64,000 bases of DNA from Sphaerodactylus townsendi (taxonomy: Eukaryota), in NCBI RefSeq assembly GCF_021028975.2, contig NC_059427.1, positions 99,696,001-99,760,000 of the forward strand, given 5' to 3'. A program made the translations under genes and the position numbers. Of this stretch, positions 1 to 64,000 are shown in pieces. The notes below the pieces were generated by a model, which was given only the letters and a program-made list of their open reading frames with translations, was not told the DNA's origin and did not search any database. Position 1 is the stretch's first letter. Every line of letters begins with the position of its first letter.

Positions 1-865
1 TGATGAAATGGGAAAAAGGCTAATGTGGTCTTGGGATATATCAACAGAGTCCTAGCTCTGCTGTACACCACATTAGTCATGCTGCACTTGGAGTCCTGTG
101 TGCAGGTCTGGAAGCCTCAATTAAACATGGGCAAGGATAGAATGAAGCTGTTACAAAGGATAGTGATGAGGATGATCAGGGGCCTGGAGAACAAGTCCTA
201 TGAGGAAAAGCTGAGGGACCTGGGAATGTTCAGCCTGCAAAAGAGGAGATTGAGGAAGGAGATTGAGGAATATGCTGCCACAGGAGGTGGTGATGGCCAC
301 TAACCTGGATAGCTTTAAAAAGGGCTTGGACAGATTTATGGAGGAGAAGTCAATCTATGGCTACCAATCTTGATCCTCCTTGATCTCAGATTGCAAATGC
401 CTTAGCAGACCGGGTGCTCAGGAGCAGCAGCAGCAGCAGAAGGCCATTGCTTTCACATCCTGCATGTGAGCTCCCAAAGGCACATGGTGGGCCACTGCGA
501 GTAGCAGAGTGCTGGACTAGATGGACTCTGGTCTGATCCAGCAGGCTAGTTCTTATGTTCTTATGACCTTATTGCTCTCTTTAAATATAGAAATGCCGGC
601 ACTTAAAGGAAAGCAGAGAGCTGTTCCTGTTGGTAGCAGAGTGCAGGGCTTGCAATAATAGATTAAAATTATGAGCAGAAATGTACCAAATAGATATTTG
701 CATTGTTGAGCGATGGAATCAGTTGCTTACAGAGGTGATGATTTCTCCCTCACTAGCAATGTTCAAGCAACAGCTTGGTGAACATTTGTCAGAGATGCTT
801 TTGGCTGATGATTGTGCATGGATCAAAGGCCGTGGCCCCTTCCAACTCTGTGATTCTATGATATT
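1..865 (+). mobile_element. CR1 LINE 3' fragment (RT C-terminus plus tail), interrupted by a second LINE 3' end at ~262-565
   Basis: Translation ...LENKSYEEKLRDLGMFSLQKRRLR..., later ERWNQL..EV; tail ttccaactctgtgattctatga. Confidence 0.85.
262..565 (+). mobile_element. Second CR1-type LINE 3' end with (TTCTTATG)n tail
   Basis: LPQEVVMATNLDSFKKGLDRFMEE-like end of ORF2; the 3' UTR is near-identical to 61452-61565. Confidence 0.75.
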
Positions 866-3174
866 AAAGTGGATACAACGGAATGGATCCCACTTAGGCA
901 CAAGTTTCTGGGGGGTGCAAGTCATAGTGCCTCCAGATATGTTTTTGCTGTTCCTCCATCTTATGGGAGTCTGAAATGGCCCCTGAAATGCTGCTCTTAA
1001 AAGAGAGGGCTCAGCCATTTGGGCTGTTGCAGGAAGGAGGAGCCCTGAAAATTCTACTCCACAAGTAGAAGTCCTTGCTTCTACAGAAATGCTGAATTGG
1101 ATCCACTCTAAGACATCCATTTATTTTGCTCTGTTATAATCTGCGGTCAAAATTGTGTTGCAGTTGTTTAAGTACTGCAAAAACCTGACAAACCTTCTTT
1201 GCCACAGATTATGAAAAAATAGAGAAAACCCCCAAAATGAATATCCATGCTATAGGCAATAATGAGTCATATTATTCCTGGAAGGGAAAAACCCTACTGT
1301 CTGTAAAGGGAAATGTAAGGAAAGGTACATGTGTTCTGCTAATCCCAGGAACATTGCCAATTGGAGCAAAACCTCGGGATTTTTTCATTGCCTACTGTGG
1401 TGCCCAACTAATTTTAAAAAAATGAATCTACTTTACTCAGTACATTTGTCCTGTCTCTTAAAATTAGAAACCCTCATTGGTATCAGTCCTGTTACTAACA
1501 AAAGTAACTGGTGCTGCAATGGCGACCAATAAGAATGGCACCCTCAAGACAAAAGAGAAGCGAGAGAAGGAGGATTCAGCTGGGCACAGTCTGATCCAAT
1601 ATGCACAAGAGATTAAAGCTTCCCTCCTCCATATGAGACCAGGGTGCGTCCTATCATGTGTAGTGTATAAAACAAAAATTCTTCAGCCTTCCCACCCCCC
1701 ATCAGTTGCAGAGAAAATCTCAAAGAATAAGGAAGCAAGTTTTTTCTATACAGAAATGGAACCTTTTCTGTGGAAAAGCCCAAAATATTTCTGTTAGTTT
1801 TTATTCCTTGTACACTAATAAATGCAACAATTCTCCTCAGCCACCAAAACCACAAAATACTAAGAAAAGTCCCATTTTCATCCAACTGCGATCTCCATTT
1901 TATCCCTGGTTATCGGGTCGAGCACCTGCTTGGCAAAATAACTTCCTCACCTTTTCTTCCAAGTTTTGAGTCTAAAAGAACTTGAAGGGATGCCTCTACC
2001 TGTGTCAGCAGTGGAGGGCAGCTAAGGAATAGAATCCATGACAGATGAAGTTTAGCTAGTTGGGACCCAAACAAAAGCCATCTTTTTAGCTGCTCTGACC
2101 CCTTGGAATGTTCTCCTCCCTCTGCATATGAAATGTCCCCAACCTCCATGTGGAGTCTGGAGTGTTCCTAGAATTGTAACTAATCTCCAGACAACAGAGA
2201 TCAGTTCCCAAGGAAGAAATGACAGGTTTAAAAGATGTGCCATGAGGTCCCTGCCAAGCTGTCTTTCCCTTCTCCAAACCTCACCATCCCCCCAAAATGC
2301 TAGAATTTTTCCAGACTGGAGATGATAACCTTATGTGATTTCATTGCCTGTGAGCACCAATTCAATACATTAACTTTCCATGCTCAGTTTTAAATGGTAC
2401 TAGTAATGGTAGTTGCTTATGGAAATGCCTGCTGGAAAACTGCTGTTTTTTTTTTCTGGAGGTAGATAATTTCTGTGGTTGGCAGGGTAATTGGTGTTCT
2501 TCCCTGTCCCTCCCTTGATAGCAGCTGAAACCATGGCTGCTACAACCAGCCTGACCTCTGCATTTCATACTTAAAAAAAAGAGGTTCTAGAGAAGTCTGC
2601 TTTCCCACCCCTCTGCAGTAAAAGCATTTATTGAAGTGAATGTACATACACTGAAGCATTGTTTTTATTTTAGAAAAACCCAAGGTCTGTTCTGATGCTG
2701 CTCAGAGAGATTGAAAGAAATAAATAACCAGGTGGAGAGAGGCTAAATATTGACTATGCTCCAGTTAAAGCCTGGTTTTAATTTCATTAGTCTTGCTCTA
2801 TATAAAAGATCATGAAAGTGTGCAACAAAGTTTAACAATACTGGAATAAGGCTAAATTAAGAAGGAAACTTACCAGAATGAAAAACGATATAGCAAATGG
2901 AAAACATGTGTTAAAGCAGTACATGGAACACTCTTAAATAGCCAAAGCTTAACCCAAGGCGTTCCATGAATCACACCTCAAAGTTACACAGTTGAAAAAC
3001 AACAGGTGTGTTACCTGACTGATAAGTTATAAGAGAAAGCCGGTCCTACAAGGTCAGTTTGGGTATCAGTCAGGTAGATTGGTCAGATCCCAAATACCCT
3101 TGAAGTATAATAGCAGGCCTATATAGTAACAAGCAGTTCAGTTAATAAATTCATCAAGTCAAATTCTACAAACA

Positions 3175-3315
3175 GGCTCATTCCACACATGCAGAATAAT
3201 GCACTTTCAAACTGCTTTCACTGCTCTTTCAAGCCGTGCGGAATAGCAAAATCCACTTGCAAACAGTTATGAAAGTGGTTTGAAAGCGCATTATTTTGCG
3301 TGTGCGGAAGGGGCC
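3175..3315. mobile_element. PIF/Harbinger-like MITE
   Basis: TIR ggc(t/c)c(a/c)ttcc(a/g)caca; same family as 26957, 30551 and 31546. Confidence 0.75.
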
Positions 3316-3322
3316 ATACATC

Positions 3323-3458
3323 CAGTGGTAGGATTCAAATAATTTAACAACCGGTTCTAGTGGTGAGATTCAAATAATTTAAGAACTGGTTGTTTACAAG
3401 CACCATTTTAACAACCGATTCTGCTGAAGTGGTGCGAACCTGCTGAATCCCACCACTG
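3323..3458. mobile_element. hAT MITE
   Basis: TIR cagtggt(a/g)ggattca; 8-bp TSD CATACATC/CATAGATC. Confidence 0.85.
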
Positions 3459-3905
3459 CATAGATCCTCGTAACAAGAAACATAATTTATATTAAGTCTT
3501 TTGTGCATTTTGTTAGATCCTGTTAGACTTGGATATCCCCATTATAGAAAACATGAAATGTCATTAGTTACATTCAGTCCATGTGGATGCTTGCTCTGTG
3601 TCCAAGTAAGTGAATAAATCTGGCTTCTTGTAATAAAATACGATTGGTTGGAAATGCCTGTTATGCCTAAAGGTCCATAAACTTTCTTAAGTCCATATGC
3701 TTTAATCAACATGTCTTTCAAAGAGTCAGTTCTCCTAAAACCAAAGCCTGGATGTGTGTCACAGCCAGGATGTTGTACTCTCCAGTCCATCCAATAAACA
3801 ACTCAGTTGAATACAATTGATGTTTTATTGAATGACAGCTTCAGGTAGGTTGCATGGTAAAGGATCCTTGACAAGACTAAATCTGGTGCCTAAATTTCAC
3901 TAGGA

Positions 3906-4022
3906 CAGTGATGGCGAACCTTTGGCACTCCAGATGTTATGGACTACAATTCCCATCAGCCCCTGCCAGCATGGCCAATTGTAGTCCATAACATCTGGAG
4001 TGCCAAAGGTTCACCACCACGG
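3906..4022. mobile_element. hAT MITE (palindromic)
   Basis: Long inverted repeat; perfect 8-bp TSD CACTAGGA. Confidence 0.9.
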
Positions 4023-5754
4023 CACTAGGATATACTCAGTTCACAGCTCCTCCCAACTCTGTTGTCAAGTGACCACATCCTCCTTAGCGGTTCCCAGTCT
4101 TGTTAGGCTCCCAGGCACTGACCATCTACCCTTAATACTCTCTCCTTTACAATAACACAGATCTACTCACAAACACTTTGCATGTCTGATCACTCTGGAT
4201 CTTCAGAGTCCAATTTCTTACATTTTTGTCAGAAGCTCTGCCTGCGTTACTAACTCCACCCACTCACAGGCAGTCATTCAAACACTCAGGCTCTGTAAGG
4301 GATTAACACTTTAGAGTTAGGCTTTTCTGCCTCTGCCTGGTACTTTGATCTGTCACACCTTGCTTATGCAAGAGTTGTTGCAGTTTTGGAATTTCATCTT
4401 CCTGGCTTCAGAAATCTATTTTATATAGGAAGAAGCCATTCTTTCCCTATTGTACTGGAAACATTTGATTGGATCAGTTCAAGTCTGATGAGCAACATTC
4501 TTCCTGAGCTGGAGGAGAATCACATGCTTAGGTCTGACTGTGGTGTGTTTGTACAGAGAGCTTATTACCAGATACTACCGTGTTAGAGGAAGTTCAATTT
4601 GTTGTGACAGTAGAAGTAAGGATCTCATTTTGCTCTATGAAACAGAGAAACTCCATTATGATCTCATCAGGTCAATTATCTGGTATAACTACAGCTAGTT
4701 GAATGAAAGATGTTAAGGAGTTTTTAAAGGAATTTCAGTATTTACATAGAAAGTCTGTTTTCAAAAATCCCCCAGACTAGAAAACCACATATTTTCAAAT
4801 TCTATTTTCAGTGTTTGGTGATAGAGTATGAAGATCAGTCGAGTTTTCCTGTTTGCATTTCCTTGTGGCTGTTATATTTCTTGCTGTAAACTGACTTGGG
4901 GGTTATGGAGGTCAAAATGGAAGGCAGCGTATTATTTTAAACAAATTGAATAATTATGTTTAATAGCCCGCTTGTAATGTAAGATTTGGGGGTGGGCCGC
5001 CCAACCCAGAGCCCTAGATAGCCAGTGAGAGCACCACTGCAGTGCCATTCTGCCATCTCCAGAGGACTTTATGGTGGCATGAGAAGGGACAAACAAACAA
5101 ACAAACAAACAAAAACCTGCTGCCAGAAAGCCCTCCATTGAGCTCAATGGTCTTACACCACCTCGGAGCAAGGAGAAACTGCGCCCGGGTGCGCGTGCGC
5201 CCTGCCCTGCTCTGGAATGCCCTGGAATGTCCCCACCCACCCTGTGGGTGCTACACCACTGCACCACCTGAAATGGTTGGATAAGTCTGAGGATGAGGGC
5301 ACCATGCTCTCAGTCTCAAACCATGGGTAGAAGCTAACTAATGTTTCTGGTTTCACCCCCAGAAATGCCCCTGGAATACTCTCTGCCATTCCAGTGCAGT
5401 GTCCTGTGTTGGTGGAGCTGGGACATGGAGGCCACTTCCAGGGTCTGTCCCCTCTGCTGGCACATTTGCCGCATCAGTGCATGGCTGCGCCAGCTCCAGA
5501 GATGAGTTTGCCCTTCCCCTCTGTATTGGGCTGTTAGGATTACAAATCTTTTCACTATTCCTGTGTTTAATAGCAACTTGATATGCAAATGTCATAATGC
5601 TTAGCACCATGCTAACAAAAATGTCACCTATGCTAATACCTCCTGGCCAAGTGGCATAGGCACAGAACTGAGCCAGGACACCCCCCCCCCGTTCCATTGG
5701 CAACCTTAGTTCCCCAGGAATTCAAACATTTTTCATATGAGATGTTTGAATCAA

Positions 5755-6591
5755 CAAATGAAACCAGAGGCTTTCCTTTTGGGTTTTATGGACAGACAAC
5801 TTGAAAGAAAACATTATATATGACATCAATGGTGAGAAGAATATTATATGTGCAAAACTGGAAAGCTGCATCTATACGTTCCACATGAGAATGTCTTATG
5901 AAGTTGTTGGAATTGGTGGAAATGACTGAACTTACCTCTTTGATTAGAAAAAAGAACTTATCAAAATTCACTGATAAATGAAAATCCCTGATAAGCTCTG
6001 TATAAAACAGGAAAACATATTTTGCCACCCTGGGATTCCCCTTTTCTCTGTGTTCCACCTTTTAATCATTTAGTTAGGAGATCTTTGAACATTATTGTAG
6101 ATGGAACAGTTGAGGCAGATGGACTGAGTCCCCACCTGAACCAAGTTTGTTTGTTTGGAGATTTTTAGATAAAGTGTAAATTGTGTTGCCACATGGGTTT
6201 TTGTTAGTTGTAAACTGTAGAATTAGACTATTTTACATATTGTTGTTGATTTTATATTACGTGATTACCATGTTGTTAACTGCCCTGAGCTCAAAAGGGG
6301 AGAAGTAGTCTGGAAATGTAATTTCATAATAATGATGATGATTTGTGGATCCGAGGTATAGAAGAACAAGAAAATAGATATAATAGAGAAAAGTGTGAAG
6401 CTTATTAGTAATAATAATGAACTCATTTTACAGTTGTAACTAGAGAGCAAGTAGTAAACTTTTAAGTGTTTTCAAACTTGATTCAGATGAAATCAGAAGG
6501 CTTCCCTTTCCCTTGTTATATGTGTGTGTGTTTTTCCTCCCCTCTGTTTGTTTGAACTCTGTATGTTTTAAAAGTTTTAATAATAAAAAAT
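5755..6591 (+). mobile_element. L1-type LINE 3' fragment (ORF2 C-terminus, 3' UTR, polyA), decayed and interrupted
   Basis: Reads KPEAFLLGFMDRQLERKH...RILYVQNWK...LMKLLELVEM.ELTSLIR, resembling squamate L1 ORF2 ends; AATAAA and an A-run at ~6583-6590. Confidence 0.65.
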
Positions 6592-7749
6592 GTTTTTACT
6601 GTGAAATGTTTGATTCAGACTTCTGAGACATCAATTGAATCATTAAGGATATGTTAGTTGAATGAAATTCAGTAACAAAATTCAGGGAAAGTGTAACAGA
6701 TCTAGGAAAATAATGGCATAGTCCTGATAACGCGGTCTAGATTCTACTATGACACTTTAATTCTACTATGACACTTTAACTATACCCAGTGATAAGAAAC
6801 ACAGAAAAATATAACAGTGTGTTAAAATACTGTCAGTGCAAAACTAAACATGGGATTGGTGGCATTGCTTTTAGTAGGGCAAATAGTCCAATTCTAGCAG
6901 TATTTACTCAGAAGTCAGAACCAGTGATTTCAGTAGGATTTAAAGGAAATATGGTAAGAATCAGTCTGTGTGGGTTAATCTACATGTTCTTTCTTCTAGG
7001 GTGGCTTTATGATATGTAGATAGGAGGAACATCACACATATTTAATGCATACCATATAAGCAAAACAGGTCTATGCACAGGAATACTTCCCTAACTTATG
7101 TAAAACTATCATTGTAAGTATAAGTAAGCTGCGTGTCAAAGCTTGCACTCAGGTCTGTTTGGCCACACTTTTGCTGGCAAATTGACAGAACAACCAACCC
7201 AGCTGAACTTCCTGTGGCTTCATCCACTAGCAACCCTTTACAGGCTTGTAGTGACAACTCTTTTTTCTTTGTGAATAAATATATGTGCAAAATACTGTTT
7301 ATTTCTTCCTTTCTGTCCAAAGTACATATTGTTGCCTCTAGGAATTTAATTCCAACCCCCTTTTAAATTTATCCTACAGTATTGTGTCTGAGCTCTAAAG
7401 CAAAGGTCTATGTGGTCCTGAAAAAAGAACTCCTCATAAGTTACTAGTATAGGATTCCAAGTTAATTTGAACAAACTAAATGTTATTTATGGATTTTTTT
7501 TAGCTTAATTACAAGAAGTAATTTATCTTATCTCTAGAATGAGTAACACAATCTTAGGCAATAACTTCTGGTTGAAGTGACTTTCACTTCACCTAAATCT
7601 ACTCTCTCTCTCTAAATTCCTGTGGCCATATTAGGTTTTGACTCCATTTCTGGTCTCCCAATGACTTCTAAGTGTATTCTACCTATTTTGGGAGGCAGTT
7701 TTATACTTTTTGTAACACTAGGCAGGATTCTAGTCAGAAATATGCTTTG

Positions 7750-8120
7750 CTGTCTGAGGGTGGAACCTTCTCATGGATCCTCTCCCAATAATCACACGAC
7801 ACCTTGGCTGGGATAAATCAATTTGCCATAACCATTTATTATACAAAAGACAGAAGAGTGAGGCGAAGCATGGGTCTTGATCTGATTGTCATGGCAAAGC
7901 TCCTGCGGGCGGATGCCTGTTACTGGAGCTCTGCTCTGCTGAGGGGCTCTGCTGGGTGGACGCTCCTGGCAAGAGGTGTTCCCCATTGGCCTTGTCCAGC
8001 AGGGCGGTCGCCTCTTGCCGCCGTCGGCCACTCGAAGTGGGGGAAGAGATAGCTCCCTAGCTCCCTTTCCCTGGCCCTTTCGGATCAATACCCATGTGCC
8101 TGCCGCCGAGGGCTATGACA
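7750..8120. repeat. CpG-rich LTR-like fragment
   Basis: Ends in ATGACA; internal TGTCAT at 7887; minus-strand AATAAA ~7837; no TSD found. Confidence 0.3.
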
Positions 8121-8145
8121 ATAGAACATGAATTCCCAACTGACA

Positions 8146-8189
<44 letters not shown>
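8146..8189. repeat. (CT)n(CA)n microsatellite
   Basis: Direct inspection. Confidence 0.95.
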
Positions 8190-8737
8190 TGAATCTTCAC
8201 TGCCTCTCTCAAGTGTCAACCAATCACCTCACTCTCTCATCCCCCTTTCACTCCCCCTTACTTCCATAAGTCACCTCTCATTTAAATGAAAACACACATG
8301 ACATTTAAAACACACATAACATTTAAAAGGATCAGTTGAGAACTGGAGACTAGAAAGAGAAGAGTTCTCAGATAAGGGGCTGGAGTACTGAAAGTAGGAT
8401 AGTAGCCTCTTGTAACCTGAGAGAGTCAGGGAACTTACAATAGAGTGTTCTGAAAAATAACAACAACCCAGGTTTGAAAACCTCATAATATATTTATCCT
8501 GAATAATTTTGTCAACAGTTCCAAAATGTTTCATGAGCCTGTATTATAGAATTCTATATTGTGTGTACTGGATTATTGTCCTTAAGAAATTCCAAATCCT
8601 GATTTCCCCTGATCTTCCTCTTCTTGTTTAAATAAAATCTGTTGCTTTTTAAAACTACTCAAAAATTCTCAAGTACCATTTCATCTGTGTAGGAAACTCT
8701 TGCCTCTGAAGTAAAGGGAAGTGGAAGAGGATCATCA

Positions 8738-9790
8738 TACACAGCTTACCATGGATTTTCCCAGTGGTTACACTTGGTGCCTCAGAAATATTTTCCATGT
8801 AATCATTCCACACACCTTAATTCCCCCCATCATTTTTCTATTGTTTCTTCAGTTGCATTTATTCCCCATGCTGCTGCTGAAAACAAATTCCATGATGCAG
8901 AAGGACAACCCTCTCTCTTTTTCTTTTGTAGTAGCACTTTAGAGGCACTGTACAGTTACATTTTGAAGTGGCAATTTAAAAATGTCTCAATCTCTATATC
9001 TGCTATTGAGAACTACCAACCTAAAATGGAAGCCAAAACAAGTTTTGTAGCAAGCACTATTACCTGAAGAAACAAAACCATGTACCTCACCTCTCTACAA
9101 AAAATCATATTTCCCAGACAAATTAGTTGAAGTAATTCACAGTCATTATTATGGCTGTCCCTTGACAATTTCACTATCTCCTAACTGTAGACACAGTATA
9201 CTTTTGCCTAAATGTTACATCACTAGTTCAATGTGAAATTGACAAAGCTGATCCAATCACCCCTGCTCTTTTGTATCTGTGTCTGAACTTTAACACTGAA
9301 GAGGAAGAGTTTGGATTTATACCCCACCTTTCTCTATTGTGTTTCTGCACTCCTAGCTGGCTCGACACCATGCAAGATCTATGTGAAATTGATAAGCCAA
9401 TCTAATCACCCCTGCTTCTCCTGCTTCTTATCTCTGCCTCAATGTTACATCACTATTTGATATGTCAAAGAAAAAAGAATTTTAAAAATCCCTTTCGAAA
9501 ATTGAGGAGAAAGGGAAGGATAAAATGGCTGAAGGGGTTGGATGACTACACATGGGCATGGACAAGGGCCAGTTGTTTTATTGGGTGGAGAAATAAAGAC
9601 AGCTTCAACACAATTTCATTTTCAAAGTAAGCTGGCTTGGAAACAGATAGAAAAAACATCACGGTGAAAATATTCAAGAAAACAACAGAGGAAAAATGAA
9701 GAAAAAAATTTCTTGACCCAAACAATGGAAAAAAATGTGCAGAATTAAAAGGAAAAACCATAGCTTTTGGTAACAAGATTCATGTATGCA
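8738..9790. repeat. Unclassified ~1 kb interspersed repeat; other copies at 52995-53395 plus 54850-55560 and, reversed, ~62870-63025
   Basis: Shared blocks acagcttaccat.gattttcccag, caatttcact..ctcctaactgt.gaca, gaaa.tgacaaag.tgatccaatca, agaggaaaaatgaag.aaaaa. Confidence 0.7.
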
Positions 9791-10484
9791 ACTTGTGCGG
9801 CTAAGACTGCTGTCTATCAACTGATTTTCTTGATTGGTTTTGGATTTCTCCTTGCTCTGACAAGATGCTTTGGACATTCTTGCTTTGATCATTGGTTGGC
9901 CTAAATGGGAGTTCTAGAGGACCTCACCACCCAATCCTGAGGGTGGTGTGGCCAGGGATGACTTCACTGCTGCTTCACCTCCACAGGGCTTTCAGGTGGT
10001 GTAGGGGTGCAGCCAAAAAGAAAAAAAACCCTCCCTGGCTGCCTGAAAGCCCCATTTAAATAAATGGACGTACTCTGAGGCCTGGGCTGTAGTGTTCCCA
10101 ACCCTAAAGGCCAGGTGCAAGCTGAATACAGTCAGCTTCTCCCTCAGGAATGCTTCCAGCATGCCCCTACTGTGCCAACAGGGCTGGCTGCAGTGCAGGA
10201 GCACTGAGCAGAGCCCAGCACTGCATTCAGGCACCCTAGAGGATCATGGCTAACCACTGGCGTCCCCCCCCCCACCAATGTCAGTGCCCCATGGATTGCA
10301 AATCCTCTGATGTGGTCCTGCACTGCATCCAGGAGGCAATTCCCCACTCCCCAGATTGGGTCATTAGTCCAGGAAAAAGTGGTCCAATAATATTTTGTGG
10401 TTGGAATGTAAAGGCTGCAACCTGTGCACATGAAGAGAATTGACTTCTAAGTCTGTTTCATAACCATCTTTTTTTAATAAAATG

Positions 10485-10727
10485 NNNNNNNNNNNNNNNN
10501 NNNNNNNNNNNNNNNNNNNNNNNNNNNNNNNNNNNNNNNNNNNNNNNNNNNNNNNNNNNNNNNNNNNNNNNNNNNNNNNNNNNNNNNNNNNNNNNNNNNN
10601 NNNNNNNNNNNNNNNNNNNNNNNNNNNNNNNNNNNNNNNNNNNNNNNNNNNNNNNNNNNNNNNNNNNNNNNNNNNNNNNNNNNNNNNNNNNNNNNNNNNN
10701 NNNNNNNNNNNNNNNNNNNNNNNNNNN
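10485..10727. other. Assembly gap (N run)
   Basis: Ns. Confidence 1.
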
Positions 10728-11729
10728 CCCTTAGTTTAGTGAAATATTAATTTTATGATGCCTTTGTAATGTATTATTAATAATTTTAATGTACAACTTT
10801 TACCATTGTAAGTCACCCTGAGCTCATTAAGGGGAAGGATGGCTTACAAATTATCGATAAAATGGTGTTGAGAACTGTTTTCCCCATTTTACTTGTTTCC
10901 TTCATGAAACACAGATAGATTCTTCCACAAAAAATATGCAAAAAAGTGTATTTTAACCACAGTGGTCAGAACTAGGATTTCCTGTTTCAGAAATAGTCAT
11001 TCTAGAATGACAGCACTGCTGTACAGAACAACTAGTAATCATTTCCAGAGTTTTGTGGATTTCAATATAGGGTGGGTTTTCCTACACAGTACTGAATAGT
11101 GTAGTGAAATGTATCAACAACAGTATAAATGTCAGTGTATGAACATATTTCATGGTGGGATGAATCCATAGCCAGATTCAAAGGCCTGCTTTTTCTTACA
11201 TTCAAGACAAATTACAAAAAAGCTGCACATGTTAAGAGTGTTGATAATCATTATTTTGTACATCATACAAATAAGAGCTATGAGTACTCCCAAGGGATAA
11301 GCATATATTCTTTGAAAAACAGGGAAATATCTATGTAGCCATTTTGACCTACTCTTCTTCCGAGGTGATGCACAGGTTTATCTCATCCTCCATTTTATAT
11401 TCAAAACATACCTGTGAATTAGGTGATGCTGAGAATGGAGTATGAGTAGCCCAGTAGCCCACAGTCATTCAGTGAGCTTCATGGATAAGTAGAGAACTAA
11501 TAGTTATAGTAATAGTTTGGGATGTGTAATGGTAAATAAAACATGTTTTCCTATTACACCTCCCACACCCTTCCTGGACTCTATATTTATGTAGCCCTAT
11601 TCTTCTGGTTGAGATAAACCCAGGTTCTTTCAAATCTTAGTCTAACACTATATAGCGCACTGGCTTACCTGTTAGTGGTGGCTGTTTGCCCAAATGGTGT
11701 TCATGGAGCTTTGATTTATGCTTGTATAT

Positions 11730-11944
11730 GTGTGTAAAGTGTTGTCAAGTTACAGCTAACTTATGACAGTCTTCCTATTGGGTTTTCAAGGCAAGAGATT
11801 AATAGAGGCGCATTGCCTTTCTCTGCATAGCAACATCTGTATTCCTTGGAGATCTCACAGCCAAATATTAACCCAAGTCAACCTTGCTTTGTTTCCAAAG
11901 TATTTGATGAGATTGGGCTAGCCTGGGCTATCCAGCTCAGGGCT
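11730..11944 (-). mobile_element. 5S rRNA-derived SINE (decayed)
   Basis: The minus-strand head resembles 5S (cccgatctcgtc.gatctcggaagctaagcagggtc...ttggatgggagac), followed by a non-5S tail shared with 16400-16598. Confidence 0.65.
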
Positions 11945-13658
11945 GGATTTATGCATAGTTGTATGCAAGGTAAGATAATTTGTCAGTCAAATGGTTATGT
12001 GAATCCAAATTGAGCAAATTGGCAATAATTACTCATCTTACCTCCTCAGAGTCAAAGCAATGACTCAAGCAAAAAAGTAATACATGGGGAATATACAATA
12101 TAAGAACAGCCCTGCTGGTCCACCTAGCCCAGCATACTGTTTCACAACCAGTTGTCCTGGATGATCAAAATACTGCGCCTAGAGACCAAGTATTTTCCTG
12201 ATGTTGGTTGGAGTGTGGTGCAGCCCATTGGGCTACGTAGGGAGTTTGCAGGGCAGCCAGGGATCCGTACCCTGCTTCCCCTGCCAGCCACTGTGAAACT
12301 ACGGTGGACAGCACTGTACAGGTTTTTCAGTTCCTCAGATTCTTAGGCTGGGTCAAAATACATCTACATACATTAACACTGGGGGGTTTGGGTGGAGGAG
12401 GGCAGACAGAGAAATAAAGAACAAAAATGAGCCACTTAATTAATTGGGGGGGGGGGGGGGAAAGTGGGGAATTGTCATATACTGTCAAAAGATACACATA
12501 ATAATTGAAGTCTCATTTCAAAATATTAAACATATTTGAAACTGTGTGCCCATTAATAATTGGCGGTGGCAGATGTGTATTTCCCCCATCATTGGACATG
12601 TTTGAACAGTTTGGATGCAACTGAACAGTGTACAGAATTTTGTATATTTGCAAGCAGGAAGCAAACCAAAAAGTATTGCAAATTGAGGCCACAATGACTA
12701 GAAGCAGATGTTTGCTATGTTTTTTTTTGGAGCGGAGTAACTACATAAGGAGTATATTGTTAATTTTGGCCAGTTTCAGATCTTCAGCAATGGAATATGT
12801 AGAGGCAGGACAACTGTAGGAACATCTGGTTGACAAATCTTTTATTGAATTGTTTCAGTTAGCTCTCAAACTGAGTTTGAGATAGAGAGATTTTGTTTCT
12901 CACTTCAGATGCTGTGGAAAAACAATAGGGAGAATCATCACATCTTTGCCTTGGCTCTAGATACCTAGACATATGTGGCTAACTGTTTCATAATACTAGA
13001 CCTGGTGGACCTTGGTCTGGTTCAGTAAGACAGCTATTGTGTCCTTTTTGTCAATAAACAATGGAACCTGTTTTTCAAAGTTTGGGGTTTAAGTGGCATG
13101 GTACCATATTCAGCTTCCTTGTGCCAGTGGAGTTGCCGGCTGAGATATGCCATGATTTTTGTTGTGAATCTCTATTCTGCACTATGGGTGAGTTCTTTTT
13201 TTAAAAAACTGTTTGGGCTTCCCGCACCACAGGAAAGCCCTTTGGAGTGGGTGGAGTGGTGCCCAAGCTGCATTGTCCCCACCCGCCTGACAGCTCTGAA
13301 TGTGCTATTAAAGTAAGTGCAAAACAAAATTAGTTTGAGATACAAAAAAGAGAAGTAACATGGAAACAGAATTTTTCAGGCTGAAATAGCCAGGAGGGGA
13401 GAAAAATCAAAATTTTCTTGCTGTCATCTCACTCTCACCCAGTCAAGTCTCAAAGATGACTCCTTGTGGTTTGTATTTTTTTCCAGTGACCAGTACCATC
13501 TTGCCCATTATTCCAGCAGCAGACCCTCTGACTGGGAGGATGAAAGGGTACTTTCCCCCTTCTCAAGCCAGAACTGAAATGAAATTAATTATAATTTCCA
13601 AACTCTTATATTCGACTCAGCTTGGATATTAGTGCCACATTCTAGCCAAAGGCAGTGG

Positions 13659-13802
13659 TATTGTCGAAGGCTTTCACTGCCGGAATCACTTGGGTGCTGT
13701 GTGGTTTCCGGGCTGTATGGCCGTGTTCTAGCAGCATTCTCTCCTGACGTTTCGCCTGCATCTGTGGCTGGCATCATCCTCTGAAGATGCCAGCCACAGA
13801 TG
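13659..13802 (-). mobile_element. Penelope-like element fragment with inversion and hammerhead-ribozyme remnants
   Basis: Minus strand ...gatgccagccacagatgcaggcGAAAcgtcagg...; plus strand cctCTGAAGAtgccagcc; 17-bp perfect inverted repeat 13759-13775/13786-13802. Confidence 0.7.
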
Positions 13803-16399
13803 GTCTAGATCTAGCAGAAAGCATCCCCCTACTAAGTACCTGACTGCTCCAAACTCTAGCTGAAGCTGAAATGTTATTGAAAGAAATGTCAGACATTGTA
13901 ATTAACTGTCCTCAGGTGAGAGCCTATTATGAATTTCCTATAATACTGGTGTGGTTCTGTGGGAGGGGAGACAACTATTTTTAATTTCCTGTGGCAGGAA
14001 ATACATTCCTTGAAACAATTGTGTCTGTTAGCTTGGGACAGGACCAAAACATTACGTCTTTGATTATCATAACATCCTGCATAATGCAATAGGTGAAATC
14101 ATAACATCTGTTGAAATCTATTAGGTCATCAAGACACTGAAGAGTGAAGTAAACTCATTTTTAGATTATCTATTTTTAACGCTGTAAATATCCAGCAGTT
14201 GCTCAATGGCTGAATTGGAAGAAGTAAAAAGTACATCTGTTTGGGGATGTTGCAATCATTACTACCATGAAAGCCCAATATATTATTTCGGTCTTCTCCA
14301 AGGTTTGGAAGTTCTGTCTGTTGTTAAAGGGACAGTTTGCTTGAGAAGACAGAAAACATTTGAGGCTTCAGTATCTTTACAATAATCTGTGTATTAAAAA
14401 GGATTAGGTAGAACAAGTATTTGGAGGCACAAAAGAAAGCACACACAAACAAGCAAGTATGATGATATTAATCCCACTTCTAACTCTACCCTCATTCTTC
14501 AGACATTTTGTCAGAGAGGTTGCAGAGTGGTTCCAAGTAGAGTGTTGTCATCCCCATCCTTAATGATAGAGAAGACAAACCAGTTCTACAAAAAGGCAAC
14601 TTCATTTCTCATCAGTGGTCATTATCCAGCAAGGTGAAAGAAAATGCACTTCAGCAAGGTGAAAGAAAATGCAAATATTGCTCCAGTTGACAGTGTCCAT
14701 TGCAGATTTAAGTTCTTTCTAGAATGTGACCACCGAAACCTACTAGAATGTCTATGACATCCCTAATGACTGTCAGTACCAATTTTGAAATTGAGCTCAT
14801 GAGCACGTCCCAGGGGTACCGTGATAATGCTATCGCCCCCCCCCCAGTTTGCAGAATTCCCCCCCCCCTGTACCAATCAAGCTGCCAATGGCAATAGCAA
14901 CCATGGCCTCCGGCCCTCCCTGGCCTCCCTGTCAGCCTATCGACCTGAAAATCTCCATGTGCGCATTGTGGGGGTCACAAGGCTGGGCAAGGGTGCTTGT
15001 GGGCTGGCAAACTGGGCCCTATGAGCCGCTGACCTGCCAGAGCCTGTGCTGGCCTACTGACTTGGCCCCTTCCGGCCTGACCAGTGGTAGACCTGGGCCC
15101 CTTCCAACCTGTCTAGTGGTAGATCTGGCCTCCTTCCATCCTGCCCAGCAGTAGACCTGGGCCTCTTCCAACTTGACTAGCAGGACATCTGGGCGCTCCT
15201 CCATGAGATCAGCAGATGGCTCGATCTCTCTCCCCTCCATATCTAGGGAAAATGGAGCTGGTGGGGGGGTGCCCCCCGAAAAATTCAGATTTTGCCCCAG
15301 GGTCCATTTTTCCTAGATATGCCTCTACCCGCTGGTGTCTGCAAGAACGTGGAGCTGGTCTAAAGGCCAGGGCCTGCCACAAGGTCAGCAGCCACTTCCT
15401 CCACTGCCCTCAATGCTTCCCTTCACCCTGGGAGGGGAAGGTGGGGAAAGTGGCAACCAGGGGCACTGGGAAGGGAAGGTGGGGGTGGCAGGGGCATACC
15501 ACACATAGGGATCATGAGATATGAAGGATGAGGTCAAGGGTACCATGATGTTGAAAAGGTAGGGAAACACTGGTACGAGGTTTACCAGATCTAACAATCA
15601 GCAATGATATGTTGTACAATGCACGCAAACAATCACTGGATTGTTCTGAAGTGCTGGCAAAAATATTTCCAATGGTTTTCTGCTTCTGGAAGTTTTCTTG
15701 GAGTGACGGAAAATATGCTAGGTTTTGTTTTCAGCTTTATCAGAGTGTACTTTCTTCAAACATTCCTGAAGCCTGGAAGGTTTGTGGTTGCTATTGATTA
15801 TTTGGTGCTGATACTTCAGATAATCCACACTATATTGCCTGCACTTCTTGGTTTGTTGTGCAGCTGCCATATTTTATTCAGGAACAAAACATATAAGTTC
15901 CTTTTAAAAGTCATTTGTGAAAGCCACTTAGGATCCAAGGAAAGAAGGATTCAAAGCTTGCTGGGATTTTGAAAAAGCATCAAATTGATGAGTCATATCA
16001 AATAAACTTCAGTTGCTCCTTCCAGACATTTCCCTCGCTGTGTTAAAAGAAACCCTCCATTCCCTAGTGAACAATAAAAATAGCATCTACGCAATGTGGT
16101 GGATCCTATCCCTATTCTTCTACTCCACTGAGCAAAGTTTGATGCCTTCCTCCAGCCAACTTGAGTGGCTCTCCCCAATAAAACAGTTACAATTTTGAGG
16201 ATGATTGCTCAGGATGGAGGTATGCTCCTTGAAGGATTGTTGGATCCACCCTACTGTGTACAAGGGGAACACATCTCTTACACGTGACTTGGACCAATGA
16301 CAAAACACTGAACCATCATGGAACATTGAACAGACCTAAGTATGACACAGCTAATCTTCCAGGCTACTCAGACATTTCTTCTTACTTGAGGTGTGTGAA

Positions 16400-16598
16400 T
16401 GTATAAAGGGCCATCAAGTCACAGACCACTTATGATGACCCTTCATGGTGTTTTCAAAGCAAGAGACAGAATGAGATGGTTTGCCATTTCTTGACTCTGT
16501 GTAGCAATCCTGGACTTTAATAGTCTCCCATCCAAGACCTAATTAGGGCAGACCCTGTTTAGTTTTCAAGATCTGATAAGATTCTAGCCCTGGGCCAT
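16400..16598 (-). mobile_element. 5S rRNA-derived SINE (decayed)
   Basis: Plus strand gtctcccatccaag...gaccctgtttagttttcaagatctg is the reverse complement of the 5S box C/box A region. Confidence 0.7.
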
Positions 16599-16617
16599 GT
16601 TCATCATTTTATTTCTA

Positions 16618-17574
16618 CCATATATACTCGCATATAAGTCGAATTTTTCAGCACATTTTTTTGGGCTGAAAAAGCCCCCCTCGACTTATATGCCAGTGAG
16701 GTGTATTTTAAAAACTATTTTTGGGTTTTATTTTGTAGGCCACCAGGGGGTGCTGTTTTTAGGATAGCAACACCACAATTTCAGGGATTTTTCCTGATGA
16801 TACCACCCAAGTTTGGTAAAATTTGGTTCAGGGGGTCCAAAGTTGGGGGTGCCCCATCCCCCATTGTTTCCAATGGGAGCTAATAGTAGATGGGGCTACA
16901 TTTTGAGGGTCCATAACTTTGGACCCCTTGAACCAAACTTCACTAAACCTGGGTGGTATCATCAGGATAATCTCTTGCTGATACCAGCCAGGTTTGGTGG
17001 TGTGTGGTTTGGGGGGTCCAAAGTTATGGATCCCCAAAGTGGGTTCTCCTATCCCCCATTGTTTCCAATGGGAGTAGATAGGGCTACATTTTGAGGGTCC
17101 ATATCTTTGGACCCCCTGAACCAAACTTCACCAAACCTGGGTGGTATCGTCAGGAGGGTCTCCTAAAGATATTCTGAAATGTTGGTACTGCTAACATAAA
17201 CATTCCTCCCCTGACTAAAAATCCAGTTTTGAAGGATTTTAACTCTTGTATTATAGCTTGGGTGCTGATTCAGCTAAGGTTTTTGTACTTTTAAAGTTAT
17301 TGTTGAGACCATATTGTTTTTGTTGACCCTCTTTTCCACTTACAGAGCTAGTTTACTGTTTTTCTTTGAAATAAATATTCAAAAACATTTAACTTACTGA
17401 TGCCTCAATTAATGTAATTTTATTGGTATCTATTTTTATTTTTGAAATTTACCAGTAGCTGCTGCATTTCCCACCCTCGACTTACATGCAAGTCAATAAG
17501 TTTTCCCATTTTTTTGTGGTAAAATTATGTGCCTCGACTTAAATGCGGGTCGACTTATACACGAGTGTATACGG
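16618..17574. mobile_element. Non-autonomous Tc/mariner (Tc2/pogo-like) element with internal ~188-bp tandem units
   Basis: TIR cc(a/g)tata(t/c)actcg..tataagtcga; TA on both flanks; internal repeat at 16893 and 17081. Confidence 0.8.
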
Positions 17575-20500
17575 TAGTCCACAACCCTTGCATCTCATGA
17601 ACTCTTTCCTTGTTGGATAACAATGAAGAAGTGGCTCCATGAATTGACAGTATATTTTTTTGTCCACCACTGCCAGCTGTCTACAGTGGGAGGAGGCTCT
17701 CCACGGTCCATCCATGCTGGCTCAGAGTCACAGCACTGGTGTTCTGCCTCCCTTGGGGCAGAACAATACCTTTGTGGCTCTGAAATAGTCTCAACAGGCT
17801 GCAGAGAGCCTTCTCCCCCACTCCACCCTGGAGGGTGGGGGAGAAGAAGGCCCTTTACAGTTCATTCAAACTGGATCAGGGCTGCAGTACTGGTGTTCTG
17901 CCAGGGGCATATATGTAGAAAATAGTGCCCAGGGCAAGCAGTAAAATTATCTTTTAGTATTCAAGAAGCAAGTGGGGCTAGATAGGGTTTTTCCCCAGCA
18001 AGGTTTCTGATTGACTTTACCTCACAGAATCATCATGGGCTGGAAATACCCATGGTGCATGCTACTGGTCACCTGGTGAAAAGGCAACCAAAGAAGAAAG
18101 TTAGGGAATAATGAGTAATAATAATCAACTGCCTCTCACTAACTAGGTTAATGTGTGTCCAGGTGATTAAAGACAGAAATTTCTAGATATTACAAATGAC
18201 TGTGTGTTGAAGTACCGGGAGTCAAATTCCCTTCTGTCACTTAAAAATAATTTTGAACAGCAATAACAGAAGCTCAGATTAAATGTATTCCTTAGATATC
18301 AGCAAATGTAAGAAAATGCAGAAATGGTTCATGAGCAAATTGAAGCCACAGAAAACAAAATTCCAAGAATCTTACCCATCTGAGGTCTCACCACAAAATG
18401 CATTTCCCCTTTTGCAAATGATGAAAGCAGCATTACCTTCTGCTGCTGCTGTAACCTCAGCTTGTGTGTTCTGTGGGGCAGAACTTGGAAGGAGTTTGCC
18501 ACAACTAAATTTTAAACAAAATTGTTTACTTTTCCTTAACATATAACACTTATCAAACATTTAACATATCACTTCAAGGTCCTGTTTAAGTTTCATTTCA
18601 AGTCCTTCTAATTATAGTCTGATAATGCCAAGTTGATTTCTTCCTGCAAGTGAGTGGCTCATGAAGACTCCAGAGGCTTGGTGTACTGGATTCTAGATGA
18701 TGAAGGTTCCCAAAAGAACTCTCACCAATTACATGCACAAAAAGCCTTGAAACAATAAAGTCTAACATTTACAACATAGCAAACATAAACAACTCCCTTC
18801 CCACTAGTTCCCAACATTGCAGTTACCTCAAACAAGTTGTTAAGAGCTTGTAATAATCTAGCACAGTCCCAGCCTGGTAGCCTTGCTTCCTCTAACCTCA
18901 TGAGTTCTGCATCCTTCTGCGTCTTTCATATTCCACCCCTTTCTGGGTCATCCCATTCTTAACATAAGGGTACATATTCTCCCCCACTAAAATTCTGTTG
19001 TCTCGACAGTATTTACAATTGAACTCCTCCTCAGCCACAGACTCACACCACACAAAAGTTCATTTTGCCCTATGGATGCTTTTCAGGCAGCCAGGATGTT
19101 TCATGTTTATGTGCCTTACTATGTCCCCTGAAAACCCTTTGGAGGTTGTGTGGCAGTGGCTCCATTCCTGGCTGAAGTGACTTCTGGATTAGGTGGTAAG
19201 TTTTATGGAGTGGAGTTTCTCCATTTTGTTTGTTTGTTAGAATGGTAGACAGCATGACTCCTCTTATCCTGAAGTCAGTTGCTCCCATCCCTGTTATCTT
19301 CTTGCTAAAAAAAAAGAGATGTTGTTTTGAACACACATGCTTCTGCTCTGTCAGCATAAGAGCAGAAGTGCAACGGAGTACCCTGTTCCTGATTTTCAAG
19401 CAAAGGAGAACATCACAGTGCTCCCCTTCAAAACCGGAGGGATTTATCCCCTTCAAAAAAGGCAAAAAAAAAAAGCTCGATAGATTAAATCATACAGGAA
19501 ATCATGCGTAGAAATCAATAACATGAGAAGATGCCCTTGTCGTTTCTTCAGTCTTGTGAGATTTTCAAATTTCACAAGCTAAATTTAAAAAATGCAGTAG
19601 CTGTGTAACTGAAAAACTTCATGATCGCTTTTGGTACTTAGTGTGATGTCCAAGCTGAAATGATTGCAAAGGGTTTTATCTGCAAATTAGTTCACAGCAG
19701 GCTTTTGAGGAATCTTCCAATGTTTCTTCTGAACCTGAGTGTAAATATCCCTAACCACTTATAGCGGCTTTGCTGCGTGGCACTAAGCAGAATAATATTC
19801 TTTCTCTGCTGTCTTTACTGCCCCTGAATGGGGTCTAAAATTGTTGGGTTAATGGCGTGTGTGTGTGTCTGATTTACAAGTTCTCATCTTTGACATTTTA
19901 TTGTCCCAAATTCTTCACAAAACCAAGGAAACAATGCGGTTCTAATTAGTGAGAAAAGGTACCCAGATGACACTAGCCCAACAGCCTTGGTAATTTTCCC
20001 TTCTCGGAGGCCAACCATGACTTTTCAGTCATCCCAGCAAGAAAATATACCACAATAGTCAGAGGTCCATCTGTCTCCAGTGGCAAATAGTCTTAATGAA
20101 TCCTTCATTTCTGTGCAGTTTTAGAATACCTGTCTATCTAAACGTGAAGAAGCAGGTGCCAGTGAGACAGCAGAACTGATTGTATAGCAACAGAATGCCT
20201 ACCCTGTTTGGAGATTCTATCATACTCAAAATTAAGAAACAGGATAAATGGCATATAAAAAAGGAATTCCTATAAGACTATTTTGACTTGCCATGCTCCA
20301 CTGAATCGAAGTGGATGTTGCACCAAGAATCAGGGGCCATTGCTGAAATAGATTGACAGCTCTCACTATGCCCATGCTACCAAAGTTTTAGCAGTTTATG
20401 CTAGAAGATATCACTTACCTGGCATTAAATCCAAGGCACCCTTGGATATGTAATGATATCACAAAGGTCAAGTGAAATTTATTTATAATGAAAATAATTT

Positions 20501-23329
20501 CCTACATGGCATTGCCCTCACTCTGAATTTGCAAACTGCTCTTTTCTGTGCCCACTGAAAATAATTGTCCCAAAGAGAAGTGCTTCCACAATGGGTGAAA
20601 ACAGCTTCCTGTATAAAGTCTCAGGATTGGGATCTAAAGGCACTTTGGATATTATGAAAAGTGGCCCAAAAGACAACTCCCTTTGTGAATATCTAGAAAG
20701 AAATCAAGTGCATTATTGTGACCTATGTAAGGGCTATTGAAAACGATTGTAAATGCACAGCTGTACTAAAACTATAGGTTTTCAGCTTTGCATTGCAACT
20801 CACAGTCCACTGGAGGGAGATACAGACTAAGGAAGAAAAGGAAAGAAACTGGGCTCTAAAAATTCCAAAGATGAAATGAAAGTAATGATCTTACTTGTTT
20901 GCCTCCCCTTCCCATTATATCTGAGCTGTACAGCTAGCATTACTGATTTCATAATGAGCAGTTAAACAAATACATAGAACAATGGATGCCAATTAGTTCT
21001 GTGCTAAGGAGGGAACCTGAATGATATTTCTATATAATCATTCACTGATGCACTGAAGATCTTTGAAAGTTCAATATAAGCCAGATATTTGATCCTTGAT
21101 AACTTTGCAAAAACACAACAGAAGAATAGTCAAACTATATGCAACTGTTTCAAGTATATGCCTTTCCATGCATTTGTATGCCAATTTGTTAGTTTCATAC
21201 CTGCTGATGAGAAATAACATTGAGGCAAAACTCCATCTAGAAAATAACTTTTTAAAAGCTAGTGACAATCTAGCTTGTCTTTCCTTCCCCAAATCACCTC
21301 AGAAACTTGGGAAAGAACCCATAATAAAATGTATCAACTCAACTTACCACACTTCACAAAACATGCATGAACAGTAAATCATATGCAATGGAAAAAAAAT
21401 CCTCACAATTTAAGGAATTATTCAAAGGCCTGGTTTAGCAATTGGTATTGCAGAATGCAAACTCCTACTTCCTTCATCCTGCCACTTTTCAATTGCATGC
21501 ACCCACACACATACCCCAATCATAACATCCATAACTCAGCATACAAATATCAGCGGATAAGATAGGACTGAAGTTCACAGGTGTTAATAATTCAAGTGGA
21601 ACATCTGAAGTTTTCTACTGCCGTGAAAAACACTTTTTTTTTTCTTGGCTTACCTTATGGGTCCTTAACTGATATAGGCAACATGACTCATACATTTCAT
21701 CATACAACAGGGCTGGGTCAATTTTGTCTGGCAGTTCAGGAATGAATTGTGTGGTTCATTATTTCAATGAGGCCCAACCAGTGGTAATAGGAAAAAACAA
21801 TAACCCTAAATTATCAGTATCTTTGTCCTGCTGATGGTAGTGTGAGGTTAAGAGATAGTGGCATCATGGTTTATTTAAGCTACTGTGTGCTGGGCAGAAA
21901 TACTGTGAAATTCTTGCTGCATAGCTTAATTTTGCAGCTACTGCACCAGTTCTACCACATAATTTAGACTAATCCAAAGCAGCCTTTCCTCGCCTTTTGT
22001 AAAACTGCACAAAAGAGAACTCAATTTTGGCAAGCATTAGTACAGCTACTTTAGCAAGGTCCTACCCATGTCATGGGAGTATGTGTACTACATATTGTAA
22101 ACTGGCCAGTTACTCATGTCAATAGCTCGTCTTGTCCTTTCTTCCTCACACAGACATATGCAATATTTGATCTCATACACAACACACTAACATGCACTTT
22201 ATCTTAACTGCATTTGAAACTACCTAATAAAATTTTATTTTGCCTGGTGAGAGAACAGCTCAGCTATAGCTATGTGCACTATTATGCAAGCACCAGGTAT
22301 TAACATATTGATCATACTGATCATTGGCTCACAATTAAAAAGGAACAGTATTTTGAGTGGTGTCTTGTCTAAGTGCTGCATTTTCTCCTTGCCCGTATAG
22401 ATGGAAGGTCTAGTGTTGCTCTCTCACTCCAAGTAAATACTTTTCACTATAGTGGACCTTCTGTTGGAAGCCATGTTAACCAAAAGATAGATTTAGCTCT
22501 TTTGAAGGAGCTGTATTGTGTAGGGGGAAAACTGTGGTTGGAGGGAGAGTACTTCATTTATCAGTGTCAAAAAAGTTGATGATTGGTTGAAACCATCCCC
22601 AGTTATTAGTTATAAGTTGCAATTCTTGAAATAGTGATGTATCAGTAAACTATAATGGTTAAAATATAATGGAAAGCTGGATGAAGAAGATAGATAGGCA
22701 AAAGAAAAGGAGACACTTTTGGAAGTGTGGCAGACATTTCAATTGGTACTCCGCCAAGATTCAGAAGCACAACAGACATAAAATCTAAAAGAAAGTAGTT
22801 TTCAAAAAAGAGGTTAATCCTACATTGAAAATCACATTTTTAAAAGATGGCTAAAATAGGGGGAGAACGTCAGAGACGTAGCTAGGAAAAATGGAACCCG
22901 GAGCAAAATCTGAGTCCCCTCCCCCGTATGGGCAGCCCACCATGACCAAAGGCCACCCTCCCCCACAACAACCAAAGAACAATTTTTTTGCACCAGATCA
23001 TCTCAAAGTATGCAGTAAGTCCAAGTTGGTTGCTCTTGGAAAAGAAAGTCCAACAGCTAGAGGTGCAAGTATCTACTGTTCATCCTGTTGAGAAAAATGA
23101 GGTTTCCTGGACTCAATGGAGCAGATGGTACTGGGTGGGGAACACACCAGGGCTCTCTCTGAGTTAGGTGGCAGCTCTCAAACACAGGAGGTGGGCAATT
23201 AAACGAATGTGACTCATAGAAATAGAGGGACCAGGGAGCATTCTGTGAGTTTGAAGCTACAGAATACAGTTGAATTTCTTCCCCTTGTTAGTGAAGATAA
23301 GGGACAGGCACAGGAGCAACAGAGTCAGC

Positions 23330-23385
23330 AGGGGGTTGGACTGGATGGCTCTTGTGGTCTTTTCCAACTCTATCATTCTATGAAA
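23330..23385 (+). mobile_element. CR1 3' tail fragment
   Basis: gggggttggactggatgg...ttccaactctatcattctatga. Confidence 0.65.
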
Positions 23386-24295
23386 CTCTTTTCCTAGTTC
23401 TTCATCTTTCAATACCATAGAAATATCTTTGTCATCTTGACTAGAGGTGTGTCCTGAAGAACATATGCTCTTCCTAACTATTGTTATGGATTTGCACAAA
23501 TTTGAAGTGAAATAACAAATCACTCCTTCTCTTGAGAAGATGAATGTGACCATTCATTAGGAGTAGGGAGAAAGTTGCTCTACATGAACATCATTTTGTC
23601 AGGATAAGGATCCATCCATAGGAGGCATGAAGATTTATTCAAAATTTATTGCTGGATTTCCTTGCTACTGTATTCAAGGATTCTAATGTCCCACCTTTAC
23701 TGGAGAGATGAAAAATAAAGCAAAGAGAGATGGTGCAAAATAAAGTAATATATATTTTATTATATTTTATTATCAGTGTTCTTGCACTCCTTTTGGAAAA
23801 TTGCAAGACTAACTTCCTCTGAAGAAGCCTCTTCACAACACACATAGGGAATTTAGGGAATTTTAACTGAGTAATAATATATAGTTTTACCTTATTTTGC
23901 ACCGTTGGCCTTGACCTTATTTTTTTTTATCTGAGTTGACTGGTGTGGCCCTTTTATTGTCACCTTTACCTAAGCCAAGGACCAGAAATAAAGGTAAAGG
24001 TGGTGCAAGCACCGGATTTTTGGCCCATGTAACGATGTCACATCACAACATTTACTAGGCAGACTATGATTTGCCATTGCCTTCTCCAGTAATGTACACT
24101 TTACCCCCAGCAACCTGGGTACAGATTTTCTTGAAGGAAGGCTTTCTTGAACAGGCTACCTGAACTTGATTCCCATTGAGATTGATCTCAGGTTGTGAGC
24201 AGAGCTTTTGGATGCAGTACTGCAGCTTACCACTCTGCACCACAGGGCTCCTTTGACCAGAAATAGATCCACACACAATTCCATAAGATATGGAG

Positions 24296-24570
24296 GAAGA
24301 CTGCTTGGTGTAGTGGTTAAGAGTAGAGAACCAGTTTGATTTCCCACTCTTCCACACGAGTGGCAGACTCTTATCTGGTGAACTGGATTTGTTTCACCGC
24401 TCCTACACATGAAGACTACTTGGTAACCTTGGGCTATTCACAATTCTCTCAGAACTCAGTGCCACATTCCCAACAAGACGTTTGTTGTGGGGAGAGGAAG
24501 GGAAGGAGTTTGTAAGCCACTTTGAGACTCATTACAAGAGAGAAAGATGGGGTATAATTCCAAATGCTCC
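24296..24570 (+). mobile_element. tRNA-derived squamate SINE (Squam3-like)
   Basis: Head ttggtgtagtggttaagag (box A); body and tail ...gggaaggagtttgtaagccactttgag...ggggtataattccaaa; opposite-strand copy at 50240-50480. Confidence 0.7.
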
Positions 24571-26956
24571 TTCTGTTTCTGCAGCTACTGAGATACCAAG
24601 GTTTGCATGCTTAAGTGCATATAGGCCTTTTCAGGAAAATAATGACTTCCCCACAATGGTTCAGGTAAGTGCTTTGGCTGATGATCAATTACAACAGCAT
24701 GCAGTAATACTTCTCCCATTCATCCTTTTCTAGTACTGATTCAATTTACTTCTTTTTTTGTAGAATGAGGTAATTACATGCCAGACTACCTAGCTTTGTA
24801 GGCATTCCAATGCCCTGAGTCATTCGCAAGAGTTACCTGGTAGAATGGAACAGCCTTATTTTGGCAAGATGTTCAAAGTTCAGTTAACTGTACCTTCACC
24901 AACTTACTAAACCCAAGTAACAATTGCCTATTTGCTGATAAATGTATTCCTGTATGGGTGTTCTTCATCACAAAAGTCTCTAAATCCTCCTCGTTTGTCA
25001 TCAACAAATCTGTTGAGAAGTGTCTAGGTGTTTATTGTCCTGCATTTCCTTTCTCAGCTTAGGCAGTCAGATGTGTATTCCAGATTATATATTCTTTGCA
25101 AAAATTATCTCACTTTGTTTTACCTTTCAATCAAGTTTCAAAGGTGTATTCGCCTGCTCTTTTTGATTAACTAACCTCTGCTTTCTTGCCAAAATACCAT
25201 AGCAAATTCTGATCAGATCGTGTTCATTTTTCTTGGGCTTCCAGTAAGATTTAGTAGTTCGCTTTCAGCTGAAGTTTGCTGAGCTTGGAGTGTAACCCCT
25301 GTTTCTTTATTTATGAGACATCATGCAGCTGTCTCCATCTTAGGCAATTACCTGAAAAAAGAAACTCATAAAGCAAGTGTTCTGACCAACTCCTGTACTT
25401 TAAGAGTCTTGAATTTTTCCCACTTTGATGCCTTTCCCCATAGTGCTTTTTGTTTTGCTTTGATCTTTTTATGCCATGTGAGTTTTAGTACAAACAAACA
25501 AATAACAAGACCCTTAATGGCATCAATACACAAAATAAAACATATTCAGAAAAATCAAAGCAAATTCTGAAGATAGTAAAATTACTCACTAAAAGCCTTA
25601 AAATTACTCACTAAAAGCCATCCCCAAATCTCCAGGAGTTTCCTAACTGGGATCTGGCAACCGCAGCTCCTCATCCTCTGCCAGTATACAGTGGGGACTT
25701 GACAGTTCCATTCATACCGCTTGGGTCTTGTTATTCACATTAAATCCAGATGCTGCTGCAATGTTTTTGTTGGCTTTATAGGATAGTTGATTAGGTTTCT
25801 TGGAAAACCTTAACATCCACCTTTGTAGTAGCTCTTTTTAGACTTTTCGCTCTCAAGTTTTATGCTGAGAAAGACTGAGTTGAATGGCAGGAATTTAGAC
25901 ATAACTCTGCATAGCTCATCTTTTCCATGACCATGTAACCTTGTTCGTTAACTTTTGTGCCAGCTCTACCTAATGAACATCAGAAAGGCCTAGGTTTCCA
26001 AGCACTGTCAATGGTTTCTTCCCATGGCCCCATGGACATACATAAAAATATGCAAGCATATCACCTTATGTACATATTATATTTTTATTATTAAAACCAA
26101 AATCTTTGAAAATGTTCAACAAAATATTATACAAATTGCTGTTTGATCATAATATTTGTGAATGTGAAGCTATGCATTGCTGCTCCAATAGAATGGCTTT
26201 ATTTATCATGAAGATTTTTTTCTAATGTCTTTAAAAGCTATTGTGGTTGTTGCATGAGGAAGGGAAAAAGCTGTAACAACACTTTAATCTTATGAATTGC
26301 GTTTTGTATGCCAGCACAGTTGAGTTGTTCTGCAGTAGCATGATACTGTTTCAGGGATGCAAAAAAATCTGTCATTCTAACTCAGTGTTGCAATATATCT
26401 CCAATGAGACCATCACAATTAGCATTATTCATGGTTACTCATGGCATTGCAAAGAGTAACAGGAAAACTAACATCAACAGTAGCAGACACGGTACATTAT
26501 TTTTTGCATCATCATTATTGGCAATTCTATTTTTAACCAGATCTTGCCTTAAATGCATATAAACAACATTTGGAAAAAGGTAACCAACATTTGGAAAAAG
26601 GTTCTTTTGACACACTTGTAATAACTTATAACTAATGAAGTTAGACAAATTTCAGACACTTGTAAAACAGTTACATCTATGAGCAGATTTGTACAATGGA
26701 GAACACAGACACTTTAAAACTTGGAAACCCAGTCCAACAACTACCTTTCACAAAATGCAGATAAAATTTAGGATGATACTAATCCAGTTGATCACAGTTT
26801 TTCTTTATTATCATGATTTTTAAAAATATTGCAATTATGAATTATGATCAGGCTTCTGAGCTCCACAGTTTGGCAGAGAACTGATACTGGGCATAATTCA
26901 GTCAAAATTAAGGACTTATAGAACCCACTGACTTCTAAAGGATATTTTAAACCTAA

Positions 26957-27086
26957 GGCTCATTCTGCACACGCAAAATAATGCACTTTCAAGCTGCTTT
27001 CACAACTGTTTTTGCCATTCCGCACAGCTTCAAAGAGCCCTGAAAGCAGCTTGAAAGTGCATTATTCTGCGTGTGCGGAATGAGCC
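26957..27086. mobile_element. PIF/Harbinger-like MITE with TAA TSD
   Basis: Long TIRs ggctcattc(t/c)gcacacgca; TAA on both flanks. Confidence 0.85.
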
Positions 27087-27568
27087 TAAGTTTAATTTTC
27101 TCCTAGATAAATCAGTGGAACTGATGAGAAGTTCATCACTTTGGCTGGATTGTGCTCATTGTGACAACTGAGCTTGATTCCTGATATTAAATGACACCAC
27201 CACAAATGATGTATTTCTCTTTCTAAGTCATTGTTACCTATTGGACAGGCTGCATGCAGTATTCATTGGTTCAGTCTTGGGTGAGATCTTATTTAACAAA
27301 ACATACAAAAAAAGCTAGGCTATTAAGGTCCCTGACACCATCACAGTTTGAGTTTATAATTACAGACTGTAATAAGGGAGTACTGGCTTCAGTCTCTTTT
27401 AGAATACATCTGTTTTAAAAAAGGAAAAGATAACATTAAGTGTGATAGATCCTGCTACCATGGCTACTGATAAACTTCATTGCAGATCAGAAACTCTGGG
27501 AGCAATCCTTAGTGCATCTATTCAATGAGGCTTACTCCCAGGAAAACATTCTTAAGATTGCATTGTTT

Positions 27569-27911
27569 GGCTCAGTTCAGACACTGTCTGAAACAATGGT
27601 TACATTAACTAACAATAATTAATGGTTTGAACACAGGCCACTAACTATCATTAGGGTCCATCAAACCAGGATCTGGAGGGTCTATCAAAATAATATCTGA
27701 AGCCAGGATCCACAGTTGGTTTAACCGTGGTTAGACATCCTGGGTTAATCCTGCATTGTTTTTCATTTGTGCCCCTCCTGGCGACAAAGAGAAGGCAATG
27801 AAAGTAGCATATATCAAGTTAAAACAGGATTCTAGTTATCTGTCAGCTGAATCCTGGTTTGACACCATAGTTAAAATAAACCATGTTTTTGTATTATGTG
27901 TGAACTGAGTC
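27569..27911. mobile_element. Older TIR element (MITE)
   Basis: ggctcagttcagaca ... tgtgtgaactgagtc (13/15 inverted match). Confidence 0.55.
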
Positions 27912-28710
27912 ATTTATTTTATATGTGTCACCAGGCTTGTCTTACAAGAACTTATTGGGTCATTGAATTTTAACACTGATTTCTACAGGAACAGTGGCAG
28001 AATTATTGTGCTATTTGGGGGTTAGTTGATATGTACATCTTTGTCACTGAAGAGAACATTTGAATCCTATATTATGTATCTGTTCCTGCTATAAGCTAAA
28101 TAATTTGAGCTTCCTATTAAAGAACATCATGAACGAGTTAAAGAACTTAAGCACGTGATCTTAACTGCCAACATACCGGAAGTTTTACTTTTAGTATGGT
28201 GCTGATGGCAGACAAATCGATACAATAATCTATGAACAGAAAAGTTGGTAATTGTGAGACAGGAAGAGGATGTGAGATCTGCAACTTTGCTCCTCATTCT
28301 TTCTTCACAGGTTTGCAAATTTTTGCCTGATATTAATTCAACACACATTATCACATCAGTTCTAATGACCATAAATTTAACACACATGTCATAAATGCAG
28401 TATTGGAAAGCTATATTATGAAAGTACCACTAGGAAAAAGAATCCTCCTGCATTAGTTTGAATAACCATAGAGACAGATTCCAAAAGAGAATAATAAATT
28501 ATCTGGTAAATATTAAACATTAGATACTAACAAATAATATGGCAGGTGATTCCATAGGCATCAATGTAACTTTTCAGATGCATAAAATGAATCAAGAAGG
28601 TACGGTTACTGACTCTAAATTGGGGAATTTCTTGAGATGTTGGGGCAGAGTCTGGGAAGGGCAAAGTTTTGGGTGAGGAGGGAGCTCACTGGGAATGGGA
28701 TGCCATGCAG

Positions 28711-28858
28711 CAGGGGTCTGCAACCTGCGGCTCTCCAGTTGTTCATGGACTACAAATCCCATCAACCCCTGGCAGCATGGCCAATTGGCCATGCTGGCAG
28801 GGGCTGATGGGAATTGTAGTCCATGAACATCTGAAGATCTGCAGGTTGCAGACCCCTG
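28711..28858. mobile_element. hAT MITE nested in another MITE
   Basis: TIR caggggtctgcaacctgc; TSD CCATGCAG/CCATACAG; core shared with 3906-4022. Confidence 0.85.
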
Positions 28859-30550
28859 CCATACAGTCTACCCTCCAAAGCAGCCATTTTCTCCAGGGAA
28901 ACTGATCTCTATAGTCTGTAAATTGGTTGTAATTCCAGAAGATCTCCAGGTCCCACCTGAAGGCAGGCAACCACATGAGAATGTGACTGATTCCATGACA
29001 ACAGAAGGATAAGCTACATTGCAAAGGGTTTGCAGGTCATTTGGTTATATTTCTCAAGACACCTACTGATATCTGAGAAGAAGCAGTAGTGAAGAGGATC
29101 CTATTGTAGAAAAAGCCATAGACGCTTTCCTCCCAACAGCACAGGTTTCCATTGTAGCTACTAGATATGATATGTTAATTGTTAATAGCTAGAGAGAGAG
29201 AGGAAAAAAACATGTTGGAGCTTCTGGACAAACTAAAGTCTTTCTGCAGTTGCTTGGTTTTAGGAAGAGTGGTGAGGTAACCCTACATTAGTTTTCATCA
29301 AATGCCATTGTTGGATTCATACCTCTCTCTAGTTCCTTACACACATAACAGTGAGAATTTTCCTGCTGAATATATGTTAGTGGGATGAAGCACTTTCAGC
29401 CCAATCAAGGGCAGGGACTGAAACAGTTTTAGGGAGTGGTGCAGTCTCACACCAATGTGTTTGGCCCCTATGCCAGTGCAAAAGGCACCCCTGCCAGAAC
29501 AAGGAGCAAATGAGGCAGTGTCCAGCCGCCCCTCAGCTCCATGGTGGTGAAAGTCGGAGGTCAGGGCTGCCACAGAGCAATGTTGGCATTGGGGAACGTC
29601 TTTTTAAAAAGGTGGCTTCTTGTGTGCTTTCCAGAAAAGCAAATGTGCCAGAGGGAAAAAGCAGCTATTTCCAGCCCAATTGTTTTGGACAGTGCTTCTC
29701 AAAGGGAGGAGAACCACATGTACAGCCCCGTTATCTGTGTGGTATCTCATACATAGATCATGGTGTAAGGCCTGGAAAATGTCAGTGGATCTTGCAGAGA
29801 AACTTAGCAGCAAATGAAGATTAAGCTGGGAAACATTGGGACAATTAGCAGCTGGAAACAGGAACAATGTTCCAAAGGGTTTTAAGGACAGTATCATATG
29901 AAGAGAAACCTGTCATATCATATATCTAGTTACGTTAGCATCTGCTACATAGATTTCTATACATGGTTAGGATTTAGAATTAGTGTGCTCTATAAAATAT
30001 AGAACTATTAATGCCATATTTAAAATATATTTTCATTGCCAATAGTAACATGTCATCCATTTGTAAAAAATATATGTAGTATATTCCCAGAAATCTGACA
30101 CCCATAAAGGCTGTCATGTAATTCAAGTAACTCATTGCTGCCCTTCCTTATTTAATCCCTTAATCACCTGTTTAAAAATGATATTTCCTAGCACTTGTTT
30201 CAAACATGTGGTACTTCTGGGTCCAATCCAGATGCTTAAACTATATTTTATTTATTAAAAATGTGTAACTTGCTTTTCTTCTGAAATAAGAACTTCAAAT
30301 AAAGAGCCAATTCTAATAAACATTTTAGAAGCAATGTCCTAGTATCTATAATCTTGTACACTTAGCTGGGATCACACATGATAGCAGGTGGCCCTTATCC
30401 CCAGTTACCAATTTTCAGATTCTAGACTGAGGTGTCTTATACCAGGAGTACTGATGTGAACTCATTTGTACTGGTAAAAGGCACAGGTAGTAGCTAGTCA
30501 CAACCATGCAAGCCAAATAATCAAACTGGTTTCAGTCCTGTGAAGGTGTG

Positions 30551-30690
30551 GGTCATTCCGCACATGCAGAATAATGCACTTTCAAACTGCTTTCAGTGCT
30601 CTTTGAAGCTCTGTAGAATAGCAAAGTCCACTTGCAAACAGTTGTGAAAGTGGTTTGAACATGCATTATTTTGTGTGTGCGGAAGGGGCC
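30551..30690. mobile_element. PIF/Harbinger-like MITE
   Basis: Near-identical to 3175-3315. Confidence 0.75.
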
Positions 30691-31545
30691 TTAGAGATGA
30701 TTATATCTCGTTGCAAGAAATGGGATGCACTTCATTGCAGTGGGATATTAATCTTGATTAAAGAAACTAAGTTTCAGTAGAATTTTCTTCCACAAGTTGG
30801 TTAGGATTGTAACTTTAATATTGGCTAATTTTAGCTGGATCAAGAACATATGGTGCAAGAAGTCTGTGTTGTGTACTAATTGGATATTCATAAGAGGTGC
30901 ATTTCACAGGATAATCTGTTCTTTTGAAATATTCAGCAACCACATTGATTTTGAAATGACCACTGTTTTCCTTCAACGGATTTCAGAATGGGACAAATCT
31001 GCTGAAAATAATGCATAGAATGGATATATGTCTCTTTTGAAAACACTTGTCCTCAAAAGTTCAAGGGGTGATTTCCTCCAAAATGTTTAAAATAAGACTA
31101 TTTAAGACCACTTAGAAAGTCTGGCCAAATAATTCAAACTGGCTCCAGCCTGGAGATTAAGCATTTCTTATATCTGGACCGTTTAACATTGGGCACTTTC
31201 ACACACACACTAAATAATGTACTTTCAATCCAATTTGCAATTGGATTTATCGACTTGCAAATGATCGTCAAAGTGCATCAAAAGGGGATTGAAAGTCCAT
31301 TATTTATCATCTGATGGTTTTTCCACATGCTTGATTGATCCTTAATTTTCTTGGCAGTTGATCTGCAAGCACCGGAATTGGTTTGGGAATGGTTCTTCTA
31401 CATGCTTGGCCTCCCTCTGCATTTTCACAGTTGTGGAGTGAGTTTATTTTCTTCTGCACATGGCTTAAATAATTAGGATTTTCAAGGGAGCTTGCTGTCT
31501 TGTGTGGTGTCACTGGTAACATTACAGCACTTCCTTTATTATTCA

Positions 31546-31686
31546 GGCCCCTTCTGCACATGCAGGATAATGCACTTTCAATGTACTTCGCAGCTGGATT
31601 TTACTGTGCGAAATAGCAAAATCACAATAGCAAACAATAGTGAAAGTGGATTGAAAGTGCATTATTTTGCATGTGCAGAAGAGGCC
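31546..31686. mobile_element. PIF/Harbinger-like MITE (related subfamily; a decayed relative at ~31191-31310)
   Basis: TIR ggcc(c/t)cttctgcacatgca..ataatgcactttcaat. Confidence 0.75.
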
Positions 31687-32329
31687 TAAGAGTCACCACA
31701 TGGCATGGCTACTAGAGAAGGGGAAGAGAGAATGGCACTGAATTGCTCATCATTAGTGATTTCATGGACACTAAATACCTAGCTACAATGACAACTACAC
31801 AACCAAATTCTGACAGTCCTCCAAGACATAACAGCTTTGCTAGTAGGGGAAAAAGATATATTACTTCCTTTTTGTGGGTTGAGAGTTAAGAAAGTACAAT
31901 ATCACTGTATAACAAATTCTGCCTGGAAGGAGGAACCTGTTTCCTGCGCTACAAGGAGCTTCTACCAGGCACTTGTTGAATTTTAAACTGATCATATGCA
32001 TAGTCCCTATGTTAATCCAGCCTTCCATTTATTTAATTACAATGGCATCAGTTAGCCAAAAACAGCAAGAATTTTACCAGCGTAACTGCTTGCTCTCAAA
32101 GCAAAACATTAGCATCACATTTCCATTTTGTGATGATACAAATGGAGTCCCCCCCACACACCCCAGCTCACAAAAGATGGTAAAGCAACCTACTGATGCT
32201 GTGGTGCCATGTGCAATCCAGCTTGCTACAGCAAAAGCCACTGAAAGTTTTGTGACTAGCAAACAGAACACTGAATATTGTTTTAAATAATTTAAACTTC
32301 AATAATGGATTAAACTTTAAGCGGCAGGT

Positions 32330-32592
32330 CTCTCTGGCCAGCTTTTTATTAGCATGCTTCCAAATGAAATAAATTCTAGTTGGTGTCTCTTGCGGGAGGC
32401 GAGATGGAGTTTGTTGCAGTCAGAGACACAGCTCAGTTTGCGATGGCATACAAAATCCTTGCACGCTGAGCATGTCCAAGTAGTAAAAAGCTTTCATCAA
32501 GAAAAGTGGCAGGGAGAAAAATCTTGACTCATTTTCTTCAGGTTCTCATTACGTATAAAGTCTCAGATACCTACGCTGTTCTTCAGCTGCTG
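32330..32592 (-). other. KCNIP1: KCNIP1 proximal 3' UTR with candidate polyadenylation signal AATAAA (32350-32345); the true end is unknown and may lie further downstream
   Basis: Follows the stop codon; plus-strand tttatt at 32345-32350. Confidence 0.5.
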
Positions 32593-32640
32593 TTACATGA
32601 CATTTTCAAAAAGTTGTAAGGATCTCATGATATTATCATC
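32593..32640 (-). CDS. KCNIP1: KCNIP1 last coding exon: DDNIMRSLQLFENVM* (TAA at 32595-32593)
   Basis: ttttctctttactcctag|GATGATAAT...ATGTAA. Matches the KChIP1-type C-terminus. Confidence 0.97.
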   Translation of the reverse strand, partial: DDNIMRSLQLFENVM

Positions 32641-33199
32641 CTAGGAGTAAAGAGAAAATAAATCATGCATATTTATATTGCATATATAAAAAACAGTTCT
32701 GTCAAGCCAAGTAACAAAAAGAGGCTGTTGTAGTACAGATAAACTTTTTAAAAAGGTCCACAGATAAAGCTGAAGTTAACTGTGGCTCAGTTCACTGTGT
32801 ACCCTATATGCGAATTGTAACATGGGAGTGAATCTGAAGTGTTGTTTACCTTTCCCCAATCTGTATAGAACCACCAGTATTAATGGCCTATGCATGTGTA
32901 CATTAGTAGGTTCTATTGGCATGATCAGTCTAGTCCCTTTTACGCTAATGGATAATGGGAAATTGACATAGAATAAGTCATTTACATACCCAAGGTTCAT
33001 TCTTCAAGTGCTTCCACTCCTGTTCAATCATGAGTATAATTTTACATGCTTTGGAACAGTGTTAACCACAATGATTTCTAAGTGTGTTAATTATTCCTGC
33101 CTTCACGGGTCCATCGCCTTTCCTCCAATTCCCTAATCCCACTCTCTTCCATTGCAACATTTCACTGACCTTATGCATCCAAACTTGAATGTCCTGCTC

Positions 33200-34497
33200 T
33201 TCTTCTCCTCAGCATATACGGGGACATATGGGGACTTTTGCCCTGGATGTGCTGCTGTTCGGTCACATGGGGGATAAACATTTTTCCCCACACCCCTCCT
33301 CCTTCCCCCCTTGGCCCAGCCCGGCCCCACCAGGCTGCTCCTTCACATGGCGGAGCCTCCACCAGCTGAAAGAGAAGCCTGGCGGGGCTGCCACTGGGGC
33401 CGCCAGACTGCCCTGGACTGCTGCCTATGGGAAGTGGGATGTGGACGCGGGGGGGGGGGGGGGTTGCGGGGCAGGAAATCTTGCCCCCTGCTTTCATCAG
33501 CCCAGCTTGAGTTGGGATGGGGCTGCTTTCTCCAGGCTTTCTGCTGCCTGGAGAACTTGAAGTAGGATGGGGTGGGAAAGCTCTCACAAGGTTTGGCGAG
33601 AGCTTCCCCACCTCTGCTCATCCTGAAGCTTCCTGAGCCACCAACAGCCTGGAGAGAGCTTCCTTGCCCCATGGCCTGGGGAGCTTGAAGATTGGCAGGG
33701 TGGGAAAGGTCTTGTCAAGCTCTCTGCAGTCCAGCTTGAGTTGCGATGGGGGGCGCTTTCTCTGGGTCTTCTGAGGCACAGGGAGTTTGAAGGGGAGGCA
33801 GCTACCGCCAGGCTTGGCGAGAGCTTCCCCACCTCTGCTCACCCCAAAGCTTACCAGGCTGCTGGGAGCCTGGCGAGAGCTTCCCTCCCCGCAGCCTGGG
33901 GAGCTTCAGGGTGAGTGGAGGTGAGGAAGCTCTCGCTGAGCCTGGCAAGAACTGCCAACCCTGCCCCCTGCAAGATCCCTGGGCCGCAGAAAGTCCAGAG
34001 AGAATCACCTTCACCCCCTTGCTACCTTCCCCCACCTCTAGCCACCCTCTCCAACCCCTAGCCACCCCTTCACAGTCTTCCCCACCACTACCCATTCCTT
34101 CCCATCTTCCCCACCCCTAGCCACCCCTTGCCCCCTACCCCCACCCCTTCCCATTTTACCCACCTCTAGCCTTCCCTTCCCATCTCCCCCTCCTAACCAT
34201 CCCTTGCCACCTTCTCCCTATCCACCCCTTCCCATCCCTTGCCTCCCCTTTCCATTTTTCCCACCCCTAGTCATCCCTTCCCATCTCCCCCACACCTTGC
34301 TACCGCTTGCCACCTTTCCCCACCCCTAGCTACCCCTTGACACCCTCTCCAAACCTACCCCCCACCCCTAGCCACCTCTTCCCATTTCCCCCTGAGTTCC
34401 ACCCCTAGCCACCTCTTTCCCATGGGGTCGGGGGTGCGGCTGCCCATATTGGGGGTGGGGGGACTCAGACTTTGCCCTGGGCTCCATTTTCCCTAGC
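33200..34497. repeat. GC-rich repeat element in the last KCNIP1 intron, with internal duplications and a C-rich degenerate minisatellite (34010-34420); its end resembles 15240-15330
   Basis: Repeated gagagcttccccacctctgctca and cccacccctagccacc units; terminal ttgccc..gg.tccatttt.cctag. Confidence 0.55.
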
Positions 34498-35251
34498 AGT
34501 GACACTTGGTGCTACTACATTCTTTGTTCAACTAAATTAAGCTCTAGTGATGGTAAATGGAGCCATACTGACCAACAGTAGAGTAATCTGCTAAGCAATC
34601 ATGAGTTGTTCTAGAAGAAGGGCAAGTCACCTGAAAAATACCTTTTAGCCTTGTTGTACAGGCAGGACTGGCAAGAAGTGCATAGAACACATTTTGCACT
34701 TAGTCTGTTTTATTAAAAAGAGGAGGATCAATTTATAAATTATTGTTGCATTCAGCCTTTCCCAACTTTAATATGATCATAGCCATCATTTTTCGAAACC
34801 GAACACCAGAAACACCTGCTTTCCAGGATTAACATTGGCGGATTTTGGCTTTGGAGAAACCCAGAATATTTGCATAGATTCTCAGTTTAGTAAAACTGTT
34901 TGGATGTTTCCAAGTCATATTCTGGACTTCCTATGTAGCGAATAGCAGCAAGCCATACTATGTGATGCACATGTTTCCTAAATATCATGCTTTTCTCTAT
35001 GTCCATGTTTACACCCACATCTTTACAAACTTCACCTCTATGTGCAGTGTCACTGCATGATGTTTGCTACTACTGCATCCCAGTGCTTATATTGTTCACC
35101 AGCACTGGTGAAGTGAAGTAAGAAGTATTAAATATCATGAGACACAGGGACGCAGTCTGAAAGCATTAACAGTGTTTGAATGAATAGCAGTTTAAGCTTG
35201 ATCACATGAGATAAACTCTTTAATTTATTATGCAAAGAAGTCAATCCTTAC

Positions 35252-35314
35252 CTCCTGACATGACTCAATAAATTCATCCAAAGTTACAACCCCATCTTTG
35301 TTTTTATCCATTTT
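35252..35314 (-). CDS. KCNIP1: KCNIP1 coding exon, 63 nt: [21 protein letters not shown] (EF-hand 4)
   Basis: ttttattttacag|AAAATG...CAGGAG|gtaagg. EF-hand loop [12 protein letters not shown]. Confidence 0.97.
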
Positions 35315-35511
35315 CTGTAAAATAAAAAAAATCATAATATGTATACCTTTGTAAAATGCAGTGTTATGCACAATTGACAGCGTTCAAAAAATAAGCATGC
35401 AGTTTTGCAGTTGTATATAGAATTTTCCACCCAAGCAAGGTACAGAATGAAAAGATAGTCTCCACAAGTTCAGAAGCAAGGAGGAAAGTTTGCTGAAAAA
35501 CATGAAATTAC

Positions 35512-35616
35512 CTGAAAGAATACTTCTACATGCTGCCTTGGAGCATCTTCTTTCAGCACTGGGTAGGTGTATTTTCCCATCATGTCATAAATTGCCTTTA
35601 CTATATCCATCATCTC
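35512..35616 (-). CDS. KCNIP1: KCNIP1 coding exon, 105 nt: [35 protein letters not shown]
   Basis: gattctag|GAGATG...TTTCAG|gtaatt. [19 protein letters not shown] is the KChIP1-type sequence (KChIP4 has [19 protein letters not shown]). Confidence 0.97.
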
Positions 35617-36584
35617 CTAGAATCATGCAAATCAAAACACAAAAAAGGACTTTAGAAACCTCAAATAGAGTAGAAATGACACAAGTTTGCTTTCCAGTAC
35701 TATTTGTCAACAGATAAAATGCATATGGGTCAAATTGGGAACAGGAAAAACAGATGTTTTTCCTATGCAGTTTTAACATTTGAAACCACATCAGACCATT
35801 TTTTCCCTTTGAAAGCTAACAAAAGTTTAGGGGTATCTATGTCCACTGTTACCCATAAAACTCTTCTCAGGAACAGGTACAAAAAGTTTCTATCCCTGCC
35901 CCATATGTTTGTATGGCCCAAATCTCAACTGTCTAGATTTTGACTTCATGTTAAATGTTGGGAGAGTCTAACTCTTCCAATCTCTCATCCAGATGTTTGC
36001 TGATGCTATGTAACTTTTTTCTCAGTCACAGAAAGAAAGGCAGGCAGGGCAAGAATGCCTCTTACTATTAACTGGTGAATTGATCTTGAATAGAAAAACT
36101 GACCAGGTCTCAATATCACAGACATCTTAATGAGTTTATTGATATCTGCTGAACTTCTATAAAATTCACAATAGAAGGTACAATATGACAGTCCTAATTC
36201 CAAGGACCAATAATCCCCCCCCCCTCATCTATGGAATTATGCGTGAAGAAAAAACAGACCAAATGAATACCTTTCTCTCTGGCTCTTTATCAGTTCTGAG
36301 TATTATAAAGTATAGTAACGATAGACAAGTAAGAAAATGCAACATAGGCATTATCATGCCATTCAAGTGTAAAAGGCATAGAGAGTTTCCCCATGTTTCC
36401 CAGAGTTTTCTTTGCTCTACTTCCTTCCATCCCTTCAAAATATGACTTTCAGAATCACAGAATTTTCACAGAGGAACAGTTGCGAGGATTGACAGGCTGG
36501 AGTGAGCTGAGACAAGGTGATGGAATCGCTCCCCTCCCCTCAATCTGTACATGCAGAACAAGGCATTTCAACTCCTTTCTTCTC

Positions 36585-36896
36585 TGTAAAGGATTCAATG
36601 GTGTTGATGGCCCGAGGTCAGCATACAGGCCTTGACTACATTCACAACCGAGGCTGATGGGCCAGCTTCTCTTGGCCGGCGGAGACCTTATCTCTCTTGA
36701 GGGAGATGAGACCTCCGTTCCCATGGGAATCGGGGAGGGATGGGATGGACAGGATTATAACCTGTGTGCCTTCTGGTGAGGGAGATATTATTCCTGCCAC
36801 CCCGTGTCACATGCGTGAGCTTTCTAGGATGTCTGAATAAGCGGTCTTTTACACCCAAAAAAGCCTTTTATTTCTGCTTCTATGGAATTCCTTACA
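36585..36896 (+). repeat. 5' LTR (312 bp)
   Basis: TG...CA ends; TATAA at 36756-36760; direct repeat of 42697-42998. Confidence 0.95.
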
Positions 36897-36898
36897 TT

Positions 36899-36909
36899 GT
36901 GGCAGGAAT
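36899..36909 (+). promoter_or_regulatory. Primer binding site GTGGCAGGAAT, complementary to LTR sequence ATTCCTGCCAC (self-priming type)
   Basis: Starts 3 nt after the 5' LTR end; exact reverse complement of 36790-36800 and 42898-42908. Confidence 0.85.
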
Positions 36910-38249
36910 CAATGGATTCATCTATCTTCCTAGTGCAGTGGACCCTCTGGTGTCTCGGCATGGAGAGGTTGAATATTCCCTGTGGAAGGTGCGGTGCAGC
37001 CCCAAAGGAGCTCGAGCTTTCCCTTCTGGATTTGGAGGAACCCGGCAGGAGAAGCGGGTCTGCGCTGGTAACTCTTTCCGTCTCGTCAGTATCGACCACG
37101 AGTCTTCCCTTACCCGCCCGTTGGGACGGAGGACGAGAGGCGACCATGGGGACCTACATGAAATTGGATTTGGAAGCTGTCTATGGATCGGCGCCTGTGG
37201 TCCGGATATCTGCCGGATTTTCATTATGGATTACAAACCTCAGATTACAGCCTGTCACAGGAGGAGGCGGGTCTGACCACCTTTCATCGCGGCAACACAG
37301 GAGTCCATTGAGAGCGATTCCTGGACTCGTATTTTGGTGATACTCCCAGAATCCCGTGGCATAGCCACTACAGGGGCCCGTCCGAAGACCACCGTTGAAG
37401 CGGGACTATGTACCGAGGGATTGGGAGATTGTCGTGCCAGCTCGGTCCCGGACCCCCCCAGATCCCGGACAGCAGCTGCACCACAGAGATGCCCGATGGA
37501 GCCACCCGGTGGGACTTGCGATGTCCTCACAGCTCGAGATGAAGAGAGGAATCCGAAGAAAGCCTGCATTCCCCATCGGATCTATTCCCCTCTCCCCATC
37601 AGCGAAAGAAGAGCTGGGATGAGGGAAGTGAGGCCCGACTGCGAGATGTAAAGAAGCATGGGGCCGTGAGCGCCAGCTATGGGAAGAGGAGCGAGAGCAG
37701 CTGCAGCAAGCGTGAAAACCTGCAAAGAGACCGGGGAACAGCGAGCAAAGGAAATCCCAACTTCGGGTGGACCCGTTGCCAAAGGCGGCTACAAGCGGCA
37801 ATATGTGCAGAGACCTATCGGTCCATGATAAAGTCCTGGAACACTCCAAAACTGGACTTACAGCGTCAGCAGCGTTCAGGCCTTTAGCGTGCACATAAAG
37901 TGAACTAACTGCAGCTGTTCAGCGAGGGCGAATTGGCCAAACGCTGGAGCGAGAGAAGCGCTTTTGCATCGCGCCAAGATGCATTGACTTCGCCAAGGAG
38001 AGCTGGCAGCGGAGAGGAACTGAAGAAGCGGCAGCAGAACAGGATGCCCCAGAAGTTGGAGTCACGCTGTCACTGGGTACGGCGGCCAGTATGAAGGGCC
38101 GGCGGCTGCTGGGTCCTGCCACCTTCCAGGACCGGCTCCCCACCAGAACACCAGCGGCACCGGCGTTGGAGTACCTCCGCGATTCCGGCCCCTGCGGCTG
38201 CCTCAACCTGCGCGGCCGCCTTAGCGCCAAGGAGCGTGGAGAGAGGATA

Positions 38250-41200
38250 TTACGAAGACCTCCAATACCTGCCCACGTTTTGATGGGACCGGCTTCCAAA
38301 CTTCCCTACTTCATCCCCTTGCAACTTTCGATGCCCACATGGAGGACTATGGCCCGGTTTATACCCGGTCTGAGCTGGCGAAAAAATGTCTGAGGACATC
38401 GGCTCACTTGCGTCCTGGATGGGGAAGCGACAGCCCGACGCTGGTTTAATGACTCTTTTGAACCTGCAAGATGAAGAATACCGCCGCGGTGCGAAGCGTT
38501 CCTCCAAACCTTAAGGAGGCTGCGCTTCCAAGATCGGGTGCTGAAAATGAAGCTATTAGCACCATCAAATCTATTCAGCAAGGCAACGGCTTCGTTTGCA
38601 GAAATTTGCCCGTGAATTGCGATCGCGGCTATGGGCCTCCTCCTGAGTGGCCAATGGCATGAAATGTGAAGATACTTCTGCCGGATGCTGTCGATGGCGG
38701 AAGCTGCGTGAAAGCAGTGTTTTAATTCGGATCCCCAGCACCTGTGCTGATTGGATAAATTAGGATCCCCAGAGTAGGCGTCCCGTTTGAATGCGGCTTC
38801 CGTGCGGGGGGCATACGCGCCAAAACCATCACTACGACCACCACTTTCGCGACCACCAAATAGCCAAGCCCAGCAGCCTCTACGAGACCACCTCAGAAGC
38901 CGTAAGCCCGACTGGGATGTGTCTTTACTCGCGGAGGACGGGTCATCTGGCAGCCAACTGCCGAAAAAACAGAAGCCAACAGCTCCGACGCGCGCCCCAT
39001 CTGCCGCAAGCCACCATAAAATCCGGGCCGCCCCAACAGAGCTCGTCTAAGGCAGTTGCGAGGCTGACCCAGAGGAGGGGAAGCAGCTGTTGCCTTTGCT
39101 TCGGCCCCTTATGGATATGGGTTACGACTCCAGGCAGCGGTGAGTGAAGGTGGCAGCTCCCATTCTGATCAAGTGTTTCTGGCCAACCCGCTAAAGCATG
39201 CCGTAGGTATTACCAGCCTCAGCCCTTGTAAGATTCTGGGTGCTCCCATTGTTTAATCACGACTGGGTAGCAGAGGAACTAAGGTCTGAACCGAGTCCCC
39301 TGTAGTAAGCCCATACCATTCACCCAAATGGGCTGGCAGTCACCTCTTCGGGAAGGCGAAGGACGGACCCAGTTCAAAGCATGGCAGGTTCTCCTCCATT
39401 TCTTTGCTGACCATTTGGGAGAAAATTGGTTTTATTCTGAAGCCAGTGGCTATGGAAACACTCCCATAGTTCTGGGCATACCGCCATGGTTGTTGTTGCA
39501 TGAACCAAAATTCACATTTGGAAAGAAAGGGATCTTCGAATTCACTGACCCTCCCTCACGGAGAACACACATGAATTGGGGGCTTCGGCTTCTCCTGGCA
39601 TTACCCCCCCCCGGCTTCATCAGCGTGCTGCGGCTCTAATTGCTCCGATTCTACGCGGCATTCCCACGACTTACCAGGATTTAGCCAGAGTATTTCAGGA
39701 GCAGAGAATCACGATCAGTTGCCACCCATAGAGACACTGACTGCAAAATCATTACACTACAGCCAGAGCAGCTGCTTAAAGGTAGAATCTACCGCATGAG
39801 TCCCCAATGAGGAGAAGGAGCCGTGCCTTCTGTAGACAAGAACCTAAACTCAGCGGGTTCATACGGCCCGAACTCACCAAACACACACATGCTGCCCTGT
39901 ATTGTTTGTTAAAAAGGATGGGTCTTTACTGACTCTGCACAGATTACCGAGGACTGTCAATGCGGTCTCCTGTCCAATAAATACCCTTTGCCATTAATCC
40001 AAGGACCTTTTAGGCGCGTTGGGCAAGGGGCGCATCTTTACTAAAGTTGGACTTGAGAGGAAGCTTACTACAGGGGTCCAGAATGGAAGGCTATGAACAC
40101 TTGACTGCATTTGCCTGAAGTTTGGACAGTTTCAATACTTAATAATGCCATTCGGGTTGAAATTAGGGCCCCGAACTTTTATAGTATTATCAGCTTGAAG
40201 TTCTCCATGATTTATTGTACAGAGGGGTAGTGGTATACTTAGATGACGTGTTTTAATTTATTCGCCAAACCATGGAAGATCATGAAGCATTGGTTGAGGG
40301 AAGTGTTGAAGCGTTTGCTCAACAACTCCCTCTTTGCCAAACTTTCTAAATGTTGTTTCCACCAAACTTCTATCGCCTATTTTGGGTTACAGGATCTTAG
40401 CCGAGGGGCTAAAATGGATCCTGCTAAGATTGATGCAGTCCTCAATGGCCTGCCCTACTGTCGAAAGGAGACTCCAATCTTTCCCTAGGTTTTGCTAATT
40501 TCTGTCGTGACTTTATACCCCAATTAGCTAGACGGACTCTCCCACTCACGGAACCTCTTACAGCACTAGGGTAGAGATCCACGAACTGCACCAAGCCGGG
40601 GCCCCTTTCCTGGTCTAAAGAATGTCAGACAGCCTTTCAGCTTTTAAAATCTGCTTTTACTACGGAACCTATCCTGAAACACCCTGACCCCAGATCTCCG
40701 TTTGTGGTTCCGCGTGGATGCCTCCCGGACAAAGCGTGAGGCAGCCCTGTTGCAGAAGGAAAATAAAGATGATAGAGCTGGTTCGATATGCTTATTTATC
40801 AAAGAAATTCTCCGGTGCTGAGCTCAACTGGACTGTTGGGGATGTCACAAAGACTCTGACCATCAAAGTGCTTCACTCTCCACTTAAGTCACTGGCTGGA
40901 GAGATAAACACCCCTTCAGAAAGTTTGGTGGGATCACAGAGCAGCAGCCCTCTCCACCCCCCCTCAAGATGTCCATGAAACAACCCGTTGGGCGATTTCT
41001 TTTCACCGTTTCTCTTTCACTGTCCATTTTTCCCGGAAAAAACCAATAAACTAGCTGATGCGCTCTCGGCGCCCTACCACGAGGGAGGGTGGAGCTACCT
41101 TACGGGGACATTCAGCACTGTTCTCTCCCCTCCCAATTGCTGGGGCTGGCTGTCACCCGATCTCAGGCGACCACTCCTCCTTCTCTACCCATTCCCAACC

Positions 41201-42630
41201 CTGGTCTCTCTCCCTTTCCTCACGGGAACTCGGAAGGCCAGGGGCTGCGGCGAGTAACCCTACCAGCGGGAGGAAGGTGACTCCCAGTTGCGTCTGGAGA
41301 ATGGTGTTTTGGCCGGCGGGGGGATTGTTGAGTACGTGCCTCCCCCCCCTCAGTAAGCAGGTTCTCGGAAGGCCTGTCATGATGCCCGCTCAGCTGGACA
41401 TTTTGGCTTCCTAAAAACTCTGCATTTGGCCCGCCATCAATTTTGGTGGCTTACCCCGATCTTTTCTGAGACATTGAAGGCGTATATTAAAAGGTTGCTC
41501 TGTTTGTCGCGGGAAGCCAAGAACATTCGGGGAAAACCCATGGTCTGTTGAAACCTCTCCCGGTGGCCTCCGCCCTGGAAGTCATCTCCATGGATTTTAT
41601 TACGGTTGCCAGAAAGTCAGGGGCAACCACGGTCTTGTGGGTGGTGGTGGACTTATTTTCTAAATAAGCCCATTTTATCCCATGTGCTTCCATCCCTCCA
41701 TCTCTAGGATTAGTAGCGTCTGTTCATTCCAGCATATTTATTCGTCTACACTCCGCCCCCGTTAAGGTGGTCTCCGACCGCGGGCCCCAATTCATTTCAA
41801 AATTCTGGAAGGCTTTTCTAGGATTGTTGGGGGCATGCCCGGCGGTTAAGCCCTACCACGTTCAAAGTGACGGTGAGTCAGAGAGCAGACAGAACCCTGG
41901 AGCAGTATTGTTCACGTTGTTACACCAACCTACCACCAAGACGAGGAGAATTTGGTGCCGGAAGGCTAATTCCGTTTGCAGAATCGCCTATAATAATGCG
42001 GTTCATAGCAGTACAAAAAAAGACCCCGCCGAAATTGTTGTCTAGTCGGTCCTTCCCTCTGTTGCCACCAACTTCCTCTTGCGGAAGCATTGGATCCTCC
42101 GGGTTTCAGCAGTGGATTTCATCTCTGGCGAGGGTGGGAAAATGGATCCCGAACTGCCTTACAACCAGAGCTAAAGACTCCCAAAAACTTCAAAGCGGAT
42201 TAAGCACAGCTCGGGATTTCCCTTTCGCGTGTGAAACGCCTGGGTGTGTTTGTCTACCAAAAATCTCAGAAGGCGTTACATAAATTTTCAAAAAAAAAAA
42301 AACTAGGCAAAAGATTCATTGGGACCTTTTTTCAGATTACCTAAAGTGATTAATGATGTCACTGCCCGATTGGACTTGCCTAATTCCTCTAAGTAATATC
42401 CATCCATCTTCCATTTCGGATTTACTCAAGGGAGGCTCCGTTTCCGATGCCTGTACGACCAGCGGAGAGACCCCCACCGACTATTATTGATGGCACACAA
42501 GCATTCACGAAGTGTACATGCCATCCTGGACTCTGCGCTTTGTCATAGCGGCTTGCAATATTTAGTCTCTTAGGTGGGGTATTCCTCTAGGTATAATCAA
42601 TGGGTTTATTCCGAAAATATTGGCCCACGC
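38250..42630 (+). pseudogene. gag-pol polyprotein (gag, protease, RT, RNase H, integrase, chromodomain), broken by many frameshifts
   Basis: Motifs occur in Gypsy order PR-RT-RH-IN-CHD but scattered across all three plus frames, e.g. ORF-track VSDRGPQFISKFWKAFL, VLKRLLNNSLFAKLSKCCF, GYSSRYNQWVYSENI. Confidence 0.9.
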
Positions 42631-42683
42631 CCTCATTTCTGCTTTCCATGCACCTTTCGCACAAACCTGGGGGAAAGTCTTTT

Positions 42684-42696
42684 AAGGGAGGCAGAG
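42684..42696 (+). promoter_or_regulatory. Polypurine tract AAGGGAGGCAGAG
   Basis: Purine run directly abutting the 3' LTR. Confidence 0.85.
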
Positions 42697-42998
42697 TGTA
42701 AAGGATTCAATAGTGTTGATGGCCGGGTCAGCCTTACAGCCTGGCCCAACTACATTCCACAGCGAGGCGATGGGCCAACTATAAGGCGGAGACCTTATCT
42801 CTCTTGCGAGGAGATAGTGAGACCTCCGTTCCCATAGGAATCCGGGAGGGGGATGGGATGGACAGAGTTATAACCTGTGCTTCTGGCGGGAGATATTATT
42901 CCTGCCACGGCGTGTACGTGAGCTTTCTAGGATGTCTGAATAAACGGTCTTTTACACCCAAAAAGCCTTTTATTTCTGCTTCTATGGAATTCCTTACA
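42697..42998 (+). repeat. 3' LTR (302 bp)
   Basis: TG...CA ends; TATAA at 42869-42873; AATAAA ~42939; preceded by the PPT. Confidence 0.95.
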
Positions 42999-45475
42999 TT
43001 CTCCCTATTCCAGCCCATCCCCACCTGTGCAGTTGTTTCTTCATATGAGCCCTGCAGTTCTGGGGCTGATCCCTCCAGAGGTTGAAATGAGACATAGTAA
43101 TGGAGAGGAAAGCTGGAGAACTATATGTTTGGTGCAGGGAATGGTAGGATAGGATATTGCCCAGTGTGTTTTCTGCAACATAAAATGTCCAGCTAAATCT
43201 AATAGTCCCAACAAGATGGCTTACTGTTTTCATACAAATAATCTTTGAATATGCTCAGAATGTTATTCGGTAGCCATCAACATCAGCCAGCTTAAATCAG
43301 CAAAATGAATTATAGAGCTTGTCATTTATTTATATATATATATTCATTTACATATGCATTTTGCAAGAATCCATGCAGACACACTGTTTGGAGATGGTCA
43401 TGCTCTGGTGATTTTATGTAAGAAAGCACTGCCAGTGTCCTTGGTGAACATCTTTTTCACCACCATGATGAAAGATTGTTCCGTTATCTGGCTTGTTTCA
43501 TGTATCCAGCAGAACTTATGAACTGCAGACTGTTCCATTTGCATGAAAAGCCCCCAAGTTCTCTGTAAGAATTTTCTGGCACAACTCGTGGCTCAAAAGG
43601 AATAATTAGTTCACGTAATTTATTGAACATATTGAGGGGGGTTGTTGCCATGAAAATCAGCAAAGTTGTTACAGACTGAAATGGCCAAGTGGGCATATGG
43701 TGTTCCATGCTTTGTAAATTTATCTATGAGATTCATTATTACTGTGACCATAAGTGTGCTGTGAACCCATTCCTTGTATTTATCTTCATCCAACAAAATT
43801 GGGTTGAAGAGATCGGATTCAGACATTTTGTTCTTTCAAAGACTTGTTTCAGGCAAAATATATCCCAGCATTACATTGGTTCCTGTTTCTAAAACATACT
43901 GGTTAATCCATGCAACATATTTGTCTACAGGGTATATAGACAGGTTTCCTACATAGGGTATCACACATAGGATATGAGAGATTTAAGCATGGGAGTCACA
44001 GACACTTGTTTAATGCTAATTAAATTAGATTTGACAAAAGGAGATTCTTGAACAGATCTTCTCAACATTTTTAAGTGGAAAGAGTGGCCGTGTGGGGCCC
44101 CATTTGGATCATGATTGCAAAATGTGGGGAGAGGGCCTTAATTCCTCCCACATCATATGCTTTCACAAATAACCTAAACTTTTGCTAACAAATTGGGGGC
44201 CTGTGTTGGTCCTGTTTCCATTTTAAAATGTTGGTAAGATCTGATGAGGGATGTTGTAGCATGTTGTAGCATCTCATATGGTTGGGCCCCAGCCATCCAT
44301 TACATTCAAGATAACCAGGAACACAGTTCTTCACCTCTGTTTCATTCATATGTCATTCAAAATGTCTTTGAATAGTTTAAAAAGTATTCTTTGGTGCTAG
44401 AGGCTCCACAGAAAAAGAGAAGACGTTCTAGTAAACTTATGGAAGCTGTAGCTTCTTGTTGCAACTCCAAATTCTCTTAGTCATTCAGAATAAACAAAGA
44501 ACTACTCATGAATACCAGGAAGGCCGCCACTAGTCATCTTTAGCAGTACTCTAACAATACTCTACCATTTCTCAGCTTTTTAATTAATCTTTCCAGTCCT
44601 GGCCCCAAGCCACCAAAAAAGAGAAAAAAAAAACAAGGATTAGGCAATCACTGCACAAATTAGCTATTTCTCTTCTGCTCTCTCTCTCCTGCCTCCCTCT
44701 TAGTAAAGGTTACTGAACCCATGTTTAGCAGTGGGAACAAATTAAACTCCATATCTAGGTACTTCTTTAGCAGGGCCAAATCTATAGGGAGCAAAGGCGG
44801 GGTGGGTAGGTACGTGATCCAGGTGGCACTCAGCTGGGGGCAGCTTGTGCGCATGTGGAGAAAAGGCTTGGCCCCAATCCATGCAGGGGCTGCGTAGCCT
44901 CTTCTCCCTTCTCGCTGGCTCTGGTGCAGGAGAAGCCACCTATGGCATCCTCTTTCCCTGGATTTGGTTTTGCTACCCCCTGCTTCTCCTTGGGCACGTT
45001 GGCACCAAGGCTGCAGTGAGGCTTGGGTGATAAAGACTAGTCACCTGGTGGCACCTGTTGCTTATGGTGTGAGTCACCCTTCTGCTGGGCGGTGGCAGCT
45101 TTGGTGAGTAGGTGAGTGGGGGAATGGGCAGCTCTGGCATGCCAAGGAGAAGGACAACTTGGATGCATCTATGCTGGGTTCTCCAGCCAAAACTTCTTGG
45201 CTTGTCCCAGGGCTTTGAGGGTGGCAGTCCCATCTCTTCCCTGTGACTGCAGAACTCAGCTGATGGTCCAGACTAGCCCATCCACCTGGTGTCTTTCCAC
45301 TATCTTCCTCTGCCTGCTTTCCAGGCTGAGTTTATGCACTAACATCTACCTCTTTCCTGCTGTCCAAGGCTAGAGGCCATCTCGAAGTTCCACAGGACTG
45401 CTTTGAGAGGGGCAGGGCAGCACTTGGGGTGGGGCAAGACACTTTTGGGCCTCCTGTACCTCTTTCCAGCATAGA

Positions 45476-45663
45476 TAGGGTTGCCAGCACCAGGTTGGGA
45501 AATACTTGGAGATTTTGGAGATGGAGCTGAGGTTTGACCTATTATGCCATAGAAGCCATTTTCCAAACCGGCCATGTTCTCCAGGGGCACTGATCTCTGT
45601 CACCTGATGATCAGTTGAAATCCCAGGAGATTTTCAGTAACACTCTGGAGGTTGGCAACCATA
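45476..45663. mobile_element. Non-autonomous element with TAGGGTTGCCA-type termini (hAT Blackjack-like). Further copies at ~2150-2330, 25620-25710, 28600-28975, 50587-50802, 50857-51064, 58988-59146 and 62400-62540
   Basis: Termini tagggttgcca...tggcaacc(c/a)ta and a shared core (ccattttctccaggggaactgatctc...). Confidence 0.65.
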
Positions 45664-46475
45664 TTCCCAGAGCAGGCAAACTCTTGGCTCAGAGAAAGCT
45701 ATAGTCCAGAGCAGGCCCAGGTGTGGATGGAGACGAGATTGCACTCCTCCCCCAAAGCCCCCTTGCCCACTGTAGCTGGGTTACAGTTCAGGGACTGAGT
45801 GACACTTTCCCAGGCATTTGAAATTGGTCCAGCTCAGTTTTCTGCTGCCCCTTTTGTGCAGTTCCTCCTCTGCCCCACCTTCATTGGGTGAGGCAGCTCA
45901 GAGTGGGGCACAAAGGGGCCTCATGGGTCTTCAGGCCTCTTTTCTGTCTTTAGCTTTGATGCTTTGGGTGACTTTCTTATTATTCAGCTTAATGACAGCC
46001 TGGAGAGATCACAAGCCCTTGGGGAACAAGACCATGACAGAAATAGAGAGGGCTTTCTGAAAATGGAAAGACTGCAATAGTCTGTGGTCACTAAAGAAAA
46101 TATGTACATGATATATCAGGGAGGGTGTGTGTCATTTTGTCCTCTCCCCCTTCAAAAATATAGATCCAGCCCTGTTCTTTAGCACCACTTCCATCTATTT
46201 TAAGAACTCATTCGTGATTGCTGCATTCTTTCCTGCGGCTTTCTGGAAAAGACGTTAGACTGTTTCTACTACTTAAGATATATCAAAATCTTTTTTGAGG
46301 TGTGATTCATGAGTGGGAGTTAACTTTGGCTAGGAGCCAGTAACAGCTGAATGGGCATAACCTACTGATCTGTGATGACGTGCTTTCAGTGAGTTGTGCT
46401 GGCATGAATTTCCTCTTGCAACATACACTACTCAGCCTTTTCTTGGATACAAGTCAATGTTGTAAACGAACTCAC

Positions 46476-46583
46476 CTCCTTGTTTATATAGCCATCTTTA
46501 TTTATGTCATATAGATTAAATGTCCATTGTAGCTTTTCGTGAACTGTTCCTCTCAACAGAATGGAGAGTGCCATCACAAAATC
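46476..46583 (-). CDS. KCNIP1: KCNIP1 coding exon, 108 nt: [36 protein letters not shown] (EF-hand 3)
   Basis: ctcctttcaacag|GATTTT...AAGGAG|gtgagt. Contains the canonical EF-hand loop [12 protein letters not shown]. Confidence 0.97.
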
Positions 46584-47201
46584 CTGTTGAAAGGAGAATA
46601 CAAATATGTTTTAATTGAGAACGAAAGCTTTTCCTGAGCCTTTCTGACACAGAATGTTTGACATCTGTGTGCAAAGAAGTCCTGTTCAAATATTCACTTC
46701 TCTACTTTCTCACATACAATAATGCTCAATTATATCACTGGCAAAGTCCTTTCATGGATTCTAAGACCTTCTCAACATGGCTTGATGATTATGCCTAACA
46801 GGTAATCCTAAATGTAGGAGTCAAGAGATGTTCACTAATATACCTGTTCAAAATCAAGGCCATTTGGCTTCGTGCAAGATGGCTACAGAGCATCCCATTT
46901 TGACCCAGACATTTTTGTTCATTCTATTAATGATTTGGGATGGTTATTAAGTCAGCTGTAATAACAAGGTGCAACTGCCCCATTGTACCATTTATCCTTC
47001 ATTGGACATTGTTAAAAATATTAGTTACCTCCAAAAGTTGTGACTGTCCTCACTGGGCAAGATAGATGTGGAATGTAAGAAGTACAGAAGACTCACATTT
47101 CATGTACAAAATCTTTTTATGATTTCCACTAAATGCATGTTGGCTCAGAAGTTTTAATGTAATAATATTGTAATATTGTAATGGCCTATGGCTTTCAATA
47201 A

Positions 47202-47227
47202 AATTGATTGATTGATTGATTGATTGA
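47202..47227. repeat. (ATTG)n microsatellite
   Basis: Direct inspection. Confidence 0.9.
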
Positions 47228-47424
47228 CTAAATGCATGTGGATCAAAGGGTCATTGAGAATAGAAAAACATTATCTTATATTGCATCAATTTTTGAGAAT
47301 TAAATTAACTGGACATTGCCAGGCCTAAAACAATGTTCTTGAAAGAAAAATTACAAGCAGAAGATTCAGTATTTGAAAGGTGATATGTAATAAGATGATT
47401 ACAACAAACTTAAAAGCCCTTTAC

Positions 47425-47495
47425 CTCAAACTTCACAGATCCATTCTGTGCTGTGTCAAAAGCGTTAAAGAGATAATGAGCATACATACTAGCAT
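47425..47495 (-). CDS. KCNIP1: KCNIP1 coding exon, 71 nt: (D)ASMYAHYLFNAFDTAQNGSVKFE (EF-hand 2)
   Basis: tttttgtttttcag|ATGCTAGT...TTTGAG|gtaaag. The phase-1 junction with the previous exon recreates GAT (Asp). Confidence 0.96.
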
Positions 47496-48466
47496 CTGAA
47501 AAACAAAAAGTCAGTGAAAAGATGAAATAAAATACCTGAAGTCCATAAATGGTTGAATCCAATGTTCTTCAAATTTGCTTTATGATTTCAGTGGACTAAT
47601 CCAACTCTCCCACTCAATCTCTTACTCTTAGTTTTTCCATGATTGTTAGTTACTGATTACAAAGCATGAATGCACACAAACGCACACACAAACTGGTTTT
47701 ATGACAATGTTTTCCTTATGTGATCCCTGTCACCTAAGATCATGCACTGAACATAATGCTGTTTCAATTCTGTACCTAGAGGCAAAGTTGGCAGTTTCCC
47801 AAAGTCACTAATGCTGTCATCTAAGCAGAGTTACACCCTCCGTTGTACTGTGGGTCTCAGATGAAAATCATTTAGCATGAGGACAGTGCTCAGATGGGTA
47901 CCCCAAACAACCAAGGACTGCAACATGAGCACATTGGTAGCCTTGCCATAGAACCCTCCCAAATCTCCAAAACAGCGGAGTCTCTTTCCATTCTGATTAA
48001 ACATGCCTCAAAGCTGCACCTGCTCTCAACTACACTTCAAGCATACACACAGGACAGTCAAATCTCCAATACTTGCAATCATTCTGATATTGCTTGTTGA
48101 AACAAATGATTAAAGATATACACTACTGCCAATTGTACCATGGGAAAAATTCAGAAAATCACTTAAGTCCATAGAATTGATTTGGATTTAATGAATCATA
48201 TTTTAATGTCGGAGGTAGACTGGAGGGGCCTGTCAGCCCTACATTTCCCACAATTCCACAGAGAGATCCCTTTCCTTGAGCAATTGCACATCATTCCACA
48301 GTAAAAGTCTTCAGAGGAATTCCACAGAACAATAACTGCCAATGGCATTTTAAGCCCCAACACCTTTTAGTAAGTGTATGCTGCACAGAAACTACTTACA
48401 ATTCTTTCTGATTCATGACCTCTGAAGTTTGAGCTATGCTTCATAGATGAAATGTTCTCCACTTAC

Positions 48467-48536
48467 CCCCATGTGGAAAAAACTGTGCATAGATCTGTTT
48501 GAATGTCTCTTCATTAACAGCTCCACTGGGACATTC
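48467..48536 (-). CDS. KCNIP1: KCNIP1 (Kv channel-interacting protein 1) coding exon, 70 nt: [23 protein letters not shown] (EF-hand 1 region)
   Basis: Minus strand ttttccaatag|GAATGTCCC...CATGGGG|gtaagt. The CPxG motif is typical of neuronal calcium sensors; size and phase fit the KChIP exon structure. Confidence 0.96.
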
Positions 48537-49971
48537 CTATTGGAAAAGCAAGAATAAAAAACAGTCAAGATTTCATTGGCAATACAGCCTGTTCCCAAAG
48601 ACAGTGTTCACATCACGGTGCTTTGGAACACTTAGTGCACTCTAAACAGGCTGCATATTAGAACCCGCGGAAATTTCTTCCAGTGGTTTCAGTCAGTTCC
48701 TTCCCCATCAGTTTGTAATTACTTTTGCAATTACCATGTGACACAAATCAAGTGGAGGTGTTCAGTTCAATCTGTAGCCCATGCTTGTCAGAGAAGTTGC
48801 AAAAATCTAAGTGACCCCACCAAGCTTTGGCCTACACAACCCTTCCCAGTTAGATCCTTCCTGACTACTTAGTTCTATTTCAGTCCACCACTGCAACAAT
48901 TAAGGTATGTCAGTAAATAATGGTTTCAATGCACACTATGCTATATTTCATTTTATCTGTGAACAGAACCTCTGTGTTAACAGTCAGTATGCCTTTGTTA
49001 AAAAGTTACTTGTCGTAAGATGGTCATCACCTTTAGGCCTCCCCTGTAAGTTTCCAGAGGCATTGGCTGATTGTTGTTGGAAGCAGAATCTGGAAGTAGA
49101 TGGATTCTAGTCTAATCCAGGAAAGCAACTCTTGTATTATACCCACACAGCTATTATCTAGATCTTTACATGAAGAGTATGGGAGTATGCCATGCGGCTT
49201 TGCCTCCAAGGTTGTATTACACCCACAGTCAGGTTGTCTCTCCACTGTCCTCAAGTAGTCAAGAGAAATAGAGCAGAATTTGCAAGTGAAACCAGCTACT
49301 TTCCTTTCTTTCCGTTATTCCTTTTCAGCGTTGCTACCTTTAGGAAAATGAACTCTCACACCAAGCACTCAGCACAAAAAAACTCTCCACTTGTTTAGGG
49401 CCAAAATGTTTCACCTTTGGAAGTGCAAAAATCTACGGAACAGATTCAAAAGCAGTATTTTCTCTTCCAGGTATTTAAACAGATTTAGAGCAAAAGCTGT
49501 TTAGACCAAGAAAAGAATAAGAACAATGAATGAGAATTCAAACAATCCCTCACTTGCTGATGTCACCTGCCAACAATAACAATAGTAAAAATTGAAGGAC
49601 AGAAAGAAGCTTGTGACGAAGAAGACAATGAGTGCAATTCAGTCAAGCTAAGCACTTAAGTCCTATTGATTTCCCAGGGAGAGTTAGGCATACTTAAACC
49701 AGAGAACAAATCAACAAACATACTTCAGAAAGGATTCTAACAAGAATGTTTTTTAATGGGAAATATTGCAATCTGAATCAGGTAATTTTGTCCAACCATT
49801 ATTTGAAAAGAATGGAATTCAGAAGAGTATTTTTTTCTTAGATGCAGAAAAAAAAGGAATCTGGTTATTCACGAACCAAGGAGAATTTACTGGATAGGAT
49901 CTATTTAGACTGTCACAGATTTAGCCCTCCTACTGAGAAATTAAAGGAAGCTTTCAGGGATCTCCCACTTT

Positions 49972-50130
49972 CATCTTGTCCTCACAACAACCCAGTGAGG
50001 CAGGTTGGGCTAAAAAGATAGTGACTGGCGCAAGGTCATCCAATAAGGTTCATGGGTGAATGGGGATCTGAACCTTGGTGTCTCAAGCCTTAGACTTGCA
50101 CTCTGACCACCATACCACAGTGACTCTCTT
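49972..50130 (-). mobile_element. Older tRNA/CORE-like SINE fragment; a related fragment at ~11380-11500
   Basis: cctcacaacaaccc.gtgagg...caaggtca...tgaacc...ctctgaccaccatacca. Confidence 0.6.
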
Positions 50131-50239
50131 CTGTATTAACTGTTGCAGAAGCTGGTGTCTCTGACCAACTCAGTCACTCTGACATGGACTCCGCAGGTGA
50201 GGAGCCCAAGGCGCTTAGGAGGGCCAGAGGGACCAGAGA

Positions 50240-50480
50240 GAAGAAGAAGAGTTTGGATTTAAACCCTGTTTTTCTCAACTAGAAGGCATCTCACAGTGGC
50301 TTGCAAACTCCTTCCCTTCCTTTTCCCAAAAGAGACACTTTGTGAGGCTGGTGGGATTGAGAGAGTTCTGAGAGAACTGTGACAAGCCCAAGGTCACCCA
50401 GCAGGCTTCATGTATGGGAACAGGAAAATGAATCCAGTTCACCAGATAAGAGTCCACTGCTCTTAACTACTACATCACTA
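50240..50480 (-). mobile_element. tRNA-derived squamate SINE, reverse copy
   Basis: Reverse complement of 24296-24570 with (GAA)n tail. Confidence 0.7.
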
Positions 50481-53397
50481 CACCAGAGTGTAACTACTAC
50501 ATCATTATTTAAGAGTCCACTCCTCTTATATACTACACCCTTCATCATGATACCACACCGGTTCCTTGCAGGATCCTGACTGGAGATAAGGTTGCCAGGA
50601 CCTCTGGCCACCAGCAGGTTTGGGAGTAGAGTTGCCAGATCCAGATTGGGAAACTCTTGTAATTTGGAGATAGAACCCGTGAAGGCAGTGAAGTACACCC
50701 TCTAAAACATCCATTTTCTCCAATTAAATTGATCCTAGTAGTCTGGAGATGAGGTGGAATTCAAGGGGATCTCCAGGTACCACTTGGAGACTGACATCCC
50801 TAGCCAGAGCACAGCATAGCCTCAAGAACTCCAGCAGTGCCTGTCTGCAGTGCAGCTAGGGCTGCCAGCCTCCAGGTGGAGCCTGGAGATCCTCCAGAAT
50901 TACAACTGATCTCCAGACAACAGGAAATCTGTTCCCCTGAAGAAAATGGCTCCTTAGGGAGGTAGACTGTAAGGCATAATACCCTTCTGCAATCCCTCCC
51001 CTTTCCAGGTTTTTATTTCCACTTCCCAGGTTCCACTCCCAAATCTCCAGAGCTGACAATTCTAATAACAGTTTGCGTTATGCCTCTGATCCCTCACAAA
51101 GAAGTGTGTACCACAAGGCTTCCAGTAATGTAGCAACATTTTCTTTTATGCAGCCATTTTGAACATAACCTTACAGAGTGACCAAGCACTCTATCACCCC
51201 TACTAATCTACTGACATACTGCACTTCTATTATACTCTGTATATTACACAGCTGGGTCCAATTACCTTGCAGCCTATTTAGGCTGAAGCCTGGGAGGACA
51301 GCCAAGCTGAAACAACCAGTTCACAAGGTCACAACCCTTGAGCACTAGATCAAGTTCAAACCTTTGCCTGCTCCTGCACTCCAGACCCTGTCAAGATATT
51401 ATCTGCAGGGCAAGTCCTTGCTCTCAAGGAGACTAGCAGATCAAGAAGCCTGAGGTCATAACAGCTGACTTTCCTGTGTCAGTGTCTGTTTTAGATTACA
51501 TTAAAAAAACTAAAATTCTCCTGGAGTTGTGTGTGTTTCTTCCCCATTTCTGACACTTTACTAAGATCTTTGGCAAGGTTTTACTTCAAATCTTCTGGAA
51601 TACCACAGAAATGAGATAGGGCCATTGATCATCCAGTTTCAACTTCCAGTGCCTGACTTACTCTTAGAGGCATCTGCTAGTTCCAATTCATTTGCACCAA
51701 AATGATCACAGTTTTGTATCATAAGAGCCAAGGGTGCTCAAGAGACCTCATTAGTTGCAAAGATTAGCTTAATACAGCTAACCTACAAGGCTTATTCTCA
51801 TAAAGGCAAGCGGGTATACCCCTTATTTTAATTTCAAGCAGAGCTATGACAACTTAAAACTAGTTTATCAAGAACATAGATGAATATTCTGCTGGTTAAT
51901 GATGTGCAATACATCTGTATAAATTGCCAGAAATCCATGCACACTGAAGATAATTAGGGTGTCCCAGTACTCCCTATACTCCATTATTTAAGTGTTCACA
52001 AAGCCAGGATATGAAAATTGATGCAGAGAAAATGACACCTTTATTTTGCTTCCTTCTCTTCCTTCCCAATAGACCTCTCCACCCAGCACTCATACTTTCC
52101 TTCACAAGCTGAATCAAGTCTCTCTTGCTGATTATTCCCTCCATGGGATAGTGAACGGCATACAAATATTATCTGAAAACCCATGCACTCTACATAGTAC
52201 CTCCAAAATGTATACAATGCCAGGAACCTGGGAAAAAGTAACTGTGAACAAATTTGCATATAAACAGCTCCACAAGCTAAAAGATTTGCATTTTATTGTG
52301 TTGTATACAAAACAAGCTATATGCCATTTTTTCTGTACACAGCAAATAGCACATTATAGATCGCGGAGCTCATTTTTTCTTCTTGACATAAGGCATGTCC
52401 TAATACAGTGTTTAATTAACTAGCAAGAACAGTGGGATAAAACAATGCAGGTGCTATTTTCTGAGGGAGGAACAAGCCCCAAAAGTAATTAGAGGGGGCA
52501 GAAGTCACGGTGGATCCCATCTCCCCACTTGTTCTCTCCCTCTGTGTGCTCTCACCTCACAATTGGGTTACTATTAAACCAACGGTTTGATTCAGTCTTC
52601 AAACAGCTGATGGGGCTAGGACATGACTGGACCCAGACCCTACCATCTGTTTGTGTAGGAGACCTCCCATTGATGTCAAATAGCTGGTGAGATCAGGATG
52701 TACATAGACATAAAAGCCTGTTGGTTACACCCTGGTTCCATGAGTGCCACAGGAGTATCTCGAGCCCATCAGCTGTTTAGGGATGAAGAAGAAACAGAGT
52801 AGTCATCCATTCTCACAGGGACTTAAGACAGATCAGCAAAATGGTGAAATGTACTGTCATGAGTGATAACTCTGTACCGCTGGAACTCCAAAAGAGAGGT
52901 TCCATACCACCATCTCCTGTCATTCAACAGCAACCTTTTGCATATGATTGATGAAAAATTATTTAAGTCACTTAAATATGCTTTTTCTGTATGCACAGCT
53001 TACCATAGATTTTCCCAGCGGTCAAAAGTGGGTCTTGGAAACCTTTTCTGTGAAATCACCCTGCACACCTCCTTTCCCCCTGTCATTTTGGGAATTCCTC
53101 CCCTTGTGTCTTCAGATGTATTTATTCTACATTCTACTGCTGAAAAAAATATTATTCCTGATGGAGGTGGGATGTCACCTGTGATACAGGACAACCCCCC
53201 TATTTTTCTTTTGCACTTGTTCCCCGTTCTAACATTGCATCAGTAGTTCAATAGGAAACTGACAAAGTTGATCCAATCATCCATGCTAATTTGTATCTCT
53301 GCCTCAACATTACCTTACTAGTTCAATATGACAAACATAATTTTAATAATCTTTTTGAACATGGAGAAGGAGGAGAAAATGACAAGGGGAGGTTGAG

Positions 53398-54841
53398 TGT
53401 GACGGGCAATGGAAAAAAAGGTTAATTTGAAGAGACAGTTCTGATAGAAGAGGAGCACAATGAGTTAACCCAGAACTCCCCCCCCCCCCCAATTGGCTGG
53501 CTGAGCTGCAGTTAGCTTTAAAGGCCAGAGGATGTATGCTTGTCTGAAGAGATAGGGACAGACACAGACAGAGATACAGAGTCAGAGAGACATCTGAGAG
53601 TCAGAGAGTCTGTCAGAAAGAGACTGTCATAACCAGAGCGAGGCGAAAAACAGTTTGCGAAAGGCAGAGTGCCAGAGAAAACAAAAAGGCTCTCAAAGCT
53701 GAGAGAAAAAGAAGATTAATTCACCAGGGGATAGACAGCCAGGTGTTGGTGAAGGAAGTCAGGAAGGACAGGGGGAGACCTATTCATGGGGACAATCGTT
53801 AGACCACATGAAGGGCTTAGTCTCTGAGGAGATCACCCCTAGATATGGGACTGGAGGGTCTCTGAGAGTGTGTGTTTTTATGATTGGCAGAGTCAAGATA
53901 GAGTTTAGAGAAACCCCACAGCTTGTTCCAGCCCAGTGTGATACTCTGAGGAAAGGGTGGGTGGTTTAGGCACCAGTTCAGAATCCGGGTAGGAAGGTTT
54001 ACCCTGAAGGAAGTAACAAAGTGTATGAAGATCTATTTTGAACTGAAACATTTTAACTGAAACAGCTAAAGTAAAATTTGTTAAGAACTGACTGTACCAT
54101 CCAAGTATTCCCTGTCTAAGGAAAAGAAAAGCGTAAAAACACTTTGTACAATCAAACTGAGAAATCCTGTAAATAAATTCTTGTTTGGTTTATTGTTAGG
54201 AAGCCTCACACTGATAAACTTTCCCTCAGAGGTGGCAGCATACGATTTCCTAACAGGATTATCCTAGGCCGTTTCCGCACGAATGCGGAAACGGCCGGGT
54301 CAGCGTTTCCGATGCCGACCCGACGACGCTGAGACCGTCCGCACGGACGGTCCTGGAAAGAGCCGGGCAGCCGGCGCCGCGGAGCGCCGGCGCCCGGCCG
54401 ACCTGGCATGTCCCCGGGTCTGGGGACATGCCCCCCTGGCCCTGCGCACCTGCTCCAGCGGCGCAGGGCAGGGGGGCGTGTCCCCAGGCCTCGGCGACGC
54501 GCCGGAGGCCCGGGGACAAGGTAAGTGCCGGGTGGGGGAGGCGTCTCAAAGCCGCTGCAGTTCGCTCGGCAGCGGCTTCGAGGCGGTGTTTCCCCAACAA
54601 GAACGCTTCCGAGTGCTCTGGGGAAACGCCAGCTTCACGGTGGTCGGGTGGCGCGAGGGCGGCGCAGCTGCGATGCAGCTGAGCCCCCTCTGCGAATGGC
54701 GGCCTGGAGACGGCATTTTTGCCATCTCCAGGCCGCCATTAAATGCCCGTGCGGAAACGGCCCTAGAAAGCTTATGTGTGCATGTGTGTGGGGTGTGCCT
54801 GGACTAACAGCTACCCTCAGCCCTCCTGTGTGTGCATCACA
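53398..54841 (+). mobile_element. Probable solo LTR, itself interrupted by the MITE at 54267-54762
   Basis: TGTGA...TCACA ends, GA-rich tract, AATAAA ~54172; interrupts an older repeat. The TSD is imperfect (TTGAG/CAGAG), so the right boundary is uncertain. Confidence 0.45.
54267..54762. mobile_element. Young CpG-rich Harbinger-like MITE
   Basis: Perfect 15-bp TIR GGCCGTTTCCGCACG; 3-bp TSD CTA (54264-66, 54763-65). Confidence 0.85.
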
Positions 54842-56119
54842 CAGAGCAACTATATGGGACATGGATACGGGCTAGGTGCTACACAAAATCAAAGTAACCC
54901 CCCCAAAAAACTATTATTATTGTTATTTAGATTTATTCCTCATCCTCTACAACAGTCTCAGGGTGGATTACAATAAAATCAGGGCAGGATACAATAAAAT
55001 TACTGGAGCAGATACCATTATCTGAAAAAAACAGAAACATGTACCCCACCGCCCCCAAACCCCCCACATTTTTGGCCAAATTAGTGCTGCAGTAACACAC
55101 AATAGTAACAATGGCAGTCTTTTGTCAATTTCCTCTTGCAAAACCAACTTCTCTTGTCAATTTCACTTGCTCCTAACTGTGGACATAGTGCCACCTTAAG
55201 GTTACATCACTAATCCAAGATGAAATTGATAAAACAAATACAATCAACCAGGGTTGTGTCTCCACCCTAACAACATATCTCTAACGTGATGTGACAAAGG
55301 TAATTGTTTGAAAATGGAGATGGGAAGGGTGTGGATAAGAGCCAGGTGTTTGGTGGAATGAAGAAATAAAGTTTGTTTCAACATGATCACATGCTCAAGG
55401 GAAGCTAGCTCAGAAACGAGCTGAGAAAAAAATTACAGCAAAAGTGCTAGAGAAAACACGAGAGGAAAAATGAAGGAAAAATGCTTCTAGAACCAAATCG
55501 AGAAAAAAATGTGGAATTGAAATAAAAAACAGCATTTGATGGCCAGATAAGTTGAAAACAACTTGTGTGGAAAAAGCCGTTACCTTCAACATTGAGATGC
55601 TTACTATATGAAAGGTTGCCAGTTTGAACTTGGGCAATAATTTTGCCATCTCATTTCCCATGAATATATATTGATGACAAATAGCTAGTATATAAATTTT
55701 GGAAAAACCCTGGGAGCCAAATGATTACAGTAATTATTTCAGAGCACACCCAATAAAATAGCCTGGGAGAATAAAGTGTTGACAACCCAGAGAAAGCAGC
55801 AGCATACCAAAGAAGATAACGTGTGTATTACAGTAAATGATGGTATGATTCATTTTGAGAAACTAACATGCCACTTCTCACCACAAAGAAACAGCACACT
55901 CCTAATTTGGATACAATCAATGCCAATTCTACTGGCATGATTTACAGTAACTTCAAAGAGCATCAGTCCGTGGGTTATAGTTGAACTAAATCAAACATAC
56001 ATAAGCATGCAGCACATAGAGCCAGATTATTAGACTACTACAGAGGAGGAATGGGGCTGCAGACCCACAGGGTCTGTAAGTTTGCTCCATGGGGGTATAG
56101 ATAGTCTGAAATGGATGGG

Positions 56120-56249
56120 NNNNNNNNNNNNNNNNNNNNNNNNNNNNNNNNNNNNNNNNNNNNNNNNNNNNNNNNNNNNNNNNNNNNNNNNNNNNNNNNN
56201 NNNNNNNNNNNNNNNNNNNNNNNNNNNNNNNNNNNNNNNNNNNNNNNNN
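56120..56249. other. Assembly gap (N run) inside a KCNIP1 intron
   Basis: Ns. Confidence 1.
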
Positions 56250-56414
56250 TTATTCTAATTATGGCTGTTATTCACACTTTTTAAAAGTACAGGATGTTCA
56301 CTTATGGATTTCTCATGGTCATATCTCAAAGTTTTCCTGCATTAAAAAATCTCCCTGCAACTAGAAATTAGAAAATACTTTTACTTTTCTCTATTCTGTA
56401 AATAAGCTCTCTAT

Positions 56415-56523
56415 GGCAGATTCCACATGGGCCAAAAACAGCAGTGTGAAAACAGTGTGAAAACGTTGTAAAAGGGTTTATACCGTTTTCACACCGCTGT
56501 TTTCAGCCCATGCGGAATCTGCC
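56415..56523. mobile_element. Small palindromic Harbinger-like MITE
   Basis: TIR ggcagattcc(a/g)catgggc and an almost fully palindromic body. Confidence 0.75.
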
Positions 56524-59500
56524 TAAATGGCAGATAGTTTGATGTGAAGTAGTACTGAAATGTGCAATTCCCAACAAAATAGTATAAAGGATAAAACAGC
56601 CCCCTATGCAAGCACTGGGACATAACTGACTTATGGAGTGATGTTACCTCATAATGTTTACTAGGCAAAGTTTGAGCCCCAGTGGCACAGGCTTTTCTGC
56701 CAGTGGAAAAGCCCTCCCTGGGGCACTTACCCTGGCGGAGGGGCGAAACTGCCAGTGTGCTGCTGCTGCCAGCCTCCCCCAGTGCTGAAATGCAGTGTGG
56801 GATGCTGCACCATTTTTTTTAAAACCATATTTTTGCCACACAATAAAAGGCTAGGAACTCATGAGCAGATACCTATTTCCTCAGATCCTTTTTTACATTA
56901 TCCGTTCTTCTGCTAAGCTAGATTGTTATGGGGTATCCCCACATGAGTTATTTAATTCTGCTGTCAGTGGAATCCTGAACAGAATTACACCTAAGTCAAT
57001 AGACGCCAATGGATTTAGAAGGATATAATTCTCATAGGATTGCACTGGACATTACATTTCTGAAATCAGTTGGAAGTAAAATTGAATCTGAGTTTTTCCA
57101 TAACAGTATATATACCACCAATAATCGCCATCTACACAGGCAAGATCCTACTACATGTTTGCCCAGAATAAAGTCATATTCAACAACATCACACTCTCTG
57201 TATTTTTTTGTTCCTCTGTGTGTGCATTTTTGCCATTAAGTCAAAACGAACTTAATTTTCTATCAATACCACTGCCATTTTCAATCTATTTTAAAATGCT
57301 GCAATGCATTGATCCTAGAGCACAGCAGGATAAAATGCTCTTGTTTTCCCCTGCGCCATTTCAAGTGCTGAAGCAGCCCCCTTCACTGCAATTATTTCGG
57401 CAAATCCCTCATGCAAATAGGACAAGTATCCCGGTGTACCCGTTTCTTGGAATTTAAACCACTAGTGTTCAATTGGACACCAGTGCAATGGAGGGTGGGG
57501 AGCCAATGTTACTTGGTTTCCAGTTGGGCTTTTGGGCTGGGAATGTGGTGACTGGGACCTTAGACTTACATCACCCAGCATGACTCCATTTAGCCCTCTG
57601 AAGGACTTACAGGCAGCTGGGTTGTTTAGCTGCCTCCATGCACTTCCTGAAAGCCCTCTTGAGGCAGTGGAGCTGATTGTGGATTGGGCTGTCCAATAAC
57701 CAAGGTAAGCACAGAACAATCAGTCACAAGAGAAATAACTGGCGACCATAAATGTTTTAAATATGACCATATGACCATATTTATTTTTTACATAGAAATA
57801 ATGCTAGTTGAATTTTATTGTTTTTGAATTCTGTTCTTTTCATTTTTTCGAAATTATTGTGTACATGTGCTCCTTCCTCATGGCTGCTTTTTAAGATTAA
57901 AAAGGATATCCTGAATTCCAATCACAGAACTCCAGCATCATATGTACTTTAATCCTTTTAAAGTCCAGATCTCAAGATATTTAATATCATTTAAAAATAA
58001 TTGCCAAGCATAAACTCTCAAAATAGTTTTTCACACATTCTTCTATAATTCAGAGCAGATCTTTACCAAACTTGGAGGTTCTTCTTAGGACAGTCATCTG
58101 AAGGTATGCTGCAAACATTTGATGCCTCTGCCTCAAAATATAGCTTTTCCAGAGCCCCACAAAAATTTCCCAAAGGTAAGATAAAGCTGAAAAATCTGGA
58201 AAAAATCTCAGAAAAAAAGGCTTTTTTGGTTTTCCCTTTTTATCTCCATTGAAATGATACCTCTTTTTTCTCATTCAGCATATCAGCACGTCTAGCTAGT
58301 GAAGCTGCTAGCATCCAGCTGGAGTCAAGGGAAACATTCGGGGAGGGGGGTGCAGTGCAATGGTGTTATATCACCGCTGGTGAAAACCTGGAGTGATGTC
58401 ATACCTCTATACAAATCACTGGAATCTAACTGGAATTGTTGGATTTATCATAGAGTTTCTGGCAGTTCCGAAGAGGCATGACACCATTTCTGTTTTTCTC
58501 AGAAGGTAACATCCTCACAACTACAGAAATTTATTAGTTTATTTTTCTCTTGCCAACTGACAGAGTGGTGTTGGAAGTGGGGGATGCCAGCAGAAGGTAT
58601 CCCACTGTGGAAGCAACTCTAGCTGCCAGATAAGCTTAAAGAAAAAGTGGAGGAACATGCAGGGACGGAGAGAGAAGAAATGACGCCTGGGGCACGACCT
58701 GCCCACATGCACCCCCTGCCCATGCCCCCACCCTGATCTGACCCCGCCATGCCCCTGCCCCTGCCCCGCCCCATCTGACCCCTCCCCTCCCCTCCCCACC
58801 CCACCCCACCCCAATCCACTCATGCCCTGAACTGCCCACATCCTGCCCATGCCCCCACCCCTGGGAGGGGGGCCTGGGGGTGTTTTTTTCACCACCACCT
58901 GCCCCACTGATGCTTCACCACTGGGAACATGTCACTGATGGGGGTCCTGGGCAAGCCTTTCTTTTCAGGATATCTTCCCCCAGCCCATAGAATTGCCAAC
59001 CTCTAGGTGGGACCTGGAGATCTCTCAGAATTACAACTGATATCTAGACTACTGAGATATCTAGACTACTGGAGAAAATTTCTGTTGTAGAGGGTGGAAA
59101 TCATAATATGCTGAGGGCTCTTCCCACCCCAGAGTTGGCAACCCTAGTCATCCCTTTGCTTGGCCTCACCTTACACTATGTTTATTGGTAATTGCTTCTG
59201 CTACCTTTTAGCCTTGCCACCATCTTTCCAGGCCAGAAGGCCTACCAGGAATTGCACCAGTAAGATTAACTGCCCTGAACACATTTATACGAATCTCTAC
59301 CTTCAGTTTATATTCTTATTTTTATGATGAATGAGTGCAACATGCAATCTTAACATGGGTTTGGGGACTTCAAAGAAAAAGGAAACAGATGTTTATCCAC
59401 AAGACGTTATGTAAAGCTGAACTAATCACACCAATAATTCTCAGCACGCACAAATTAATCAAGTAAAGGGCTGGATCCCGAAATTATTTTCACCAATTGA

Positions 59501-61451
59501 AAACAGAATGGTCATCTTATCTGTAGCAGTACAAGTAAATAACAAAATTGTAAGCTTTGTTTTTCCAGAAGCAGAATCTGAGATCATAGGACATTGAAAA
59601 GGGAAGCTGAAACAATAGTGGGTAATTTCGTAAGATCATGCAGATTGCCTTTTTAAAAATAGACATTGTTTCAACTTGACTTGTTAATCAATGATTCATT
59701 CCACACAGCACAACTAAGATGTCCTGAGGACCTTAAAAAGGGCATCTTGGGAAGGAATTCTGGACAGCTGTTTCCCCAAGATATCTTCAGGATGCCTTAT
59801 TTCTGCTCAAGGCGTCTTTTTGTGAGAATGCTTTAAAATGCACCTTTTCAGACTGCTTGTCATGTCAGCCCATTTTTAGCAGCACAGCCAAGAATATGTA
59901 CTCAATATGATACAGGAGCCCTGCCGAATGAATACTCATTTCATCCATAAGAAAATTCCTGATGTCATTGCCTCCACTGGTTATCTTCAGATACTCCCTT
60001 CTAACTTCTAACTAACTTCTTTTGGCCACCTTACAGTGTGCCCCATTGTTTCTCCAACAATCCACCCGGACATCTCCCAGAGGTTGGCCAGACATCCCCC
60101 AATGGTTGGCCTGATACCCCCAGAGGTGGTCCTTCCCCCTATAAATATCCTACCGCCCCCCCCCCAGGACACTGTCCAGTGCCATTGACATCTTTCTGTC
60201 TTTGTTGCTGTGCCCAACGTGTTGCATCCCCCTGAAACTAGACACTGGTTGTTTGGCTTTCAACCTTGGATCTTCTTCACTTCATGATCAAGTTGTATTA
60301 CCCATATACCCTACTACCATTTTTCTATTCCAAAATCTATTTTACAACCTATCTATATCTTAGGAACTCTGTGTGTGCATGTTTGCTTAATTGAATCAAG
60401 TGATTTTGAACCCCTTCTTTCTACAATAAAGATTATCAAATTTGCATTATATTCCTCTCTGTGGATTTTCTTCTGAGAGCTGATCTCCGTATATACTAGT
60501 AATAAAGGTTCCTTACCCAAGCCTCTTGCAATATTAAAAGCAGTCTGCTCTAAGCTAATATTCCCCACCATATTGAGACACTGCATCTCCACTTTGGGTA
60601 ACAAGTTTCACCCTCTGCTTATGCTTGACATTTTGTGTGCAGCTGAAGGGACTCTCCCTGCTGCCATTTGCTGAAGGCTTCCCAGGGAAGTCTGCTCTGC
60701 AGGTTCCGATCCTGGGCAGCTTTTCAACCTGAAAAGTACATAGTCATACAACCCATAACACCATCTTCCATTTTGAAAATACATGCTGATTCCGGTAATA
60801 TGTAGTTTTCCTATTTTTTAAAAAATTCAATGAACTATCTCTGCAGCTGTGCAGACATGAACACGAGAATTAGCCACTCGGAAGATGGGTCTACCACCCA
60901 TTGAAAAGCATGGGGTAGACCTGCCCTTTGTGGACCGACAGTTTTTTCTCACTGCACAGTGGCTTGTTATTTCGATATTCCTTGGTATTTCAATATTCCT
61001 GTAGTAGATCTATAACTATTTCAATAGTTCTTGTATATTTTAAGTTAATATTTTATATTTTCCCCTGTATTTGTGTTGCTGAGCATTTTCTGCTAGGATT
61101 TGCCTCTATTCAGCGTCCCTTCCTGCACAGTACCAGGGTGCTGAAGAACTGGTCCCTATAAAAGGTTGATCTGTTCCTAACACTTGTTTTTCTAATGGTT
61201 GAAAAGTTGTAATGTTTATGAGAAAATTATGTTACTTTGAGAGCTACACTGTCTTCAATATTTTTAAAAATGTCATAGTTACTCAAGAAGCTACACTGAT
61301 TTTGTCATTTACTAACGTGTACCATCTCCAGTTCCCTAACTGCAAACAAAAATAAGAGAGTTGTACTGTGATGCACATGCACATTGTGCCAATCCAGCAA
61401 TTTGCAAACCAGTTTGGGACTTATACGTATTGAGTTGTTTTCCTCACTGGA

Positions 61452-61572
61452 CCATTGCTTTCATATCCTGCATGTGAGCTCCCAAAGGCATCTGGTGGGC
61501 CACTGCGAGTAGCAGAGTGCTGGACTAGATGGACTCTGGTCTGATCCAGCAGGCTCTTTCTTATGCTCTCAT
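61452..61572 (+). mobile_element. 5'-truncated copy of the same LINE 3' UTR as 443-565
   Basis: About 110 bp near-identical match (ccattgctttc...ctgatccagcaggct...ttcttatg). Confidence 0.8.
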
Positions 61573-64000
61573 GATGATGTGGCCATGTAGTCAGTCTACT
61601 CTTAATGAAAATCTGGAACTTTTGCAGCTTGAAGTCACAGTGGGGAACAGAAACGTGCAGTTTGGGAGCCTCATCACAACACCATGAAGAACCTTTTGTT
61701 TAATTTTAATTTAATTTTATTCTATTTGTAGGCCACTCTTCCCCTTGTGGGCTCAGAGCAGCTTCCAACTTATGATTTTTGCTAAGTAATGTTTTTATAG
61801 ATCATGATTCATGCTATTATCAGTGCACTTCTTTATGAAATCAAAATTTGGAACTTCATTGACATTCAATTTGTAATTACTTAAAAGGCCTCACTAAAGG
61901 GTTCAGGAAATCAATTTTTCGATCCCTCCGGGTCTCCTGGAGTTTCAATCCCCTACAATGAAAACTGTGGCTCAGAGCAAAAGAATGTAATTATGAATCT
62001 ACCTGCTTTGCTCCAGTTTCAATGTAATTATGCATCTGTCTGCTTTGCTCCTTGTTTCAATGTTTTGCTTTTACAACTTATTTTATTTTTTAATTGATAT
62101 TTTTTTCAGGATTTTATTTCTAAGCTGCCTTCAGCAAGACTCTGGAGAGGTGGCATACAAATCTTGTTAATAAATAAATTTTCAAGCGGGCTTTGAAACT
62201 TGAAAAAAATGATTTTTTTTTAAAAAGAGGGGGTTAAACATCTGTACTATAGCATTAATGGAGATTAATGAATGAAATGCCAGCCCCATGGTTATTTTGG
62301 GAAGTAGCTTTTTTCATGGCACCAACTACTCACTTGTTCAGTGAGTGAGCAAGTTAACAATGCGCCATGAGTGCGCTCATCCTCAGAGCTAATATTGCTA
62401 TAATTACAGCTCATCTCCTGACTACAGGTTCCCTTGGAGAAAATGACTGCTTTGGAGGGTGGACTGTGTCCCATCCTGTCCTTCCCGGGCTCTGTCCTCC
62501 AAATCTCCAGAAATTTCCCAGTCTGGATCTGGCAATCCTACTGGGCATTGAGCACTGCCCAAGGAGGCTGATCCCTATCGAATGCCAAAATAAACTATAT
62601 CCTTCTGTTCATCACTGTTGATCAAATTTTGCCAAAAAATGTAGTTCTCGGGGGTGGGGCGGGGGCATGGTGCTATGTGTTTCTGCTCCTTCAGGTAATG
62701 GTGACTGCTCCAGGACTTGTTTTGACTTCCATTTTGTGTTAGTAGTTCTCAACAGTTGAAATGGAGGATGAGACATTTTTGAATTGCTACTTCAAAATGT
62801 AACTGTGAGGTACCACTAGAGCTGCTGTGCAAAAGAAAGCAAAAAGGGAAGGTTGTTCCTTTGTGTAATGGATTATATCCCATCACCATCAGGAATAACA
62901 GGTTTTAACAGCAATAAGTGTGGAATAAATGCAACTGAAGAGACAAGGCAGGGGGAATCCAAAATGATGGGGGGGGGGGGAGAGATGTGTGTAATGATTT
63001 CACAGAATACAACTACTTTTGATAGGTCACCAGGATTCTGACCTTTTGCAGCTCAACTAGGGAAGGGGGTGAAACACATCTTGGAAGCAGTGTGGCCCTG
63101 TGCTGATATGTTTGCCCACACTGACAGCATAAGTGGCACCTTAGGGCAAAGAGGGTGATGTGCAAATGCCACAAAGCTCTGCGGTGCCTTATCTTGAGGA
63201 GGCTTCCTCTCCCCCAGAGCCACGCCAACATAACTGAGGATGCTAGCACAGCTGAGGGTGGGCTAGGGGCATTCTCAGGAGTGGAGCCAACAGCACCAGC
63301 CTTTCAGCCTGGAAACACTCCCAATGTAGCCCTCCAGCATACACCACAATAACATGTGGTATAAATGTTTTTTCCCCAGCTCCTTGCTGCACCGCCTGGA
63401 CCTCCGTTGATGGTGGCATGGCACTGGCTTTGCTGTGCCATCCCCAGCTGCTGCAGAGCTCCTGCCATCTGGAATGGGCTGTTAAAATTACTGTTTCCTC
63501 TCCTGAGGTCAATGACAGACATAGCAATAGGAGGCTTTCTTTCTATATCCACAAAGAAGAACTTTTTTAGCCTGATATTAATCATTGTCAGTCTCCCCTG
63601 GCCCACAGTGGTTACATGTTCAAGGAACCACAGGACAAAGTTTCAGATGCGGCAGGATAAGATCTGTTGTTGGATTTGTGGTGTATTTCTACTCTCTGTG
63701 AGGACCATTTTGCCATGTATTTTACCACAGATTTTACTATGTAATTGGACCTAAAAACCCTCCTCACTACTTCCTAGAATCATGCAGATGGGCAAGTTGC
63801 CAGGATAAGAGTGCTCTATGGGAGTTGGATTAGGTGGTCTGCATGGAGTAGATGGCCCTTTTTTACTCTCTGCTTAATGCAGGATTAGTCTAGAGTAGGG
63901 GTGATGGTGGGGTTTGATTTTATTTTGTTTTACTGAAAATTTTCAGGTTTTTAAAATCTGAACCCTAAATTTACAGATAAAACTTATGGTGCTTACTTCT

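What the first reader, a model, noticed from the sequence alone, without database searches (positions are those of the whole stretch)
36756..36909. tRNA-independent (self-priming) architecture in a reptile LTR retrotransposon
Seen: the 11 nt just after the 5' LTR (GTGGCAGGAAT, 36899-36909) are the exact reverse complement of ATTCCTGCCAC inside both LTRs (36790-36800, 42898-42908). That site begins 34 and 29 nt after the start of TATAA, where transcription should start, and it is identical in both LTRs although they differ by many indels. Known: fission-yeast Tf1 primes minus-strand synthesis with the first 11 nt of its own mRNA, released by RNase H, and self-priming has been proposed for vertebrate Tf1/sushi elements. 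Inference: this squamate element uses the same mechanism. The mechanism is known; this instance may be undescribed.
Basis: partly seen in the sequence, partly recalled or inferred. Interest (0 to 1): 0.75.

Follow-up and report, generated by a model that had tools for sequence, protein, structure and literature searches.

The report
Self-priming jumping gene in a lizard
This recently inserted reptile jumping gene very probably starts copying itself with the first 11 letters of its own RNA instead of a host tRNA, which is the already described habit of the group it belongs to, so it is an ordinary new member of that group.

Summary
The complementarity is real. The element is a 6.4-kb chromodomain Ty3/gypsy retrotransposon (36585-42998, TSD TTCTC). 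Its 11-nt PBS starts 2 nt after the 5' LTR and pairs perfectly with a site 29-34 nt after TATAA in both LTRs; 20 of 20,000 shuffles reach 11 nt. That site begins on a Pol II initiator match. The integrase groups with squamate elements, sister to fish and frog sushi-like chromoviruses. Six of six testable relatives, two of them fish-like, show the same layout with other letters (9-11 nt with their own LTR, 4-8 nt swapped). Self-priming is published as the common feature of the Tf1/sushi group, vertebrates included, so this is the expected state of a new member. One supporting argument fails: primer identity between the LTRs is not significant (97 of 302 11-mers are identical), and the indels look like assembly noise in a young, polymorphic insertion. 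The start site, host tRNA set, covariation within the family and cleavage are untested. Tf1's third duplex was not found. The scan noted self-priming signatures before on other DNA (BEL/Pao, diatom copia), none for a reptile gypsy.

The parts
36580..36584 (+). 5' target-site duplication TTCTC
   Evidence: same 5-mer follows the 3' LTR
36585..36896 (+). 5' LTR, 312 bp, TG...CA
   Evidence: aligns to the 3' LTR with 268 matches, 23 mismatches, 13 gap events
36756..36760 (+). TATA-like box TATAA, 34 nt before the primer
   Evidence: function inferred
36788..36794 (+). initiator match YYANWYY with +1 at A36790 (predicted transcription start)
   Evidence: one of 4 such matches in the 5' LTR; consensus recalled; start not mapped
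36790..36800 (+). predicted self-primer (first 11 nt of R)
   Evidence: exact reverse complement of the PBS; pairs in the predicted fold
36815..36895 (+). long R-U5 hairpin; its base (36815-36819 with 36891-36895) is a U5-end duplex next to the PBS
   Evidence: minimum-free-energy folds; prediction only
36836..36841 (+). polyadenylation-signal position (AATAAG here, AATAAA at 42939 in the 3' LTR)
36899..36909 (+). primer-binding site, 2 nt after the LTR
   Evidence: no substitution of 5% or more listed at 36899-36908 in 4 of 4 runs laid
36910..39644 (+). leader, gag and protease region; broken, start not defined
   Evidence: no Pfam family in three frames of 36897-39898; capsid-like and zinc-knuckle-like motifs by eye only
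39645..42658 (+). pol: RT, RNase H, integrase (H2C2, core, SH3) and chromodomain; many frameshifts in this copy
   Evidence: Pfam RT_RNaseH_2 1.3e-6, Integrase_H2C2 3e-6, rve 3e-7, SH3_Tf2-1 0.01, Chromo 0.013; frameshift-aware alignment to squamate Pol proteins
42684..42696 (+). polypurine tract, preceded by a T-rich box
42697..42998 (+). 3' LTR, 302 bp, with TATAA at 42869 and the primer copy at 42898-42908
42999..43003 (+). 3' target-site duplication TTCTC

Best explanation
This is a young copy of a high-copy squamate chromovirus (Ty3/gypsy, vertebrate branch of the Tf1/sushi group) whose family primes minus-strand DNA synthesis as Tf1 does. Pol II starts at about 36790. The first 11 nt of the RNA fold back onto the PBS across an R-U5 hairpin. 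The element's RT/RNase H cuts after the paired segment, and the released 3' end is extended through U5 and R. Shown: the complementarity, its position, the clade, and the same layout in relatives. Inferred from Tf1: the start site, the cut and the extension.
For: Exact 11-nt match, 20 of 20,000 shuffles. The primer starts 29-34 nt after TATAA on an initiator match. The -1/+1 step is pyrimidine-purine in the window, in 6 of 6 relatives with repeat-defined LTR ends and in 8 of 8 relatives picked by the signal, against a background of 0.21-0.25. Helix pair probabilities are 0.62-0.99 for 36790-36960, and the duplex is -18.3 kcal/mol. Tree: squamate clade (8 rows, SH-aLRT 98) sister to fish plus frog (11 rows, 99), together 98. 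Swap control: each of 6 relatives matches its own LTR by 9-11 nt, 1-2 nt after the LTR end, with six different PBS sequences; the 42 swapped pairs give 4-8 nt. In laid contigs no substitution of 5% or more is listed at 36899-36908, while 36911-36918 vary strongly. Literature passages name self-priming as common to Tf1/sushi elements, vertebrates included.
Against: No start site was mapped. The primer bin (36772-36802) had almost no cover (depth 47.6, 65.6, 0, 0), so covariation within the family is untested. Tf1's third duplex (leader with LTR) was not found: best duplex -16.0 against a shuffled mean of -16.9 kcal/mol, with 59% of 1,000 shuffles as good. Helix probability falls to 0.39-0.66 when 36790-37000 is folded. 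In 2 of 6 relatives folded (L039, L025) the helix is absent from the predicted ensemble. A TGG starts 3 nt after the LTR, as in tRNA-type sites, and no host tRNA set could be checked. About 8% of family depth in X1 and X2 has another base at 36909, which would break the terminal pair unless the primer changes too. The tree holds the window by a 120-residue fragment only and has no named Tf1 or sushi-ichi reference.
Confidence: 0.9

Rival explanations
1. The element is primed by a host tRNA. TGG at 36900-36902 pairs with the CCA end, and the match to R is incidental or left over from a self-priming ancestor.
For: TGG lies within 0-5 nt of the LTR end in the window and in none of the 6 relatives tested. 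In this copy the bases at PBS positions 16-20 resemble the complement of a tRNA T-loop (seen; tRNA consensus recalled).
Against: The conserved block ends at about 36909. Position 36914 differs from the window in 86-100% of depth in 4 of 4 runs, and 36911-36918 carry frequent substitutions and deletions, so an 18-nt tRNA site is not a family feature. In a cut table of human tRF-3 sequences, none of 20 occurrences of the needed 8-mer lies in the tRF column; this is a weak proxy. The needed end (U72 with G73) fits no vertebrate cytosolic tRNA that I recall. The rival does not explain the 11-nt match at the predicted +1.
Confidence: 0.05
2. The 5' end pairs with the PBS, but priming differs from Tf1 in detail: another helper structure in place of the three-duplex pretzel, a primer of 10 nt, or a primer taken from a second co-packaged RNA.
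For: Only two of three duplexes are predicted. The first pair is the weakest (probability 0.39-0.84 across folds) and varies in the family.
Against: The bases just after the PBS in this copy differ from most family contigs, and the copy is indel-rich, so the missing duplex may be an artefact. Nested folding programs cannot show pseudoknotted duplexes. This reading overlaps with the best explanation; the figure is for a real mechanistic departure.
Confidence: 0.2
3. The match is chance or an assembly artefact.
For: The element interior is noisy: 10-18 frameshifts per kb in pol. 119 of 20,739 control positions in the window reach 11 nt.
Against: 20 of 20,000 shuffles. The PBS letters agree with the family in 4 of 4 runs, the primer is in both LTRs, and relatives keep the layout with other letters. 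Noise would destroy, not create, a perfect match.
Confidence: 0.02

Closest known systems
Vertebrate chromoviruses of the Tf1/sushi group (GyDB V-clade: sushi-ichi, Amn-ichi, Amn-ni, Amn-san)
   Same: Chromodomain Ty3/gypsy with RT-RH-IN-chromo order; TG...CA LTRs ending in TTACA; 5-bp TSD; PBS 1-2 nt after the LTR, complementary to the LTR. Groups with fish and frog elements. Self-priming is described for the group including vertebrates (passages). The clade is reported in reptiles (passages).
   Different: A separate squamate sub-lineage: 81% identity in matched codons to a gecko integrase, 40-49% to Anolis and Crotalus Pol. Its PBS contains TGG. The 5' region before recognisable gag is much longer than in the fish-like loci, where gag starts about 20 nt after the LTR.
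Tf1/Tf2 of Schizosaccharomyces pombe and Tj1 of S. japonicus
   Same: Self-primer at the RNA 5' end paired with the PBS, and a PBS-adjacent U5 duplex; chromodomain integrase (passages).
   Different: In Tf1 the mechanism is shown by experiment; here it is inferred. The third duplex of the pretzel was not found.
Tcn1 clade (fungi, mosses) and TAR copia elements of plants
   Same: Self-priming predicted by the same criterion: at least 10 nt complementary to the LTR, starting 0-5 nt after it (PMC6317226 passages). The window meets it.
   Different: Other hosts; TAR is Ty1/copia.

Membership tests
Ty3/gypsy LTR retrotransposon | Two LTRs with TG...CA ends, TSD, PBS and PPT | tested here: met
Ty3/gypsy LTR retrotransposon | Pol order RT - RNase H - integrase | tested here: met
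   RNase H-like at about 40611-40709, integrase zinc finger at 41369-41452, core at 41575-41832; colinear alignment to Pol from 39645
Chromovirus | Chromodomain at the integrase C-terminus | tested here: met
   Weak on its own: Pfam Chromo E 0.013, below the curated cut-off, at about 42514-42627. The alignment to chromodomain-bearing Anolis Pol runs to 42658.
Tf1/sushi group (fungi/vertebrates cluster) | RT-IN phylogeny inside the group, apart from plant chromoviruses | tested here: met
   Vertebrate clade of 19 rows at SH-aLRT 98; plant and algal rows form a separate clade at 99. Quick tree, window present as a 120-residue fragment, no named Tf1 or sushi-ichi reference.
Tf1/sushi group (fungi/vertebrates cluster) | PBS complementary (10 nt or more) to the own LTR, starting 0-5 nt after the LTR | tested here: met
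   11 nt at offset 2
Tf1/sushi group (fungi/vertebrates cluster) | Self-primer equals the 5' end of the transcript | tested here: inconclusive
   TATAA at -34/-29 and an initiator match at +1; no start site could be mapped
Tf1/sushi group (fungi/vertebrates cluster) | Three-duplex pretzel structure | tested here: inconclusive
   Central and U5-end duplexes predicted; leader duplex no better than shuffles; the leader of this copy differs from most family contigs
Tf1/sushi group (fungi/vertebrates cluster) | RT/RNase H cleavage releases the primer | not testable with these tools
   needs biochemistry or sequencing of replication intermediates
tRNA-primed LTR element | PBS complementary to the 3' 8-18 nt of a host tRNA | tested here: inconclusive
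   TGG present at offset 3; family conservation stops at about 10-11 nt; no match in a cut human tRF-3 table; host tRNA set not available

The most novel reading that the evidence does not exclude
A currently spreading, very high-copy squamate chromovirus family self-primes with a structure that departs from the Tf1 pretzel: one long R-U5 hairpin brings the RNA 5' end to the PBS and no leader duplex is used. It would be an amniote family in which self-priming intermediates could be seen directly in germ-line RNA and DNA. I know of no experimental demonstration in a vertebrate element (recalled; searches found no paper on reptiles).
Probability: 0.2. Interest if true: 0.4.

Novelty: new member of a known kind. 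Interest (0 to 1): 0.17.

Why it matters
It extends a known mechanism to one more vertebrate lineage and shows that the family is still young and abundant in a squamate. A self-priming element does not depend on host tRNA, so it should escape silencing by 3' tRNA fragments (inference). Annotation pipelines that require a tRNA-type PBS would miss or misread it, the more so as this PBS happens to contain TGG. None of this changes what is known about the Tf1/sushi group.

Tried and rejected
No whole genome is held for the window, so other copies and host tRNA genes could not be read. No other LTR copy in the window; no tRNA or Rfam hit in the window. No RNA holder was listed for the element, which says nothing about expression. 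The family's U5 20-mer was not found in metagenome or viral contigs. Protein-based scans gave 0 and 1 viral loci and no GTDB locus. Of 81 loci, 35 with enough upstream DNA were screened; 17 had a direct repeat around pol and 6 gave a usable LTR end; the others were truncated, assembly overlaps, or had no definable end. Four fish-like loci (L003, L007, L008, L014) have the LTR end but lack the R region and could not be judged; none has TGG within 0-5 nt of the end. Butler et al. 2001 is not held. tRNA lists were not found in the supplements of PMC5605243, PMC5318995 (unreadable) or PMC12716993 (4 of 15 files not searched); a control motif also gave no hit in the two that were searched, so these blanks mean nothing. 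The integrase-only tree (119 columns) was too weak to place the lineage. Rejected: primer identity between LTRs as a sign of selection; LTR divergence as an age estimate; an 18-nt tRNA site.

Full report
The observation. The 11-mer at 36899-36909 is the exact reverse complement of 36790-36800 and 42898-42908, and TATAA starts 34 and 29 nt before these sites. The LTRs span 36585-36896 and 42697-42998, begin with TG, end with CA and are flanked by the duplication TTCTC, so the PBS begins 2 nt after the 5' LTR. A match this long, starting 0-5 nt after the LTR end, arose in 20 of 20,000 dinucleotide shuffles of the LTR and at 119 of 20,739 overlapping control positions in the window. It also meets the published criterion for a predicted self-primer: 10 nt or more, 0-5 nt after the LTR (PMC6317226, methods passage).

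What the element is. Reading three frames with X at stops gives an RNase H-like domain, the integrase zinc finger and core, and weak SH3 and chromodomain hits, in Ty3/gypsy order. The best relative of the integrase piece is a gecko protein at 69% identity, followed mostly by fish-type retrotransposons at about 50%. Full-length chromodomain Pol proteins of Crotalus and Anolis, and a Rhineura relative, came up with the gecko piece as query. In a quick RT-IN tree of 41 rows the window's 120-residue fragment falls in a squamate clade (8 rows, SH-aLRT 98), sister to fish and frog elements (11 rows, 99). Together they form a clade at 98, apart from plant and algal rows. This matches the vertebrate chromovirus clade called V-clade or Amn/sushi, reported from fish, amphibians and reptiles (passages of PMC2774666, PMC4131045, PMC3670739). 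No named Tf1 or sushi-ichi sequence was in the tree.

Evidence for self-priming. The primer starts on a match to the initiator consensus YYANWYY (consensus recalled), one of four such matches in the LTR, at TATA distance. Folded from 36790, the RNA forms the 11-bp helix, which closes a long R-U5 hairpin whose base pairs 36815-36819 with the U5 end at 36891-36895. Pair probabilities are 0.62-0.99 for 36790-36960, 0.39-0.66 for 36790-37000 and 0.58-0.98 for 36790-37150.

Relatives. From 81 fetched loci, 35 were screened and six had an LTR end given by the boundary of the direct repeat. In L021 and L053 I set the end at the nearest ACA, 2-3 nt from the boundary, and I had seen the screening hits before fixing this set, so the test is not blind. 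All six match their own LTR by 9-11 nt, 1-2 nt after the end, each with a different PBS sequence; the 42 swapped combinations give 4-8 nt. Two of them (L004, L010) and a third found by the signal (L002, primer at 789, 30 nt after TATAA) lie inside the vertebrate clade. The primer begins at a pyrimidine-purine step in the window, in 6 of 6 of this set and in 8 of 8 loci picked by the signal, against a background of 0.21-0.25; a TATA-like word lies 27-34 nt upstream in 5 of the 6. The rows are related, so these are not independent trials. The helix was predicted in 4 of 6 relatives folded and absent in L039 and L025.

Within the family. Contigs of four public runs (two organisms, two studies) were laid on 36400-37300. 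Summed depth over U5 is about 2.4 million in X1 against 73 on the flank; this is not a copy number but shows a very abundant family. No substitution of 5% or more is listed at 36899-36908 (the indel table was cut by 50 rows). Position 36909 differs in about 8% of depth in X1 and X2, and 36911-36918 vary strongly (36914 in 86-100%). The conserved block thus has the length of the self-primer helix, not of an 18-nt tRNA site. The primer region was hardly covered, so compensatory change within the family is untested.

An argument that does not hold. The LTRs differ by 23 substitutions and 13 gaps, but 97 of 302 11-mers are still identical, and both LTRs derive from one template at reverse transcription (established knowledge). 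The differences are probably largely noise. Pol has 35-42 frameshifts against 2-6 stops when aligned to five full-length squamate proteins, while controls on three relatives gave 0-8. Matched codons are 81% identical to the gecko protein. CpG is retained (o/e 0.59-0.80 inside, 0.14 in the flanks). A young, polymorphic insertion cannot have old, diverged LTRs, unless they came from two templates.

Rivals. A TGG begins 3 nt after the LTR, which none of the six relatives has, so tRNA priming had to be considered. Against it stand the family variation beyond 36909, no hit in the tRF-3 column of a cut human table (0 of 20 occurrences; PMC4203973 supplement 2; weak), and the unexplained match at the predicted +1. 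The host tRNA set was not available. Tf1 needs three duplexes (bioRxiv 10.1101/2022.12.06.519325, passage). I found two; the leader duplex scored -16.0 against a shuffled mean of -16.9 kcal/mol. The leader of this copy differs from most family contigs, so this is inconclusive.

What is known. [quoted passage not shown] PMC6317226 says self-primers were described in the group from yeast and vertebrates. [quoted passage not shown] I saw passages of these papers, not whole texts. All cite Butler et al. 2001, which is not held; from memory it covers fish, amphibians and mammals and infers the priming from sequence. Two searches for self-priming with lizard or reptile found no paper in the library, which lacks most subscription journals and Repbase reports; supplements of bioRxiv papers were not seen. 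Earlier notes of this scan report self-priming signatures in BEL/Pao and diatom copia elements on other DNA (unchecked) and none for this sequence, place or a reptile gypsy.

Verdict. It is the expected state of a new squamate member of a clade for which self-priming has been in print since 2001. Novelty: new member of a known kind. Interest 0.17.

Noticed in passing
window 36580-36584 / 42999-43003: The insertion looks polymorphic. In runs X1 and X3 (sample S1) one contig matches the flank up to 36584 and runs on about 2.5 kb without lying on the LTR; joined across an empty site it would end at 45508-45519, about 30-40 nt into a repeat-like stretch that starts near 45477. In X2 (sample S2) the flank contig enters the LTR. 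The empty site is inferred from lengths; the onward letters were not seen.
   Followed up: partly
window 39645-42658: pol carries 35-42 frameshifts but only 2-6 stops against five full-length squamate proteins, and CpG is not depleted (o/e 0.59-0.80 against 0.14 in the flanks). This fits uncorrected long-read indels inside a repeat rather than old decay.
   Followed up: partly
window 36585-36789 versus 36790-36896: The two LTRs differ more in U3 (30 events in 205 nt) than in R-U5 (6 in 107; Fisher p 0.024). Uniform noise does not explain this; uneven polishing or U3 from two templates might.
   Followed up: no
window 36887-36892: The U5 end repeats the first six bases of the primer, so it could form a competing hairpin with the 3' half of the PBS. 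It is not in the predicted minimum-energy folds.
   Followed up: no
window 36910-38250: A GC- and CpG-rich stretch of about 1.3 kb lies before the first capsid-like motif seen by eye, with no Pfam hit; fish-like relatives start gag about 20 nt after the LTR. Long leader or N-terminal extension, unresolved.
   Followed up: no
L039:7745-7756: The DNA after the 3' LTR resembles the element's own PBS, as described for integrase-independent Tf1 insertions (PMC11042837 passages).
   Followed up: no
P0001: The closest protein is a gecko gene model that joins an integrase piece to a C2H2 zinc-finger array; probably an annotation artefact.
   Followed up: no
window 54000-55000: CpG-island-like stretch (GC 0.54, CpG o/e 0.88), perhaps a host promoter.
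   Followed up: no
window 34015-34420 and 15063-15215; gaps at 10485-10727 and 56120-56249: A C-rich degenerate tandem array, a 32-bp minisatellite, and two runs of N.
   Followed up: no
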